A stretch of DNA of 64,000 nt from an uncultured Phycisphaerales bacterium. Its GTDB lineage: Bacteria > Planctomycetota > Phycisphaerae > Tepidisphaerales > Tepidisphaeraceae. The notes below the pieces were generated by a model, which worked only from the letters and a program-made list of their open reading frames with translations, ran no database searches and was not told where the DNA came from. Below are positions 1-64,000 of this stretch, one piece after another. A program made the position numbers and the translations under genes. The DNA lies in contig CAWJPJ010000005.1 of NCBI GenBank assembly GCA_963844715.1, positions 256,001 to 320,000 on the forward strand. Direction: 5' to 3'. How positions within the stretch are numbered: position 1 is the first letter of the stretch; every line of letters begins with the position of its first letter.

Positions 1-929
1 GCGTACAGCCTGCTATTTTTATTTCCTGATCGAATGGAAGCGTGCCGGGACCCTTGGGGGGTCAGGCCGCTGGTTATCGGGAAGTCTGCGCGATGAACTA
101 TGGTGCATCGCCAGCGAGACCTGCGCGTTTGACGCGGTGGGCGCGACGTATGTGCGGGAAGTGGAGCCGGGGGAAATCGTGCGCGTCGATGCCCACGGCC
201 TGCATAGCCGCACATTTGAGCCTCCGGCGCAATCGATGGCGATGTGCGTGTTTGAGCACGTCTATTTTTCCAATCCCGCGAGCAAGATATTCGGGCAGAC
301 CGTGCACGTGGTTCGACAGGCGTTGGGCAAACAATTGGCCATCGAATGCGCCGGTCGCGGCGGATTACGTGATGCCGATGCCGGATAGCGGGCGCTCAGC
401 GGCGATGGGGTTTGCGAAGCAATCGGGCATTCCGCTCGAAGAGGGGATCGTTCCGAATCGGTTCGTTGGGCGGACGTTTATTCTGCCGAAGCAAGTGGAT
501 CGGGATCGGGCCGTGGCGCTGAAGTTGAACATTATCCCGGACGTGGTGAATGAAAAGCGGATCGTCATCGTCGAGGATTCGGTGGTGCGCGGGACCACTA
601 CGCGATCCAAAATGTGCGCCATCCGGTCGGCGGGGGCGAGGGAAATTCATTTGCGCGTTTCCTGCCCGCCGATCCGCCACCCCTGTTTTTATGGGATCGA
701 CTTCCCGACCAAAGAGGAACTGATCGCGCATGAGCGAACCGTGCATCAGATCAGGGATTTCCTCGAAGTGGATAGTCTTGCGTATCTTTCGCTGGACGGC
801 ATGCTGTCGTGCATGAAGTTCCCGCGCGATCATTATTGCACGGCGTGCTGGAGCGGCGAATACAAAATCCCCATCGATCAGCCTCACAGCAAGTTCAGCT
901 TCGAACGCGATCAACTCAGAATGTTCTGA
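1..929 (+). CDS. purF: Amidophosphoribosyltransferase, 5'-truncated by window edge, frameshifted (~90, ~350)
   Basis: Motifs [49 protein letters not shown] and YCTACWSG spread over ORFs 137..388 and 42..929. Confidence 0.95.
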
Positions 930-1093
930 AGTTGCCCAGCCTGATCCAGTGAAATGGACGTGCTGGCGGCCATTATCGGGCCTACTGACTGGGTAGGATT
1001 CCTCGGCCGGCTCCTCATTTCCGCTACATCCTCTCCCGATATCAAAATATAGCGGTTCGGGCGCTTCCGAGCCGCGGTCGATATCTTTTTGGA

Positions 1094-3159
1094 TTGATCG
1101 AGGCTGGATTGCCGACGCCGATTCCACAACATTCCGGCATTCTTCGCGAACAGGAGAGTGTTGACTCGTCCGCCCGCGCGGCATACGCGGATCTGGCGCG
1201 TCTGGCGGCGGAAATTTGCGGGATGTCGGCGTCGATCATCTGCCTTGTGGACGGGGAATGCCAGTGCGTTGAGTCCGCCCACGGGATGGACGCGATTCGC
1301 ACGGCGGACGTGGCTCCCTTCAATCAAGTGACGGCGCTGGGCCACGGGCCCCTGGTCGTGAACGACGCCCTGAACGATGAAAGATTTTCGGGCAAGGTGG
1401 GAGATATTCGGTTCTATGCGGGCGTGCCGCTCCAGGACAGCGACGGGGCGATTCTGGGGGCGTTGTGCGTGGTCGACTATCACCCGCGTTCGCTGGCGCT
1501 GCCGCAGATCGAATGGCTGCGGCTGCTCAGCCGGCAGGCGGTAAAACTGATCGAATGCGGCCGCGCGGCGGTCGCGCTCGAAGAGGCGCGCCGCGCCGCG
1601 GAGGCGGCCAATCAAGCCAAGAGCACCTTCCTGGCGAACATGAGCCATGAAATTCGCACACCGATGACCGCAATCGTCGGGTATGCGGACCTGATGCTCG
1701 ATCCGGATCAGGATGCGAAAGATCGCGGGCAGTGCCTGCAAGTCATCCGCCGCAACGGACAGCATCTTCTGGAACTGATCGGGGACATTCTCGATCTGGC
1801 GAAACTCGAAGCCGGCAGAATCGCGGCGCGAAAGAGCGAATGCGATCTCGCGGCCTTGATGGCGGATGTCGCTTCGCTGATGACGGCGCGGGCCCGCACC
1901 AAGGACCTGACGCTGAAATTCGAGGTCAGCCCCCCGACGCCCAGGCATATCCGAACCGATACGTTGCGCTTGAAGCAAATTCTTCTGAATCTGGTCGGGA
2001 ACGCGATCAAGTTCACCGACAAGGGCGAAGTCGTCATCCGGATCAACCACGATTTGACGGAACACGGGCGCGGAACGCTGCGAGTGGAAGTGATCGACAC
2101 GGGAATCGGGATGTCGCAGGAGCAGCTTGCCGTGCTGTTCCAGCCGTTCACGCAGGGGGATACGACCCCGGCGCGGCGTCATGGCGGGAGCGGGCTGGGC
2201 CTGACCATTGCGCGCCGGCTGGCGCGAATTCTCATCGGGGACATTACCGTCCGCTCCAAGGAAGGGGTCGGGAGCATCTTCACGCTGATGATCGACAGCG
2301 GAAGCAATAACGAACATCGCGGGGAATTCATCGTCGAGATGATCCAGTCCTTCCGGGCCGAGGAGGCCCTGGAAGCGGAGAAATTGCCGCGGCTGGCGGT
2401 GCGCGTGCTTCTGGCCGAGGACGGCCGGGACAATCAGCGATTGATCCGGACATTGCTCACTCGCGCCGGCGCGGACGTGCAGATCACCGACAACGGGCGC
2501 GACGCGGTCGATCTGGCGTTGCATGGGGATTTCGATCTCGTGGTCATGGACATGCAGATGCCGCGGCTGGATGGATATGGCGCGGCGAATGAATTGCGGC
2601 GGCGCGGTTTCGTGCGGCCGATCATCGCCCTGACCGCGCACGCAATGGCGGACGACCGGGACCGGTGCCTGCGAGCGGGATGCGACGATTATCTCAGCAA
2701 GCCGGTGAACAAGGACGATCTGCTGCTGACGCTGGCGGCGCACATTGCGGGGGAGAAGCCGCAGCGTCGGGTTTTGCGCGAGGCCGCTCGGGCCGCCGCG
2801 GTTGCGGCCACGGTTGCCGCCACGCCGGCCGAAGGACAGCGTCTGTCCAGCACATATGCGGACGATCCCGACATGATCGACGCGATTGCGCAGTTCATCG
2901 AGGAACTGCCGCACCAGGTCGACGAAATACAACAGCTTTTGATAGAAGCCAATCTTCCCCAATTGCAAGTGAAGGTCCACCAGCTCAAGGGAGCGGGGGG
3001 GGATATGGCTTTGAGGAGATCACCCGCCTGGCTGGGGCGGCTGAACAGTCCATCAAAGACAGTCGTGGGGCAACAGAGGTGCGCACGAATGTGGAATCGC
3101 TTCTGGCGACGATTCGGCGCATCGAAGGTTTTAAGGAGTCCCCCCTGCCCGGGGTGTAA
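1094..3159 (+). CDS. Hybrid sensor histidine kinase (GAF-HisKA-HATPase-REC-Hpt), frameshift in G-run ~2995-3002
   Basis: GAF 'IRFYAGVPL', H-box '[13 protein letters not shown]', '[10 protein letters not shown]', 'GGSGLGL', REC '[10 protein letters not shown]', Hpt 'HQLKGAGG' continuing as '[14 protein letters not shown]' in ORF 2665..3159. Confidence 0.92.
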
Positions 3160-3180
3160 TGGGCAGATCGGAATAATGCC

Positions 3181-4098
3181 ATGGCGCAAAAAGTGCTGCT
3201 GATAGACGACTCGCCGCAAATCCACACGCTGGTGCGAGCGCGTCTGGCTGGGGAACCGATCACCGTCCACTCGGCGCAAAGCAGCTCCGAGGGGCTTGCG
3301 ATGGTCAAGGAACTGATGCCGGACCTGATTCTTCTGGACGTGGACATGCCCGATCCGGACGGATTCGAGGTTTGCCGGCGTCTCAAGGCGGACTCGGCGA
3401 CGCACGGAATTCCCGTGGTCTTCCTGACCGGGGCCAGTTCTCCGGACGAGCGGATTTTCGGCCTCGAATTGGGGGCGGTGGACTATGTGACCAAGCCCTT
3501 CAATCCCGCGGAACTGCGGGCTCGCGTGCGGGCCTCGCTGAGAACCAAATATCTCATGGACCTACTGGCCAAGCGCGCCCAGATCGATGGATTAACCGGG
3601 CTGTGGAACCGGACGCATTTCGAAGAGCGGCTGAAGCAGGAGCAATCCCTGAGCAGTCGGACGGGGCATTCGCTGAGCTGCATCATGGCCGACGTGGATC
3701 ATTTCAAGTCCATCAACGACACCTACGGGCATCCGTTCGGCGACGAAGCGCTGCGTGGGATCGCCGGTGTGCTGAGCGACGTGGGCCGCACGGAGGACAT
3801 CATTTGCCGGCTCGGCGGCGAGGAATTCGTGATTCTGTGTCCGAACACTCCGATTACGGGAGCGGCCCGGATGGCCGAGCGCTGCCGGGAAGCGATTCTG
3901 AACATGAGCCTGATGCACCAGGGGAAACCGGTGCGGGTGACCTGCAGTTTCGGGGTCGCCGAGCAGGGCTGCGAGCCTTCGATGATCGACGCCGCCGACA
4001 AAGCGCTCTACGAAGCCAAGCGAGAGGGCCGGGATCGCGTGGTGACCAAGTGCCCGTGCGAATCCAGCAAACCGGCGACGTCGGGTCCGCCCGCCTAA
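3181..4098 (+). CDS. Response-regulator diguanylate cyclase (REC-GGDEF)
   Basis: REC 'LLDVDMP', 'DGLTGLWNR', '[14 protein letters not shown]', GGEEF active site preceded by RTED I-site. Confidence 0.95.
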
Positions 4099-4169
4099 AT
4101 AGCAGACCGCGATTCAGCGACCCCGAATTTAGCGGCCCCGCTTGCGGGGCGTATCCTTCGATGTGCCGG
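4096..4169. repeat. REP-like palindromic intergenic element, copy A
   Basis: AGACCGCGATTCAGCGAC...AGCGGCCCCGCTTGCGGGGCGT..CTTCGATGT.CCGG; related copy at 18275-18357; hairpin GCCCCGC-TT-GCGGGGC. Confidence 0.8.
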
Positions 4170-4185
4170 AATCATGGTCCCCCAT

Positions 4186-5545
4186 TTAGTGGAACGCGTC
4201 GATAGGCACGTTTGCCTTTTCGAACATCGCTCTTAACCTGCATTCCCAGGAGTGATCTTTGATCACTCGAGCGCAGCCGCTTGCGCCATACGTTCCCGGC
4301 GATTGGGGTCATCAAGCAGGCTTTGGACGATTTCGCGCGCTTCGCGCGGGTTGTGAAAGACCTCGATTTCCTTGCCTACCTCGAATGCCTCGGGCAGTCC
4401 GACGCAGTCGTTGTGAATCATGGCGGAGCCGCATGAGGCGAGTTCAAACGTTTTGGCCGTCAATCCCTCCTCATCCCAACCGGCAACGGCATCGAACCCG
4501 ACTCTCCCCCTGGCGACAAATTCGGGTATGCGTGCAAAATCGACCCACTGGCCGTTGGCCGCTTGGTCGGCGGGGTCGCCGACATGGGACCATTTCCCGC
4601 CAAAGACGGCGACGCGGAAATATTTGCTGAGATAAGCGAGATAGAAATGCCGCTGCCATTTGCGAAAGGCGTAAAGGATGTCGGCGGCCTTGAAGTAGGT
4701 CGGAAACATGGCCGCGAGCCACCAGGATGCCATGGGAAATTCGTCCGTGAGCGCGGGCAAATGGCGAGCCAGAGCTTGGTCGGGTTTAGCAAGTTTCAAT
4801 TCGATGGCCCGGCGCGACCAGGCGGTTAGCTCGGGGCGAAGCGAGGGATTGGCCTCTTTTTCCCACAACTCGCTCAACTGGGACTCGACCTGTTTGGCCA
4901 CGATGCGGTTGATTTCCTGCGGATCGGGGTCGTCCTGCTCGAGAAAAGGCAGGATCCAATCGGGAAGCGTGACGTCGTTGCCGTATATCGCGATGAGATC
5001 GTAATCCGGCTTCATTGCCGGTGCGGGGCGAGGATTTTGGGGTCAGCGGCGCATCCTACGGCGTGGCAATTGGGCCAGCCGAGAATCCTGCCGATTTCCC
5101 AGGCGTGGGCCTCGTTCTTCAGGAAGTGATATTGATTGGCAGACCTAAAAGCGGCTTGAACTTCGGGGCGAAGGGCATCCTTATTGTTGACCCATTGGGG
5201 ATGATCGGCCCAGAAGACGAATTGGCGGACTCCGCGAACCTCGAAGAAATTGCGATAAGCGCCGGGCCATTCCTGGTCGACGGGCAAGATCGTGGCGCCG
5301 TTGGTGGCATAGTTCAAAACCAGACCGATTTTCCGCTGGATCAAGACGCTGTTCATCTGCTGGACGGCCGCGGCGGGATCGACCTTCACCGATTCGAGGA
5401 GTTGGTCGAGTTCCAGGAAGACATGGCGCAACCCCATTGCGACGGCGGCGTTTCCCAATCCCGCCAGCCACCACCGGCTCATCCGCCCGCCATTTAAAAT
5501 GGTGAGCATGGTCCGGCCGGGCGCAATGGTCTGAAGTTCAGGCAC
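4186..5545 (-). CDS. CgeB-like glycosyltransferase family protein, frameshifted (~5013, ~4270)
   Basis: 'KTFELASCGSAMI', 'FEVGKEIEVF', 'LLDDPNRRERMAQAA' and, in another frame, 'KDHSWECR' before the stop at 4186. Confidence 0.7.
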
Positions 5546-6713
5546 GTAAACGGCTCTGAACGTTGTCCAAAACGTTCATGAAATTGATGTAGCTGTCGTA
5601 CGGGCTTTCGTAGGGGCTGAAATATTTGTGGACATCGCCGTCGGCCCAATACTTCGTGCACATGTAATAGAAGTGATCGCTGGTCGTCAGCCGGCGCCAA
5701 TCGGTCAGGAGCTGCTCGTCCCCTTTTTCCTTGAGCGGACCTTCGAGTTTGTAGAGTTCATGGAGGGCGTTGGACTGCATAGCGTTGCCCAGCCAGGCGG
5801 AAAGATCGCGTTCCATGTCGGCCCAGGAAATCATGTGCGGGACGTCGATCTCGCCGACGGCATCATACTTGTCGATGACCTGGCTGGGGGTGAGAAAATT
5901 ATTGTCGGGATGTTCCATGATCTTGCCGGGCAAGTGGCGGATGAAATCAAATATGCCGGTGTCCGCCCATTGATGCTCGCCGAAGGTTTCGTAATCCATG
6001 AAAAGATTGCACAGAAAGCCGTTGCCGTTGATCTGGTTGACCCAGCCGGCGAATTTTTCAGCAGTAAGGGGCCACTGCTCCCAGGCGCGGTTCGAAAAGC
6101 GGAATGCGATGTCGTCGCTTAGTCGGTAGTTCTTCAGCAGCAGCTTTGTCTTGGGGGCGTGGGGCGGTCGGTAGACGAAATTGGGGGAGCGATAGCCGAG
6201 AATAAAATCGGCGCCCTCGGTGAGGATCGCCTCATAGCCCATGTGGCTGATGAAATGGGCCAGATCGTTGTTGTAAATCAATTCGGTATTGCGGAAGACC
6301 CGGGGTTCCTGGCCGAAGAGGTGCTTGATGTATTTGCGATGCTGCTCGATCTGGGCTCGAAATTCCTCGCGGGAATAGAGGAACGCCAGGGAGTGGTAAT
6401 AGGTTTCGTCAAGAAATTCAACGCACCCGGTCTGGTTGAGCTGATGGAACGAATCCATCACCTCGGGACAGTAAAGGGAGAACTGCTCGAGGGCGGCTCC
6501 CGTGACGGAATAGGCAATGCGAAAGCGGCCTTCGTGGACGCGGATGGTCTCCAGCAGCGTGTTGTTGGCGGGGAGATAGCACTTGTGAGCGACCTTGCGG
6601 CAGATCTCGGCGTTTTTGTGTTCATCAAAATAGTGCCGATCGGTGTCGAAAACGCTGTAGCGCCGAAGCCTGAACGGCTGGTGGATCTGAAAATAGAAGC
6701 AGACCGATGCCAT
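5538..6713 (-). CDS. Glycoside hydrolase family 57 (alpha-amylase-like)
   Basis: 'YFQIHQPFRL', 'ETYYHSL', 'FRNTELIY', 'FMDYETFGEHQW', 'TSDHFYYM'; ATG at 6713. Confidence 0.93.
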   Translation of the reverse strand: MASVCFYFQIHQPFRLRRYSVFDTDRHYFDEHKNAEICRKVAHKCYLPANNTLLETIRVHEGRFRIAYSVTGAALEQFSLYCPEVMDSFHQLNQTGCVEFLDETYYHSLAFLYSREEFRAQIEQHRKYIKHLFGQEPRVFRNTELIYNNDLAHFISHMGYEAILTEGADFILGYRSPNFVYRPPHAPKTKLLLKNYRLSDDIAFRFSNRAWEQWPLTAEKFAGWVNQINGNGFLCNLFMDYETFGEHQWADTGIFDFIRHLPGKIMEHPDNNFLTPSQVIDKYDAVGEIDVPHMISWADMERDLSAWLGNAMQSNALHELYKLEGPLKEKGDEQLLTDWRRLTTSDHFYYMCTKYWADGDVHKYFSPYESPYDSYINFMNVLDNVQSRLRA

Positions 6714-6936
6714 AGGTCGTTGGGTTGCCAGTATACGCGCAAGGGGATGGGAATCTATGGGGGGCCAAAACGCATTGATGGCCGATAATCTTGCGCCGCG
6801 CTCATGGATCGGCAAACGGATCGTGGCCTGGATTCGTCGGGAACCGCGCGCCTTCTCGAGCGCGTGGCAGTCCATATCGCGGTTTCTCGATTCGCGCCGC
6901 ACCAAGCCAGTGTTAGAACAACTACAGGAATACCCG

Positions 6937-7275
6937 ATGGACGCGACGCCGCCTGCAAATCCGAATCAAGAAACCGACGCTCGCGCCGCGGCGGGGGCCG
7001 GTTCTGATCGCGTGCCCGAACCTCTCTTGCGAAAACTGCACGAAGCGATAACCCGGTTTCATGACGCTCGCGTCAAACTTGAATCGAGCATGGACCTGCC
7101 CGAGTACGACCGTCAGGAGCGGGTGAATGAGAGCGAAGAGGTCCTCCGCCAGGCTGAGCAGGAACTCGAAAAAATCGACAAAGAAATTGAGCAAACTCTT
7201 AGCCCCGAGGTCGTAAGACAGCTTAAAGCAAGTGATGAAATGCCGCCCGTTTCGCCGAATCCAGTGGCCGAATAA
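6937..7275 (+). CDS. Hypothetical coiled-coil protein
   Basis: ATG at 6937 after AGGA; helical Glu-rich sequence within ORF 6757..7275. Confidence 0.55.
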   Translation: MDATPPANPNQETDARAAAGAGSDRVPEPLLRKLHEAITRFHDARVKLESSMDLPEYDRQERVNESEEVLRQAEQELEKIDKEIEQTLSPEVVRQLKASDEMPPVSPNPVAE

Positions 7276-7291
7276 TTCACGGGGGTTCTAT

Positions 7292-8152
7292 TTACCGGGC
7301 GGACGTCCGAGCGCGTGTGAAGTACCGGACAGAGAGATTGAGGACGAAGATGATCCCGATGAGGACGAGGATGCCCGCCCAGGCGAGGCGTTTTTGCTCG
7401 GGGTAGGGCCCCGTGGCGTAGGTAAAGACCTGCACGGTCAGCGAGGGGAATGGCCGGGCGGGATTCCACTCAACAAAACGACTGCTGAGGGCCGTGAAGA
7501 GGAGGGGTGCGGTTTCGCCCGCCACGCGGGCAACGGCGAGCATGACGCCGGTGACAATGCTGCCTGTGGCGGAGGGGATGATCACATGAAGAATAGTGCT
7601 CGCTTTAGTTGCGCCTAGCCCGATGGAGGCCTCGCGATAGCTATTGGGGACGAGACGGAGCATTTCTTCCGTGGTTCTGGCCACAATCGGGATCATGATG
7701 AACGCCAAAGCGCCCGCGCCGGCGTAGCCGTTGTACCCGCCGAGGGGAACGACCAGGAGTTCGTAGCCAAGAATTCCGACGACGATGCTGGGGACACCGG
7801 CGAGCACGTCGCTGATGAACCGCACAGGACCGTTGAGTACCGAATCATCGTCGTATTCGGAAAGGTAGATTCCGGCAAGCATTCCGATGGGGATGCCGAC
7901 TATGCTGGCCATGAAGATGAGGAAGGTGGTCCCAAATATCCCGTTTTTCATTCCACCGGGTGCGCCCGCCATGCCGATCGGAATGGGCTCCTTGGTGAAG
8001 AAGGCGACATTCAGGGAGCTGAAGCCCAGGGAGAGGAGATAGCCAGTGATGAGCACTAAAAGGGCGACGATGAGACTGGCGAAGGCAATGCAAACCAGCA
8101 GCATGATGTCGCTGCGGATATAGGAGAAGCGATTATGGAGGGTTCTGGCCAT
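7292..8152 (-). CDS. pstA: Phosphate ABC transporter permease PstA
   Basis: 'GIYLSEY', 'LAGVPSIVVG', 'REASIGLGAT', 'ARVAGETAPLLFT'. Confidence 0.95.
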   Translation of the reverse strand: MARTLHNRFSYIRSDIMLLVCIAFASLIVALLVLITGYLLSLGFSSLNVAFFTKEPIPIGMAGAPGGMKNGIFGTTFLIFMASIVGIPIGMLAGIYLSEYDDDSVLNGPVRFISDVLAGVPSIVVGILGYELLVVPLGGYNGYAGAGALAFIMIPIVARTTEEMLRLVPNSYREASIGLGATKASTILHVIIPSATGSIVTGVMLAVARVAGETAPLLFTALSSRFVEWNPARPFPSLTVQVFTYATGPYPEQKRLAWAGILVLIGIIFVLNLSVRYFTRARTSAR

Positions 8153-8156
8153 GAGC

Positions 8157-9273
8157 TTATGCGGCGCGGGCGCCGCGTGAGTCTTTTCCGCCTACGACAA
8201 GCCATCTGGCGACGACATTGAAAAGCAGGGACATCAGCAGCAGGATCAGGGCGACTTCGCAAAGGGCCGAGCGGTGCAGATCGGTGCTGGCTTCGGAGAA
8301 TTCATTGGCGAGCAGGCTGGACATCGTTTGGGCGGGGGCGAAAAGCGAGGCGCGGATCTGGTTGTTATTTCCGATGACCATGGTGATGGCCATGGTTTCC
8401 CCGGCAGCCCGGGCGAGGCCCAGCATGACAGCGCCGAAGAGCCCCGAGCGGCTGAATTTAAGCATTTCCTTGCAGCTTTCCCACCAAGTGGCGCCCAGGG
8501 CAACCGTGCCTTCGATTTCGGCGCGGGGGACCTGGCGCAAGACGTCGCGGCTAATGGCGGTGATGATGGGGAGGATCATGATCGCCAGCACAAGGCTGCC
8601 GGTGAGCATGTCGCGCCGAGTCAGGGGAATCGGGTGCGAAAAAACGTGGTTTCCAATTTTCAGCGGCTCGGTGAAGAGCCACCCCATCGCAGGGACGTGG
8701 AGCAAAAGTCTCTTGACCATCGGATCGAAATGATCGGCCATAAAGGGCGCGAGGACGAAGAGCCCCCACAGGCCGTAGGCGATGCTGGGAATAGCCGCGA
8801 GGAATTCGATGAGGAATGAGACGATGGGGACCAGAAACGTCGGGGCGACGCGGACGAGGAAAATGGCCGAGCCCAGACTAAGTGGGATGGCAAAGAGCAG
8901 AGCGAGAGTGGAACTGACCGCTGTGCCATAGATGACCGGGAGATGCGCCGAACGTCGGCGGGAGGGTCTCCATGATGACGTTGCCGTCGGAATCCATCAT
9001 CACGTGGCCCTGGGCGTCGCGCTGGGGGCGATCCAGTTCATTGGGCCGCCATTCGCTCGTGGTGAAGAATTTGAAGCCGAATTCGTGCATGCTCTGGCGG
9101 GCGGCGTAAAAAAGCACCACCAGAAGCGACGCGAGCATGAGGAGAATGATGACGCCGCTGGCACGGGCGAGATTGGCCAGGACGAAATCCGCGTCGAGGA
9201 ATTTTCGGCGCGTGGAGATGAAGGAGCCCGGAGGGGCGGGCGAGGCGTAAGGAATGGTGTCGGGCGTGCTCAA
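8157..9273 (-). CDS. pstC: Phosphate ABC transporter permease PstC, frameshifted (~8935)
   Basis: 'FLIEFLAAIPSIAYGLWG', 'MILPIITAISRD', 'LARAAGETMA'; N-terminus in ORF 8878..9273. Confidence 0.92.
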
Positions 9274-9291
9274 AATGGACCTTAAGAAAAA

Positions 9292-9316
9292 CGCCCACGG
9301 CAGCCGCCGTGGGCAT
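9292..9316. repeat. GC-rich hairpin between pstS and pstC (REP-like or mRNA-stabilising)
   Basis: GCCCACGGC-AGCC-GCCGTGGGC inverted repeat, followed by a T-run on the minus strand. Confidence 0.6.
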
Positions 9317-9341
9317 TGCGCCAGAACTGATCCGGGACCGC

Positions 9342-10418
9342 TTATTTTGCCCCGGCGGGCTTGATCGCGTCGCCGCCGTAGGTGAGGCCGCCCAACGCGT
9401 CTTCGATTTTTGCGGTCACCTTCTGTCCCAGCGGAGCGTAATCGAGATCGGTATTGAACTTTTGCCCATCATGTTCAGCCCACCAGAGGAAATCAACCAG
9501 GCCCTGGGCCTGATCCTTGCTCTTGATGTTGTTGAGGTCCTTGTAAATGATGAGATAGGTGAGGGAAGAGACCGGATAGGTGGTGTCGCCGTCCTGATTC
9601 CAGATGTTGGCGGCGAGCATTTGCCCCGTCATGCCGTCGGCGGCGCCCTCAGCGGCGGCGGAGACAGCGTCCGGGGTCGCCTTGACGAATTTGCCGGCTT
9701 TATTTTTCACCGAGCCATAGGTGATGCTGTTCTTGTCGGCATAGTTCTCCTCGACGTAGCCGATAGCGCCGGCGGTCTGTTGGACGATGGCGGCGACGCC
9801 CGGGTTGCCCTTGCCGCCCTGACCCACGGGCCACTGGACTTGCTTGCCAGTGCCAATCGACCCTTTGAAGTCATCGCTCTGGGAGGCAAGGTAATTGGTC
9901 CAGACGTAGTTGGTGCCGCTGCCGTCGGTTCGCCAGGCGCAGGTGATGGCGGTTGCCGGGAGATTGACCCCGGGGTTCATCGCGGCAATGCGCGGATCGT
10001 TCCACATCGAGACCTTCCCCATGTAGATGTCGGCCAGAAGGGGGCCGTCGAAATTGAGGTCGGTGATTCCAGGCAGATTAAAGGCCGGCACGACCGCCCC
10101 CGCGCAAGAGGGGATTTCGATGAGATTGTCCGCGCCGCCGGCTTTTTCGATTTCACCCTTGCTCATCGGTGCGTCGGAGCCGGCGAAGTCGACGACTTTA
10201 TCGGTGATGTCCTTGATGCCTTTGCCCGACCCGCCGCCGCCGTAGTCGATTTTCACGTCGGGGTGGAGGTTCTGATATTCCTTGCACCAGCGTTCATATA
10301 GAGGCTGGGGGAAAGTGGCCCCCGCGCCAGTGAGAGAGACGTCCGCGGTCGCGATACCCGCCAGGCCGAGGATTGCGGTCAGCGCCGCGGCCGCGGCGAA
10401 TTTTGCTATTCGATTCAC
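9342..10418 (-). CDS. pstS: Phosphate ABC transporter substrate-binding protein PstS
   Basis: Signal peptide after GTG at 10418; 'GAGATFPQPLY', 'GSGKGI', 'DFAGSDAP', 'RTDGSGT', 'GGKGNPGVA'. Confidence 0.95.
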   Translation of the reverse strand: MNRIAKFAAAAALTAILGLAGIATADVSLTGAGATFPQPLYERWCKEYQNLHPDVKIDYGGGGSGKGIKDITDKVVDFAGSDAPMSKGEIEKAGGADNLIEIPSCAGAVVPAFNLPGITDLNFDGPLLADIYMGKVSMWNDPRIAAMNPGVNLPATAITCAWRTDGSGTNYVWTNYLASQSDDFKGSIGTGKQVQWPVGQGGKGNPGVAAIVQQTAGAIGYVEENYADKNSITYGSVKNKAGKFVKATPDAVSAAAEGAADGMTGQMLAANIWNQDGDTTYPVSSLTYLIIYKDLNNIKSKDQAQGLVDFLWWAEHDGQKFNTDLDYAPLGQKVTAKIEDALGGLTYGGDAIKPAGAK

Positions 10419-10520
10419 GTTTCCTAGCTCCTTCCCAAAGTGTGGTTCCGCCCCCAAGGGTGCGAAGATGGTAAAAGTGGATTGTTTGCGCCGCATTAAG
10501 ATTGGGTATGCCAGGATACA

Positions 10521-11033
10521 ATGCTTCGGATGGCCGGACTGCGCGGACTCTCCGACGAGCAACTTCTCAGCCGGTGCCGAGTCGAGGCATATCGCGGCCC
10601 CGGGCCCGGTGGGCAGAAAAGGAATAAGACCTCGTCGGCGGTGCGGATTACCCACGAGGCCACCGGTTTCAGCGCGATCGCGGGCGAATCCCGGTCGCAG
10701 AGTCAGAATAAGTCGAAGGCATTGCGGAGATTGCGATTGAAGCTGGCGCTCGGTGTTCGGGAAGAATGGAAGGGTCAGAAAGTAAATCTTGGCGTATCGC
10801 CGCGATCGGAGGATTTTTTTGAAGTGATGGGTGCGGTGCTGGATGCGCTGGCGGAATCGCAGTGGAGTTTGTCCGTCGCGGCCGCGAAGATGGGGACCAC
10901 TACGGCACAGTTGGGCAAGTTTTTGCGCAGGGATGGGGATGTGTTGGAGGACGTAAACCAACAGGCGCGGGGCGTGGGCTTAAGCGGCTGGCGTGAAATG
11001 ATTTATCTTGGCGTCCAAAGCGCCTGCTTTTAG
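10521..11033 (+). CDS. Peptide chain release factor-like (RF-1/ArfB-type GGQ domain) protein
   Basis: 'RGPGPGGQKRNKTSSAVRITHEATG...ESRSQSQNKSKALRRLR'. Confidence 0.85.
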   Translation: MLRMAGLRGLSDEQLLSRCRVEAYRGPGPGGQKRNKTSSAVRITHEATGFSAIAGESRSQSQNKSKALRRLRLKLALGVREEWKGQKVNLGVSPRSEDFFEVMGAVLDALAESQWSLSVAAAKMGTTTAQLGKFLRRDGDVLEDVNQQARGVGLSGWREMIYLGVQSACF

Positions 11034-11043
11034 AATTTCGCGG

Positions 11044-12675
11044 ATGAAGGCTAACCGGGTTTCTCTTGTTTTGCTTGGGATCATATTGGGGCTGAGCGCG
11101 GCGAATTGCGCTTGGGGTGACGAAGTTAATCTGATACGAAATTCGGACTTCACACAAAAGACGAGCGATGGCCGCGGGCCGGTCGGTTATGTGCTTTCGG
11201 GAAATGTTGCCTATCGATATTTGGGCGATCCGCATCGGGATGTGGCGGGATGGGGCGTGGCCATGCAATCGGCTGGGGCCGGGATGCTCGGGGGTTCAGT
11301 TTCGCAGATGGCGACGGGAATCGATGTGGGGGCCGGGCATGGTTTCGATTTACCTTTCGCGGGTTGCCGCAGGATTATTTTCGGGTCGGCCGGGACGATT
11401 TGATGATGCGCGTCGAGTTTTATGGCGGCGGCGGAAGGGTCTCTTACGATGCGAAGGGGAAGTCGATCTGGCCCGAGGTGGTCCGTGCCCGGCGGGATTT
11501 GACTGTTAATGGAGTGAGACACATCGGAGGGGCGGCGGTCTGGCGCAGCCTATCAACTGGATTTCTATGTGCCGTTTTCTCAGGTGGATTGTGTGAAGCT
11601 GGTCGTGAGTTTCGGGAATGGGGAAGCGGATCGGCCTCTCGCTTCGGAATTTCTAGTCAGCGATTTTTCGTTGCTGCGGATTTCGCCAGAGCCCGCCGGA
11701 TCGCCGGCCACCGAGCCTTCCGATGTCCAGCCAAGAGGGACGCCGATTGCGATTGGGGGAAGATGGTTCTATGACGCCGGGCCGGGCGAAACGAGAGTTC
11801 CATCCGAATTCGATTCAACCAACGCGGAACGGCTACTCTATCGGGACACCGGGTGGTCCGCTCCGTTCGCGGCAGAAATGTCGGCCTGGCTGCGGGCAGG
11901 GGACAAAGATCTCGGCGGAACTATCGTCACGGCGGACAAGCTGGTGCCAGATAACGTGACCGTGCGGTTCGATGCGACGAGCATGATCATTCACTCGCAT
12001 GGACTGCCGAATCATCCGACCGGGAAGTTTCCGCAGGAGGAGTCAGGGAATCCGAATTTTATCCAGGAAAAGGACGAGACGTTCTATATTCCGCTCAATC
12101 CGCGCCAGAATCCGGGCCATGAGGCGACCGCCAGGGATAATTCGAATCATGCGTTGCCGATGGGCCCGATCGGGGTGGCAGTCAATGGAGTGGTTTTCTT
12201 CAATCCATTTGACGCCAACAGTCAGGACGCGACCGATTTGATGGATCGCTGCTGCGGGCATCCCTCGCCGGACAATCTTTATCACTATCACAAGTATCCG
12301 ATTTGTCTGAATTCGCCCTGGTCCGACAACGGCGAGCAACACTCTCCGCTCATCGGCTGGGCGTTTGACGGCTTTCCGATCTACGGGCCGTACGCCAGCG
12401 CAGGAGTGATGGCCAAGGATGTCACAGGAGCCTATGCGCTAAATGAATTCAACATTCATTTCGATGCGGATCGCGGCTGGCATTACCAGGTTACGCCAGG
12501 CAAGTTTCCGTACATCATCGGCGGATATTGGGGATATGTGGATCAGAGGGATGTCGATCATCGGGGCCCGCCGCCGGGGATGGCGGGTGGGCCGCGTGGC
12601 GCGGGGATGGGGCCGCCGCCCGGAGGAGGGTTTGGTCCGCCGCCGGGTGATGTCGGGCCGCCGGGGCCGCCTTGA
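11044..12675 (+). CDS. Secreted YHYH-domain protein, frameshifted (~11330, ~11550)
   Basis: Signal peptide MKANRVSLVLL...CAWG; 'GLPNHPTGKFP', 'MGPIGVAVNGVVFFNP', 'CCGHP', 'YHYH', 'HSPLIGWAFDGFPIYGPY'; Gly/Pro tail. Confidence 0.85.
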
Positions 12676-12800
12676 GAAAACCCGAATGACGAAATCCGAA
12701 ATCCGAATGAATGACCGAATGACCGAATGGGCGGCGCCTTTTTTCGGTCATTCTGGTTTCAGGCATTTTTTCGGGATTCTGGTTTCGGGCTTCGGGTTTC
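12676..12800. repeat. Short-unit inverted-repeat intergenic element, copy 1
   Basis: GAATGACC/AAATCCG units followed by complementary GGTCATTC/TTTCGGG units; 58-nt core 12742-12799 repeated at 14810-14867. Confidence 0.8.
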
Positions 12801-12805
12801 TCGGC

Positions 12806-14302
12806 CTATCCGTGTTTCAGCACCGAGTCGCCAGTGCCGAAGTATACGCCGCCGATGTTATGGCCATTGGCGTAGAAGCTGATGTGAGGCCAGCCTTCGC
12901 ATCGCATCGGGAGAATGAGGGTGAACGTGCCTTGGCCTTTGGGGAGGTCGGCGGAGGATTGACATCGCTGCGTGTCGCTGATCCCGTCATTTTGATTTTT
13001 GGCGGTAACGAAAACGGCCATTGTCGCGGAGTCGGTTGAACCCAATTGGTAGGTTCCTTTGATTTGATAGACGTTGCCGGGACTGATGGTGCCGGAGGTG
13101 CCGCGGACCTCGGTGATGGCGATGTTGTCACCGGCGGCGAACTCGGTCAGACCGAGCTCAAAGGGGACGGATTGACCGAAGACCGCGGGAATGGGGAGCG
13201 GAGGATGGCGTTTATCGAAATCGGCAGCCGCGATGAGTTGGGGGTTCAACGAATCGGGAGAGGGCGCGATTGCGGAGGAGGCGGCGGGGGAGGGCGCCGG
13301 CGGCAGCGTGGCAGCAGCGGGTTTCCCGGCGTTCGCGTACCAGACGCCGAGGCAAAATACGGAGATGAGCAGGCAGAGGACGCCGCCACCGACGAGGACG
13401 GCCAGGGAATTCCATCGGCTAATGTGCGTCATGAGGGATCTCCTTTTGTCGAGCAAGCCGCGGATGCGGGATTCCAAGTTCGATTTGGCGCCCACGATTC
13501 CGGGGGCGATGGAGTAGTCAGGCTGAACGCTGACGCATTGGGCGAAGGCGAACAACGTGGCCGCGTAATCGGCGGGGGCGGCGGCGTGCAGGACGTAATT
13601 ATCGCAGAGGTCCTCCCGGGAACGATCCAATTGACGATTGACGTAGTGCACGAGGGGGTGGAACCAGAAGATTGCCGCGAGGAATCGCTGGTAGAGACCG
13701 GTGAGGGGATCGTGACGAAGAGCGTGGGCGCATTCGTGGACGAGGACCTGAAGGCGACGATCTTGATGCGCTGCGTCGAGGAGAGATAAAGGGAGAATGA
13801 CTATGGGCCGAGCGAAACCTGTAGCGACTGGGACGGAGAGCTTTGGCGAGGAGTAAATTTTGGGAAGGCGACGGCCAAAGAAGTCTGACAGGCGAGTATC
13901 GGGCTCAACAGGGACGGAGTTGCGCCGTATTCGCCGGATATTTTGGAGACCGATTGCGAGGCGGAGGAGCATTGCCGCCGCGCCACCGACCCAAATGCCT
14001 GAAATAATGGCCGGGGAAAGCGCATAAGAGGTGGAGTGATCGGGAATCGGCGGAATGGGAGCGAAGTCGACTATGGCAATGACCTGGGTTTGGACGAAGT
14101 GTGCCGGGGCTGGTGCAGCGGAATGAACGATCAGGGTGTAGGCGTCGGACATCAGCAGGGGGGTGAAGCCGCAGGCAACGAGCGCGAAAAAGCAGATGGC
14201 GTGCCGAATAGCGGGGTGGCGGAGGGCGAAGCGAGACAGCAAAGCGGCGATGGAGAGGATGGCGGTGACCTGAACGAGGATTGCCATCGCGGCCGCATTC
14301 AT
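12806..14302 (-). CDS. BlaR1/MecR1-like M56 family metallopeptidase with non-PBP C-terminal domain
   Basis: N-terminal TM helices, 'VPVATGFARPIVILP', 'LVHECAHALRHD', 'FWFHPLV', 'REDLCD', 'LESRI'. Confidence 0.9.
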   Translation of the reverse strand: MNAAAMAILVQVTAILSIAALLSRFALRHPAIRHAICFFALVACGFTPLLMSDAYTLIVHSAAPAPAHFVQTQVIAIVDFAPIPPIPDHSTSYALSPAIISGIWVGGAAAMLLRLAIGLQNIRRIRRNSVPVEPDTRLSDFFGRRLPKIYSSPKLSVPVATGFARPIVILPLSLLDAAHQDRRLQVLVHECAHALRHDPLTGLYQRFLAAIFWFHPLVHYVNRQLDRSREDLCDNYVLHAAAPADYAATLFAFAQCVSVQPDYSIAPGIVGAKSNLESRIRGLLDKRRSLMTHISRWNSLAVLVGGGVLCLLISVFCLGVWYANAGKPAAATLPPAPSPAASSAIAPSPDSLNPQLIAAADFDKRHPPLPIPAVFGQSVPFELGLTEFAAGDNIAITEVRGTSGTISPGNVYQIKGTYQLGSTDSATMAVFVTAKNQNDGISDTQRCQSSADLPKGQGTFTLILPMRCEGWPHISFYANGHNIGGVYFGTGDSVLKHG

Positions 14303-14689
14303 CGTTGCTCCCGCCGGGCGTCATCTATGAGTTTTTGAATTCGTGCTGCCTCTTCGGGCGAGAGACGCCGGGAATCGAGCAGGCTCATGACGAGTCCGCT
14401 GGCCGAGCCGCCGAAGGCGCCGTCGAGGAGATCGGCGAGCAGCCCGGATTGGGCCAATTTTTTGGGTCGGGCTGCACGATAATAGAAGGCGTTGGCGTCG
14501 GCGCAGGGCGCGGAGCCAGCCGCGTTCGCTGAGACGAGCGAGCATGGTTTGGACGGTGTTTCTGGCGATGGGGCGGGTCTCAGCGAGGGCTTTCCAAACC
14601 TGGGCGACGCCGAGTTCGCCGCGTTCCCAAAAGAGATTCATGATCTCAATCTGGAAGGGGGTGAGGCGGGATTGGTGTGGCCTGGGCAT
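14299..14689 (-). CDS. BlaI/MecI/CopY family repressor, frameshifted (~14505)
   Basis: 'EIMNLFWERGE...ARNTVQTMLARLSERGWL', then in another frame 'FYYRAA...AFGGSASGLVMSLL'; stop overlaps the M56 start (ATGA). Confidence 0.9.
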
Positions 14690-14700
14690 GGGGCGTCCTG

Positions 14701-14745
14701 CTTACAGTTGTCGGTAATTATGCCGACGCACGTAGGCAATGTCAA
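14701..14745 (-). promoter_or_regulatory. Sigma70-type promoter with two BlaI-type operator boxes
   Basis: Minus strand TTGACA (14745-14740), 17 nt spacer, CATAAT (14722-14717); imperfect palindromes CTTAC-N4-GTCGG (14701-14714) and CCGAC-N4-GTAGG (14723-14736). Confidence 0.7.
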
Positions 14746-14779
14746 GGGAAATCCAAAATCCGCTTCAATGTGAGAACGG

Positions 14780-14867
14780 CCGAATGACCGGCCGGAACAT
14801 AGGACCGCGTTTCGGTCATTCTGGTTTTAGGCATTGATTCGGAATTCTGGTTTCGGGCTTCGGATTT
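14780..14867. repeat. Short-unit inverted-repeat intergenic element, copy 2
   Basis: 14810-14867 matches 12742-12799 at 53 of 58 positions (manual alignment). Confidence 0.8.
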
Positions 14868-16535
14868 ACCTTTTCACCCCACGCCGGCGGGCCAGTTCCG
14901 TCGTCATTCGCTGTAATTGCGGGCTCATGTCGTTGGGGTCGATTTGCGCGTCTATAACTGTGAGATCGTTGCCTTCAATCGCGGATTGCAGAGCCATTTG
15001 CAGATCCCCCTTGGTCTTGGCGGTGATGGCTTTGCCGCCGCCGATGAGCTGGCAGATTTGCCCGTAATTCCATTGCGAGATGACGTTGAATTTTCCGTCG
15101 CGGATTTTTCGCATCGTGCCGTAGCCGTTGTTGTTGAGCACGATGATGATGGGCTTTTGCTTCAGGCGGACGGCGGTGGAAAGTTCCATGCCAGTCATTT
15201 GGAAAGCGCCGTCGCCGACCAGCGCGATGGGTCGGAATTTCGGATTGGCCGCCGCGACGCCGATGCAGGCGGGGACCGCGAATCCCATCGACAGGTAATA
15301 GGCCGGCGCGATGAATTCGGCGCGTTTGCTGGTGCGGATGCCGATGGCGCCGAAGAGGCCGTCGCCGACGTCCGAGATGACGCAAGTCTGCTCGTCGAGA
15401 TTCAGCGAGACGATGCGAATGAGGTCCTTCATCGTGATCGGCTCGTTCAGCTCGCTGCGGCCAGCGGTTTGGGCTCGGACTGCGGCGCGGGGTGTTTGAA
15501 ATTCTTTTTACGGAGCTTCGCGGCCAGAAGCCCGTTTAGAAAATCGGCGAATTGGACTTCGTCGTATTTGTGATAGCGGACGGCCAGCGATTCGGTGGTC
15601 GCCAGGATCGTGCGGTTCCGGTCGAGCCGGGCGGTGTAAATGCCCATGTTCATGTCGGTGATGAAAGTGCCGAGCATGAGCACGCAATCTGAGGATTCGA
15701 CATAGTGCCGCACGAATTCCTCGCTGCTCATCGCGCCGCCGTAGACGCCGAGGTAGAGGGGATGGTTTTCGGGGACGGCGGATTTGCTGAGCAGGTCGCC
15801 GGCGATAGGGATGTTCAATTTCTCGGCCAGACGAATGGCCTGGTCCGTAAGATGGTGCCGATGAAGTTCCACCCCGGCAAGGATGACGGGTTTGCGCGAG
15901 TGGGAGATGAGGCCGCTGGTTTCGGCGAGGGCGGCTTTTAGAGAGTCAGGGTCAGAGGCGGGGGGCTGTTGCTCGTGGATCGGTGGAATGGGGATAATGC
16001 GATCGACCATGTCGTGCGGAACTTCGATATAAACCGGGCGCTTGAAGCGCAGGCAAGCCTCGACGCAGCGGACGATTTCGGAAGCGGCACGCGATTCGTC
16101 TAGAAGGACGGCGGTCGCGACCGTGACTTCGTCGTAAACGCGGCGCTGGGTGTCGAAGGTTTTAACTTTGTGATGCAGGAGCGGGTCTTTTTCGCGGTCT
16201 TTTCTGCCCGGAGCGCCGCTGACGACCACGACCGGAGATTTTTCGGCGTAAGCCCCGGCAACGGCGTTGAGGACGTTGAGTCCGCCGACGCAATACGTGA
16301 CGCAGACCAGGCCGATACCGTTGATGCGAGAGTAAGCGTCGGCCGCAAAGCCCGCGCCGGGTTCGTGGGTCATCGTGATGGATTGGATGGGAGAGCGGTC
16401 GAGCCACGCGAAAGTCGAAAGGGCGAAATCGCCCGGAACGCCGAAGCTGTGGCGGATGCCTTTGGAATGAAGGTAGGCGAATAGGAATTCGCCCATGGGC
16501 ATTTTTGCCGGGAAGGTCGCGCGTTTGGTGGGCAT
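14866..16535 (-). CDS. ThDP-dependent alpha-keto acid (indolepyruvate/phenylpyruvate-type) decarboxylase, frameshifted (~15455)
   Basis: 'FGVPGDF', 'HEPGAGFAADAYSR', 'AGAYAEKSPVV', ThDP motif 'GDGAFQMTGME...LNNNGYG'. Confidence 0.9.
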
Positions 16536-16645
16536 TGATGGATTATAGACTTTTTTTGCGGGCGGCGTCCGGGGGACCAAGGTACCCCGCCTTCGCGAAG
16601 CGTTGGCGTTGGAAACGGGGGGGAGTTCGCATAACATCGGGTTTG

Positions 16646-18277
16646 ATGACCGCAAACTCTGCCACTCCTCCCGCGCCCGCTTCTTCGTCGAGCGATGAAC
16701 AGGCCAGCAATATCAAAGAGACCGTCGAGTCGATCCTCGTCGCGTTCATTCTGGCGTTTATCTTTCGCGCCTTCGTGGTTGAAGCATTTGTGATTCCGAC
16801 CGGGTCGATGGCGACGACTCTGCTGGGAGCGCACATGCGCTTCCGGTGTCCGGATTGCGGGTATTTATTCGAGGTGAATTACCAGGCGGCGACCGCGCAG
16901 GAAGCGGAAGACATGCAGATCCCATCGGATGGGTATCCGCAGGGGGATATTTATTGTCCAAATTGCGGGTATCACCTCGCGTCGCGGGAAGATGCCCAGC
17001 CGGTGCGGTTTGGGGATCGCATTCTAGTGCTGAAGTATATTTATTTATTGCACGAACCGAAGCGGTGGGACGTGGTCGTTTTCAAAGCGCCGGACCAGCC
17101 GGAGAAGACGCACTACACGCAGAATTTCATCAAGCGATTGGTGGGGAGGCCCGGCGAAACGCTGATGGTTTTGGACGGCAGCATCTATATCAAGACGAAG
17201 GACGACCCGACCTGGCGGATTCAGACCAAGCCGCGCGATGTGCAGGAGGCCATGTGGCGGCTCGTGAACGACAACGACTATCACCCGCAGGGATTGCCGC
17301 GCTATGGATTGGGGGCATGGCAGCAGCCGTGGAAAGAGGATGCCGGCAGCGGGTGGAACACCGACGGAGTGGGCGGGAACCCGCGGATGTTTCAATTTGA
17401 TAACGCCACTGGATCCGGCGAATTGGATTACGACCAGAACGCGAACAGCACCACGCAGGCGCTGACGGATTATCTCGCGTATGACGTTCCCTCAACCCTC
17501 CGCAGGCCGGGGACCGTGGGATCGCCCGACGACGACCAGGCGCCGGCGGTTTCCGATCTGAAATTATCCGTGTATTACCATCGAATGAGCGGACAGGGGG
17601 ATCTGAAGCTCAAACTGGTGAAGCACGAGAGCGAGGATCACACCTTCGTCGCGGATATCTCAACGGACTCGGTGCGCCTATTGCATGAGACGAATTTCGG
17701 AGAAGAGCAGATCGGGCCGACGGTGAAACTTGCGGACTTGGGGATTTCGGCAACCGAGCCGATTTACGTCGAATTCCAGAATGTGGATTACCAGGTGACC
17801 CTGCGATTGAACGGAAAGGACGCGATCCAATCGACGCCGGCGGATTTTGCTCCGGACGTCTCCTGGCTGATCGACCAGTGGAACGACAGGAAGCACGGGC
17901 GTCGCGGCGAGGCGGCAATCGAGGCGGAAAGCCAGTCGTGCACGCTATCGCATGTCAGTCTCTGGCGGGATGTGTATTACACGGATCGCCAGCGCGGCGG
18001 TGAGCCGTTCGAATGGGCCTCGCCCACCACGCCGATTACGCTCGGGCCGGGTGAATATTTCGTGATGGGCGATAATTCGGAAGTGAGTTCGGACGCGCGC
18101 TACTGGGGTCATCCGATCAATTTGCCGCGCGAAGGTTTGGACGTGCAGTCGGGGCGAGTCCCAAGACAATTTTTACTCGGCCAGGCCGTGTTCGTGTATT
18201 GGCCCGCAGGGTTCCGCGCCTTCGGGACGCGCTTGTCGGTGGTCCCCGATTTCGGCGACATGAGGTGGATTCACTAA
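16646..18277 (+). CDS. lepB: Signal peptidase I with zinc-ribbon and large insertion
   Basis: 'EAFVIPTGSM' (Ser), 'GDRILVLK', 'RWDVVVFK', 'NFIKRLVGRPGE' (Lys), 'YFVMGDNSEVSSDARYWG'; CPDC/CPNC insert. Confidence 0.9.
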   Translation: MTANSATPPAPASSSSDEQASNIKETVESILVAFILAFIFRAFVVEAFVIPTGSMATTLLGAHMRFRCPDCGYLFEVNYQAATAQEAEDMQIPSDGYPQGDIYCPNCGYHLASREDAQPVRFGDRILVLKYIYLLHEPKRWDVVVFKAPDQPEKTHYTQNFIKRLVGRPGETLMVLDGSIYIKTKDDPTWRIQTKPRDVQEAMWRLVNDNDYHPQGLPRYGLGAWQQPWKEDAGSGWNTDGVGGNPRMFQFDNATGSGELDYDQNANSTTQALTDYLAYDVPSTLRRPGTVGSPDDDQAPAVSDLKLSVYYHRMSGQGDLKLKLVKHESEDHTFVADISTDSVRLLHETNFGEEQIGPTVKLADLGISATEPIYVEFQNVDYQVTLRLNGKDAIQSTPADFAPDVSWLIDQWNDRKHGRRGEAAIEAESQSCTLSHVSLWRDVYYTDRQRGGEPFEWASPTTPITLGPGEYFVMGDNSEVSSDARYWGHPINLPREGLDVQSGRVPRQFLLGQAVFVYWPAGFRAFGTRLSVVPDFGDMRWIH

Positions 18278-18357
18278 ATGGAAGACCGCGATTCAGCGAC
18301 ATCCTCACTCCCCCGTTCAGCGGCCCCGCTTGCGGGGCGTGTTCTTCGATGTACCGG
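18275..18357. repeat. REP-like palindromic intergenic element, copy B
   Basis: Matches 4096-4169, including GCCCCGCTTGCGGGGC. Confidence 0.8.
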
Positions 18358-18379
18358 CGAGTAGGGCCCAGAGGCGTTT

Positions 18380-19451
18380 ATGGCGATAACGCGCGAACAA
18401 GTTTTGGCGGCGCTGCGGACCGTGCAGGATCCCGAGCTTTTCCGCGACATCGTTTCGCTGAATATGGTCAAGGATATTCGGCTGGACGGAAATAATGTTT
18501 TCGTAAATGTCGAACTGACGACACCGGCCTGCCCGCTCAAGGAGAGAATCGAGCGCGAGGTGACCGCCGCGCTGAAAAGCGCGGGGGCGACAGAGGTGAC
18601 GCTCGAGCTTTCAGCAAATACACGGGGGGCGGTCGGCGCCAAGAAGGATGTGCTGCCCCAGGTGAAGAACGTGGTCGCGGTGGGGGCCGGGAAGGGCGGA
18701 GTCGGGAAATCGACGATCGCGGTGAATCTGGCCGTGGGCTTGCAGCTAGCCGGGGCGAAGGTGGGGCTGATGGACGGGGATATTTACGGCCCGTCGATGC
18801 CGACGATGCTGGGGCTGAAGGGCGCGACGCCGCAGGTGACCGGGTCGAAGATGATTCCGTTCTATGTGCACGGGATTCACGCGGTGACCATCGGATCGCT
18901 GGTCGAGCAGGACAAGCCGCTCATTTGGCGCGGCCCAATGGCGCATGGCGCGTTTCGGCAGTTGCTGATCGACAACACCCAGTGGCCGGAGCTGGATTAT
19001 TTGATCGTGGATTTGCCGCCCGGCACGGGGGATGTCCCGCTGACGTTGTGTCAGTTGCTCCCGCTGTCGGGAGCAGTCGTCGTCGCGACGCCGCAGCAAG
19101 TCAGCGCTGGATGACGCGGTTCGTGCGGTGCGAATGTTCCAGCAACTGGCGACGCCGGTGCTGGGGATCGTCGAGAATATGAGCTATTTCGTCGCCCCCG
19201 ACGGCAGCGGCCACGACCTGTTCGGCCGCGGCGGAGCGGAAAAGGCGGCGCAGCGACTGGGGCTGCCGTTCCTGGGGGCGCTGGGGATTTACACCGAGTT
19301 GCGGATCAACAGCGATGCGGGGGAGCCGGGCAAGAATTTTGCCGGAAACCCGGTGCTGAAGAATGAGCTGACGCGGATCGTGCAGAATCTGGCCGGGCAG
19401 ATCAGTTTGCGGAATCTAACGGAGCGGGGGCCGGAGTTGAATGTGACGTGA
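18380..19451 (+). CDS. mrp: Mrp/ApbC (NBP35 family) Fe-S cluster carrier ATPase, frameshifted (~19105)
   Basis: 'VQDPEL', 'LTTPACPLK', 'GKGGVGKST', 'DIYGPS', 'IWRGPM', 'DLPPGTGD', 'GIVENMSYF'. Confidence 0.93.
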
Positions 19452-19452
19452 A

Positions 19453-21064
19453 ATGATGAGACGGCGAATCGCACAGATCGCGGCGTTGGCGGTTTGGTGT
19501 ATCGGCGTCAGTGCATTTGGGCAGGCGTTATCCCACGAAGAGAAACTTGCGGCCGCGCAGAAGGTTTATGATCGAATTGTCCAGGCGATTGGCGACAGCC
19601 GTCCCCCGCCGCGGTTGCGCATGAAATCCAGCGTGCAGGTGGCCTGTTTCTGGCCGGATAAGAATGAGATCGATCTGGACGAGCGGGCGTTCGATCTCTG
19701 CGAGGCCCAGAGCGATCCCGATTCAGCGTTGTCGGTTTTGCTGGGCCATGAACTGGCGCATTGGTACGGCCATCACGGCTGGACCCGCGAGTTTGGGAAT
19801 TCGGTGCCAGCCGATTTGGCGGATCAGTTGCGCGTGCTCAACGCCCAGGACCAGATGCGCTGCGAAATGGAGGCGGATTATTTTGGGGGGTATTACGGGT
19901 ACTTGGCTGGCTTCAATACGCTTGGGGAATTTCCAAAACTGATCGAGGCGATTTATCGCAAATACCAGTCGATGCCGGGATATCCGACCTTGGACGAGCG
20001 CGAAGGGATCGCCCATCAGGCGGAGGAGAAACTGGATCGGCTGGTGCCGGTCTTCGAGGCCGGGAATCTGCTGCTGTCGATGCACCAGTTCGATTCAGCG
20101 GCGTTTTGCTTTGATACCATCGCGCAGGATTTCCCCAGCCGCGAAATTCTGAATAATGCTGGCGTGGCGCGGCGCAAGAGGCGACCGATTTGCTGCGCGG
20201 CGACGCGGAATTGGCGAAGTATGTTTATCCGTTCGAGCTTGATGCCGATACGCGACTCCGCCGCGATGATGTGCAAGCCCGGGGAATCGACGATGCGACG
20301 CGAAGACGCGCCTACGACCTGCTCATCGCGGCGGGCCGGGATTTCGACGACGCCAAGGCGAAGGACCCGGCCTACGCTCCCGCCTATGTGAATCTAGCCG
20401 GAGTTTACGATTTGCTCGGCGAAGAAGACCTCGCCGCCGCCTTCGCCGAAAAGGCCGGACGCGTCGCGGCCGAGTCACACGATGACCTAAGCGCCGAAGA
20501 TGCGAATATCATAATCGCCATCGTCCGGGCCCGTCAGAATCAAACCAAAGAGGCCGAGGCGATCCTTCAGGTCTGCCAAACCGATTTGGCGCGGATGAAT
20601 TTGGACATCTTGCGCGGAGGGTCCGCGCCGGCGGCCAATGCGCCAGTGGATGCGCCGGACCGGCGACTCAACCCGCGCCCGAATCCATCGCAGGGGCCGC
20701 GGCCAATGATGAGAATCCGATGGACGATCCGCCCTATGACACGATCAATCTCACGAACCTGGACAACGATCAGGCGGATGTAAGCATCCGGTCGAAGCAA
20801 ACCGATTCGTGGTCGGGATATTTAATTCAATTGGGCGATCGCGAGATCATCGCCTATCAAACCGCCGCGAATTTTAGGGGGAAGACTGCAAAGGGCGTGG
20901 GGGCGGGGGATAGTTTGCAGAAAGTCGAGGCGGCGTATGGGGAGCCGACCGATGTGATCCCGGGGAGGCAGGGGAACTCGTATCGGTTTAGCGGCAGCGG
21001 GATAATCTTTGAATTGGGGGCCGATGGAAAAGTGAGGGGGTGGGTGGTGTATTCGCCGCACTAG
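19453..21064 (+). CDS. Secreted M48-like HExxH metallopeptidase-domain/TPR protein, frameshifted over three ORFs
   Basis: Signal peptide; 'VLLGHELAHWY', 'EMEADYFG', 'YPTLDER'; TPR-like 'APAYVNLAGVYDLLG'; C-terminal 'GVGAGDSLQKVEAAYGEP' domain (ORFs 19453..20391, 20190..20783, 20720..21064). Confidence 0.7.
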
Positions 21065-21074
21065 CGAAGTGATT

Positions 21075-21455
21075 TCAGAACTCCGCTTGCGGGTCCACGA
21101 GAGAAAGCGTTCGCAAGGTTACCTCGTCGAGAACTTCGCGAGGACATCTGGCAATGAACTGCATCGATCGTTCGCGGTAGTCAAGCTGGCGCAATGCGTC
21201 GGCAAGGATTACGGAATCGACGTCGCCGACACCGGCTTTAGGGGGAAGTTGCCCCGTGGGTAATTTGACTTCAAAGGGCCCCCCGCGCACGCGAGAGGTG
21301 ATTCCGACGCATACCGTCATACCGCTGGCGTGATTGTAGGATTTTGAACTGAGGACCAAAGCGTAATGAGGGCCCGTCAATTCGCGACCGGCGGAAGGGC
21401 TGAGATTGACATGAACGAGGTCGCCCCGATCAGGCGTGTAGGTCATGCGGGCCAT
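21075..21455 (-). CDS. mazF: MazF/PemK family toxin
   Basis: 'PDRGDLVHVNLSPSAGRELTGPHYALVLS', 'ITS', 'SVILADALRQLDYRER'. Confidence 0.9.
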   Translation of the reverse strand: MARMTYTPDRGDLVHVNLSPSAGRELTGPHYALVLSSKSYNHASGMTVCVGITSRVRGGPFEVKLPTGQLPPKAGVGDVDSVILADALRQLDYRERSMQFIARCPREVLDEVTLRTLSLVDPQAEF

Positions 21456-21691
21456 CAGAGAATTTCCTTGCCGATGGGACCGCTTGAGTCCCACTCGCCC
21501 TGACGGTGAGACCGCTTGTATCCGGCGACGAGTTCGGAAAGCGTATAGCGCCGCCGCTTTGATTTGACGACCTCGATCTTCTCCAGATCGAGAACGGTTC
21601 CAACATTGATATCGCGCATCTTGGCGAATTGGCTCGGGATCAACAGGGCCATGCTGCTGCCCCATTTTTTTACTTTTACGGGCGTCGCCAT
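21455..21691 (-). CDS. mazE: AbrB/MazE family antitoxin
   Basis: 'VKKWGSSMALLIP', 'RYTLSELV', C-terminal 'GPIGKEIL'; stop overlaps the toxin start. Confidence 0.9.
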   Translation of the reverse strand: MATPVKVKKWGSSMALLIPSQFAKMRDINVGTVLDLEKIEVVKSKRRRYTLSELVAGYKRSHRQGEWDSSGPIGKEIL

Positions 21692-21766
21692 CGGGTGCAC
21701 CTCCACAAAGTGATACAAAATGATATCATAAGAATCGGCCCGTTTCAAGCTGAAGTTGAGGAGGAA

Positions 21767-23841
21767 TTACTGTCCGACCGTTTTCGGAATAAAAAGAAAC
21801 TGCCCCACATCGTCATCAGAATCGGGCAACGCTCTTAAATACTGCGGCGTCAGATCGTGGTAACCCGGAATCGGCAGATTGTGGGCTTCCTGCGAGACCA
21901 CGTCGTGCAGGTATTTATAGAGTTCGTCGTCGGTGACGATGCCGTCGTGGTTGGCGTCGGCGGGCATAAAACCTGAGGCGTCGGGCGTGAGGGCACGAAT
22001 GAGATTGCTGGTGAAGAGAGCTTTTCGCCCGTCATCCCAGCTTTGCTGGTTGGCGGTTCCGGCGGTGATGACGATGCGGGCTTTTTCCTTCCACATGGAA
22101 TAGATGGCGGAGATATCGGCAGGCAAGCCGCCGCGCGAAGAGGTGACGAAGCCGCTGTAGCAGCAATCGACGAGCGTGATCTGGTGGCTGGAGACGACCC
22201 GGTGGCTGATGAAGTTGATGAGGTAGCTCATGTCGAATCCGGTGTCGTCGGCGTCCGTGGGTTTGTATCCGGAGAGGACGAGGTACCCGATCTTGGGTTG
22301 CCCGGCGACTTCGCGCGGGTCCCCGTGGCCGCCGTAGAAGAAGACGAAATTGGTCCGGTTTCCGTCGGGGTAACGGGCGGTTATCCCGCCGATGTCGTTG
22401 ATGGCTTGCTCGAGGGCGATTTTCGTCGAGGGGCCGTCCGCGGCGATATTCGGATCGTCAGGATCAGTCGGGTCTGGGGGACGATCGGTCAACAGCCGCA
22501 TGTTTTTGGGGTCGAAGCCGTAGACGTCGCGAAGGAGCACGTAAAACTGCCTCGCCGTTCGGCAGGAATTCTGTAGGGCCGGGAAATCACCCTGGGGTTC
22601 GCCGACGCCGACGATGACGGCATAGCCCGGCACGTGGATGCCCTGGGAGCGGAGATCCTGGATCAGCTGGCCCGAAAGGACCGAGCCTCGCGCCTGGAAA
22701 TCCACGGGGGAAGATTCATCGGCGCGGGTGACGGGGGCCTCATTCATCGGGGACCGAGAGGAGACCTGCTGCCGATTGAGATGAGTGGTGAGTATCGAGG
22801 CGATAACCGTGACCATCACCGTAACGAACCCGGTCCCCGCGATGGCGGCGACACGCTTGGCGACCTTCTTGCGAACGTCGAAAGCCGGACGCCCTTTGCC
22901 CCATTTGCGAATAATGGACTGGATTTCGGCGCTGGTGAGCTTCGTGCCCGCGCGGGCGCGGCGACGAGCGTATAACCGAAGGGAGCGCCGTCGAACCAGG
23001 GATCTTTAACGGCGTCGGGATTCTTCGCGACCTCGGCGGCTTGAAGCGCGCTGTCCAGGTCCTTGATGGGAAGTCTTTGTATCGGGTCGGTCGAAATCAC
23101 CCAATTGCCTTTTCCCCAATCGACGACAAGCAGGAGATACGACCCGCCGGCCGGAGCCGAGGTGTCGCGGCGGCTCCAATATTTCCAGAGCAGGCTCTTA
23201 GGCTGCTCGAGGAGAAGCATGGAACTGGTCGGCGGACCCCCAGGGAGTTGGACAACCCATTGCTGGCCCCGGCGGACGTCCTCGTGGTAGACGGTTTCGT
23301 CCTTTTTCAGAAAAGCTCGTTCGCGGGCGAATTGGGACGATTCGCTGAACAGATTGGTGACGAAGGGGTCTTTGTCGGCGTCGGCGGCGCGGAGAATGAT
23401 TTGTGCGACGCGGTCCCAGTCTTCCAGGAATTTGGAGGCCGCGAATTGGTCGGTGAGGTCTTCGGCGCCGTTGTTGCGAATGGCGAGGAATAACCCTTCC
23501 ATGGAGCAATCGAGAGGCATGTCGCCCGGCTGGAGGCCCTCGCGCGCCAGCGCCGCGTATTTGGCGAACGTGGCCGCGCCGGCTGGGAGGCCCGCTCCTT
23601 CGACCAGCCGCTGGATGAAGGACGCGGCCAGCATGTCGTCGAGAGTCGGGCGCGTCGTGTCGCACGGCACGACGATGCGCTTCAGCGGGCCAGTCCCCTG
23701 GACGAAATCGGGCAGGCCGTGCGAGACGACTAAGGCGGCAAGATCGCGGCGCTGTGCATCGGACCCTTTGGGAAGAATGAAAATTTCGCCTGCGGGTGCG
23801 GCGTCCTCAGCGGGAAGTTTGTCTCGAAATACAATCTCCAT
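21767..23841 (-). CDS. Membrane-anchored caspase-family (peptidase C14) protein with ~310-aa N-terminal domain; one frameshift ~22955
   Basis: C14 motifs 'AVIVGV', 'FVFFYGGHG' (His), 'LVDCCYSG' (Cys), 'LFTSNLIRAL', 'ADANHDGIVT'; TM 'VAAIAGTGFVTVMVTVIASIL' links ORFs 22816..23916 and 21767..22819. Confidence 0.8.
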
Positions 23842-23963
23842 GGGTGTACCGAGTATCATATCGTCACAACGCCCGGGATTGGTACCCCGGCCAGTCTTGA
23901 CCCGCGAGCCCTCCAAAGGTTGGTAAGCAGCAGCCCTAGAAAGATTTAAGGATCGTATAACCC

Positions 23964-24386
23964 ATGAAATCGCACACCGAATATCTGACCTTTAACCTCC
24001 CCGCCCGCATGGCTTTCCAGCGAATTACCGAGGACGTAAAACGGGTGGTGAACGCCAGCGGCGTGAAGGAGGGATTGGTCCTGGTCAATGCCATGCACAT
24101 CACCGCCAGCGTATTCATCAACGACGACGAGCCGGGCTTGCATCACGATTATCAAAAGTGGCTGGAGGAGTTAGCGCCTTTCAATGCTTCGGGCCAAGTC
24201 TATCAGCATAATCGCACTGGCGAGGACAACGCGGATGCGCATTTAAAAAGGCAGATCATGGGCAGAGAAGTGGTCGTCGCGATCACCAACGGCAAGCTGG
24301 ATTTCGGGCCCTGGGAGCAGATCTTTTATGGAGAGTTCGACGGCAGACGCAATAAGCGGGTCCTGGTGAAGGTGATTGGCGAGTAA
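23964..24386 (+). CDS. yjbQ: YjbQ family (UPF0047) protein
   Basis: '[10 protein letters not shown]', '[14 protein letters not shown]', '[15 protein letters not shown]'. Confidence 0.92.
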
Positions 24387-24440
24387 TTTCCTGGATGACA
24401 ACGGTTGCCAACGGCGGATTCCTGGTGGTAATATGTGCGT

Positions 24441-24707
24441 ATGTCTCGCGACGCAACAATCAACGTCTCTTTAACTCCCAAGCAATTGCGGCTGCTGCGC
24501 GAGCGCGTCGAATCGGGCGACTACACGTCGGCGAGCGAGGTCGTCCGCGAGGGGTTGCGGATGCTTTTTCAAAAAAATCGTCTCGGCGTACGTACGCCTC
24601 CTGGGAAACTTCGGCGGCAATTGGAAGCGGGTTATCGGGCGACTGCGAATCGGGATCGTAAATTGGCCAAAGAATGGGAAAGACTTCCAGGCGCATGGCC
24701 AAAGTAG
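24441..24707 (+). CDS. Ribbon-helix-helix (ParD-like) antitoxin
   Basis: 'INVSLTP...VESGDYTSASEVVREGLR'; overlaps the downstream toxin. Confidence 0.85.
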   Translation: MSRDATINVSLTPKQLRLLRERVESGDYTSASEVVREGLRMLFQKNRLGVRTPPGKLRRQLEAGYRATANRDRKLAKEWERLPGAWPK

Positions 24708-25063
24708 ACTATCCCCACCGGGGCGAAATCTGGGTGGTGCGATTCGACCCCGCGGTCGGCGCTGAAATTCAAAAGACGCGACCCGCTCTCGTCATTCAAA
24801 ACAATGTGGGCAATCGGGTTTCGCCAATCACAATAGTGGCGGCGATAATGTCGTCGCGGCATCGCGTTTACCCGGTCGAGGTTTACCTGCCATCCGGCGA
24901 GGGAGGTCTCGATGCCGACTCGATTGTCATGTTAAACCATATTCGGTCCGTCGACCGGAAACGGCTTATGCGACGATTAGGCAGCGTATCCGAGGAAACG
25001 ATGAAGTCGGTGGATCAAGCGATTCTGATCAGCCTGGGCGTCGATCTGTCGAGATTGGCTTAG
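24695..25063 (+). CDS. mazF: MazF/PemK family toxin
   Basis: 'RGEIWVVRFDPAVGAEIQKTRPALVIQNN', 'IRSVDRKRL'. Confidence 0.92.
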   Translation: MAKVDYPHRGEIWVVRFDPAVGAEIQKTRPALVIQNNVGNRVSPITIVAAIMSSRHRVYPVEVYLPSGEGGLDADSIVMLNHIRSVDRKRLMRRLGSVSEETMKSVDQAILISLGVDLSRLA

Positions 25064-25084
25064 CCCGACCGGGGGCGTTGTGAT

Positions 25085-26972
25085 TCAGGGAGCTTGCGTC
25101 GCGGCCAAGGCGCTTTTGATGGCGGCTTGCAGTCCGTCGTTTATCGGGCCTTGCGGGGATTGCACGATCACATCGTCGAGTTCGATTGAATTGTTTGGCA
25201 GCGCAGATTGCGGCGGCGCATTGCTCGTCTGCGTGAATTGCAAAGCCCATTCCTTCCCCTCGGCAACGCACACGACATTTATCGCCGGGTCGGATTGATC
25301 ATTTGTGCCGGCATCGGTCACGTATTGCATGGATTTAATTTTGATTCCGAAAAGCGTGAGCCGCGAAACCCGGCAGGCGAATTCGTCGAAGGGTTGGAAG
25401 CTGTAAATGCCCGGATAAGGGTCGCCCGCGGCGTTTTTTATTGCGAAGACGGTCTGGCCCCATGTGCGGTACTTGATGCCGGAGCCGGCGCGCCACCGTG
25501 CCAGATCATCGGGGTTGGCAGTGACGTTGATCGTGACGACGTGGAATTCCTTGCCGTCATCTTCGTAGTAGCCGGTGTCCACTTTGCGGATGGCGTCCGT
25601 GATGTGGAGGCGGTCGCGAAGCCGCGCGACGGTGCTTGTGGAGGACCAATCGAGACGAACCAGCGGCCGACCGCTAAGGCGCAGGGCATCCAGGTATTGG
25701 AGACCCGGATCGTCCGCGATGGCGCGGGCCGCGGCAATTTGGACGGCGGGAGCTCCGGTCGCCTGGACGACGATTGAGCCGATCGCGTAGGCGAAGTTTT
25801 CCTCCGTGTCGGAGCACAGGGCATCGCGCAATTGCTTGGCGGAGTCCTCGCTTGAACAGGTCATCATGCTCACGCCCCCGTCCTCCAGACTGATGCGAGT
25901 GATCCGCCGAACCACCGATCGCAATTCTGCCTGCGAATCATCGACCGGCAGTTGGGCGATGGCATCGGAGAGATCTTTCCCGTCGAGCGGAGAGATTTTT
26001 TGGACAGTTATGTCGGCGTCGCTTTTCAAGGCGGCGAACATTTGCTGCTCGGTGAGCGCACTGGAATCCGGCGCGGGGGTGGCGACGGACGCGCCAGAGA
26101 GATCTAGAGAGGCCGCGGGAGTGGGGACGGCGGTTTGAACGATCGGCGCGGCGGAGGCCGTGATGGACTTGACGATTCGAATCGCCGCCGGCACGGTCGG
26201 CACAGCCACGGCGGCGGCGGTAAGTAGGATCGCGGCAATTTTTATATGAGCCCACGCCATGGCGCATCCCGGCTTTATGAGCGACGGCTGCGGCGAATGC
26301 GCCCTTGGCGACGGCACCGCCGGAAGCGGTAATCAGATGAACCAGATGAATTGGCGCCGCTTGGGTGCCGTGTTGGAGCAATTGCTCGCCGAGGAGGGCT
26401 GGCGCGGGGCTGGTTGCACCCAGGAGATTTCTCAGACGCTCCATTCCGCGTTCGACGCGTTTGCGGGCCGCGTCTTCGCCGATGCCGAGCGCGGCGCCAA
26501 CTTCACGTAAGTTCATGCCGCGCAAATATCGAAGGGCAATGGCATCGCGGTCATCGCGTTTGAGGCGCGAGAGCGCGGAGTCGAGCGAACCTTCGATATC
26601 TTCCCAGTTTTCGCGGTGGGAATTGGAGAGGATTTCTGATTTCATCTTCGCCGCCTGTTGCTCGTGGAAGGTTCGCCGCATCGTTAGTTTGATCGCGTTT
26701 TTGCAGCAGTAGTGAGTCGAGAGGAGGAGCCACCCGGCCAGGGGTCCGCGGATGGATGCCGCCTTGGTGGTCAGGAGAAGGAAGACCGCCTGGGTGATGT
26801 CTTCCGCTTGGTGCGCATCCCGGAGCTGCCGCCGGGCGGCGGAATAGACCAGGTCGGCATATCGATGCACCAATTCCGCAAACGCCTCCGAGGACCGGTT
26901 TTGGGCATATTGCCCCAAGAGCTGACGATCGTCAGGAGGGGCGGCCAACGATTGATCAGGAACTCGCGCCAT
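25085..26972 (-). CDS. ECF sigma factor with transmembrane segment and long C-terminal extension, frameshifted (~26265)
   Basis: Sigma2 'AFAELVHRYADLVYSAARR...AEDITQAVF', sigma4 'DRDAIALRYLRG...VGAALG...AARKRVERG'; continues through TM 'IKIAAILLTAAAVAV' into ORF 25085..26317. Confidence 0.85.
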
Positions 26973-27119
26973 ACATTGAATAATGTACCGCAAAATGGGG
27001 ATCGGACAGCGGTTTTGCGGGATTTTGGGCGTCCCGGAGACGGGGGAAAGGGAATACGATTTGCAATTGGCGACCGATAAATGAGTCGCCGCGGCGACAC
27101 GAATCGATAATCGAAAAGG

Positions 27120-27848
27120 GTGAACGTTATGAGGTTGGTAATTGTTCTCGTCCTCAGCGCGGTGGCGGGGTTGGCGAGTCTATCCGTCGGGCAGTGGCAG
27201 CAGCAGCCGCAGGTGGACCAAAGGACAGGGCCGATTTATCCGCCCAATCCCGCTTACGATTTCCATTCGCGGCGGGGGAATTACGATCCCTTCCAATTTA
27301 ATTGGTATTCCGGGCAATGGGATTACTTTCCCGTGCCGTTTTCGTCGGGAGAGGCGTCGAATGAGGGGCAGCCGCCGTACGTTTACAACAATATGCTTCA
27401 GAACTGGAACGGAAATCTTCCCGAGTACGCGCCGGTACAAACTTCGCCAGGCGTGGGGTCGGTGCCCGCGCCGCCGCCGGAGAGCGAGCAACAGCCCATC
27501 GGGGACCTGGGCCTCTGGGGACCGACGAGCCGGCCCGAGGTGCAAGTCGGGACCCAGGAGGTGAAGTTCTGCGGCAAACTGACTTCGATGCGGACGATCG
27601 ATCTGATGGGCGTGGCCCATCCGCAACTTCTGCTTCGGCTCGTGAGCGCCAAGGGGGCGAAAGGGACGGTTGACGCGGGGGACAATCTGCAATTGCCGCC
27701 GCTGCATGATTTATCCGATCTTCAGATCACCGCCACGGGAAAGCTCGGGATGGTGGATGGGAATCTCGTATTGTTCGCCGACAAGCTCGAGTTTGGGAAT
27801 ACGACGGTGGATGTGAAGCGGGAGGCCACGACGCAGCCCTCGAAATAA
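27120..27848 (+). CDS. Hypothetical secreted protein
   Basis: Signal peptide, Pro/Gln/aromatic-rich segment, beta-rich C-terminus ending ATTQPSK. Confidence 0.7.
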   Translation: MNVMRLVIVLVLSAVAGLASLSVGQWQQQPQVDQRTGPIYPPNPAYDFHSRRGNYDPFQFNWYSGQWDYFPVPFSSGEASNEGQPPYVYNNMLQNWNGNLPEYAPVQTSPGVGSVPAPPPESEQQPIGDLGLWGPTSRPEVQVGTQEVKFCGKLTSMRTIDLMGVAHPQLLLRLVSAKGAKGTVDAGDNLQLPPLHDLSDLQITATGKLGMVDGNLVLFADKLEFGNTTVDVKREATTQPSK

Positions 27849-27914
27849 ATTCGGTTTGCAAGATAACCCGGGCATGTTAGAAACCGGGCATGGCTAAAAA
27901 ACAGATTCGCAAGC

Positions 27915-28943
27915 GTGCTGCACAAGGCACGTCGTAAAGGGGCAAGCAAGGCACAACAGGTAAATCCCGGCCGGATATTGGAGATGGTCTGGGATTTTGC
28001 TAGGCCGATGATCGCCGAGGCGGCGCTGCATTTGGGCGTCTTTGACGCGATGGATGCAGGGGCGAGGACGATCGCGCAGATCAGCGAAAAAACGGGCGCA
28101 TCGGCGCGCGGGGTCACCTCGCTCATGGACGGCCTGGTGGGGATCGGCCTGGTGACCCGGCGCGGCGAGCAATTCAAGATGACGCCGGATACCGCGATGT
28201 TCCTTGTGCATGGGAAGCCGCCGTTCGTCGGGGGCCTGCTCAAACACGTGAGCGGCCAATTGATCAGCGGATGGATGAACCTGGTCGAGTGCGTTCGGTC
28301 CGGCAAGCCAACAAAATCGGTGAACCAGCAGCAAGCCGGCGGAGAATTTTTCGCGAAATTTGTCGAGGACATTTTCAATATGAGCTTCGTCGCGGCAATG
28401 GACGCGGCGGCGGCCGTCATCGACGACGAGGAGCCGGTCCGCGTGCTGGACATCGCGGCCGGGTCGGGGGTTTGGGGCATCGCGATGGCGAAGGATCGCC
28501 CCCATGTCAGCGTGACGGCGGTCGATTGGCCCGAAGTCATCCCAGTGACGCGCCGGGTAGCCGAAAAACATGGCGTCCACGAACGATTCAATTTTGTCGA
28601 GGGAGATATTCTTCTGGCGGACTATGGGTCCGGGCATCACGTCGCCACGCTGGGCCATATTCTGCACAGCGAGGGTGAAGGCCGCAGCCGGCAATTGCTG
28701 AAACGCGTGCACGACGCGATGGCGCCGGGCGGGACGATCGTGATCGGCGAATTTCTGACCGACGAGGGCCGCCAGGGTCCGGCGACGCCGCTAATTTTTG
28801 CCGTCAACATGCTGGTGAATACGGAGGAGGGAGATACATATTCATTCAAGCAGATCGCCTCCTGGCTGAAAGAGGCCGGCTTCAAAAAACCAAGGCCGCT
28901 CAAGACGCACGGCCCCTGGCCCCTGGTTTTGGCAACGGCGTAG
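27915..28943 (+). CDS. SAM-dependent O-methyltransferase (dimerisation + methyltransferase domains); true start may be ATG 27890 via a frameshift
   Basis: 'ALHLGVFD', 'VLDIAAGSG', 'VDWPEV', 'GHILH', 'MAPGGTIVIGE'. Confidence 0.88.
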   Translation: MLHKARRKGASKAQQVNPGRILEMVWDFARPMIAEAALHLGVFDAMDAGARTIAQISEKTGASARGVTSLMDGLVGIGLVTRRGEQFKMTPDTAMFLVHGKPPFVGGLLKHVSGQLISGWMNLVECVRSGKPTKSVNQQQAGGEFFAKFVEDIFNMSFVAAMDAAAAVIDDEEPVRVLDIAAGSGVWGIAMAKDRPHVSVTAVDWPEVIPVTRRVAEKHGVHERFNFVEGDILLADYGSGHHVATLGHILHSEGEGRSRQLLKRVHDAMAPGGTIVIGEFLTDEGRQGPATPLIFAVNMLVNTEEGDTYSFKQIASWLKEAGFKKPRPLKTHGPWPLVLATA

Positions 28944-28956
28944 CCGCCCTAGAGGC

Positions 28957-29097
28957 GGAAACCCGAAACCAGAGATGGCGAATCAAATCCGAATCCCCAA
29001 ATGAACCGATGAGCAAATGGTCCTTTCGTTCATTTGGGCATTCGGGCATTCGGGCATTCGGGTTTGATTCGGATTTCTGGTTTCTGGTTTCGGAGTT
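28957..29097. repeat. Short-unit inverted-repeat element between convergent genes
   Basis: AAACCCGAAACCAGA/GAATCAAATCCGAAT arm, three GGGCATTC units, and complementary arm TTCGGGTTTGATTC/TCTGGTTTCGG. Confidence 0.75.
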
Positions 29098-30330
29098 TCA
29101 TTTAACGGGCTCCAGCTTCGGAACCATAATATGAAAGATAAGGAACGCAATCACATAAGCCGACCCGCAGAGCGGCAGGATATGCCCGTATTGGGAGGCC
29201 CCCTGGAGGGCGTGGCCCACATAGATTGAAAAGAGAATGGATGCCACGGCGGCGCAAGTCCCCCCCAGCCCGACGATGGACCCCACTGCCGGGGTCGGAA
29301 AAAGGTCCGCGACGACCGTATACATCGTGGCGGACCACCCTTGATGAGCCGCAGCCGCAAGAGCGAAGCAGGCCGTGGCTAGCCAAACGCTTTGCATGTG
29401 GGGAACGAAAATGACCGGGACCGTGCAGAGCGCGCAAAGAAGTGCGGCGAGTTTTCTCGAGACATTAAGCGACCACCCCAGCCGCAGGAACCATGCGGAG
29501 AGCGCCCCGCCGCCGACACTGCCGAAACAGGTCACCGTATAGACAGCGATCAGCGGCGGACCGAAGGTGGCAAGATTGAGATGGAACTGCTTGTTGAAAA
29601 AATCCGGGAGCCAAAAGAGATAAAACCACCACACCGGACCGACCAAAAGTCCCGTGGCGACATAAGCCCACGTCTGCCGGAATGCCAGCAGATCGATCCA
29701 CGGGATTGCGACCGACGGAGTTGAGGAAAGTGCCCGTCGAGGTTCACGATAGACAATCAGCCAAAGTAGAAGCCAGCCGAAGCCCGCGACCCCAAGGGCG
29801 ACGAACGCGGCGCGCCAGCCGAGCGAGAACGTGAGGATCGGGACGAGCCAGGGCGTGAGGATGGCCCCGATGTTGGACCCGGCATTGAAGATTCCCGTCG
29901 CAACCGAACGCTGCCGCGGCGGGAACCATTCCGTGACCGCCTGGATCGCTGTTGGATAATTCCCGCTTTCCCCGATCCCAAGCGCAAATCGAGCGATGCC
30001 AAATTGAAATGGCGTGCCAGCCAGGGCATGCGCGGCGGCCGAGAGGCTCCAGATGATGATGGAAACGGTGTACGAAATCTTCGTGCCGATGGATTTGATG
30101 ATCGGGCCATAGAGCACCTGCCCAATGGCGTAGGCGGCTTGGAACGCGGCCACGATGTACCCGTAGTCGGCGTCGGTCCAGTGGAAAGTTTTAGAAAGGT
30201 CCGGCTTGAGCAGCCCGAGAATCTGCCGGTCCATGTAATTGATGAGCGTGGCCAGAAAGAGCAGCGCGACGACAATCCAGGGATAACGGCTTTTGTTGGC
30301 GGCGGTTTGCGTTTCCGGCTGCAGGTCCAT
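29098..30330 (-). CDS. MFS transporter, hexuronate transporter (ExuT-like)
   Basis: 'LINYMDRQIL', 'GIGESGNYP', 'EWFP..QRSVATGIFNAGSNIGA', 'WWFYLFWLP', 'AHQGWSA'. Confidence 0.9.
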   Translation of the reverse strand: MDLQPETQTAANKSRYPWIVVALLFLATLINYMDRQILGLLKPDLSKTFHWTDADYGYIVAAFQAAYAIGQVLYGPIIKSIGTKISYTVSIIIWSLSAAAHALAGTPFQFGIARFALGIGESGNYPTAIQAVTEWFPPRQRSVATGIFNAGSNIGAILTPWLVPILTFSLGWRAAFVALGVAGFGWLLLWLIVYREPRRALSSTPSVAIPWIDLLAFRQTWAYVATGLLVGPVWWFYLFWLPDFFNKQFHLNLATFGPPLIAVYTVTCFGSVGGGALSAWFLRLGWSLNVSRKLAALLCALCTVPVIFVPHMQSVWLATACFALAAAAHQGWSATMYTVVADLFPTPAVGSIVGLGGTCAAVASILFSIYVGHALQGASQYGHILPLCGSAYVIAFLIFHIMVPKLEPVK

Positions 30331-30521
30331 GGTTGGGATGGTGGATTAGATTCGCAGCGTGTCGGACGTGCAAGCCAGAAGGAATTGGATCGGTTAAAGT
30401 GTTCGTAGCGAGGAGGTGCGCTGGCTCGAATAGGAGTCGGCGTTGCCGATTCGATGGCGGTAGGCTGGCCTGATGGGTAAAGGATGAGCCATTTCGCAAG
30501 GCGGCCCAGGGGAGTGGTTAT

Positions 30522-31968
30522 ATGAGTGACACCATTGAGCACGGCTGGGGGGATCAGGGCGACGGGACGTTTCGGAACCCCGTTCTCAACTCGGATTTCT
30601 CCGATCCGGATATTTTGCGCCTCGGCAACGATTTTTATCTCACCGCTTCCGATTTCCATTTTGTGGGGATGCAGGTCCTCCACTCGCATGATCTGGTGAA
30701 TTGGAAAATCGTCGGGCAAATATTCAATCGGCTTTCGATGGACCAGAAGTACGACCAGATGCGCGGGTATGGTCAGGGAACCTGGGCTCCGGCTTGGGGG
30801 TATCACGACGGCCGGTTTTTTGTTTATGTGTGCACGCCGTTCGAGGGGCTGTTCATGTGGCACGCCGATGACCCGGCGGGAAAATGGTCGGAAATGGTAA
30901 CCGTGAATAAAGTGCAGCGATGGGAAGACCCATGCCCCTTCTGGAATGACGATGGGCAGGCGTATCTCATCCACAGCCACAAAGGCGCGGGCCCGCTGAT
31001 TCTGCACAAGATGAGTCCCGACGGGTTTCGATTGCTCGATGAAGGCGTCGAGATTTATCGGGGCCCCACGGCCGAGGGACCAAAACTCAAAAAACGCAAC
31101 GGCTGGTATTTTATCTTTCTTCCTGAGGGAGGCGTGGCGACGGGTTGGCAGACCGTTTTGCGCTCTCGAAATATTTATGGGCCGTACGAGGCCAGAATCG
31201 TCCTGCCGCCGGGAAGCCCGCATCAGGGCGGCGTCGTCGATCTGGATAGCGGGGAGACCTGGTTTTTAGGATTCAAATCAACCGGACATCTGGGGAGGGT
31301 CTGCCATCTTCAGCCCGTGAAGTGGGGGAGCGACGATTGGCCAGTGTTTGGGGATGAGGGGAACGCCGTCGAAGTTTGGAAAAAACCGGACGTTGGCGCC
31401 ACGTATCCCCCTGAACTTCCCAAGACGAGCGATGAATTTGATTCCGGCGCGCTCTCCCCGATCTGGCAGTGGAATCACAATCCCGTGAACGAGGCATGGT
31501 CTTTAACGGAGAGGCCAAGCTGGCTTCGCTTACGCGGACTCCCCGCCGACCGATTGGCCACGGCTCGAAATACCCTCACCCAGAAATTGTGGGGCGATCG
31601 AGGACGAATCGAAATCCTGATGGATGCCGCCAATCTATCCGAGGGACAGCGAGCGGGCCTGGCCTTCATCAGCGGCGAAGAATTCGCCTGGATCGGCGCG
31701 CTTCGAAAAAATGGCAAATTGCTTGTGAGTTGGGAGGGCGGCGAGGGATTGGAGATTGCACGACAAGTATGGTTGCGCGGGCATTATGACGGAGACGCGG
31801 CAAAGTTCAGTTACAGCGTAAACGGAAAAACGTGGATCGAGTCGCCAGTGACCGCCCAACTAAAATTTGCATGCTGGAAGGGCGGCTCGCCCAGCGATTT
31901 ACTGCTACGGAACCGGCCCCGGCTGGGCAGATATAGATTATTTCCGGTACGAACCAGGCAACAAATAA
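30522..31968 (+). CDS. Glycoside hydrolase family 43 (beta-xylosidase-like), frameshift ~31885
   Basis: 'NPVLNSDFSDPDI', 'WAP', 'EDPCPFW', 'EGPK', 'HQGG', 'WQWNHNP'; corrected tail 'ADIDYFRY' stops at 31968. Confidence 0.92.
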
Positions 31969-31971
31969 TCG

Positions 31972-32081
31972 AACCGCGGAGAACGCCCACAACGCCAACT
32001 CAAATCCGGGAATATTACTTTTCTTAACCAATTCATTTGTTTTCTCCTCCGATCTCCGCGCCCTCCGCGTTCTCCGCGGTT
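31972..32081. repeat. Long inverted repeat downstream of GH43
   Basis: AACCGCGGAGAACGC ... GCGTTCTCCGCGGTT arms, with CTCCGCG tandem units. Confidence 0.65.
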
Positions 32082-32147
32082 GAATTAGAATTTCGTATCG
32101 CAGCGCACTTGACCGCGCCAAAGATTTGCCTTCCAATTCCCCGCTTA

Positions 32148-33041
32148 TGGCCAAGGCAAGAGCGATTGTGAAGCGCCGCAAGGCGGTCCGGAATATCCGG
32201 AAAATCACCAAGACAATGCAGATGATCGCCACCGCGAAGTTCCAGAAAGCGCTGAAGCGCGCGGTCGGGACCAAACCCTATTCCCGAAAAAGTGCGCGAA
32301 CTGGTGGCGGAACTGGCGGGGTCCCTGGACGACATCTCGCATCCCCTATTGCGCTCGCCGGCGGATAATCCCGGCGGGCGGATCGCCCTGGTCGTCATCA
32401 CCAGCAATCGCGGCCTGGCCGGAGCTTACAACGGCAGCGTCCTCCGCATGGCGGGCCATTTCGTGCGCGATCGCGAGGCGGGGGGCAAAAAGTTCGATCT
32501 GATCGTCGCCGGGAAAAAGGGCTTTAACTATTTCAATTTCCAAAAACGCCCGGTCGCGGCACGATTGGATGGGATCGGGGATGCCCCGAAGTTTTCCGAT
32601 GTCGAGCCGGTGGCCCAGAAATTGATCGATGAATTCATCGCGGGGAAATACGACGCCGTGTATGTGGCGTTTATGAATTTTATCAGCGCCGGATCGCAAA
32701 AGCCCGAGGTCGCCCAGCTTCTCCCCCTGGCCGCGCCAAAGGCGGCCAAAGAGACCAAGTCGGGTCCGCTGAATTTGAAGTCGGTTTATGATTTCATTCC
32801 GGATGCCAAGACGCTGCTGGACGAACTGTTGCCGCTGACGGTCAAGACGCAACTGTTCCAATGCTTCCTCGACGCGACGACGAGCGAGCACGTGGCCCGG
32901 ATGATCGCAATGAAGAGCGCGACGGATAACGCCGAGCAGATGGTCAAAGACCTGACCATGAAATACAACCGGGCCCGGCAATCGCAGATCACCACGGAAT
33001 TGTCAGAGATCATGGGTGGGGTCGAGGCGATGAAGGGGTGA
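32148..33041 (+). CDS. atpG: ATP synthase F1 gamma subunit, frameshift in A-run ~32290
   Basis: 'NIRKITKTMQMIATAK', 'ITSNRGLAGAYN', 'SEHVARMIAMKSATDNA', 'YNRARQSQITTELSEIMGG'. Confidence 0.96.
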
Positions 33042-33059
33042 GGGAAATGCGGGGGACCG

Positions 33060-33126
33060 TTGCGAGTTGCCAGTTACCAGTTGCCAGTAAAATAGAGTGC
33101 CGTTAATGGAAACTCGCGACTCGCAA
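33060..33126. repeat. Heptamer tandem/inverted repeat downstream of atpG
   Basis: TTGCGAG TTGCCAG TTACCAG TTGCCAG ... ACTCGCG ACTCGCAA. Confidence 0.6.
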
Positions 33127-33215
33127 GAATCCTTCATTTAGCATGTCTGTCCGCGGGGTCCCATAACTCGACTGGTCATATATCACTAGGCCGAGCAGCC
33201 GATATCTCTGGAGAG

Positions 33216-33803
33216 GTGTCGCTTGATTCGCTGGCTAATGGCCATTTTCATGGTGCTGTGGATCTGCTGCGAGGCCGCAGGCCAAACCACGCAGCCCGCG
33301 CCGCGCCGGATTTGTGGCAGCAGGCGGTGCAGCACGTCGCCCAAGGAGCGGGGGATGATACGGGCCTGAGGAATGCCCTGAGTGACAGTTGCACGGTGCG
33401 GAAATTTGGGGCGGACTCGGATGGAGATGTGCAATCGCTGATCGATTTTCTGGCCGGCGAGGGAACGCTCGGCGTGCATGCATATGTCTATCCCGCGCAA
33501 ATAATGGCGCGGGACATCGCGGCGGATGTGACGGCGTGCCCGGAAGCAGGGCTGGCACTGAAGCATGACATCGCCGTGGATGACCCGGCAGTAGGAAACG
33601 CTGCGGCGGCCGTTGCGATCCAGTGGGTCCAGATGACGCTCCATCCGGCAGCGGATACGCCGATAGGCGTGATCGTGCTCTGGAATGCCCGAACCGACAT
33701 CGATAACGACCGCCGCCTGAATTTTGTGCTCATCAAGGGCGAGAAGCAAACCGACGGCAGCTACCGCATCACCTCCATCTACTGGGGCGATCCACTAGGT
33801 TGA
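33216..33803 (+). CDS. Hypothetical protein (start uncertain)
   Basis: 195-aa ORF with globular composition ending 'YRITSIYWGDPLG', followed by a terminator. Confidence 0.55.
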   Translation: MSLDSLANGHFHGAVDLLRGRRPNHAARAAPDLWQQAVQHVAQGAGDDTGLRNALSDSCTVRKFGADSDGDVQSLIDFLAGEGTLGVHAYVYPAQIMARDIAADVTACPEAGLALKHDIAVDDPAVGNAAAAVAIQWVQMTLHPAADTPIGVIVLWNARTDIDNDRRLNFVLIKGEKQTDGSYRITSIYWGDPLG

Positions 33804-33822
33804 CTCATTCCTCCAGTCAAAG

Positions 33823-33852
33823 CCGACGGATAGCTATCCGTCGGGTCTTTTT
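33823..33852 (+). terminator. Intrinsic terminator/REP-like perfect palindrome
   Basis: 22-nt perfect palindrome CCGACGGATAGCTATCCGTCGG followed by GTCTTTTT. Confidence 0.7.
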
Positions 33853-33868
33853 GCATTAGAATTCCGGA

Positions 33869-34478
33869 ATGCCATCCCCGGCTTATCTCGAGCCGTACAT
33901 GAAAGCCTCGCGCCGGTTCGGCGCCGGCTTTGGCTCTCTGCTATGGGCAAGCCCCAAAACCCAGGCGGCCCGCTTTCGCGCCCTGACGCGATGCTGCGAT
34001 TTTCAAGGCCGCACGATTCTGGACGCCGGATGCGGCCGAGCGGATTTGTTGGATTATCTATTCAGGCATGAGATACCCCCGGCCAAATATATCGGCGTGG
34101 AAGCGATCGAGCCCCTCGCCGCGGCCGCCGAGAAAAAAGCACATCGAGATTGTTCGATCGTCCGCGGCGATTTTGTCGATGATCCGCGGCTACTGGATCG
34201 AAGGCGCCGACGCCATCGTCTTCTGCGGATCCCTGAACACCCTGTCAGTTTTTGATTTCCACCTCATCCTGACCACCGCCTGGAAAATGACCGGCGAGTT
34301 TCTCATCTTTAACTTCCTTTCCTCGAATGCCCTCGCCAAGGCGGAGCACCTAACTTGGCATAAGCAAGAAGACGTCGCCCGCTTCGCGCAGGGGCTGACC
34401 GAGCGAGTCGTCATTATCGACGACTATACGGAAGGCGATTGCACGATCGGGATGAGAAAAACTGTAGATGTTCGATAA
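33869..34478 (+). CDS. Class I SAM-dependent methyltransferase, frameshifted (~34198)
   Basis: 'LLWASPKTQAARF', 'ILDAGCGRADL', 'YIGVE', then 'ADAIVFCGSLN', 'FNFLS', 'DDY'. Confidence 0.85.
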
Positions 34479-34579
34479 ACATCGAAACTGAATCGCCCGA
34501 GCAGGCCGATCCCACCCCCTTTTGCGACCCCCTGGGGGCGGCTGTTTGGGTGGCTGGACCATAAAATGAAACACCATTC

Positions 34580-35329
34580 ATGCGTGCACTTTCGGAGACG
34601 GTTGACTTGGGTTGGAAAAATCTAGCCAATTTTCGGAGTCTACTTTTGGCCGTCACCGCAATCGCGATTTCGACGGTCGCGATGGAGGTTTTTTGTTTGT
34701 GGGAAAGAAGCTATTCGGTTTACGACCACTTCTATCACGAAACCGCTATTACCCGTCGGTCGGACGGCCAAGAACATGCTGGATTCCCCGATGAATTGCA
34801 TGGCCAGGAATGGAAACCGGGCGAACCAACAGTCATCGAACGGGATTGGGACTTCGAATCCAGAGGCGGTGGAATAAGAATTGAATTTTATCGCTCTGAG
34901 GTGGATCTCAATCAATTGAATGGCAGTCAATTCCGTCTGTATGTCGACGGCCCGTCCGTCTTAACAGGCGTACGTGGAGCACGTCCGCCAGAACCGCGTA
35001 GTAGTCATGAGGTATTAGAGGGGATCTATGGCTATCCCACTTTTGACTTTGGTCATTATCCGCGCACCTGGGACTTCTCCCACAACGCTCGCAAAGACCC
35101 GTTGTCCACGTCGAGCGCTGGCTCCACAACCGGATTGATTTTTCCGTATTGGTCTTTGGCGATTTTAAGCTCACTCCCGGCTGTGCTTCTTTGGATCATT
35201 TTGTTGCGAAAGTTTTGTCGCATAGCGGCTGGGCATTGCCGAGTGTGCGGCTATGACCTCCGCGCGACGCCCGAGCGGTGTCCCGAATGCGGGACGTCAG
35301 CAATTACGAAATCCGAGACGAGAACATGA
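34580..35329 (+). CDS. Hypothetical membrane protein with C-terminal zinc ribbon
   Basis: N- and C-terminal TM segments, 'FPYW', 'CRVCGYDLRATPERCPECG'; visibly more AT-rich than flanks. Confidence 0.8.
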   Translation: MRALSETVDLGWKNLANFRSLLLAVTAIAISTVAMEVFCLWERSYSVYDHFYHETAITRRSDGQEHAGFPDELHGQEWKPGEPTVIERDWDFESRGGGIRIEFYRSEVDLNQLNGSQFRLYVDGPSVLTGVRGARPPEPRSSHEVLEGIYGYPTFDFGHYPRTWDFSHNARKDPLSTSSAGSTTGLIFPYWSLAILSSLPAVLLWIILLRKFCRIAAGHCRVCGYDLRATPERCPECGTSAITKSETRT

Positions 35330-35355
35330 AACGGGAACATGAAACGGGGACGCAG

Positions 35356-36387
35356 CTAGAGCATTTCCCAAATTAAACTAGCGGCTGGCGGTAACCGCAA
35401 TGGCGGAAAAATCCCGCGGCATCTTCGGTCGTAACGGCGTCCATTGCCGCGAACACAGCCCGGACCAAGGTGTCGAACGTTCTGGGCTCCGCCGAGCGGA
35501 TCAGTTGCTTCGCTTTGCTCCACATCATCTCGATCGGATTCAAATCCGGCGAGTAGGGTGGCAGCAACCACAGTTCGCAGCCGGCGGCTTCGATCAGGCG
35601 TCGCACTTCTGAATGTTTGTGCGGCTGCAAATTGTCCATCACCACGATGTCCCCGCTTCGCAGGCTGGGCACGAGCGCTTCACGCACCCAGGCGACAAAA
35701 ACATCGCTGTCCATCGCCCCTTGAACAATCGCGCCGGCGGTCGCGCCGTCGAGCCGAACCGCGGCGATCATGGTGGTCGTGCTCCAGTGTCCGGCCGGGG
35801 TCTTGCACAACAACCGTTCGCCGCGGCCGCACCGGCCACGCAATCGGGTGAAGTTCGTCTTGGCCCCGGATTCATCCACAAAAACAAGACGCTCGGGATC
35901 GACGTCCTTCAGCCGCCGACGCCACTGCGTCCGCGCGGCGGCGACGTCGGGCCGATCCTGCTCGGACGCGTGGAGAGACTTTTTTTAAAGGAGAGGCCCA
36001 GCTTCCTGAGCCAACGGTCGACCGTCGACAGCGACACGTCCAGCGCCAACTTCTCTTTGATCTCGTTGAGCGTGGCATCCGGCCGGGCGGCCACGAACCG
36101 ACTCAAACGAGTCTTCAACTCGCCGGTCAACTTCCCCTTGCGGCCACGAAGATGAAGCAGCGGTTCGGCCGTCCCCCGTTCACGTTCATCCTGTCGCACG
36201 CGGCGGACGGCCGACTCGCATCGGCCGAAGATCGCGGAAATCTCCTTCGTGCCTTTGCCGGCACGATACGCCGACATGATCCATCGACGGGTCAGAGCGG
36301 TTTGCGATGCCATGGCAACCTCCTTGTTGAATCGGAGATTAGCAAAACAGCATCGATGGCGCTAGTTTAAAATGGGAAATGCTCTAG
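35356..36387 (-). mobile_element. IS630-family insertion sequence, apparently complete
   Basis: Terminal inverted repeats CTAGAGCATTTCCCA(AA/TT)TTAAACTAGCG (26/28 match), CTAG at both ends, encloses the transposase. Confidence 0.93.
35373..36313 (-). CDS. IS630 transposase in two ORFs joined by a probable programmed -1 frameshift
   Basis: OrfA HTH 'PDATLNE...GLSFKK'; OrfB 'VDESG', 'VVMDNLQPHK', 'LPPYSPDLNPIE'; slippery TTTAAAAAAAG on minus strand at 35979-35989. Confidence 0.92.
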
Positions 36388-36402
36388 TTAGGACACAATT
36401 GT

Positions 36403-36564
36403 CTTTCCTCGGATGCCCTGGCGAAGGCCGAGCATTTGACCTGGCATAAGCAAGAAGAGGTCGCCCGCTTCGCGCACGGCCTGACCGAGCGAGTCGTCAT
36501 CATCGACGACTATATGGAAGGCGACTGCACGATCGGGATGAGAAAGACCATAGACATTCGATAA
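36403..36564 (+). pseudogene. Diverged duplicate of the 3' end (54 codons) of the methyltransferase gene
   Basis: Colinear with 34317-34478; 19 substitutions in 162 nt by manual alignment; no 5' part. Confidence 0.9.
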
Positions 36565-36774
36565 ACCGCGCTAGTGTGCGTGCGCGAAAGCGAACATTGC
36601 CCTCGTTTGCCCGATCCGCGCATTCCAATCACCGGACGAGCGCTGCGCGGAAAACTTCGCGACCTCCCTGGTGCAACCCGGTGTCTCGTGTCAATGATGA
36701 TTGCAGACGGATTGGGTCCAAGCTCACGCTTATTGAGTGTACGTTCATTCACGCGATAACTACGGTTTGCGGCC

Positions 36775-37837
36775 TCAGTTTGATGAGGTTACTTCCCATC
36801 GAGCGCTTCTGCCATGGCCCACTACCTTCACCATGCCATCTTTCTTCAGCGAGGCTAATACTTTCTTTAACAGTTGAGGACTGGCTGACGGAACCTGGGC
36901 CTTCAAATCTGCCAACGTAAACGAACCAAACTGCGCTAGCGCGGCCTAACGCGCTAATTCCGTCTTCGCTCCGCGCGGCGTTGCCCGTTCGACTTTCTCG
37001 GCGAATTCCGCATAAGCGCGCCGAACGATCGCGAGGAAATAGTTCCACCAAGGCGCGATCTCGTTGCGTCCGTCCGCCCAATTGCGCGAGCATCTGGCAA
37101 GTGCGCGGGTAGTAATCTTCCTTGCCATCCTCCACAAGGCGCTCAAGGCTCACAAATCGGCCGACCACAAACCCCTGCTGCTGGAGCAACAGCGCGGTGA
37201 GCAGGCGCGAGACGCGGCCGTTGCCATCTCGAAATGGATGGATGCACAGGAAGTCAAACACGAAGGTCGCCACCAGCATCAGAGGCGGCACTGCCCCCTC
37301 TTCAATGAGCTGCTTATATGTCCCACACAATCGCCGCACGGCCCCGGGCGTCTGCTTTGCCGGGGTGGGCCGGAAGCGGACGATGCGGCCAACCCCGGGC
37401 TGCAACTCGATGATTTCGTTGTCCTTGGACTTGAACCGGCCGGCATCTCCGGACATGCCCCCTTGAGCCATCGCGTGCAAGTGTAGGATGGTTCTCGTGT
37501 CGATGGCCGGAGATTTGCGAGTGAATATCCAATTCAGCGCCTTGCGGTATCCCGCCAGTTCCTCTTCGGAGCGGTCGCGTGGGCGAGCATGACCTAACAC
37601 CAATGGACGCAAGCGGTCGGGAGCGACGGTGACGCCTTCGATCCGGTTGGACGATTCAACGCTCTGGATGATGGCCTGTTCGCGCAGGGCGGCCAAGACT
37701 TCCGGCTTGCGGTGAGTCCAAAGGTCCTGCTTGCCGCGATACTCCATGCAGTCCGTCAACAACCACACGGTCGAATGAGGCAAGCTGCCCGAGAAGGTAT
37801 CAGCGCGGAGCGTCAGCGTGATTGATTTCTCCGCCAT
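36775..37837 (-). pseudogene. Fic family protein with frameshift (~37110) and in-frame TAG (36946-36948)
   Basis: 'SVESSNRIEG', canonical 'HPFRDGNGRVSR'; C-terminal wHTH 'FTLADL...LKKDGMVKVVGHGRSARW' continues in frame after the TAG. Confidence 0.8.
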
Positions 37838-37939
37838 CGGTAGCTTAATAATAGCCCATTTGGTCGGAAGTAGCCAATAGACTACCTGGACCATACGCCC
37901 TTCATGGAGTTTGATCCGAATCTCTAAAAGTTACGCGAG

Positions 37940-38038
37940 TCGCCACCGATCCTGACTCATCTCCGCGATCGGCTGTGGACGTGGAAAGATCAGTTACTCC
38001 CCAAGCACCCGATGGCCGAGGCGGTCAACTACGCCCTG
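37940..38038 (+). pseudogene. IS66-family transposase (TnpC) remnant
   Basis: Translates as 'SPPILTHLRDRLWTWKDQLLPKHPMAEAVNYAL', resembling the IS66 LPKS..G.A..YAL segment. Confidence 0.6.
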
Positions 38039-38345
38039 GAAGGGGAGAACGAAAGCATGAAACCGAAACATGAAACCGGGACGCAGGCTAATTATCCATC
38101 AATATCTACGTATGTGTCATAGCCCCATGTTTATTGAACGTAAAACACACGCTGTGCATCTTCCCCACACTCCCCATCCACCCACACGTAGCCTAAGTGA
38201 GACACTTTGGGACATCCTGAGACAACCACCCCGCGCCACGACCCAATAACGCAGGTCGATGACCCACCCGCGACCATGTGGGACATCAGTTGTGACACCC
38301 GATGTGACACCCCCCTCACCCCTCCGCCCCGAGCCCGCCCTCCGC

Positions 38346-39208
38346 TCAATCAGTTGGTCTTATCCCACTTGATCGCGATCGGGTCGAACCGCTTATAGCT
38401 ATGCGGCGGCGCAACTGGGCGCTCAGAGTCAGGATTTTCTGCCGATAGGCCTGGTATTCAGCACCGCTGGCCCGGGGGAACCCTTGCAGGCCCACGACGA
38501 GGTAGAAATCCTTTCGCCAATTCTTGATGCCGCGCTCGATGGTGCAGGGAATGCCGTTCTTATTGAGAAAGTCACACGCTTCCTGGGCGGTTTTATCGTC
38601 GCCGTAACTTTGAACGAGGAGGTAGTTGAGATTGACCTGCCGAGCGTTGGGGGTAAAGACACTGGAAGCGGGTCGGGCCGTCGCCGTGTCCGCGGAGAGA
38701 TCGGCGGCGTCAGGATCGTCGGGCGACGGCCCCGCCACAAGTTGTGCCCCGTCCGGTTGTGCCGAGGCAATCTCAGAATTGTCGGACACGGGAGCCACTT
38801 GCAGGACGGACGGATTCGCATTGCCAGGCGCAGAGCGTCGATCGAGGCGATCTCCGTCGCATGAATCGCGGCCGGGTGATGGGCGCGGCGGGCGAGTTCG
38901 ACGATCCCGATCATCGTGACGGCCGCAAGGACGCCTACAACAATGCCGCCATGCTCGATGGCGTAGGGGCGGACACGCGCGACGAGGGGCTCCAACCGAG
39001 CGCGGGCCTCTTGATAGGCTTTCTTGATCCGGTCCTTGATGGGCGGCCCGGCAGGTTTGATTGTTTTAGCCACCAGCGCGGCGGCGGCGGGAGCCGCGCG
39101 GAACGGATTTGGCAGCGGCGGAACCGGACCGGGCGCGGGAGCCGCCGGTTTTTGGAATCGTTTGTCTCTTTGCAGGACTTCGAAGAGAGCCCGTTTACCT
39201 TTGGCCAT
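38346..39208 (-). CDS. Hypothetical single-TM protein with SPOR-like C-terminal domain, frameshifted
   Basis: 'MAKGKRALFEVL', TM 'IVVGVLAAVTMIGIV', C-terminal 'NYLLVQSY...AQEACDFLNKNGI...YLVVGLQGF'. Confidence 0.6.
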
Positions 39209-39389
39209 CCTTGACCATCCTTTCACGAAGTGCGGTTCTTCCATGAACCGATGCACGCCAACTTACGGATTGTCAGTGCGCGGTCAAGAAAGGTTTAGGG
39301 GGAGCATCGAAATAAAATGGCCCTGGGTGCTGTTGCCCCGTCTGCGCTGGATTTGGGATGGCGCGGTCCCGCGCAGAAACTGCGCCGCT

Positions 39390-40166
39390 TCAAACTCCAC
39401 GTTGATTCCAATCGCTGAGTATGGAAGCGACGTGTCGAGAACGATCCGTGCCTATACCATCGCGATCCATCGCGGCGGCCAGCCGAATAATCGCCTCACG
39501 GTAGATAAGGGTGTCCGTTTTCAGGTCTCCCACTTCCCAGACTGCGCCAGCGCCGCCCCACATCTCAACGGTCTGAATAAATGAGATGAGTTCCGTGCGA
39601 TTTCGAGTCGGCAAATCGAGTAGTTGTTTCACATAGTCGGCTTGGCCAAAATGCCCGTGACTCCGCAGCAAGCCTTCGATGTCCTGAAGTGGATCAGCTA
39701 GTGATTTGCGAAAGAGTTCCAGCAGAGCTTCGGGCTGCAGGACGGCAAGTGTGGGGAAGCTGGCGTTGAATTGCTGTGCATCCGGTCTGGAAATATCCAT
39801 CAGATTGAGCAGATGCTTGTCGCGGCTTACGATCAGGGCCGCGTTGCTCGCAACTGCCAGGTCGACGTAATGGGAATCCTTTGGGTCAATCGGATGCCGG
39901 TAAGCGGATGGAGGGTCCGAAATCAGATGGGCGATCGGAGCAAGACGGGCGATAAGCGATTCTACATGCTCGGGGGCAATTCCCAATCGTTTCGGGGTCC
40001 GCTTTTGAGGGATCGCTCGGATCTCCTGTAGGACATAATGACTCCAGAAGAGCCTGATTCTCCCGTCCAGAACTCGCTCGACACAGCGCCCGGCATTTCC
40101 GTGAGGTGTAATAAGAGTTTGAGCGAAGATATTGCAATCGAAGACGACCCGATCGACCCCCCTCAC
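39390..40166 (-). CDS. PIN-domain toxin with ~100-aa C-terminal extra domain
   Basis: 'VVFDCNIF', 'LQEI', 'DPKDSHYVDLA', 'IVSRDKHLL'. Confidence 0.85.
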   Translation of the reverse strand: MRGVDRVVFDCNIFAQTLITPHGNAGRCVERVLDGRIRLFWSHYVLQEIRAIPQKRTPKRLGIAPEHVESLIARLAPIAHLISDPPSAYRHPIDPKDSHYVDLAVASNAALIVSRDKHLLNLMDISRPDAQQFNASFPTLAVLQPEALLELFRKSLADPLQDIEGLLRSHGHFGQADYVKQLLDLPTRNRTELISFIQTVEMWGGAGAVWEVGDLKTDTLIYREAIIRLAAAMDRDGIGTDRSRHVASILSDWNQRGV

Positions 40167-40417
40167 TCATTATAAGGCACCCCGCGGGCGGCGTGATCCT
40201 CGCGTTCCAGACTTTCGGCCAGTTGGTCTTCCGTCATTCCCGATTTGAGGAATTGCTCCTGCACGGAACCGCTGATTTGGCCAAGGATTTTCGCCGGGGC
40301 AGCCTGGGCTTCAAGAACTTCGCAGACAAATTGCTCGATGGGTTTGCCCGCGGCCTCCGCCTGACGACGAAGAGTGTCCTCTGTTGGGTCCGGAATTTTG
40401 ACGGTGATTGTGGCCAT
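40163..40417 (-). CDS. Putative ribbon-helix-helix antitoxin
   Basis: 'MATITVKIPD..EDTLRRQAEAAGKPIEQFV'; 4-nt overlap with the PIN toxin. Confidence 0.75.
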   Translation of the reverse strand: MATITVKIPDPTEDTLRRQAEAAGKPIEQFVCEVLEAQAAPAKILGQISGSVQEQFLKSGMTEDQLAESLEREDHAARGVPYNE

Positions 40418-40502
40418 AGCTCTCCAAGTAGTCGCTCTACTTATTATACCACATCGTTTTTGAAATTCGTGGGTCCTGTTCAGAAATGGGGGGTTATACA
40501 CG

Positions 40503-41975
40503 TCAAATAAAAGCGATATCCGTGATACGGTGTTTGGCGATGGCGCCGAGGTGGAGTTCGCCGGCGGGGAAGCGGCCTTCCCAGGTGTTCCAGAGGATGA
40601 GGCGCTGACGATCGGGGGAGACGGCGGCGATCCGAGATGCCGAGGCGGCGAGCATTCTGCACCCGAGGTGCGGGCTGGAATAGCGGGTGCAGACTTCGTC
40701 GTCCAGGCCGATGCAGGCGACGGCCGCCGGATTCCTCGGCCAGGAGGATTCGAAAATCGTCCAGCCAGGGGAGGAGTGCGGCCGCAGAGACGGGCCGGGC
40801 GTGATGGCGCTCCTGCTCGAGCTGAAAATTCTGGAGATTGCAGACGCAGACGCGGCCGTCGGCGGTGATGACGAGCAATTTGGGAGGGCGAACGAAAAGG
40901 GCAATGATCTCGGCTTTGGATTCCGGTCCGACGGGATTGAGGCTTCCGCCCGGCGCGGCGACGAGAACGCGGGGGCCACTGGAGAAGATGGCGTTTCCGG
41001 ACGGGAGGATGGCTAGATTCTTCGCCGGGACAGCCGAATCCTTGATTCTGAGGAAAGGGGATTGCGGCTGCTCGATGTTCCAGGCGACGACGCCGGCTTC
41101 CGCATGGGTGGCCCAGAGGCGGCCCGATGATACGGCGGCGGCGTTAAATCCGGTTTTCGCCGCGATTCCCGGGTCGGCGAAAAAAAGCGGGGGCTGTTCT
41201 GAATTTTCGCGGAATCGGGTGACGCCGCCGCGGCTGCCGAGCAGGAGTTCGCCATCGTCACCGGGGCGGATGCTGCGAAGGGGATCGCGGGAAATCCGGG
41301 CCGTGCGCGGGGACTCGGATAGGTCCTTCGAGATTTCGAAAACCACGTCGCCGCTGGCGGCGAAGAGCTTTTGAGCGTCGCGGTCCTCGGCTTGGCTCAA
41401 GAGGATAGCGCGGAGCAGCTGGGGCTGATCGGCGGGGGAGATGTCCTGGAGGATTCGCCCGGCGGGCAGGCCGGGGAGCGGCGGTGCGCAGGGCCTGGAA
41501 TTTGGCGAAAAGCTCGCCGGCAGCGCGCAGCCGATCGGAGCGCTGGGATTCCTGCCGGAAGCTGGGACAATCCAAATCCAATGTGAACGGGGGGAGGAAT
41601 TCGACGCCGCTGATGAAGGCGATTGTCTTGGCGGCGATAAGAATTGCGGCGAGAACTTCCCCGCGCGACGTCGTAAAGCGAATCGGCGTCGTGTTGGGCG
41701 GCGGTAGTGCGGGCGGCGGCGGCGATGGCATCGGTGAAAAGAGCCGAGACTTCGCGGATTCCGACCACGGGGTGTGAATCGAGCAGCGCCTCGCGGAACA
41801 TTTTCTGCTCAACCGGAGATTCAAGGGCGCGGATCAAACAGGAGAACTGGCCGGTGAACGTGCGGGAATCGGACGATTGAAGGTCGGAAAGCGGCCAGTC
41901 GATACGGAGGGCGTTGGTGCGGAGTTCAATCGCACCGTCTTTGGATCGTGCCGCTAAATCGCTTGGGCCGAGCAC
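40503..41975 (-). CDS. Hypothetical protein with beta-propeller-like C-terminus, multiply frameshifted
   Basis: Chained ORFs 41397..41975, 40480..41400 and 40503..40979; 'LWATHAEAGVVAW', 'AAVSPDRQRLILWN', 'HRITDIAF'. Confidence 0.55.
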
Positions 41976-42008
41976 GCGTCGATTATACCCGTTCTATACC
42001 CTCAAAAT

Positions 42009-42665
42009 TTAGGGATTGATTGCGAGATGTTGCGGTTGCCCTGCCGCGGAGGCCTGCGCTTGCACGACGTGGGTGGCGGTTTTCATCTCGGCAATGAGTT
42101 GATCGGCGCGGGTGGGGTCGTTGATGGCCTGGACTTTGCCATTGAGATCGGACGGTCCGAGGGGGTCGACCATGTCGCCGCGCTGCGTCTGGGCTTTCAT
42201 CCAGGCGGAACAAATGGTGACATTGGTGGTGTCCCCCATGTCGTCGAGCATCACGAGGCCCGACCCGTCGTATTCGAGGAGGCTGCCCTCATTGGGGCCG
42301 TCGCCAAGGAGGCACCACTGGATAGAGGCATTGGTGTTGGCCGGGTGGTCGGCGCGATGGGCCAGAGCCTTCCAGAAGACGCGAATGTGTACATATTGCC
42401 GGGGAGCGTCAGCGGCCTGGGGGGTGAGGGGCTTGGACGGATCGTCGGAGCGGACGGAAGCCATGCCGTCGTTGACCATGACGATGTCGACATCGCCCGT
42501 GTCGGTGTGGGTGACATAGGCCTGGTCAAAGGTTTGGGAGAAAACCTGGTTATTGGTGAAGCTGACCAGATGGAGGTCCCCCTGGTTTTCGGAGGCACAC
42601 CCAAAACAGAGTGCCGAAGCGCAGAGGAGAACGAATGCTATCGGATGGCGGAATGGCATACCCAT
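42009..42665 (-). CDS. Hypothetical lipoprotein
   Basis: Lipoprotein-like signal 'FVLLCASALCFGC'; ~218 aa. Confidence 0.65.
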   Translation of the reverse strand: MGMPFRHPIAFVLLCASALCFGCASENQGDLHLVSFTNNQVFSQTFDQAYVTHTDTGDVDIVMVNDGMASVRSDDPSKPLTPQAADAPRQYVHIRVFWKALAHRADHPANTNASIQWCLLGDGPNEGSLLEYDGSGLVMLDDMGDTTNVTICSAWMKAQTQRGDMVDPLGPSDLNGKVQAINDPTRADQLIAEMKTATHVVQAQASAAGQPQHLAINP

Positions 42666-42710
42666 TTTGGCGACCCTCCCTAAATCCATTTGGAGATTAG
42701 ATCGGATTTT

Positions 42711-43595
42711 TTATGACAAGCCAAGCAGGCTTAATGTATCCCGTTCCACAATGCCGCGGAGGCTTTCACGTGGAACGACCGGTAGATTGGTCCCCTGGGC
42801 CAATTGGTTGATGCTGTAAAGGGCCTCGATGCAATCGGCGACGGTTGTGTATGGGAAATCACTGCCAAATAGGAGCTTATCGATCACCTGGTATTGATAA
42901 GCGGCGACCAGAGCGTTGTAGGCCTGCCAGGGTCGGGAGAGCAGACCGCTGACGTCGGCAAAGACGTTGGCGTGCTTTCCGAGCAGGGTGACCGTCTCAT
43001 CAATCCAAGGTTGGCCCATTTGGGCGAAGATGATTCGCAAAGTCGGGAACGTGCGGGCGACCTCGTCGAAGAGGTACGGCCTAGCGAATTCCAGTTTGCT
43101 TTGTTCGGTGCACTGTGCGACCGGGTGAATCAGTATCGGCATGCCAAGTTTTTGGGCCTCGGCGTAAAGGCGCATGGCGAGGGTATCCGTAGGGTGGAAG
43201 TCCTGGTTGGCCGGGGAGAGAGTCAGGCCGCGAAGCTGCAAATCGGATCGGGCGAAACGGAGTTCATCGACGGCGGACCCTTCGGTGGGGTCGATGCCCG
43301 CGAAGCCGATGAGCTTCTGAGGGAACCGGTTGACGTATTCAGCCACGTAGGCATTGGGGATTTCGGCTCGGAGATACTTGCTCTTGAAGCCGAGGACGAT
43401 GGACTTATCCACAACCGAGCTTTGCGCCCAATGATGATCGGGGTCCGCGGCGGGAACCGGCCGCCAGTTGCCTTTGCCGGAGGGATAGAACCGACTCGCG
43501 CGAGCGGATTTGGGCGGCGGCGGGGAATCTCCCAAGTCGAGCTGGCCGAGCTGCTCGGGCGATTTCCAAATATGGGTATGGCAGTCAACAATCAT
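42711..43595 (-). CDS. Amidohydrolase family 2 protein
   Basis: 'IVDCHTHIW', 'LIGFAGIDP', 'MPILIH', 'NVFADVS', 'KLLFGSDFPY'. Confidence 0.9.
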   Translation of the reverse strand: MIVDCHTHIWKSPEQLGQLDLGDSPPPPKSARASRFYPSGKGNWRPVPAADPDHHWAQSSVVDKSIVLGFKSKYLRAEIPNAYVAEYVNRFPQKLIGFAGIDPTEGSAVDELRFARSDLQLRGLTLSPANQDFHPTDTLAMRLYAEAQKLGMPILIHPVAQCTEQSKLEFARPYLFDEVARTFPTLRIIFAQMGQPWIDETVTLLGKHANVFADVSGLLSRPWQAYNALVAAYQYQVIDKLLFGSDFPYTTVADCIEALYSINQLAQGTNLPVVPRESLRGIVERDTLSLLGLS

Positions 43596-43831
43596 AAATT
43601 AGAGGGGGATTAGTCTAGACCCACGCGCCGGTGCCGTCAAAGCTAACTTTGGGCCAGACCTCCCATAATTTTATCGGGGGGAGGGTATGGTGTGCTGGAA
43701 TCAAAATCGTAACCCGTTGCCTGGAAGCAAGCTGTGGAGAATTGTAAAAAAAATCGCCGTTGACGAGTGGAAACGGGGAAACTAGTCTAGGGTCGTCAGT
43801 GTCCACCCCATCTGAATGAAGGAGACCAACG

Positions 43832-44448
43832 ATGCCGTTCACACTGCCGCCGTTACCGTTTCCGAGCAATGCGCTCGAGCCGCACATCGATAAGATGACC
43901 ATGGAAATTCACCATGATAAACATCACAACGCGTATGTGACCAATCTGAACAAAGCGTTGGAGCAGGCCCGCAACTCGCGAATAAAACTTTGGAGGAGTT
44001 GCTGGCGGGGAATTTGGCGATCGTCCCGGAGACGATCAAGACGCCGGTGCGGAACAACGCCGGGGGGCATCACAATCACAGTTTGTTTTGGGAGATTTTG
44101 AATCCGTCGGGCAAGCCGGGCGCTACGCCGGTCGGGAAACTGGGTGCGGCGATCGACAGCACGTTTGGGTCGTTCGACAGCTTCAAGGAAAAGTTCGCGG
44201 CGGCCGCGGTGGGACGATTTGGGTCGGGATGGGCTTGGCTGATTGCCAGGGGCGGGAAGATCGAGATCATTTCGCTGCCGAACCAAGACAGTCCGATCAT
44301 GGATGGGGCTTATCCGGTGATCGGATTGGATGTGTGGGAGCACGCCTATTACCTGAAGTACCAGAACCGCCGGCCGGAATACATCACGGCTTGGTGGAAC
44401 GTGGTAAACTGGAAGGTCGCCGATGATCGCTTCGCCAAGGCGAAGTGA
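43832..44448 (+). CDS. sodA: Superoxide dismutase (probably Mn-type), frameshift ~43968
   Basis: '[20 protein letters not shown]', '[13 protein letters not shown]', 'FGSGWAWL', 'NQDSP', 'DVWEHAYYL'. Confidence 0.93.
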
Positions 44449-44521
44449 CCGGCCGAGGCAGCCGGGCAATTGAACCGGGGCGAAGCCGCGACCGCCAACC
44501 CATCGGGAAAGTGCGAAATTC

Positions 44522-45622
44522 ATGCGCCGATTATTCCTTCGCGATTGCGTCTCCGGTGATCTTGTCGAAGACGTTTTCATCCTGACCAACAAGCAACTGG
44601 CGGCGACGGCGCAGGGGAAATTCTTCATTAAGGCGTTTTGCAGCGACCGGAGCGCGCAGATCACGGCGCGGATGTGGAACGCCACCCGCGATATTTTCAA
44701 CGCGATTCCGGACGGCGGGTTCGTCCGCCTGCGGGGGAGGATCGAAAACTACCAGAACAATCTGCAGCTCATCATCGAGCAGATGTCCGCGCCGAAGGAG
44801 GGGTCCTATGACATCGCGGACCTCATTCCATGCACGACGAAGGACGTCGGGCAGATGTTTACGCGGGTGATAGAGATCTGCCAAAGCATTCAGAACCGGC
44901 ACTTGGCGGCGCTAGTCCAGGCGTATCTGGACGACGCGAAGCTCATGGAGGATTTCCGGCGGGCACCGGCGGCGATGAGCTTTCATCACGCTTTTTTGGG
45001 GGGATTGCTCGAGCATACGCTCAACGCGATGGAGGTCGGGGACGCGGTGTGCAAGTTTTATCCGCTGCTGAACCGGGATTTGGTCATCGCGGGGATTTTT
45101 TTGCATGACATCGCCAAAACCTGGGAGCTCACGTACGCGGTCTCGTTCGGGTATTCCGATGGCGGTCAGCTCGTGGGGCACGTGGTGAAGTCGGCGATGT
45201 GGGTCGAAGAGAAAGCGAAGACGGCGCAAGAGATGCTGGGGGAGCCAGTGCCTCGGGAACTGATCGATGTCATGCAACACATTATTTTGAGTCACCACGG
45301 GCAGCCGGAATTCGGCGCGGCGCGGACGCCCTCAACGCCGGAGGCGATTGCGGTGCACATGATCGAGAATCTGGATGCGAAGCTGATGATGTCTCTGACG
45401 GCGACGCGCGGCGAGGGGGGAGCCGCGGCGGCGGAAGGCAATTGGACGGAATATATGAAAGCGCTGGGGGGAAGGTTGTATCGGCCGGATGTCGCGCCAG
45501 GGGAAGTGGAGATATCCCAGGAGACGCCGCCGCAAGCGCCGGCTTCACAATCGGCGCCGGCGGGGGGGAAGGTTGTCATTAATAATCCTTTGTTTGAGAC
45601 GGGGTCGGGGAATAAAAGATAA
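44522..45622 (+). CDS. yhaM: 3'-5' exoribonuclease YhaM/Cbf1 family (OB fold + HD domain)
   Basis: OB fold, 'PAAMSFHHAFLGGLLEHT', 'FLHDIAK', 'GQLVGH', 'ILSHHG', 'TPEA'. Confidence 0.88.
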   Translation: MRRLFLRDCVSGDLVEDVFILTNKQLAATAQGKFFIKAFCSDRSAQITARMWNATRDIFNAIPDGGFVRLRGRIENYQNNLQLIIEQMSAPKEGSYDIADLIPCTTKDVGQMFTRVIEICQSIQNRHLAALVQAYLDDAKLMEDFRRAPAAMSFHHAFLGGLLEHTLNAMEVGDAVCKFYPLLNRDLVIAGIFLHDIAKTWELTYAVSFGYSDGGQLVGHVVKSAMWVEEKAKTAQEMLGEPVPRELIDVMQHIILSHHGQPEFGAARTPSTPEAIAVHMIENLDAKLMMSLTATRGEGGAAAAEGNWTEYMKALGGRLYRPDVAPGEVEISQETPPQAPASQSAPAGGKVVINNPLFETGSGNKR

Positions 45623-45668
45623 ATGAGTGACGCGCACGAATGAAGAGTTTTGAGCGTCGGGACGGGGA

Positions 45669-45716
45669 GATTACGATTACGATTAAGATTATGATTAAGA
45701 TTGGGATTGGGATTAG
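45669..45716. repeat. Degenerate hexamer tandem repeat (GATTRN x8)
   Basis: GATTAC GATTAC GATTAA GATTAT GATTAA GATTGG GATTGG GATTAG. Confidence 0.85.
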
Positions 45717-45725
45717 GAGGCGGGA

Positions 45726-46106
45726 ATGCGAATTCACGTTGGCTTGATCGGGCTGGGGCTGATTGGGTTGTTGGGGGTTGGGGTTTGGGGGGATGATGAG
45801 GCGACGACGCAGCCGGCGCTTCTGACGAGATTCGCCTTCACCATCAAAAGATACCGACTCCCTTTAACCTGCTTACAGATTTAACGGACGATCAGAAGGC
45901 TCAGATTCTGAAGATCCATACGGATACTTTGGCCCAGGAGAAGCTGCTACGCGCAGGAACATGACAACATCATGGGGGTGCTCACCGACGACCAGAAGAA
46001 GGAACTGGAGGTGCAGATTGGAAAGGCGACTCTCGAAAAAGAGGAACTCAAGCAGGATTCGGGCAATGCGGATGGAGCGACAACGGAGCCTTCAGAGGGC
46101 AATTGA
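45726..46106 (+). CDS. Small secreted helical protein with LTxxQ motifs (Spy/CpxP-like), frameshifted
   Basis: Signal peptide, 'ATTQPA', 'LTDDQKAQILKIH' and 'VLTDDQKKEL'. Confidence 0.55.
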
Positions 46107-46125
46107 GTTTGGTGCGTTTTTCTGA

Positions 46126-48095
46126 TTAGGGGCGGCGGCAGAAATCGGTCCACATTTGGCGGTATTGGGCTTCGACGTTTGCGGCGAATGTTTTCCCGTC
46201 GCATAGGGGCGATATGCGCATTCGCTCGCGCAAGTCTGCGCGGATTTGGGCCAGGGCGGGGAGGTCTTGCGATAGGTTTGCGGCGATTGAGGCGTATTCC
46301 TCTTTCGAGTTGGCGATCAACTGGGGGAGCCCGACGTTTGTCAGGAGGGTGACGGCGACGCGGCTGGGGTGGGTGGGGCCGGCGAGGGTGATGACGGGGA
46401 CGCCCATCCAAAGGGCATCGCAGGTGGTTTTGGTGCCGTGGTAGGGGAAGGTGTCCAGCGCGATGTCGATCTGGTTGTAGAGGGCGAGGTGGCCGGAAGA
46501 AGATTGGATGCGCTGGCGGAGTTCGATTCGGTCTTGGGCGATATCTGCGGCGGCGAATTGGGATAAAAGTCGGCGGCGCGGGGCATCTTCGGAGAGGCCG
46601 CCGATGCTTTTGATGACCAGGCGGCTGTTGGGGACGGCGCGGAGGACGGCGGACCACATCGCGATGGTGGCGGAACTAATTTTGGCCAGGCTGTTGAATG
46701 AGCCGAAGGTGATTGGGCCGGGGGCTTGCGCCGGAAGTGGAGAGACGGGCGGGGCGTCGGCGGGGGGGGCGAAACAGAGGAACGTGTTGGGGAGGCGGAT
46801 AATTTTTTCGGAGTGGTATTGTTCGGTCAGGCCGGGCGGATCGGCGTGGGCGTCCGTGAAGCGATAGTCCATCGCGGTCATGCCGGTGCTGTAGGGGTAC
46901 CCGATGTGCGTGATCTGGATGGGGGCGGGTTTTGCGCGAAGGCGAGGAGCCGGTTATGGCCGGTATGGCCGGCGAGATCGACGAGGATATCAATCGCATC
47001 CTCGCGGATGAGCTGGGCGAGGCGGTCGTCGGGAAGGCCCGTGACGTTTCGCCATTCTTTTACGGATTGCCGGAGGCGCCCGGTGACGGCGTCGGCCTTC
47101 ATGAGGTCGGCGTAGGCGAATATCTGGAAATTCGATCGGTCGTGAAAGGCGAATTGATTTTCGAGAAAATAGGCGACCGAGTGATCGGCAAAATCGGGTG
47201 AGACGTAGCCAATTCGGAGGGGACGATCGGGATTTCGATTGTTGCGATGCAAGGGAACATTCGCGCGAGATGCGCCGCGTGCAGGGTGTTCCACTCGACA
47301 TGGCGGCGGAAGACTTCGGCGGGATCAATATCGGGCTGGAAGTGGAGGCTGTAAATCAGATTGCTGTGGAAACCGGCGTCGCGGGGCGCGAGTTCGATGG
47401 CGCGGGCGTAGGCTTCGGTGGCTTCGGCGACCTGCCCGCAATCGCGGAGGGAATTGCCGAGATTGTTCCAGGCGCCGGGGAATTGGGGCTGAAGTGCAAT
47501 GGCGCGGCGGCAGGTTTCGGCGGCCTCGTGTGGGCGGCCGGTAAGCCATTGGACGTTCCCAAGATTGCTCAGGGCTTCGAAGTAGTCGGGTTTGATCAGT
47601 AGGGCGCGATGGAAGGCGTCGGTGGCCTCGGGAGTTTGGCCGAGGGACTGGAGGCCAATGCCAAGGTTGTTCCAGTAGCCTGCGAAATCGGGCTTGAGTA
47701 AGACGGCGCGGCGATAGGCATCGACGGCGTGTTGCGACTGGCCCATCGCGCGAAGGCAGTTTCCAAGGGCGTTATGGGCCGACGCGTAGTCCGGGCGAAG
47801 GGAGATCGCTTTTTGAAAGGCGGCAATGGCGGCCGGCCATTTTTCTTGCGCGGCAAGGGCGAGGCCGAGATTGTATTGCACCTCGGGGGATTGGGGATCG
47901 GCCACCGCGGCGCGGTGGAGAATCGGGGCGGCATTGTTCGGGCGCCCGAGTTGATGATCAGAGTGCGCCCAAAAGGGCGAGCGCTTCAGCGTGATCGGGA
48001 TTGGATTGGAGAAAGGCGCGATAGACGGGTTCGGCTTGATCAAGCCGGCCGGCGGCGTGGTGCTGCTTGGCGAGATCGAGGGCGGGGGTGGTCAT
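46126..48095 (-). CDS. TPR-containing O-GlcNAc transferase-like protein (GT41/SPINDLY family), frameshifted
   Basis: TPRs, 'HSNL', 'LRIGYVSPDFADHSV', 'IDILVDLAGHT', 'ITFGSFNSLAK', 'DIALDTFPYHGTKTTCDALWMGVPVITL'. Confidence 0.9.
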
Positions 48096-49732
48096 GATGC
48101 TTTCGAGTCGAGCAATTTCTTCAGTTCGGCCGCCGCATCGCGAATAGGAGCGGACCAATCGTCGCGGCGTCTTTGACGAAAGAGACGAGCGGTCGGATAC
48201 CATGGGGTATCGGTCCGGTCCAGGGTCCAGCGCCAATCGGGGACGAATTTGAGAAGCACCCAGACGGCTTTGCCCAGCACGCCGGCCAATTGGGCGGCGG
48301 CGGTGTCGATGCTGATCACCAGGTCGAGCTGATTCATCAGCGCGGCGGTGTCGGCGAAATCTTTGATCGTCGGGGCGGAATCAATAATATTCATGCCCGG
48401 AGGGGGGGATTTAAGTTCGCTGGATCCCTCTTCAATCTGCAGGCTAAAGAACTGGATTCGCGGATCAGCCAGTTCCGAGAGCATGGGCAAAGGGATGGAT
48501 CGCCCCGGGAGATGAGTTCGGCCGGACCAGATCAGGCCGACTTTCAGTTTTCCTTCGCCGGGCAATTCCGATGTTTCCTGGTCATGCAAGTATGGGCCCG
48601 ACCAAAATGGGTTAGGCAAGTTCAGGACATGGGGGAGACTCAGTAACGGGCATTGAAAATCGAAATCGGGAAGCAATTGCGGGGGAGCGATGACGGAGTC
48701 GAGTCCCGGGATTGACCTCATGAGCGGGGATAGACGGGCCTGGCAGTGGAGGATGATTCTCCCGCCGCGAGCCGTTGTCTCGCGGAGATAACGCGCGAAG
48801 TGGATGGTATCGCCAAAGCCTTGCTCGCAATGGATGAGTATTGTTTTTCCGGGTAGAGGCTGGCCGTTCCACATGGGGCGATCGAATTTGGGGATGGTCG
48901 GCTGGAACTCCGGGACCCGGCGGCGCCATTCGTATTCCTTCCACCCTTGCTTGTAATCGCCCAGGAGCAGGAGGAGGAGAGAGTAGTTCCAGTGGAGATT
49001 GGCGGCGTCCGGTTTCAGGGATAACCCTCGCTCGAACGCGGCGCAGCGGAGGGATACTCGCCGAGGCTTTGCAGGGCGTTGCCGAGATTTCCCAACGCGT
49101 CGGGGAAATCCTCTCGCAGCGCCAGCGCGCGGCGGCACGCCTCGACGGCATCGTCGAATTGCTGGTTTCGCCAAAGAGCGTTACCCAGATTGCCCCAGGC
49201 TTCGGCATAATTTGGATTCAAAGCCAGAGCTTTTTGGAAAGCGTCGATAGCTTCGGGATATCGATCGGCGGATTGGAGCGCGATGGCGAGATTATTCCAA
49301 AAGCCGGCTGAGTCAGGCTGAAGCTCCACCGGCGCGACGGTGCCGGGCAATCGCATCGTCAAAGCGGCGGAGATTGCGCAGTGCGTTTCCGAGAGCGTTG
49401 TAGGCGGATGCGTAATCCGGTCGCAGCGAGATGGATTTTTCGAAAGCCTCGGCGGCCTGGGACCAGTTGGATTGGCCCGCCAGGGCGAGACCGAGATTGA
49501 AATAGCCATCGGGCGAGGCAGGATTGGCGGCGATGGCGCGGCGAAGGATGGGTTCAGCGTCGGCGTGACGATTCGCCTGGAGGTACAGCATTCCTAGCAG
49601 AGCGAGGGTTTCGGGATGGTCCGGTAGATCTGAAAGGATCTGACGATAAGCCGGTTCGGCAAGATCGAACCGCCCTTGGCGGTGGTAGTCCCGCGCTAAA
49701 TCAATGGCTTGAAGGGTTTCGTCGTCCGTCAC
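48092..49732 (-). CDS. TPR + GT9-like glycosyltransferase, frameshifted
   Basis: TPRs; 'GWKEYEWR', 'EQGFGDTIHFARY', 'KVGLIWSG', 'DFADTAALMNQLDLVISIDT', 'DWRW...TPWYPT'. Confidence 0.88.
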
Positions 49733-49797
49733 GGTGACCAATATTAAGCGATACACAGAGACGTTGCAGCCAAGGTCGCAAGCGCGATAATTCGAGC

Positions 49798-50547
49798 ATG
49801 AAGACGGGGCTGACACTATCCGCCGCCAGTGGAATCGGGGACCGGGTGATCTTTACGAGCTTCCCGGAGAACTTTTATGCGGCGACGGGATCGAAACTCA
49901 TAGATATCGATAATATCTGGTGTTTTGATTTCAATCCGTTTGTGATTCGGGGCCAGACGCCGGATAAGGTTCTGAACCCATGGGAAACGCCTTTGCCCGA
50001 GAGGCCGCCGCAGGGGCGGCCTGTGTGGCATTCGGTCGCCGAGCGCACGATGGTTCAGTTTGGGCTCGATCCGCGCCGTCTGGTGGTGCGGCATCCTCGG
50101 TTGTATCGCTACGAGGACGAGCCGAAGCGTCATCGCTTGGTGGTTCACACTACCGGCGTGACGCGCGGGCAGTTCCATGCCAAAGTCATCAGTCACATCG
50201 CTCAAAAATATGCGGGCTGGGAATTTGTCCAGGTCGGCGGGAAGGGAGACGTTGATTTTCCAGGTGCCGTCGATCTGAGGGAGGCGGAGCTTTGGGAAGT
50301 CGCGCGAACGATCGCCGGCGCGGAAGTCTTCATCGGCGTCTGCTCCGGGCCAAGCTGGATCGCGGCGGCGTACCCTTCGACGTGGTCGAAGAAAATCCTC
50401 ATGCATCTTTCGGAATTCGAGTTGACCGGCCCCATTACCCCGATGGCGTTCGTTGACAAGCATTGGCAGTGGTTTGACTCGTCGTTCACGTATTTTAATC
50501 GCACCGAGCAGGATTTGGGTTTTACGTACAGTTATCGCAAGCTCTGA
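49798..50547 (+). CDS. Stand-alone GT9-like (heptosyltransferase-fold) protein
   Basis: 'GIGD' near the N-terminus, 'FVQVGG', 'DLR', 'VFIGVCSGPSWIAAA'. Confidence 0.6.
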   Translation: MKTGLTLSAASGIGDRVIFTSFPENFYAATGSKLIDIDNIWCFDFNPFVIRGQTPDKVLNPWETPLPERPPQGRPVWHSVAERTMVQFGLDPRRLVVRHPRLYRYEDEPKRHRLVVHTTGVTRGQFHAKVISHIAQKYAGWEFVQVGGKGDVDFPGAVDLREAELWEVARTIAGAEVFIGVCSGPSWIAAAYPSTWSKKILMHLSEFELTGPITPMAFVDKHWQWFDSSFTYFNRTEQDLGFTYSYRKL

Positions 50548-52384
50548 TGGGCGAGTTTTCGTAACTCGGCCTCGATTCGTCCAAGCGGCGTTCGCCAGTC
50601 GCCGATTTGCGGTTCCCGAAAAATGCGAAGGCTGGAATACCACGGGGAATCCTCTCTATCGAGTAGCCAGCGGAAATCAGATCGAAAGGGGTTGAGCATC
50701 CAAACGGGCTTGCCCATTGCGCCGGCGAGATGGACAGGCGCGGTATTGATGGAAATCAACAAATCCAAATGAGTCAGCAACCCGGCCAGATCGGCAAAGT
50801 CGGAGATGTCGCGGGTGAGATCAATGAGATTCATCCCATCGGGAGGCGTTTGCGTCGCCTCGGGTCCTTTTTGCAAGCTGAAGAACTGCACGCCGGGAAT
50901 TGTGGTCAGCGATGAAAAAACATCGATGGTACGCGTCCGCCCGTCGGCAAATACGAGGCTGCCGGCCCAGACAAGTCCAACTTTTAACTTTCCGTCCTTG
51001 GGGACTTTCTTCCCAAATTTCTCGATGCGGTCAGGCGGGGCGGTCAGGTACCCGGTGCTTCCTGGAACCGAATCGACACGGGTCCTGAAAATCCGTGGCA
51101 AACTGAACCAGGGGGCATGAAGATCGAATTCCGGAAGTTCGGTTCCAATCGCAATGACCTTCCACACTCCGGGGATTTGCTTGAACAAGTCAACCAAGGC
51201 CGGGTGGCACTCGAACGCAACCTTCGCGACCGCGGTCTATGCAGAGGGGAACGTAACGCGCAAAGTGTATGCCGTCACCGTTCGCGCCCTCGGCTTGCAA
51301 TAGGAGGGTCTTTCCTGCTATCGGGGAGCCGTCCCATTGCGGCTGACTAAACTCGCGCTTGAGTCGACCGCCGGGCACCTTCAACCGCCATTCAAATTCC
51401 TCCCATCCCTCGTCCCATTCCCCCATCGCCAAAAGGAGTCGGCCTAGATTCCAGTGTAAGCCCGCATTTAGCGGCGAGCATCGACCAGACGGCGGAGGAT
51501 GGAAATCCCTTCCGAGCGCTTTCCGGTTAGAAACAGATCGTTGCCAAGACTTATCAGAGCCGGTTCGAAGCCGGGGTCTAATTCGAGTGAACGGTTATAG
51601 TGTTCAATCGCCTCATCGAAGCGGCCCATGATCGAAAGCGCTTCTCCCGCATTCCACCAAACTTTGGCTCGATCGGGCGAAAGAGAGAGCGCTCGCTGAA
51701 ACGCGGCCAATGCTGGTTCCAACCTCTGAACTTTTCTTAGTGCGTTGCCAAGATTGATCCAAGCCTCGGGCCAACCCGGACGAAGCCGAACGGCTTCCTG
51801 GTAGGCTTGGATCGCCTCACGATGTCTTTCCAGGTTCCGCAAGGCATTGCCGCGATTGAAGTGGGCTTCGGGAATTTCCGGGCGAAGGTCACAGGCGCAC
51901 TCCAGGGCAGGCAGGGCATCGGTTGAATTACCTGAAGCCATCAAAGCGTTGCCAAGATTGATATGGGATGCGGCGTGATCGGGGTGAAATTCAATCGAGC
52001 GGCGATAGGTGTCAATCGCCTCATGGGAATTCCCCTCTGCCTCCAGGGTCACAGCTAAATTGAATAGCGTTCGAGAAAATCCGGCCTGACTGCAAGCACT
52101 TTTCGGAACGCGTCGATGGCTTCCCGCCGTCGATTCAAAGTTCTCAGCAGTACCGCCAGGTTGTATTGGTAGTCGGGACGGTTTGGGGCCTGCGCGACGG
52201 CTCGTTGAATTAAAGCAATTGCTTCATTGGGATCGCCGCGAGACGCGTAGATGAGCGATAGTCCGTAAAGAGCGTCCGGCTGGTCTGGCTGTGCGGCCAG
52301 AATTTGCCGGTATAACGGCTCGGCCAAATCCAGCCTGCCGGCGCGATGGTGGTCCTTGGCGAGATCAAGTGGTGAGGAATTCAT
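50532..52384 (-). CDS. TPR + GT9-like glycosyltransferase, frameshifted
   Basis: Start 'MNSSPLDLAKDHHRAGR'; TPRs; 'GWEEFEWR', 'EGANGDGIHFARY', 'KVGLVWAG', 'DFRWLLDREDSPWY'. Confidence 0.85.
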
Positions 52385-54406
52385 CGTGAAGCCGCCAGCT
52401 TTCGCAAATCTTCGACGATCCGGGATATCGGCCGTTGCCAATCCCCGTCGCGCAGCTTGGCGATAGAGGCGCATGCTGGGATACCAAGGCGTGTCGTCGC
52501 GATCCAATAGCCAGCGGAAATCGGTTTTGAAGGGGTTTAGCGTCCAGACGGGTTTTGCCATGGCGCCGGCGAGATGGACGATCGCGGTGTCAACCGCGAT
52601 CGTGAGGTCTAAATTCTCGAGGAGACCCGCGGCGTCGGCGAAGTCGTCCATATCCGCTGTGAGATCGATCAGATCCATTCCCGGCGGCGGTTTTTGGGCG
52701 GCTTCGGGGCCGCGCTGGAGGCTGAAGAATCGCACGTTGGGAATTTTGGCCAATGGGGCGAAAACATCGATGCTGCGGGTGCGCAAATCGGCAAAGAGAG
52801 GGCGGCCGGCCCAGACGAGGCCGACTTTTAAGTCGCCGGCACTTATTTGTCCCCCCTCCCGCATTTGCCCCCTCTCCCTTATTTGTTCCCTCTCGTGCAT
52901 TTGTCCCCTCTCCCTGTACTCGGGGAGAGGGTTAGGGTGAGGGGCAATTCCGGCAGAAGGACCCTCACCCCGGCCCTCTCCCTGAGCACATGGAGAGGGA
53001 GAATACGCGCGGATTTTGGCGGCGAATTTTCTTACGCGATCGGGCGGCGCGACCAGGTATGGGGACGGGCCGGGGATGGTTTCGACTGTCGTCTTGAAGA
53101 TGCGAGGGAGGCTTAGAAGCGGACAGTGGTAATCGAAATCCGGCAGGGGTCGGCCACGCTGGACTAATTGATCGACGCCCGGGATTTGGCGGAAAAGTTC
53201 GAAAAGGGCCGGGAGGCATTCGAGGATGACCTTTGCTCCGCGTTGCGCGGCGAGGGGGACATAGCGGATGAATTGGATCCCGTCGCCGTGGCCGCCTTCG
53301 ACGTGCAGAAGGAGGGTTTTGCCGGCGATGTCCTGGCCGTCCCATTGGGGCTGGCGGAAGCCGCGGTTGAGGCCGGCGGTAAAAACGTTGAGTCGCCATT
53401 CGGATTCTTCCCAGCCTTCGGTCCATTGACCCATGGCAAGGAGCGTGCGGGCGAGGCTCCAGCGGGCGGCGGGTTCGGTTGGATCGATGGCAATGGCTTG
53501 ACGCAGCGCGTCGGCGGCCTCGGCGTTTTGCCCCAGGCCGGATAAGGCGCTGGCGAAACCGGTCAGAGCCGTGGCGAATTTGGGGTCGATCTCAAGGGCG
53601 CGGCGATACCCTTTTATCCCTTCGTCAAAATTTCCCCGAAGACATTGAATCGACGCGATGCCGCAAATGGCGCCAAGATGATTGGGAACAAGCGAGAGGG
53701 TCTTTTGATACGCCTGCATTGCGGGCTGGAGTTGCTGAAGGCTTCGATAAGTAGTGCCGAGATTGTTCCAGGCGTCGCTCCAATCGGGACGGAGGCGCAC
53801 GGTTTCTTCGTAGGCTTTGACGGCGTCGCCGGCGCGGTCGAGGGCTCGCAAGACGTTGGCGCGATTGTATTGTGCTTCGGGGAGATTAGGCGCGATTTCG
53901 CACGCGCGATCGAAAGCGGCCAAAGCTTCGGACATATTACCAGCGGCGGCCAGGGCGGTTCCGAGATTGATGCACGCGGCGGCGTTTTTGGGGTGGATGT
54001 TCAGGAGTTGCCGGGACGCGGCGATCGATTCGGCGAGCTTTCCATCCGACCGCAACGCGACGGCGAGATTGTAAAGGGCCTCGGTGAAGTCAGGCTTGAG
54101 AGCCAGGGCTTGCTGGAACGAGCCGATGGCCTCCGGCAGCCGACCGAGGGCGTTGAGGATCACGCCGAGGTTGTAGTGATAATCGGCGCGGCCAGAGCGG
54201 AGGGCGATGGCTCGCTCCATAATGGGGAGGGCATCAACGGCGTGGCCGAGGGAAAAGGTCGCCATTGCCAAACCATAGAGGGCGTCGGGATGGTCGGGGC
54301 TGGATTGGAGGAGGGTGCGGTACGACTGCCCGGCCTCACTGAAGCGGCCTTCGCGCAGATTCTGTCGCGCGGAATCGAGGGTTTGGCGAACCTCGGCATC
54401 GGTCAC
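52381..54406 (-). CDS. TPR + GT9-like glycosyltransferase carrying an in-frame repeat insertion; frameshift ~52450
   Basis: About nine TPRs; 'EGGHGDGIQFIRY', 'KVGLVWAG', 'VDTAIVHLAGAM', 'TPWYPSMRLYRQ'; corrected stop overlaps the next ATG. Confidence 0.88.
52845..53004. repeat. Intragenic REP-like composite: four 18-bp tandem units plus CCCTCTCCC/GGGAGAGGG hairpins
   Basis: ATTTGYYCCYCTCSYNN-type units at 52845, 52863, 52881 and 52899; two hairpins flanking GGGTGAGGG...CCCTCACCC. Confidence 0.85.
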
Positions 54407-54424
54407 GCGATGAATATTAAGCGA

Positions 54425-54755
54425 TCAGATGGCGGCGTCGAGGGCGTCGCGGAATTCCTTTTCGGCCCTAAGACCCACGAATTTTTGCGCAGACCTGACC
54501 CCCTTTGAATAGAAGAACCGTGGGGATGGCGCTGATTCCGAATTTGCTTGCGGTGGCGTGATTGGCGTCGGTATCAAGCTTGCCAATCTTAATGCGGTTT
54601 GCGTAGTCACCGGCGAGTTTTTCGATGGTGGGAGCAAGCCGGCGGCAGGGTTGGCACCATTCGGCCCAGAAATCGACCAGGACCGGGACTTTCGATTTGA
54701 TCACTTCTTCATCGAAATTCGCATCCGTGAAATGGGCTACATTTTCGTTGGCCAT
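54425..54755 (-). CDS. trxA: Thioredoxin, frameshift ~54515
   Basis: 'VLVDFWAEWCQPC', 'GISAIPT'; tail 'KFVGLRAEKEFRDALD' in ORF 54425..54637. Confidence 0.93.
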
Positions 54756-54963
54756 TGCTGCCGTCTCCTGTGGTTTTTAGGCCGATCGATGATAGAAGTC
54801 GTCAAACCCAGTGTCAAACGGGCCCATCCTGGGCAGGTATTCAATTCCATTTATTCCACTTGGGGAGATTAGTGGCGCGGAATCTTTGCCGGAAATGGGG
54901 TTGGATTAATTTTTTGAGTATTGGTTTTTAGCTCGGACGGTATAGTGAGAACCCGGAAAAAAG

Positions 54964-55874
54964 ATGTCGGGTCAAGCGTCGCAGAGCGTGAGGTACCCGG
55001 CGGTTGCCGGGCTCTTTTATCCGGATGGAGCCGAGGAATGCCGCGCGGCGGCGGGAAAGCTGCTTGAGGCGGGAACTAGCGAAGCGGCGAAACAGAGCGC
55101 GGAATTTGGATCGCCGGTAGTTGGGGCGATCGTTCCGCACGCGGGATGGATTTGCAGCGGCGCGGTCGCGGCGGAGGCGATCGCGGCGGCTGCGAGGCGA
55201 TGTCCATCGCCGGATTTGGTCGTGGTATTCGGCGCGATTCACACGCCGATCCCGATCCAGACCGGCGCGCTCGACTCCCACGAGCGGTGGGCGATGCCTG
55301 GAGAGGTTTTGACGGTGACGACGGAGTTGCGCGATCGGCTGGGAGCGGATCGCGGCATGTTTGTCGTGGATGACCGGTTTCATAGCCGGGAGCACGCGGT
55401 GGAAGTGGAGTTGCCGCTGGTTCGGATGGCTTGGCCGCAGGCGGCGATATTGCCGGTCGAGACGCCGCCAATCGCCAAAGCGGCGGAGATGGGTATAGCG
55501 GTCGCGCGGCGCGTGCAGGAGATGGGCTTGTCAGCGGTGTATCTGGCAAGCAGCGATTTAACGCATTACGGGCCGAGCTACCGGTTTACGCCCGCCGGAG
55601 TGGGCCCGGCGGGCTTGGACTGGGCGATGGAAAATGACAGGAAAATGCTGGCCGCAGTGGCCTCGATGGAACCCGAGAAGGTAATTGTCGAAGCGGCCGC
55701 GCATTTGAATGCGTGCGGCGCGGGTGCGATAGCGGCCATGATGGCCGCATGCCAGGTTTCGGGGGCCACGGAGGCCCGCATATTGAAGCACACCAATAGT
55801 TATCAGACCTTGGCGCTGTCGCGCCGCAGACCCCGGAGAACGCCGTGGGGTATGCCGCGGTTATGCTGGGATGA
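54964..55874 (+). CDS. AmmeMemoRadiSam system protein B (MEMO1 family), frameshift ~55815
   Basis: 'RYPAVAGLFYP', 'IVPHAGWICSG', 'EHAVEVELP', 'ASSDLTHYG', 'NACG', corrected tail 'VGYAAV'. Confidence 0.9.
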
Positions 55875-55930
55875 GAGGGGGCTCGCGACGAGCCCCTCGC
55901 TTGCCCTCCCCCGGACCACCGGGGGAGGGC
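55875..55930. repeat. Double hairpin downstream of the MEMO1-like gene
   Basis: GAGGGGGCTCG..CGAGCCCCTC and GCCCTCCCCCGG-ACCA-CCGGGGGAGGGC; resembles the 52905-53000 element. Confidence 0.6.
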
Positions 55931-56099
55931 GTAAACGCAAGACGTGGGATTTGAGAAACGGAAGATGGGAAAGATGTTGTTCGCCGGCGACATTCGGAAC
56001 AGTTGTTGCGACCGGAATGTTGCGCCAACCCCACTTGCTGGGGTGAAAACCGGCGTGATTGACGGAAAGGTTTCAAGGAGCATGCGGACGGCATGGGTC

Positions 56100-56115
56100 T
56101 GGCCCGACCTTTGCC
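56100..56115 (+). promoter_or_regulatory. Putative sigma54 (-24/-12) promoter
   Basis: TGGCCCGACCTTTGC versus consensus TGGCACG-N4-TTGC; ~30 nt upstream of the ATG, which has a GGAGG RBS. Confidence 0.55.
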
Positions 56116-56143
56116 TATTAGGTCCGGCATAGCGGGAGGGAAG

Positions 56144-56419
56144 ATGTATATGAATGAACAGGAATTTCAATCCAAGTTGGCGGAACTGATGGGTGAGATC
56201 AGTACGCTTCCGCCGAGCGAAAGGCAAAAGCTGGAGAAGCTTGCCGACGAGACCCGCGCCCGCCACGAGCGCCTGCGGCAGACGGTGAGTAGTCTCCAGG
56301 AGAGCCTGGACTATCTGCGTCTGAGCATCAAGTATCTGGTATTCGATCTCGAGGCGACACGCCGGGAGAACGGGTATCTCCGCAAGATGCTTGAAGAGAC
56401 GACCGGCGGCGCGGATTAA
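56144..56419 (+). CDS. Small coiled-coil protein of a conserved planctomycete type
   Basis: 'LQESLDYLRLSIKYLVFDLEATRREN'; GGAGG RBS. Confidence 0.8.
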   Translation: MYMNEQEFQSKLAELMGEISTLPPSERQKLEKLADETRARHERLRQTVSSLQESLDYLRLSIKYLVFDLEATRRENGYLRKMLEETTGGAD

Positions 56420-56489
56420 GCTTTGCCACTGCTCGATTCTCGCAAAATAGCATTTACCGTTGTTGACCACCCTTGATTGCATGGAGTAA

Positions 56490-56525
56490 GCCGGCGGCGT
56501 TCCCAGCGCCGCCGGCATGTTTTTG
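56490..56525 (+). terminator. Intrinsic terminator
   Basis: GCCGGCGGCG-N7-CGCCGCCGGC followed by ATGTTTTT. Confidence 0.7.
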
Positions 56526-56629
56526 CGCGAGTTTTGCCCCCCTGACCCCGTTTATTTCGCGATATTGCGCAAACTGCCGATAGTTGCCTTGGCGGCCGAT
56601 TGACACTTAAATCGACCTGAGGCAAGCGT

Positions 56630-57594
56630 ATGCGCGGATATCGAATCATAGTGGCGGCGGTGGGGCTGCGCTCCTGGGGGGGGAGATGGGACGGGTTGCG
56701 TGGTGCGATTCGACCGATTCGACGCCGCCCGCGGAGCAGATGCTGAACGAGATGCTTCAGCCGACGGCTTCGACGACACAACCCTCAGCAACCCTGACGT
56801 CCCAACCTGGCGCGACGGTTCTTCATCCCGATGGATATAAAGACGCGACGGGTCCGGTCGCTGCTGCGTGAAGGATCGACGATCGTGGACCGGACGGGGT
56901 GGGTGCGAACGGTGGCGGACAGCCCATATCCGCAGTTTGTATTTGACGACAGCGAGGGGCCGACCATTCAACCGATGTTTGTGCTGCCGAATCTGCGACT
57001 GATGCAGATCGAGGATGCGGTGTCGGTGACGAAATCGACGCTGCGATTTACGGTTTCGGGGACAGTGACGGAATACAAAGGGGCGAATTACATCCTGCTG
57101 GAGTCGCAACCGGCCGTGGACAGCCGGGAACTGGTGCCGGGGATGGAGCCGCCCCCCACGACGAACCCGGGATCGGCGGATCAGATGCTGGACCAGATGT
57201 TGTCGCGCGATTCGCAGCGGCGCGCCGCCGCTGCCGCGGCCGGCGGCGAACATGACGGATCAGACCAGTGGCGGAGGCTCAGTGGCGCCGGCGGCGCCGG
57301 TGCTCAACGTCGTAAAGGAAGGGTCGCAGGTCATCGATCGCACCGGGAGGCTGACGCGCAGCCCGGACGGGCGGCAGTTTGAATTCACGTTCGATTCCGA
57401 CGGATCGGCGCTCCAGGATGCGCCGCTGCTGATTCTGCCGAATTTGAAACTGGCTACGATGGAGTCGGCGGTATCCGGGGCGACTCGAGATCTTGCATTT
57501 TCGCGTGACGGGGCTGATCACCGAATTCCGCGGGCGCAACTGCATCCTGCTGGAAAAAGTGGTTGTCATTCCCGACACGGTTCAGCAATTTTAA
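56630..57594 (+). CDS. Hypothetical secreted protein with two copies of a ~95-aa domain, frameshifted
   Basis: 'EGSTIVDRTG...FVFD...VLPNLRL...F.VSGTVTEYKGANYILLE' and 'EGSQVIDRTG...FTFD...ILPNLKL...VTGLITEFRGRNCILLE'. Confidence 0.65.
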
Positions 57595-57639
57595 TAGCCG
57601 CTTCTAATTCCCACCGTTTAGTGGAAAATCAGTGCCAAT

Positions 57640-59244
57640 ATGATTTTCGGGTCGCCGAACTGGCTGGTGGGACTGGTCGCATGGCTGCTGCTGGCGGCGT
57701 GGATGCTGTGGGGCCGCTGGCCGAGGGCGGTGGTGCCATATTTGCCACTGTGGCTGACAGGTCAGCCGGCGGAACGGCCGCGCTGGCAGATGGAGATGCC
57801 GCCCAAGGCGATCCTGGCCCTGCTGGGAGCGGGGGCGCTGGCGAATATTGGCGGCAGGCGAGCCGGCAGTTTATGGGGCGTGCGGGGACGGACCGGAAGG
57901 TGACAGTCATCGTGGACCGCGGGCTGACGATGTCGGGAGTGCCCGAGGGAGGAGAAAGACGATATGTTCAGGCGACGCTTTCGGCGGAATCGCGCGATCG
58001 ACGACGTCGCGCCGGGGCAAAAATAATCTTGAAACTGGTTCCGCCGATGCCGGGGTCATCGGAGGGCAGTTCCGTTGAGTCGATTGACCTTGCTCTGCCG
58101 ACGGCGTTGGCTGATCCCGACGCCTTGGCGCTGGCGGCGCGGCGGGCCATCGCCAACACCCCGGGACTGGTCGTGCTGGTGAGCAATCAACTCGTGCCGG
58201 TGGAGGATCCGCGGCTCGTGCAGGTGACTCCGGATCAGGCCATGAACGGGGTGGGGATCGACTCCTTGCAAGTTGTGGGGGTTCCACGGCCACAGGCGAT
58301 GGTGCGGATTGCCAACGAGTCGGATTTGAGTGAGGCGACGCTTTCGATCCATTCGGACGGGCAGACGATTGAGGACGAAATCAAGCTGCCGGATCGGGGA
58401 GGGGCGAAGAACTATTTCATGGATTTGCCCAGCGCGGGGAAGGTGATCGAGGCGGATCTGTCGGCGGAAGGGGATTCGCTCGTGGATCAGAAAGCCTGGT
58501 CGGTTCAGCGGTCGGTGTGGCCGAAGATCGAGGCGGATACGGGGATTGTGCCCGAACTGACGAAGATGATCGATGTGTATGGCCGGCTTCGCCCGGCGGG
58601 GGCGGATTCCACAACCGTGACAGTGACGACTGCGCCACGCGAGCTGAATCGTGAAGCGGCGGTCGCGGTACTGGCTCAATCCGCAGCCGGATGATGTGCC
58701 GGTGCAGGTATCGCAGGGATTGGTGGTGGCGAAGGGGCCGCTTTCGACCGAGGGGGTGAACTGGGACGATGTGCTCGCGGATGCGACGGCGGCGCACGTG
58801 GGACCGGAGGGGGATTGGGAGCCGGTCGTGTCGGCCGGGAAATTTGTGCTGGTGGCGATCCGGGAACATCCAGTGCGCCAAGTTTGGATTGGATTTCAAG
58901 CGGCTGGATTTTCAGATCGAGCGGACTTCGTTGTTTTCTGGAGTGAAATATTTAATTGGTTGGGCAAGGCCGGTCCGGTCTATAGCGCACAGACGATCCC
59001 CTCGCCGAACGGGGATTGGGTCCCGATTTTGTCGCACTCGGCGGATGGCAGCGTGACGGCATACAACGCGCCGCCGATGCCGGAGCATCTGGTGGATCAT
59101 CTGGAATGGCGCGACAATCTTGGGAAAGTTGCCGCCGCGCCTGCGAGTCGGGGAGAGGCCGCTGGCGGGGTTGACTGCTGCTCGGGGCGCTGGCGCTATG
59201 CTGCCTGGCGGCGGCAACGTGGCCGGCTGCCAAAGTGCCGATGA
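57640..59244 (+). CDS. BatA/vWA-like membrane-associated hypothetical protein, frameshifted
   Basis: N-terminal 'MIFGSPNWLVGL...W' TM pair, 'VIVDRGLTM' degenerate MIDAS, late 'DFVVFWSEIFNWL'. Confidence 0.5.
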
Positions 59245-59339
59245 AAGCGTCGCGGCGTGGCGAAATTCAAGGCGAGGATGGGGGGCGAGCGGGGCGTCAT
59301 TGACAGGGTTTTGCGGGGGGCGTACTTTCTCGAGTAAGC

Positions 59340-59701
59340 ATGGCAGAAGCAATACCTTCGATTTCCGTAACGACTCAGCGGGATATTCGTATCGTTGAAT
59401 TTACGCATAGCAAGATTCTCGACGAGGCAAACATTTCCGATATCGGTCAGACCTTGACGGCATTGGTGGAAGAGAACGATCCGCCCCGGCTGCTGCTCGA
59501 TTTTTCCAATGTCGAACATCTGTCCTCGGCGGCGCTGGGGATGCTGATCAACTTAACAATCTGATCAAACAGAAAAACGGGCAGTTGCGCCTGGCGAATA
59601 TCAAGCCGCAGATATTACGAGGTTTTTGTCATCACGAAGCTGAACAAGCTGTTCCGCATCTGGCCGACGCGGAAGGAAGCGCTGGATAGCTTCGAACAGT
59701 G
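59340..59701 (+). CDS. STAS-domain anti-sigma-factor antagonist, frameshifted
   Basis: 'LLLDFSNVEHLSSAALGMLI', later 'GQLRLANIKPQI', 'VFVITKLNKLFRI'. Confidence 0.88.
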
Positions 59702-59718
59702 AATATCGTTGTAAGCAC

Positions 59719-60153
59719 ATGGCAGCCGCTTCGGGTGTCCTCAAATTCGCCATCGAGTCTGATTACAGCTCGGCCCAAAATGTTCAACAAGCCATCCTCG
59801 ATGAAGTGAAGCGGCGGAAGTTCAATCCCGCGGCGGAGTTTGCCATCCAGGTGGCCCTGCACGAGGCGCTGACCAACGCGATCAAGCACGGCAACCAGAT
59901 GAAAGATAAGAAGAAGGTCGCCATCACCGCGAAAATTGGATCAAAGCCGCGGCGGAAATCGTCGTGGAGGACGAAGGGGGCGGGTTCGATCCGCAAGGCG
60001 GTGCCCGATCCGACGCTGGATTGCAATATTCTGCGCCCGAGCGGCCGGGGGATTCATCTGATTGAAACGTACATGGATGAGGTACAGTGGAGCCGGGGGG
60101 GAAGACGAGTGAAAATGGTGCGGCGGAACGGTCCTGACGCGGGGCTAGAATGA
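59719..60153 (+). CDS. RsbW/SpoIIAB-like anti-sigma factor Ser kinase (local frameshifts ~59945-59985)
   Basis: 'ALHEALTNAIKHGN', off-frame 'VEDEGAGFD', 'PSGRGIHLIETYMDEV'. Confidence 0.88.
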   Translation: MAAASGVLKFAIESDYSSAQNVQQAILDEVKRRKFNPAAEFAIQVALHEALTNAIKHGNQMKDKKKVAITAKIGSKPRRKSSWRTKGAGSIRKAVPDPTLDCNILRPSGRGIHLIETYMDEVQWSRGGRRVKMVRRNGPDAGLE

Positions 60154-60190
60154 GCAGGCATTCGGGGCCGCGGGTTGGCGGCGACTCACC

Positions 60191-61398
60191 ATGATCATTC
60201 CACTGCGAACAGACGTTCCGATGCGGCGCACTCCCTGGATGAACTGGGGACTGATCCCGCCAACGTGGCGGTATTCGTCGTTACCAGCTACGCGGGGGAC
60301 AGGGGCACGCGGGACTGCTTTATCATGGGGAGCCGATCAAGCAGGCGTTTGCGCTCTGAATCCGCGGGCGCCGAGCTTTGGCAATACTTCACGTATCAAT
60401 TCCTGCACGAGAACTGGCTGCACATTCTGGGGAACATGGTGTTCCTGTACATCTTTGGGAACAATATCAACGATCGAATGGGGCACCTTGGATATCTGGC
60501 GTTTTACCTTGCCGGGGGGGTGATGGCGGGAGTGGGGCACGTGCTCTTCAGTCATCAGCCGGTGATTGGGGCGAGCGGCGCGGTAGCGGCGGTGACGGGG
60601 GCGTTTTTGATCCTTTTGCCGCGGGCGAACATTACGGTGTTTTATTTCTTCTTCCTGTTTGGAGAGCTGGAAATTCCCGGGCTTTGGTTTGTGCTGTTTA
60701 TGTTCGGGCAGGATGTGATCGGGGCGATCTGGCCCAATTGGATGGGAGGCGCGAGGCGGTGGCGCATGCGGCGCACGTGAGCGGGACGGTCTTCGGCGCA
60801 ACGCTGAGCATCGCGCTGCTGGCGACGGGATTGTTGCCGCGCGATCAATTTGATGTCTGGTCCCTCCTGATGCGATGGAATCGGCGGCGGCAATTCAAGG
60901 ATATGGTGAGCCAGGGGTACAACCCGTTTGGATATACGCCGGAGCCGGGCCCGGTGGATCCGCGCCCGCAAACGGTTGATCCGCGTAGCAGCAGGCTGCT
61001 CGATTTGCGAGCCGAAATCAGCGAGGCGATCGCGCACCATAATCTGCCGCACGCGGCGTATTTGTTTCTCGAACTGAAGAAACTGGACCCAAACCAGGTC
61101 TTGTCGCGGCAGGCGCAACTGGACGTGGCGAATCAACTGGCGAGCCAACAATTTTATGCGCAGGCGGCGGAGGCATACGAGCAGTTCCTTTCACACTATC
61201 CCAATTTTGACCAGATCGAGCAGGTGGAGCTGATGCTTGGCGTGATTTACGCCCGGTATTTGCAGCATTACGAGCGGCACGGCAGCTTTTGTTGCGGCGC
61301 TGGCGCGACTGCATGGGGAGCAGCAAATTTCGTGGGCGCGGGCGGAACTGGCGCGGATCGAGCCGCTGATCGCGTCGCGACATACGCCGCAGGTCTAA
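60191..61398 (+). CDS. Rhomboid intramembrane serine protease with C-terminal TPR region, frameshifted
   Basis: 'MIIPLRTD', 'FLHENWLHILGNMVFL', 'IGASGAVAAV' (Ser), 'VAHAAHVSG' (His), TPR 'AAEAYEQFLSHYP'. Confidence 0.85.
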
Positions 61399-61406
61399 AC
61401 TTCGAC

Positions 61407-62101
61407 ATGGTTTCCCTTGCCAAACGCCGACGGGAAGCGGAATGGATGGACGATCCCGGCGCCGACCCGGCGGTGCTGAGGAGCAGCCTGCGATTTATCC
61501 GGCGGATTAACTTTTGGCTGGGGTACACGCGGGCGACGGTGGGGCATCTGAAACAATTCAGCCGGCGGTGGAAGAAGGGAGAGACCATCCGCATCGTGGA
61601 CCTGGCGACGGGGTCGGCGGATGTGCCTCGGGCGATCTTGAACTGGGCGAAAAAGAGGGGTGGGATGTGCGAGTTGTGGGAGTGGATCGGCACGCCACCA
61701 CGGCGGACGCGGCTCGCGGCAACGAGGCGAACTTGCAGATCGTGCAGGGGGACGTGTTGAACATGCCGTTCGCGGACGGCGCGTTCGACTACGCCATCAC
61801 CGGCATGTTTCTGCATCATCTCGATGATGAAGAAGTGGTCCGGGTCTTGAAGGCGATGGATCGGATTTCGCGGCGCGGAGTGGTTGTGGCGGATTTGCTC
61901 CGACATCGGCGGGCGTACATTTGGATCAAGGTGATCACCGCGATGTCCAATCCGATGGTGCGGCATGACGCGGCGGTGAGCGTGGCGCAGGCGTTTACCG
62001 AGGCGGAAGTCATGGCGCTGCGCGATCGGGCAGGCTTGGGATATGCCCAGTTTTACCGGCACTTCGGACACCGATTCGTTCTGGCGGGGGAAAAGGAATA
62101 A
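61407..62101 (+). CDS. SAM-dependent methyltransferase, frameshift ~61655
   Basis: 'EWMDDP', 'RINFWLG', 'VDLATGSAD', 'FLHHL', 'VADLLR', 'RHDAAVSV..AFT'. Confidence 0.85.
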
Positions 62102-62116
62102 GCGCGGGAAAGACGG

Positions 62117-64000
62117 CTATTGCCCCTGAACGTGCTGGCTGGAGTGCCTTTGTGCGGATTCCTGCTCGAGTTCGTCGAGATGTTGGTGGTAACTGCCGCT
62201 GAGGGGCGGGTTCATTTTGCTCAGGGCGGCAAACAATGCGGTGGCTTTGTCGTAATCGGCGGGGTCCTGGGAGGCGGTGAGGTTTTCGGCCTCGACGAGG
62301 AATTCGCGGCCGATTGTCTCGAGGGTGAATTTCATCGCCGGATCGTTCCCATATTCCTGGATGACGGCTGAGGCGAAGGTGGCGGCATCGGTATATTTTG
62401 GGCTTTGATCAGACCCTGAAGCACGTCGCCCTGAAGGGTGTCGATAACGTCGGGTTTCCCGCCGTTGGATTTCCAATAGGTGAGAGCGTCCTGATATTGA
62501 TCGGCGGCGTCGGCGTATTGGCCGACGTCCATCATGCAGTCCCCGACGTTTTGGCGCTGGACGGCGAGGGCTTGAGTAAGAGCATCGCGTTTGGCGCCGG
62601 GAGGGGTGGATTCAATGTCCTTGCTGAGACGATCGCGCAGGGCGAGAAGGGCATCGAGACGCTTGCCGGAGTCGGCGGATTTGAGCGCGTCGGCCAGAGT
62701 CGCCAAATCCTGCTCATCGAGGGACCCCATCCATTTTTGCAGGACCTGCCATGCGGCGCTGCGGACGGAGTCGTCCGGGTCCTTGCTCATACAGTCCAGA
62801 AGATTGGTGATGTAAATGGGCTGGGTCACCGTCCCCAGGGCGCTGACGGCGGCTCGACGGACCTCGGGGTCGGGATCGTTTAAGAACCCTTGGATGGAGT
62901 CGCTGACGTCGGGATTTTGTAGATTGCCCAGGCCGATGATGGCGTTGATGCGAACCTTGGTGGTCTCGCGTGGGTCGAGGAGCGACTCGAAAGTTTGCAG
63001 AAGCTGGGGGTCGTGGAAAGCCGCCATCGCCCCGACGACGGCCGCCCGGAGCGATTGCGTTCCAGGCGCGCCGGTGGATTTCAGTGCGGCCAGGAGGGCC
63101 GTGACCGCTTGCTGCTCGCGATTGCGGTCGGAAAAAATATTCGAATAGTTCGCAGCCAGACGAATTCCCTCGGCCGAAGCGATTCGCACCAGCGTCGAGG
63201 GGTCGTTCTGTACAAATTGCACCATGAGATTGACGGCCTTGGGATCGTAGAGGGGAACAAGCGATTTGATCAGTTCGTCGCGGACGATGTCGTCCTGCTC
63301 GACGGAGAGTCTTTGTACCATGGCCGGGGCGGAATCGGCGTCGTTGTAAAGAGCCTGCGCGGCGGCCGCACGGACGTCGGGGGCGATATCGTCCAGGAGT
63401 CCGCGGACTTTCTCCATGGTCCCGGGAGGGGCGCCATCAGGGGTTTGGCGATCCTGATAGACGATGTTGGCGCCGGCCTGGCGAATCGCCGGAGAGGCGG
63501 ATCGCATGTATTGGATCAGCAGGTTGGCCCGGTCAGTGGGGGTGGTTTGAGATTCGTAAACCGCGTTGAGCAAGTCTACGACATTAGACTCTAACTGGTT
63601 CTCGCTTGAGACCTGGGCCTCGAATGCGTCGGCTCGATGCTGGCGGACGGCGGTTTGAAAGTCCGCGTCAGGTAGATTGCCATTTTTGTCCCACCATTGT
63701 TTCCACGCCTGGACGTTGTGGCCGTACTCCGCCAGGCCGGTCATCTCCATCAGGGCGTCGCCGGCGGCGCGTTCGACCGCATCGCTATCCGTGCGCTGCT
63801 GGAGATCGACCAGAGTCTGGGCGGCGAGCTTTTGGTTGAAGGTGCCGATGGCCATGATCACGGGGACTCGGATGTCGTCGCCCTGGTTGGAGGTGGCGAC
63901 CGTGATCAATCTCTGAAGGACATCCAAATTTCCCTTATAGTGGGAGAGCTGCGGTGGCGGCGGCGCGGACGCGGGCTCGCTGGCCTTCACGATTGACCAG
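62117..64000 (-). CDS. HEAT-repeat protein, 5'-truncated by window edge, frameshift ~62398
   Basis: Repeats such as 'LDDIAPDVRAAAAQAL', 'LNDPDPEVRRAAVSALG' and 'DPDDSVRSAAW'. Confidence 0.85.

Follow-up and report, generated by a model that had tools for sequence, protein, structure and literature searches.

We propose that two protease genes in the window, the 64,000-nucleotide stretch of DNA analysed here from a soil bacterium of the planctomycete family Tepidisphaeraceae, belong to a transmembrane module of four to five genes for proteolytic signalling in which a caspase cuts R↓G loops, a reading to which we give even confidence. Comparison of the predicted proteins across genomes shows that the parts of this module are inherited together: a single-pass protein with a putative DHH-like domain inside and a C14 domain outside the membrane, a secreted M48/TPR protein, a secreted HtrA-like trypsin-PDZ protein and, in the cytoplasm, a TPR-Ser/Thr kinase together with an FHA-SpoIIE phosphatase. 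Proteases and a kinase that travel together in this way appear to constitute an undescribed proteolytic signalling relay, and we found no description of such a caspase-M48/TPR module in the literature.

Organization of the locus

The two protease genes are convergent, with M48/TPR on the plus and the caspase on the minus strand (Table 1). The earlier note had presented them as a gene pair sharing a D-x-Q-A-R-G motif; both genes and both copies of the motif lie where it had placed them, DVQARG on the plus strand and DFQARG on the minus strand, with a mazE-mazF pair between, so that the genes are not directly adjacent. mazEF is unlikely to be a member of the module and is absent from loci L023, L024 and L095 and from the loci of genome G002.

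Both genes are broken by single-base indels (at 20170 and 20654 in M48/TPR and at 22953 in the caspase), and the neighbouring mrp gene carries a further one at 19102. All four are absent from short-read contigs of the same organism, which are single contigs at depth 2-4 from one study and possibly from the source sample itself. On this evidence we reject a pseudogene reading and take the frameshifts as assembly indels; the repaired frames, with X at the breaks, run to 537 and 691 aa and match intact orthologues in G002 of 547 aa (M48/TPR) and 702 aa (caspase).

Table 1. Features of the two protease genes and the intervening DNA, by position in the window
Feature	Positions	Strand	Basis and remarks
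BepA-like M48 zinc protease / TPR / C-terminal alpha-beta domain, predicted secreted, 537 aa	19453..21064	+	Read through indels 20170 and 20654; orthologue intact in G002
Probable Sec signal peptide (basic n-region, hydrophobic core, AFG↓Q)	19453..19521	+	Read from sequence
Zinc site: HELAH (19747-19761) and third-ligand motif EMEAD (19864-19878)	19747..19878	+	Homologue alignment
Conserved anchor YPFELDxxTRL, then variable loop with DVQARG (20268-20285), candidate R↓G cut site	20226..20285	+	Homologue loops, model pLDDT
mazE-mazF pair	21075-21691	-	Between M48/TPR and caspase genes; overlooked by the earlier note
mazF, PemK-family toxin	21075..21455	-	PF02452, E 6.7e-19; missing between the genes in L023
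mazE antitoxin	21455..21691	-	PF04014, E 0.002, under cut-off
DHH/DHHA1-like domain - TM helix - C14 caspase, 691 aa	21767..23841	-	Read through indel 22953; orthologue intact in G002; structure model
EF-hand-like acidic loop (DANHDGIVTDDEL), possible calcium site	21920..21958	-	Pattern read from sequence; partly conserved in alignment A2
SSRG after catalytic Cys, second candidate self-processing site	22130..22141	-	Homologue count, pLDDT; overlooked by the earlier note
Catalytic dyad: His in GGHG (22322-22333), Cys in DCCYSG (22151-22168)	22151..22333	-	Conserved in homologues
Caspase domain helix 1, LQNSCRTA; Thr where metacaspases have Asp	22553..22576	-	Aligned to CVND of Arabidopsis metacaspase 4
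DFQARG in linker from membrane helix to caspase domain, candidate shedding site	22685..22702	-	Alignment A2, shuffles, pLDDT
Basic RKKVAKR (22853-22873) and transmembrane helix (22790-22852), predicted N-in/C-out	22790..22873	-	Positive-inside charge over homologues
DHH/DHHA1-like cytoplasmic domain, PTLDD motif (23635-23649), no DHH triad	22874..23841	-	Structural alignments, conservation

The caspase and its membrane anchor

The C14 family model PF00656 matches the caspase above cut-off (24.1 against 21.4 bits), and the structure model has the caspase-haemoglobinase fold, aligning with metacaspase 4 at Z 22.0 (rmsd 2.6, 224 aligned); the best matches of a PDB sequence search reach E 0.4 only. 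The His/Cys dyad is intact, as first read, and H517, D570 and C572 are invariant in 62/62 homologues (alignment A2). An outward caspase had been predicted from the basic stretch before the helix, and this topology holds across the family: of 48 non-redundant homologues, 45 carry the higher net charge on the N-side of the helix, a positive-inside distribution that fits a caspase domain facing outside the membrane. The acidic loop is called EF-hand-like from its residue pattern.

Two candidate self-processing sites lie in this protein. The columns of the linker motif in A2 are conserved to different degrees (R 50/62, G 49/62, D 30/62, Q 10/62), and the linker is modelled with pLDDT <50 at residues 367-398. 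An RG dipeptide follows the catalytic Cys within 22 residues in 27 of 49 caspases, a count without shuffle control, and the model of this loop has pLDDT <50 at residues 580-590.

The helix-1 position is Asp in 50/62 homologues (P0064 and P0067 among those that keep it) and Thr or Ser in the 10 closest, and a further acidic residue is present at D/E614 in 60/62. We take the helix-1 Asp, the Asp before the Cys and D/E614 to be S1-pocket positions. The Thr at one metacaspase S1 Asp in this clade weakens the inference of Arg specificity, and it favours a reading in which the genes form one module without the caspase cutting its partner. The caspase would then have weak or altered specificity through the lost S1 Asp, or act as a scaffold, and the RG loops would be docking motifs or be cut by the M48 protein itself, by the trypsin-PDZ protein or by an unlinked enzyme. 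This reading, which we judge somewhat unlikely, also draws on the KA-type partner loops described below, on DHH-TM proteins that occur naturally without any caspase (G001, P0079, P0082, P0087), and on the point, made in an orthocaspase report (PMC5756287), that an intact dyad is no proof of activity. It has to contend with the invariant His, Cys and Asp before the Cys and the nearly invariant further acidic residue, and with the RG retained at both self sites, linker and post-Cys, within the Thr clade. Nor did we find another Arg-specific clan CD family in these genomes: no CHAT or C11 protein that could use the sites instead was found in G000, G002 or G072, and a search for C25, run without positive control, found none.

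The N-terminal domain and the direction of signalling

The approximately 330 aa at the N-terminus of the caspase protein, overlooked by the earlier note, are predicted to form a DHH/DHHA1-like domain, with the two-domain DHH + DHHA1 fold. Model residues 7-333 align by VIA-align with PggH at Z 9.7 (rmsd 4.5, 218 aligned), NrN at 9.1 and the PF0399 DHH protein at 8.6, moderate scores taken from a whole-protein model; Atlas leads for the domain are MYG1 and ChrB_C, and a Pfam search with it gave no match. The DxD and DHH metal-binding motifs are absent, with PTLDD replacing DxD, and no His in the domain is conserved at 80%. In other organisms, fusions of this domain with Ser/Thr kinases occur.

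A DHH/DHHA1 fold without the DHH triad suits a binding role, and with it an inside-out scheme. A cytoplasmic nucleotide (pAp, pGpG, a short RNA or a product of cyclic dinucleotide breakdown) would bind the catalytically dead domain and make the receptor dimerise, which would set off an anti-phage or suicide cascade of caspase and M48 in the periplasm by way of the same cut sites. Nucleotide-activated C14 enzymes are described for type IV Thoeris (10.1101/2024.10.24.620036), the distribution of the module is patchy (3/141 genomes), two toxin-antitoxin pairs lie near the locus, and nSTAND2 genes stand beside M48/TPR in L030 and L034, all of which would suit such a scheme. We nevertheless think it unlikely, as no known defence model passes, neither NCBIfam nor PADLOC gives a family above cut-off (the weak PADLOC matches are capP, E 5.5e-4, and caspase, E 2.9e-5), and the flanking genes are housekeeping (lepB, mrp, UPF0047). 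Moreover, anti-sigma, FecR and CHASE2 genes, which are typical of outside-in signalling, are found at other M48/TPR loci. Signal flow from outside to inside is modestly favoured over the reverse.

The secreted M48/TPR protease

The M48-like site noted earlier in the partner is borne out: H, E, H, E and D of the HExxH motif and the downstream ExxxD third-ligand motif are invariant in 51/51 aligned homologues. On the window protein PF01435 (M48) falls below cut-off (14.6 against 20.3 bits), as do the TPR matches in Pfam, and PF01435 is found in 12-40% of the members of the nearest Atlas clusters. Clustering at 50% identity gives 1177 M48/TPR-like clusters (E ≤ 1e-30).

E. coli BepA and DegS/HtrA-RseA-RseP function in envelope proteolysis, and the module shares with them the M48-TPR architecture and the HtrA-like trypsin-PDZ partner. 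BepA is the best Foldseek match of the M48/TPR model (E 9e-6), but at a TM of 0.22 global similarity is low, and the structural alignment gives Z 13.8 with rmsd 14.7 over 280 aligned residues. The window protein further differs from BepA in an extra C-terminal domain, for which the fold search list was filled by TPR matches, in the inserted RG loop and in the linkage to a caspase. Where BepA has an HP motif, 49/51 homologues have YP.

Conserved RG loops in both proteins

A six-frame translation of the genome (9.1 million residues) contains the D-x-Q-A-R-G pattern 10 times, which places two occurrences in these proteins beyond chance. The earlier note had taken it for a dedicated cleavage site. 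This does not survive comparison with homologues: D.QARG is present in 0/88 and 0/138 partner loops, neither D nor Q is kept in the partner, whose loop in G002 reads EVEARG, and we reject the six-residue sequence as a recognition site. The loops as such are conserved and predicted flexible in both proteins, the partner loop (in the orthologue model) having pLDDT <50 at residues 278-288. [RK]-[GA] is found in 73/88 partner loops, against 29±4 in shuffles, and in 96/138 against 51±5; the caspase linker has RG in 33/49 against 15±3, leaving 16/49 linkers without it. In all three tests the observed count exceeds every one of 2000 shuffles. As judged from these alignments, the conserved element is [RK]-[GA], not DxQARG. 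The trypsin-PDZ protein has no conserved RG.

Co-variation of the motif is seen in part, as K-type partner loops adjoin caspases with K-type post-Cys loops, but these are hand calls on three related K/K loci. At the KA-type loci a clan CD neighbour is found in 0/7, so the loop can be retained where no caspase is linked to it.

Genomic association of the module

Among 141 genomes of the family, the M48/TPR protein, the full DHH-TM-caspase, the trypsin-PDZ protein and the TPR-kinase are present in the same 3; G001 lacks all four and keeps only a DHH-TM stub. The three genomes are kin (two genera) and may thus reflect one acquisition. The class-wide caspase search gives a floor, having been a stricter first look, and the PF00656 family search, which missed the gene of G000 itself, is excluded from the counts.

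A fixed two-gene locus is contradicted by G002 and G072, where the M48/TPR and caspase genes lie on different contigs, and strict adjacency is rejected. The co-occurrence expected of the two families is real all the same, in operons, fusions and co-presence. The gene order is caspase-trypsin-M48 in L024 and L095, whereas in L023 trypsin-M48 is convergent with the caspase. Among 36 non-redundant M48/TPR loci with 6 kb or more of flanking sequence, 18 have a C14 or CHAT gene there, as against a single C14 gene in the 4.55-Mb genome. M48/TPR-C14 fusions comprise P0030 and six more, with others at L028, L033 and L034. The two-step cascade first envisaged is not supported, since the HtrA-like trypsin-PDZ protease and the TPR-kinase/FHA-phosphatase pair belong to the same module. 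A predicted complex of the caspase domain with the M48/TPR protein scored 0.00, which we count neither for nor against.

It could be argued that unrelated genes simply met at a variable site beside mrp, and that the dipeptide RG is frequent in loops rich in G+C. The genes are indeed unlinked in two genomes, the mrp-side site differs among G000, G001 and G002, mazEF lies between the genes, and within-loop shuffles alone reach 29/88. Such a coincidence is already largely refuted by the excess over all shuffles, by the identical presence and absence of four genes, and by operons and fusions in other lineages, and we regard it as very improbable.

Comparison with known systems

Besides BepA and the DegS/HtrA-RseA-RseP proteins, the closest parallels come from four groups of proteins. 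DdvA-DdvS of Myxococcus xanthus (PMC11506125) resembles the module in having a single-pass protein whose His-Cys protease of clan CD lies outside, with a flexible linker as the proposed self-cut site and a cytoplasmic output domain. DdvA has TPR-CHAT and a zinc anti-sigma domain (PMC11506125), whereas here the protease is C14 and the inside domain DHH/DHHA1-like, the TPRs sit in a different protein, the M48 protease, the linker has a conserved RG and no cognate sigma factor is linked. A zinc anti-sigma domain, a TPR-CHAT ectodomain and an adjacent ECF sigma factor were looked for and not found, G000 having no CHAT protein, and there is no sigma factor in L023, L024 or L095 or beside the G002 genes.

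Orthocaspases and metacaspase-like C14 enzymes (MaOC1; PMC5756287) share the C14 fold and dyad, and their self-processing after Arg is a model for the two RG self sites; here the catalytic domain is predicted outside, the helix-1 Asp is Thr, and there is a conserved candidate substrate in trans. The type IV Thoeris caspase and PCaspase (10.1101/2024.10.24.620036) are likewise bacterial C14 enzymes, Arg-specific and signal-switched, but cytoplasmic and promiscuous, and no TIR, SAVED-CHAT or CRISPR link is seen here. In the same report one mapped EF-Tu site ends in EEKAR, and bacterial C14 enzymes are said to cleave behind Arg and to favour small neighbouring residues slightly (10.1101/2024.10.24.620036; PMC5756287). 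In protease-effector zymogen modules (10.1101/2025.11.14.688446) a protease gene stands next to a partner (MBL, alpha/beta-hydrolase, Pepco or EACC1) whose cut loop is conserved, and cleavage unlocks that partner. Here the partner is a secreted zinc protease and none of those four domains is seen; the NCBIfam model for EACC1-type caspases, NF047832, scores 47.8 against a cut-off of 140. The residue following EEKAR in EF-Tu we take to be Gly.

A model for the proposed relay

In the outside-in relay that we prefer, the periplasmic proteases would sense envelope damage or attack, and the caspase, activated by dimerisation and/or calcium, would cleave exposed small-R↓G loops behind their basic residue, with the code x-[RK]↓[GA]. 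The cut after its catalytic Cys would mature the caspase, that in the linker would shed it from the membrane, and that in the M48/TPR loop would unlock or remodel the partner protease. Shedding of the ectodomain may leave the DHH-like-TM stub open to further processing, and the signal would pass from the DHH-like domain to the kinase/phosphatase pair. The points that weigh against this relay are the Thr or Ser in helix 1 of the 10 closest homologues, the unlinked genes, the kinship of the genomes, the KA-type loops, the linkers that lack RG, the trypsin-PDZ protein without conserved RG and the narrow basis of the P1 co-variation in hand calls and three related K/K loci.

A broader view, possible rather than probable, is that an extracytoplasmic caspase network with the code small-[RK]↓[GA] operates in several phyla, in which BepA-like M48/TPR proteins would be caspase-activated zymogens, the planctomycete DHH-like-TM-caspase a receptor acting on a Ser/Thr kinase, and the whole a Cys-Zn-Ser cascade of three proteases.

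The natural, specific substrates so far known for bacterial caspases come mainly from cytoplasmic defence modules, and DdvA is the one structurally studied periplasmic clan CD receptor, with no demonstrated trigger or cut site. The module offers three exact candidate sites, a partner family of more than 1000 clusters and a code that could predict caspase substrates from genomes, and with it extracytoplasmic caspase signalling would become directly testable with two recombinant proteins.

Results

Gene layout

The earlier note had placed DVQARG in a loop of the M48/TPR protease (the partner) and DFQARG in the linker of the membrane caspase, and both motifs sit in the window at those positions. 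Relative to short-read contigs from an almost identical organism, the window lacks one base at each of 20170, 20654 and 22953 and has one too many at 19102, in mrp, although this comparison is with single contigs of low depth, all of one study and possibly of the source sample. Indels of a single base are common in this assembly (at these four positions, with mrp also affected), and its broken genes should not be taken for pseudogenes. With X put in at the breaks, the partner has 537 aa and the caspase protein 691 aa; the intact orthologues in the same-genus genome G002 have 547 aa and 702 aa.

Positions of the protease genes, motifs and associated features
Feature	Position	Strand	Remark
M48/TPR partner gene	19453-21064	+	spread over three frames
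DVQARG, partner loop	20268-20285		
Caspase gene	23841-21767	-	spread over two frames
DFQARG, caspase linker	22685-22702		
mazE-mazF pair (PemK/MazF type)	21075-21691	-	fills gap between both protease genes; directly downstream of caspase gene, same strand
Second PemK/MazF-type pair	24441-25063	+	both pairs <3 kb from caspase gene
BlaI/BlaR1 (M56) pair and ECF sigma factor	12806-14689; 25085-26993	-; -	sigma frame overlaps downstream ORF, probably another frameshifted fusion
Rest of module, own genome (G000)	G000:C6:878762-884183 (= L101:4380-9834)		TPR-Ser/Thr kinase and FHA-SpoIIE phosphatase divergent from trypsin-PDZ gene; kinase and trypsin-PDZ genes likewise frameshifted
DHH-TM stub, G001	L005:613-1761		

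The caspase protein

The caspase protein has three parts, a DHH/DHHA1-like domain, a membrane helix and a C14 domain. Structure comparison of the model gives residues ~14-330 a DHH/DHHA1 phosphodiesterase-like fold (Z 9.7 to PggH, 9.1 to NrN, 8.6 to PF0399), and the Atlas leads are the MYG1 and ChrB_C clusters. The DHH triad was not found in the homologue alignment, so that the domain would have a binding role in place of catalysis. Natural DHH-like-TM proteins that end in the linker and lack the caspase (P0079, P0082, P0087 and the G001 stub) resemble the predicted cleavage stub.

From 88 caspase homologues, 69 have both domains in order and 49 are non-redundant at 70% identity. A membrane helix of hydropathy at least 1.6 is present in 48 of these 49, and in 45 of the 48 net charge is higher on its N side (mean K+R 5.4 vs 2.3); the C14 domain is therefore predicted to lie outside, as the earlier note had proposed.

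The C14 domain is modelled with a metacaspase-like fold (Z 22), and its His/Cys dyad is invariant among aligned homologues. The S1 pocket of metacaspases includes acidic positions, and an acidic loop of the window caspase resembles an EF-hand. Where Arabidopsis metacaspase 4 has the Asp of CVND, the window caspase has Thr; in an alignment of 62 of the 88 homologues, with the G002 protein included or added, this residue is Asp in 50 and Thr/Ser in the 10 closest. This counts against cleavage at RG by the caspase, and it is conceivable, though rather unlikely, that the two families are linked without such a cut.

RG occurs in the linker of 33/49 homologues, compared with 15.0±2.9 in 2000 shuffles (maximum 26), and at this site the 62-protein alignment has 50 R, 49 G, 30 D and 10 Q. 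Another RG comes after the catalytic Cys in 27/49, a count without shuffle control. Both sites have pLDDT <50 in the model.

The partner and its loop

HExxH and ExxxD are invariant in 51/51 aligned partner homologues, and the top structural match is BepA (E 9e-6, TM 0.22); the partner scores below cut-off on the Pfam M48 profile. With 1177 clusters at 50% identity (E up to 1e-30) the family is a large one, and a conserved YPFELDxxTRL anchor precedes a variable loop. In a fixed 12-residue window of this loop, [RK]-[GA] occurs in 73 of 88 non-redundant proteins (from 137, omitting proteins with loops <8 residues or with >=70% identity), compared with 29±4 when residues are shuffled inside the loop (maximum 43) and with 20% of background windows; RG alone occurs in 35, against 11±3. 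Among 138 of 139 further proteins, those with the loop, the count is 96 vs 51±5 (maximum 69), although this set is not fully independent because a few proteins are those of the loci. The full D.QARG is found in 0/88 and 0/138 loops, and the loop reads xARG throughout the closest clade. The shared DxQARG of the earlier note thus extends, by luck, a basic-small motif that is real but shorter. In the partner model pLDDT is <50 at 278-288, with R290-G291 at the loop edge. In both proteins the short motif is conserved above shuffles and predicted to be exposed.

Linkage between the families

Gene adjacency is not fixed, as partner and caspase lie on different contigs in G002 and G072. Among 141 family genomes, however, M48/TPR, full DHH-TM-caspase, HtrA-like trypsin-PDZ and TPR-kinase each occur in the same three (G000, G002, G072), which may reflect one acquisition since these are kin. 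G001 (90% complete) has only a DHH-TM stub, with M48/TPR, trypsin-PDZ and kinase absent too, and G021 and G029 carry unrelated C14 domains. Searches of G000, G001, G002 and G072 for CHAT and C11 gave no hit. Across 401 class genomes, the M48/TPR search hit G000 and G002 only. The longest contig listed for P0005 (M48/TPR) and that listed for P0062 (caspase orthologue) both measure 405326 bases and may be a single contig.

Of 81 metagenomic M48/TPR loci (many short, with duplicates counted), 27 have C14 inside the flank, and C14 or CHAT is present in 18 of the 36 non-redundant loci whose flank reaches 6 kb or more, L025 adding one CHAT (Pfam); for comparison, the 4.55 Mb of G000 contain one C14 gene. 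Two loci (L024, L095) carry DHH-TM-caspase, trypsin-PDZ and M48/TPR in one run, in L023 trypsin-PDZ and M48/TPR are convergent with the caspase and mazEF is absent, and L052 has the trio with another caspase type. Seven proteins are M48/TPR-C14 fusions. That the association is coincidence seems to us barely credible.

Clan CD neighbours accompany R-type loops in 12/17 loci, KG in 4/8, KA in 0/7 and no motif in 2/4. Hand calls of P1 at 16 of 20 C14-bearing loci (four not callable) pair loop and caspase as R/R 12, K/K 3 and K/R 1 (Fisher p 0.007; ~0.02 by hand calculation with L069 as a mismatch), which is suggestive only, because the K/K loci look related.

The neighbour scan covered 78 of 161 candidate ORFs plus hand-picked additions. 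Other neighbours include ECF sigma, zf-HC2 anti-sigma, FecR, CHASE2, DUF4384, kinases, trypsin and papain-like proteases. K-A-loop M48/TPR genes adjoin M6-like peptidase/FlgD-Ig and two-component propeller genes, not caspases, in L026, L029, L030, L036, L038 and L045. Other M48/TPR loci (L035, L036, L039, L050, L078, L084, L092 and L098) have genes for ECF sigma and zf-HC2 anti-sigma, FecR, DUF4384, trypsin, kinase or TPR-CHAT, which suggests that signalling loci of this kind form a larger family.

Discussion

The sequence work establishes the architecture, the predicted topology, the conserved exposed basic-small loops and the co-inheritance. We propose that the caspase would cut x-R|G at three places, its own linker, after its own catalytic Cys and the partner loop, and that the last cut would unlock or remodel the BepA-like protease. 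The DHH-like domain may connect to the TPR-kinase and FHA-SpoIIE phosphatase, as suggested by its fusion elsewhere to Ser/Thr kinases, before or after the kinase (P0095, P0099, P0102, P0136, P0138). We prefer such a cleavage relay with outside-in flow and give it about an even chance; an inside-out form, triggered by nucleotide, we regard as distinctly unlikely. BepA and DegS both function in envelope proteolysis.

The closest known system is DdvA, a single-pass anti-sigma with periplasmic TPR-CHAT for which self-cutting of the linker is proposed (PMC11506125). Non-caspase C14 enzymes cleave after Arg/Lys and MaOC1 self-processes, although an intact dyad is no proof of activity (PMC5756287), and in type IV Thoeris the caspase is specific for Arg and slightly favours small neighbours (10.1101/2024.10.24.620036). 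Protease-effector zymogen modules (10.1101/2025.11.14.688446) share the logic of the window module but are built from other parts. The main text of PMC8195603 never mentions DHH, M48 or periplasm, and in a mostly open-access literature we found no publication on this architecture, module or motif, although supplementary tables of large comparative surveys may mention it.

The observation is real and larger than first reported; with its biochemistry as a prediction, it would be a novel variation on regulated extracytoplasmic proteolysis whose candidate cut sites are precise and can be tested directly.
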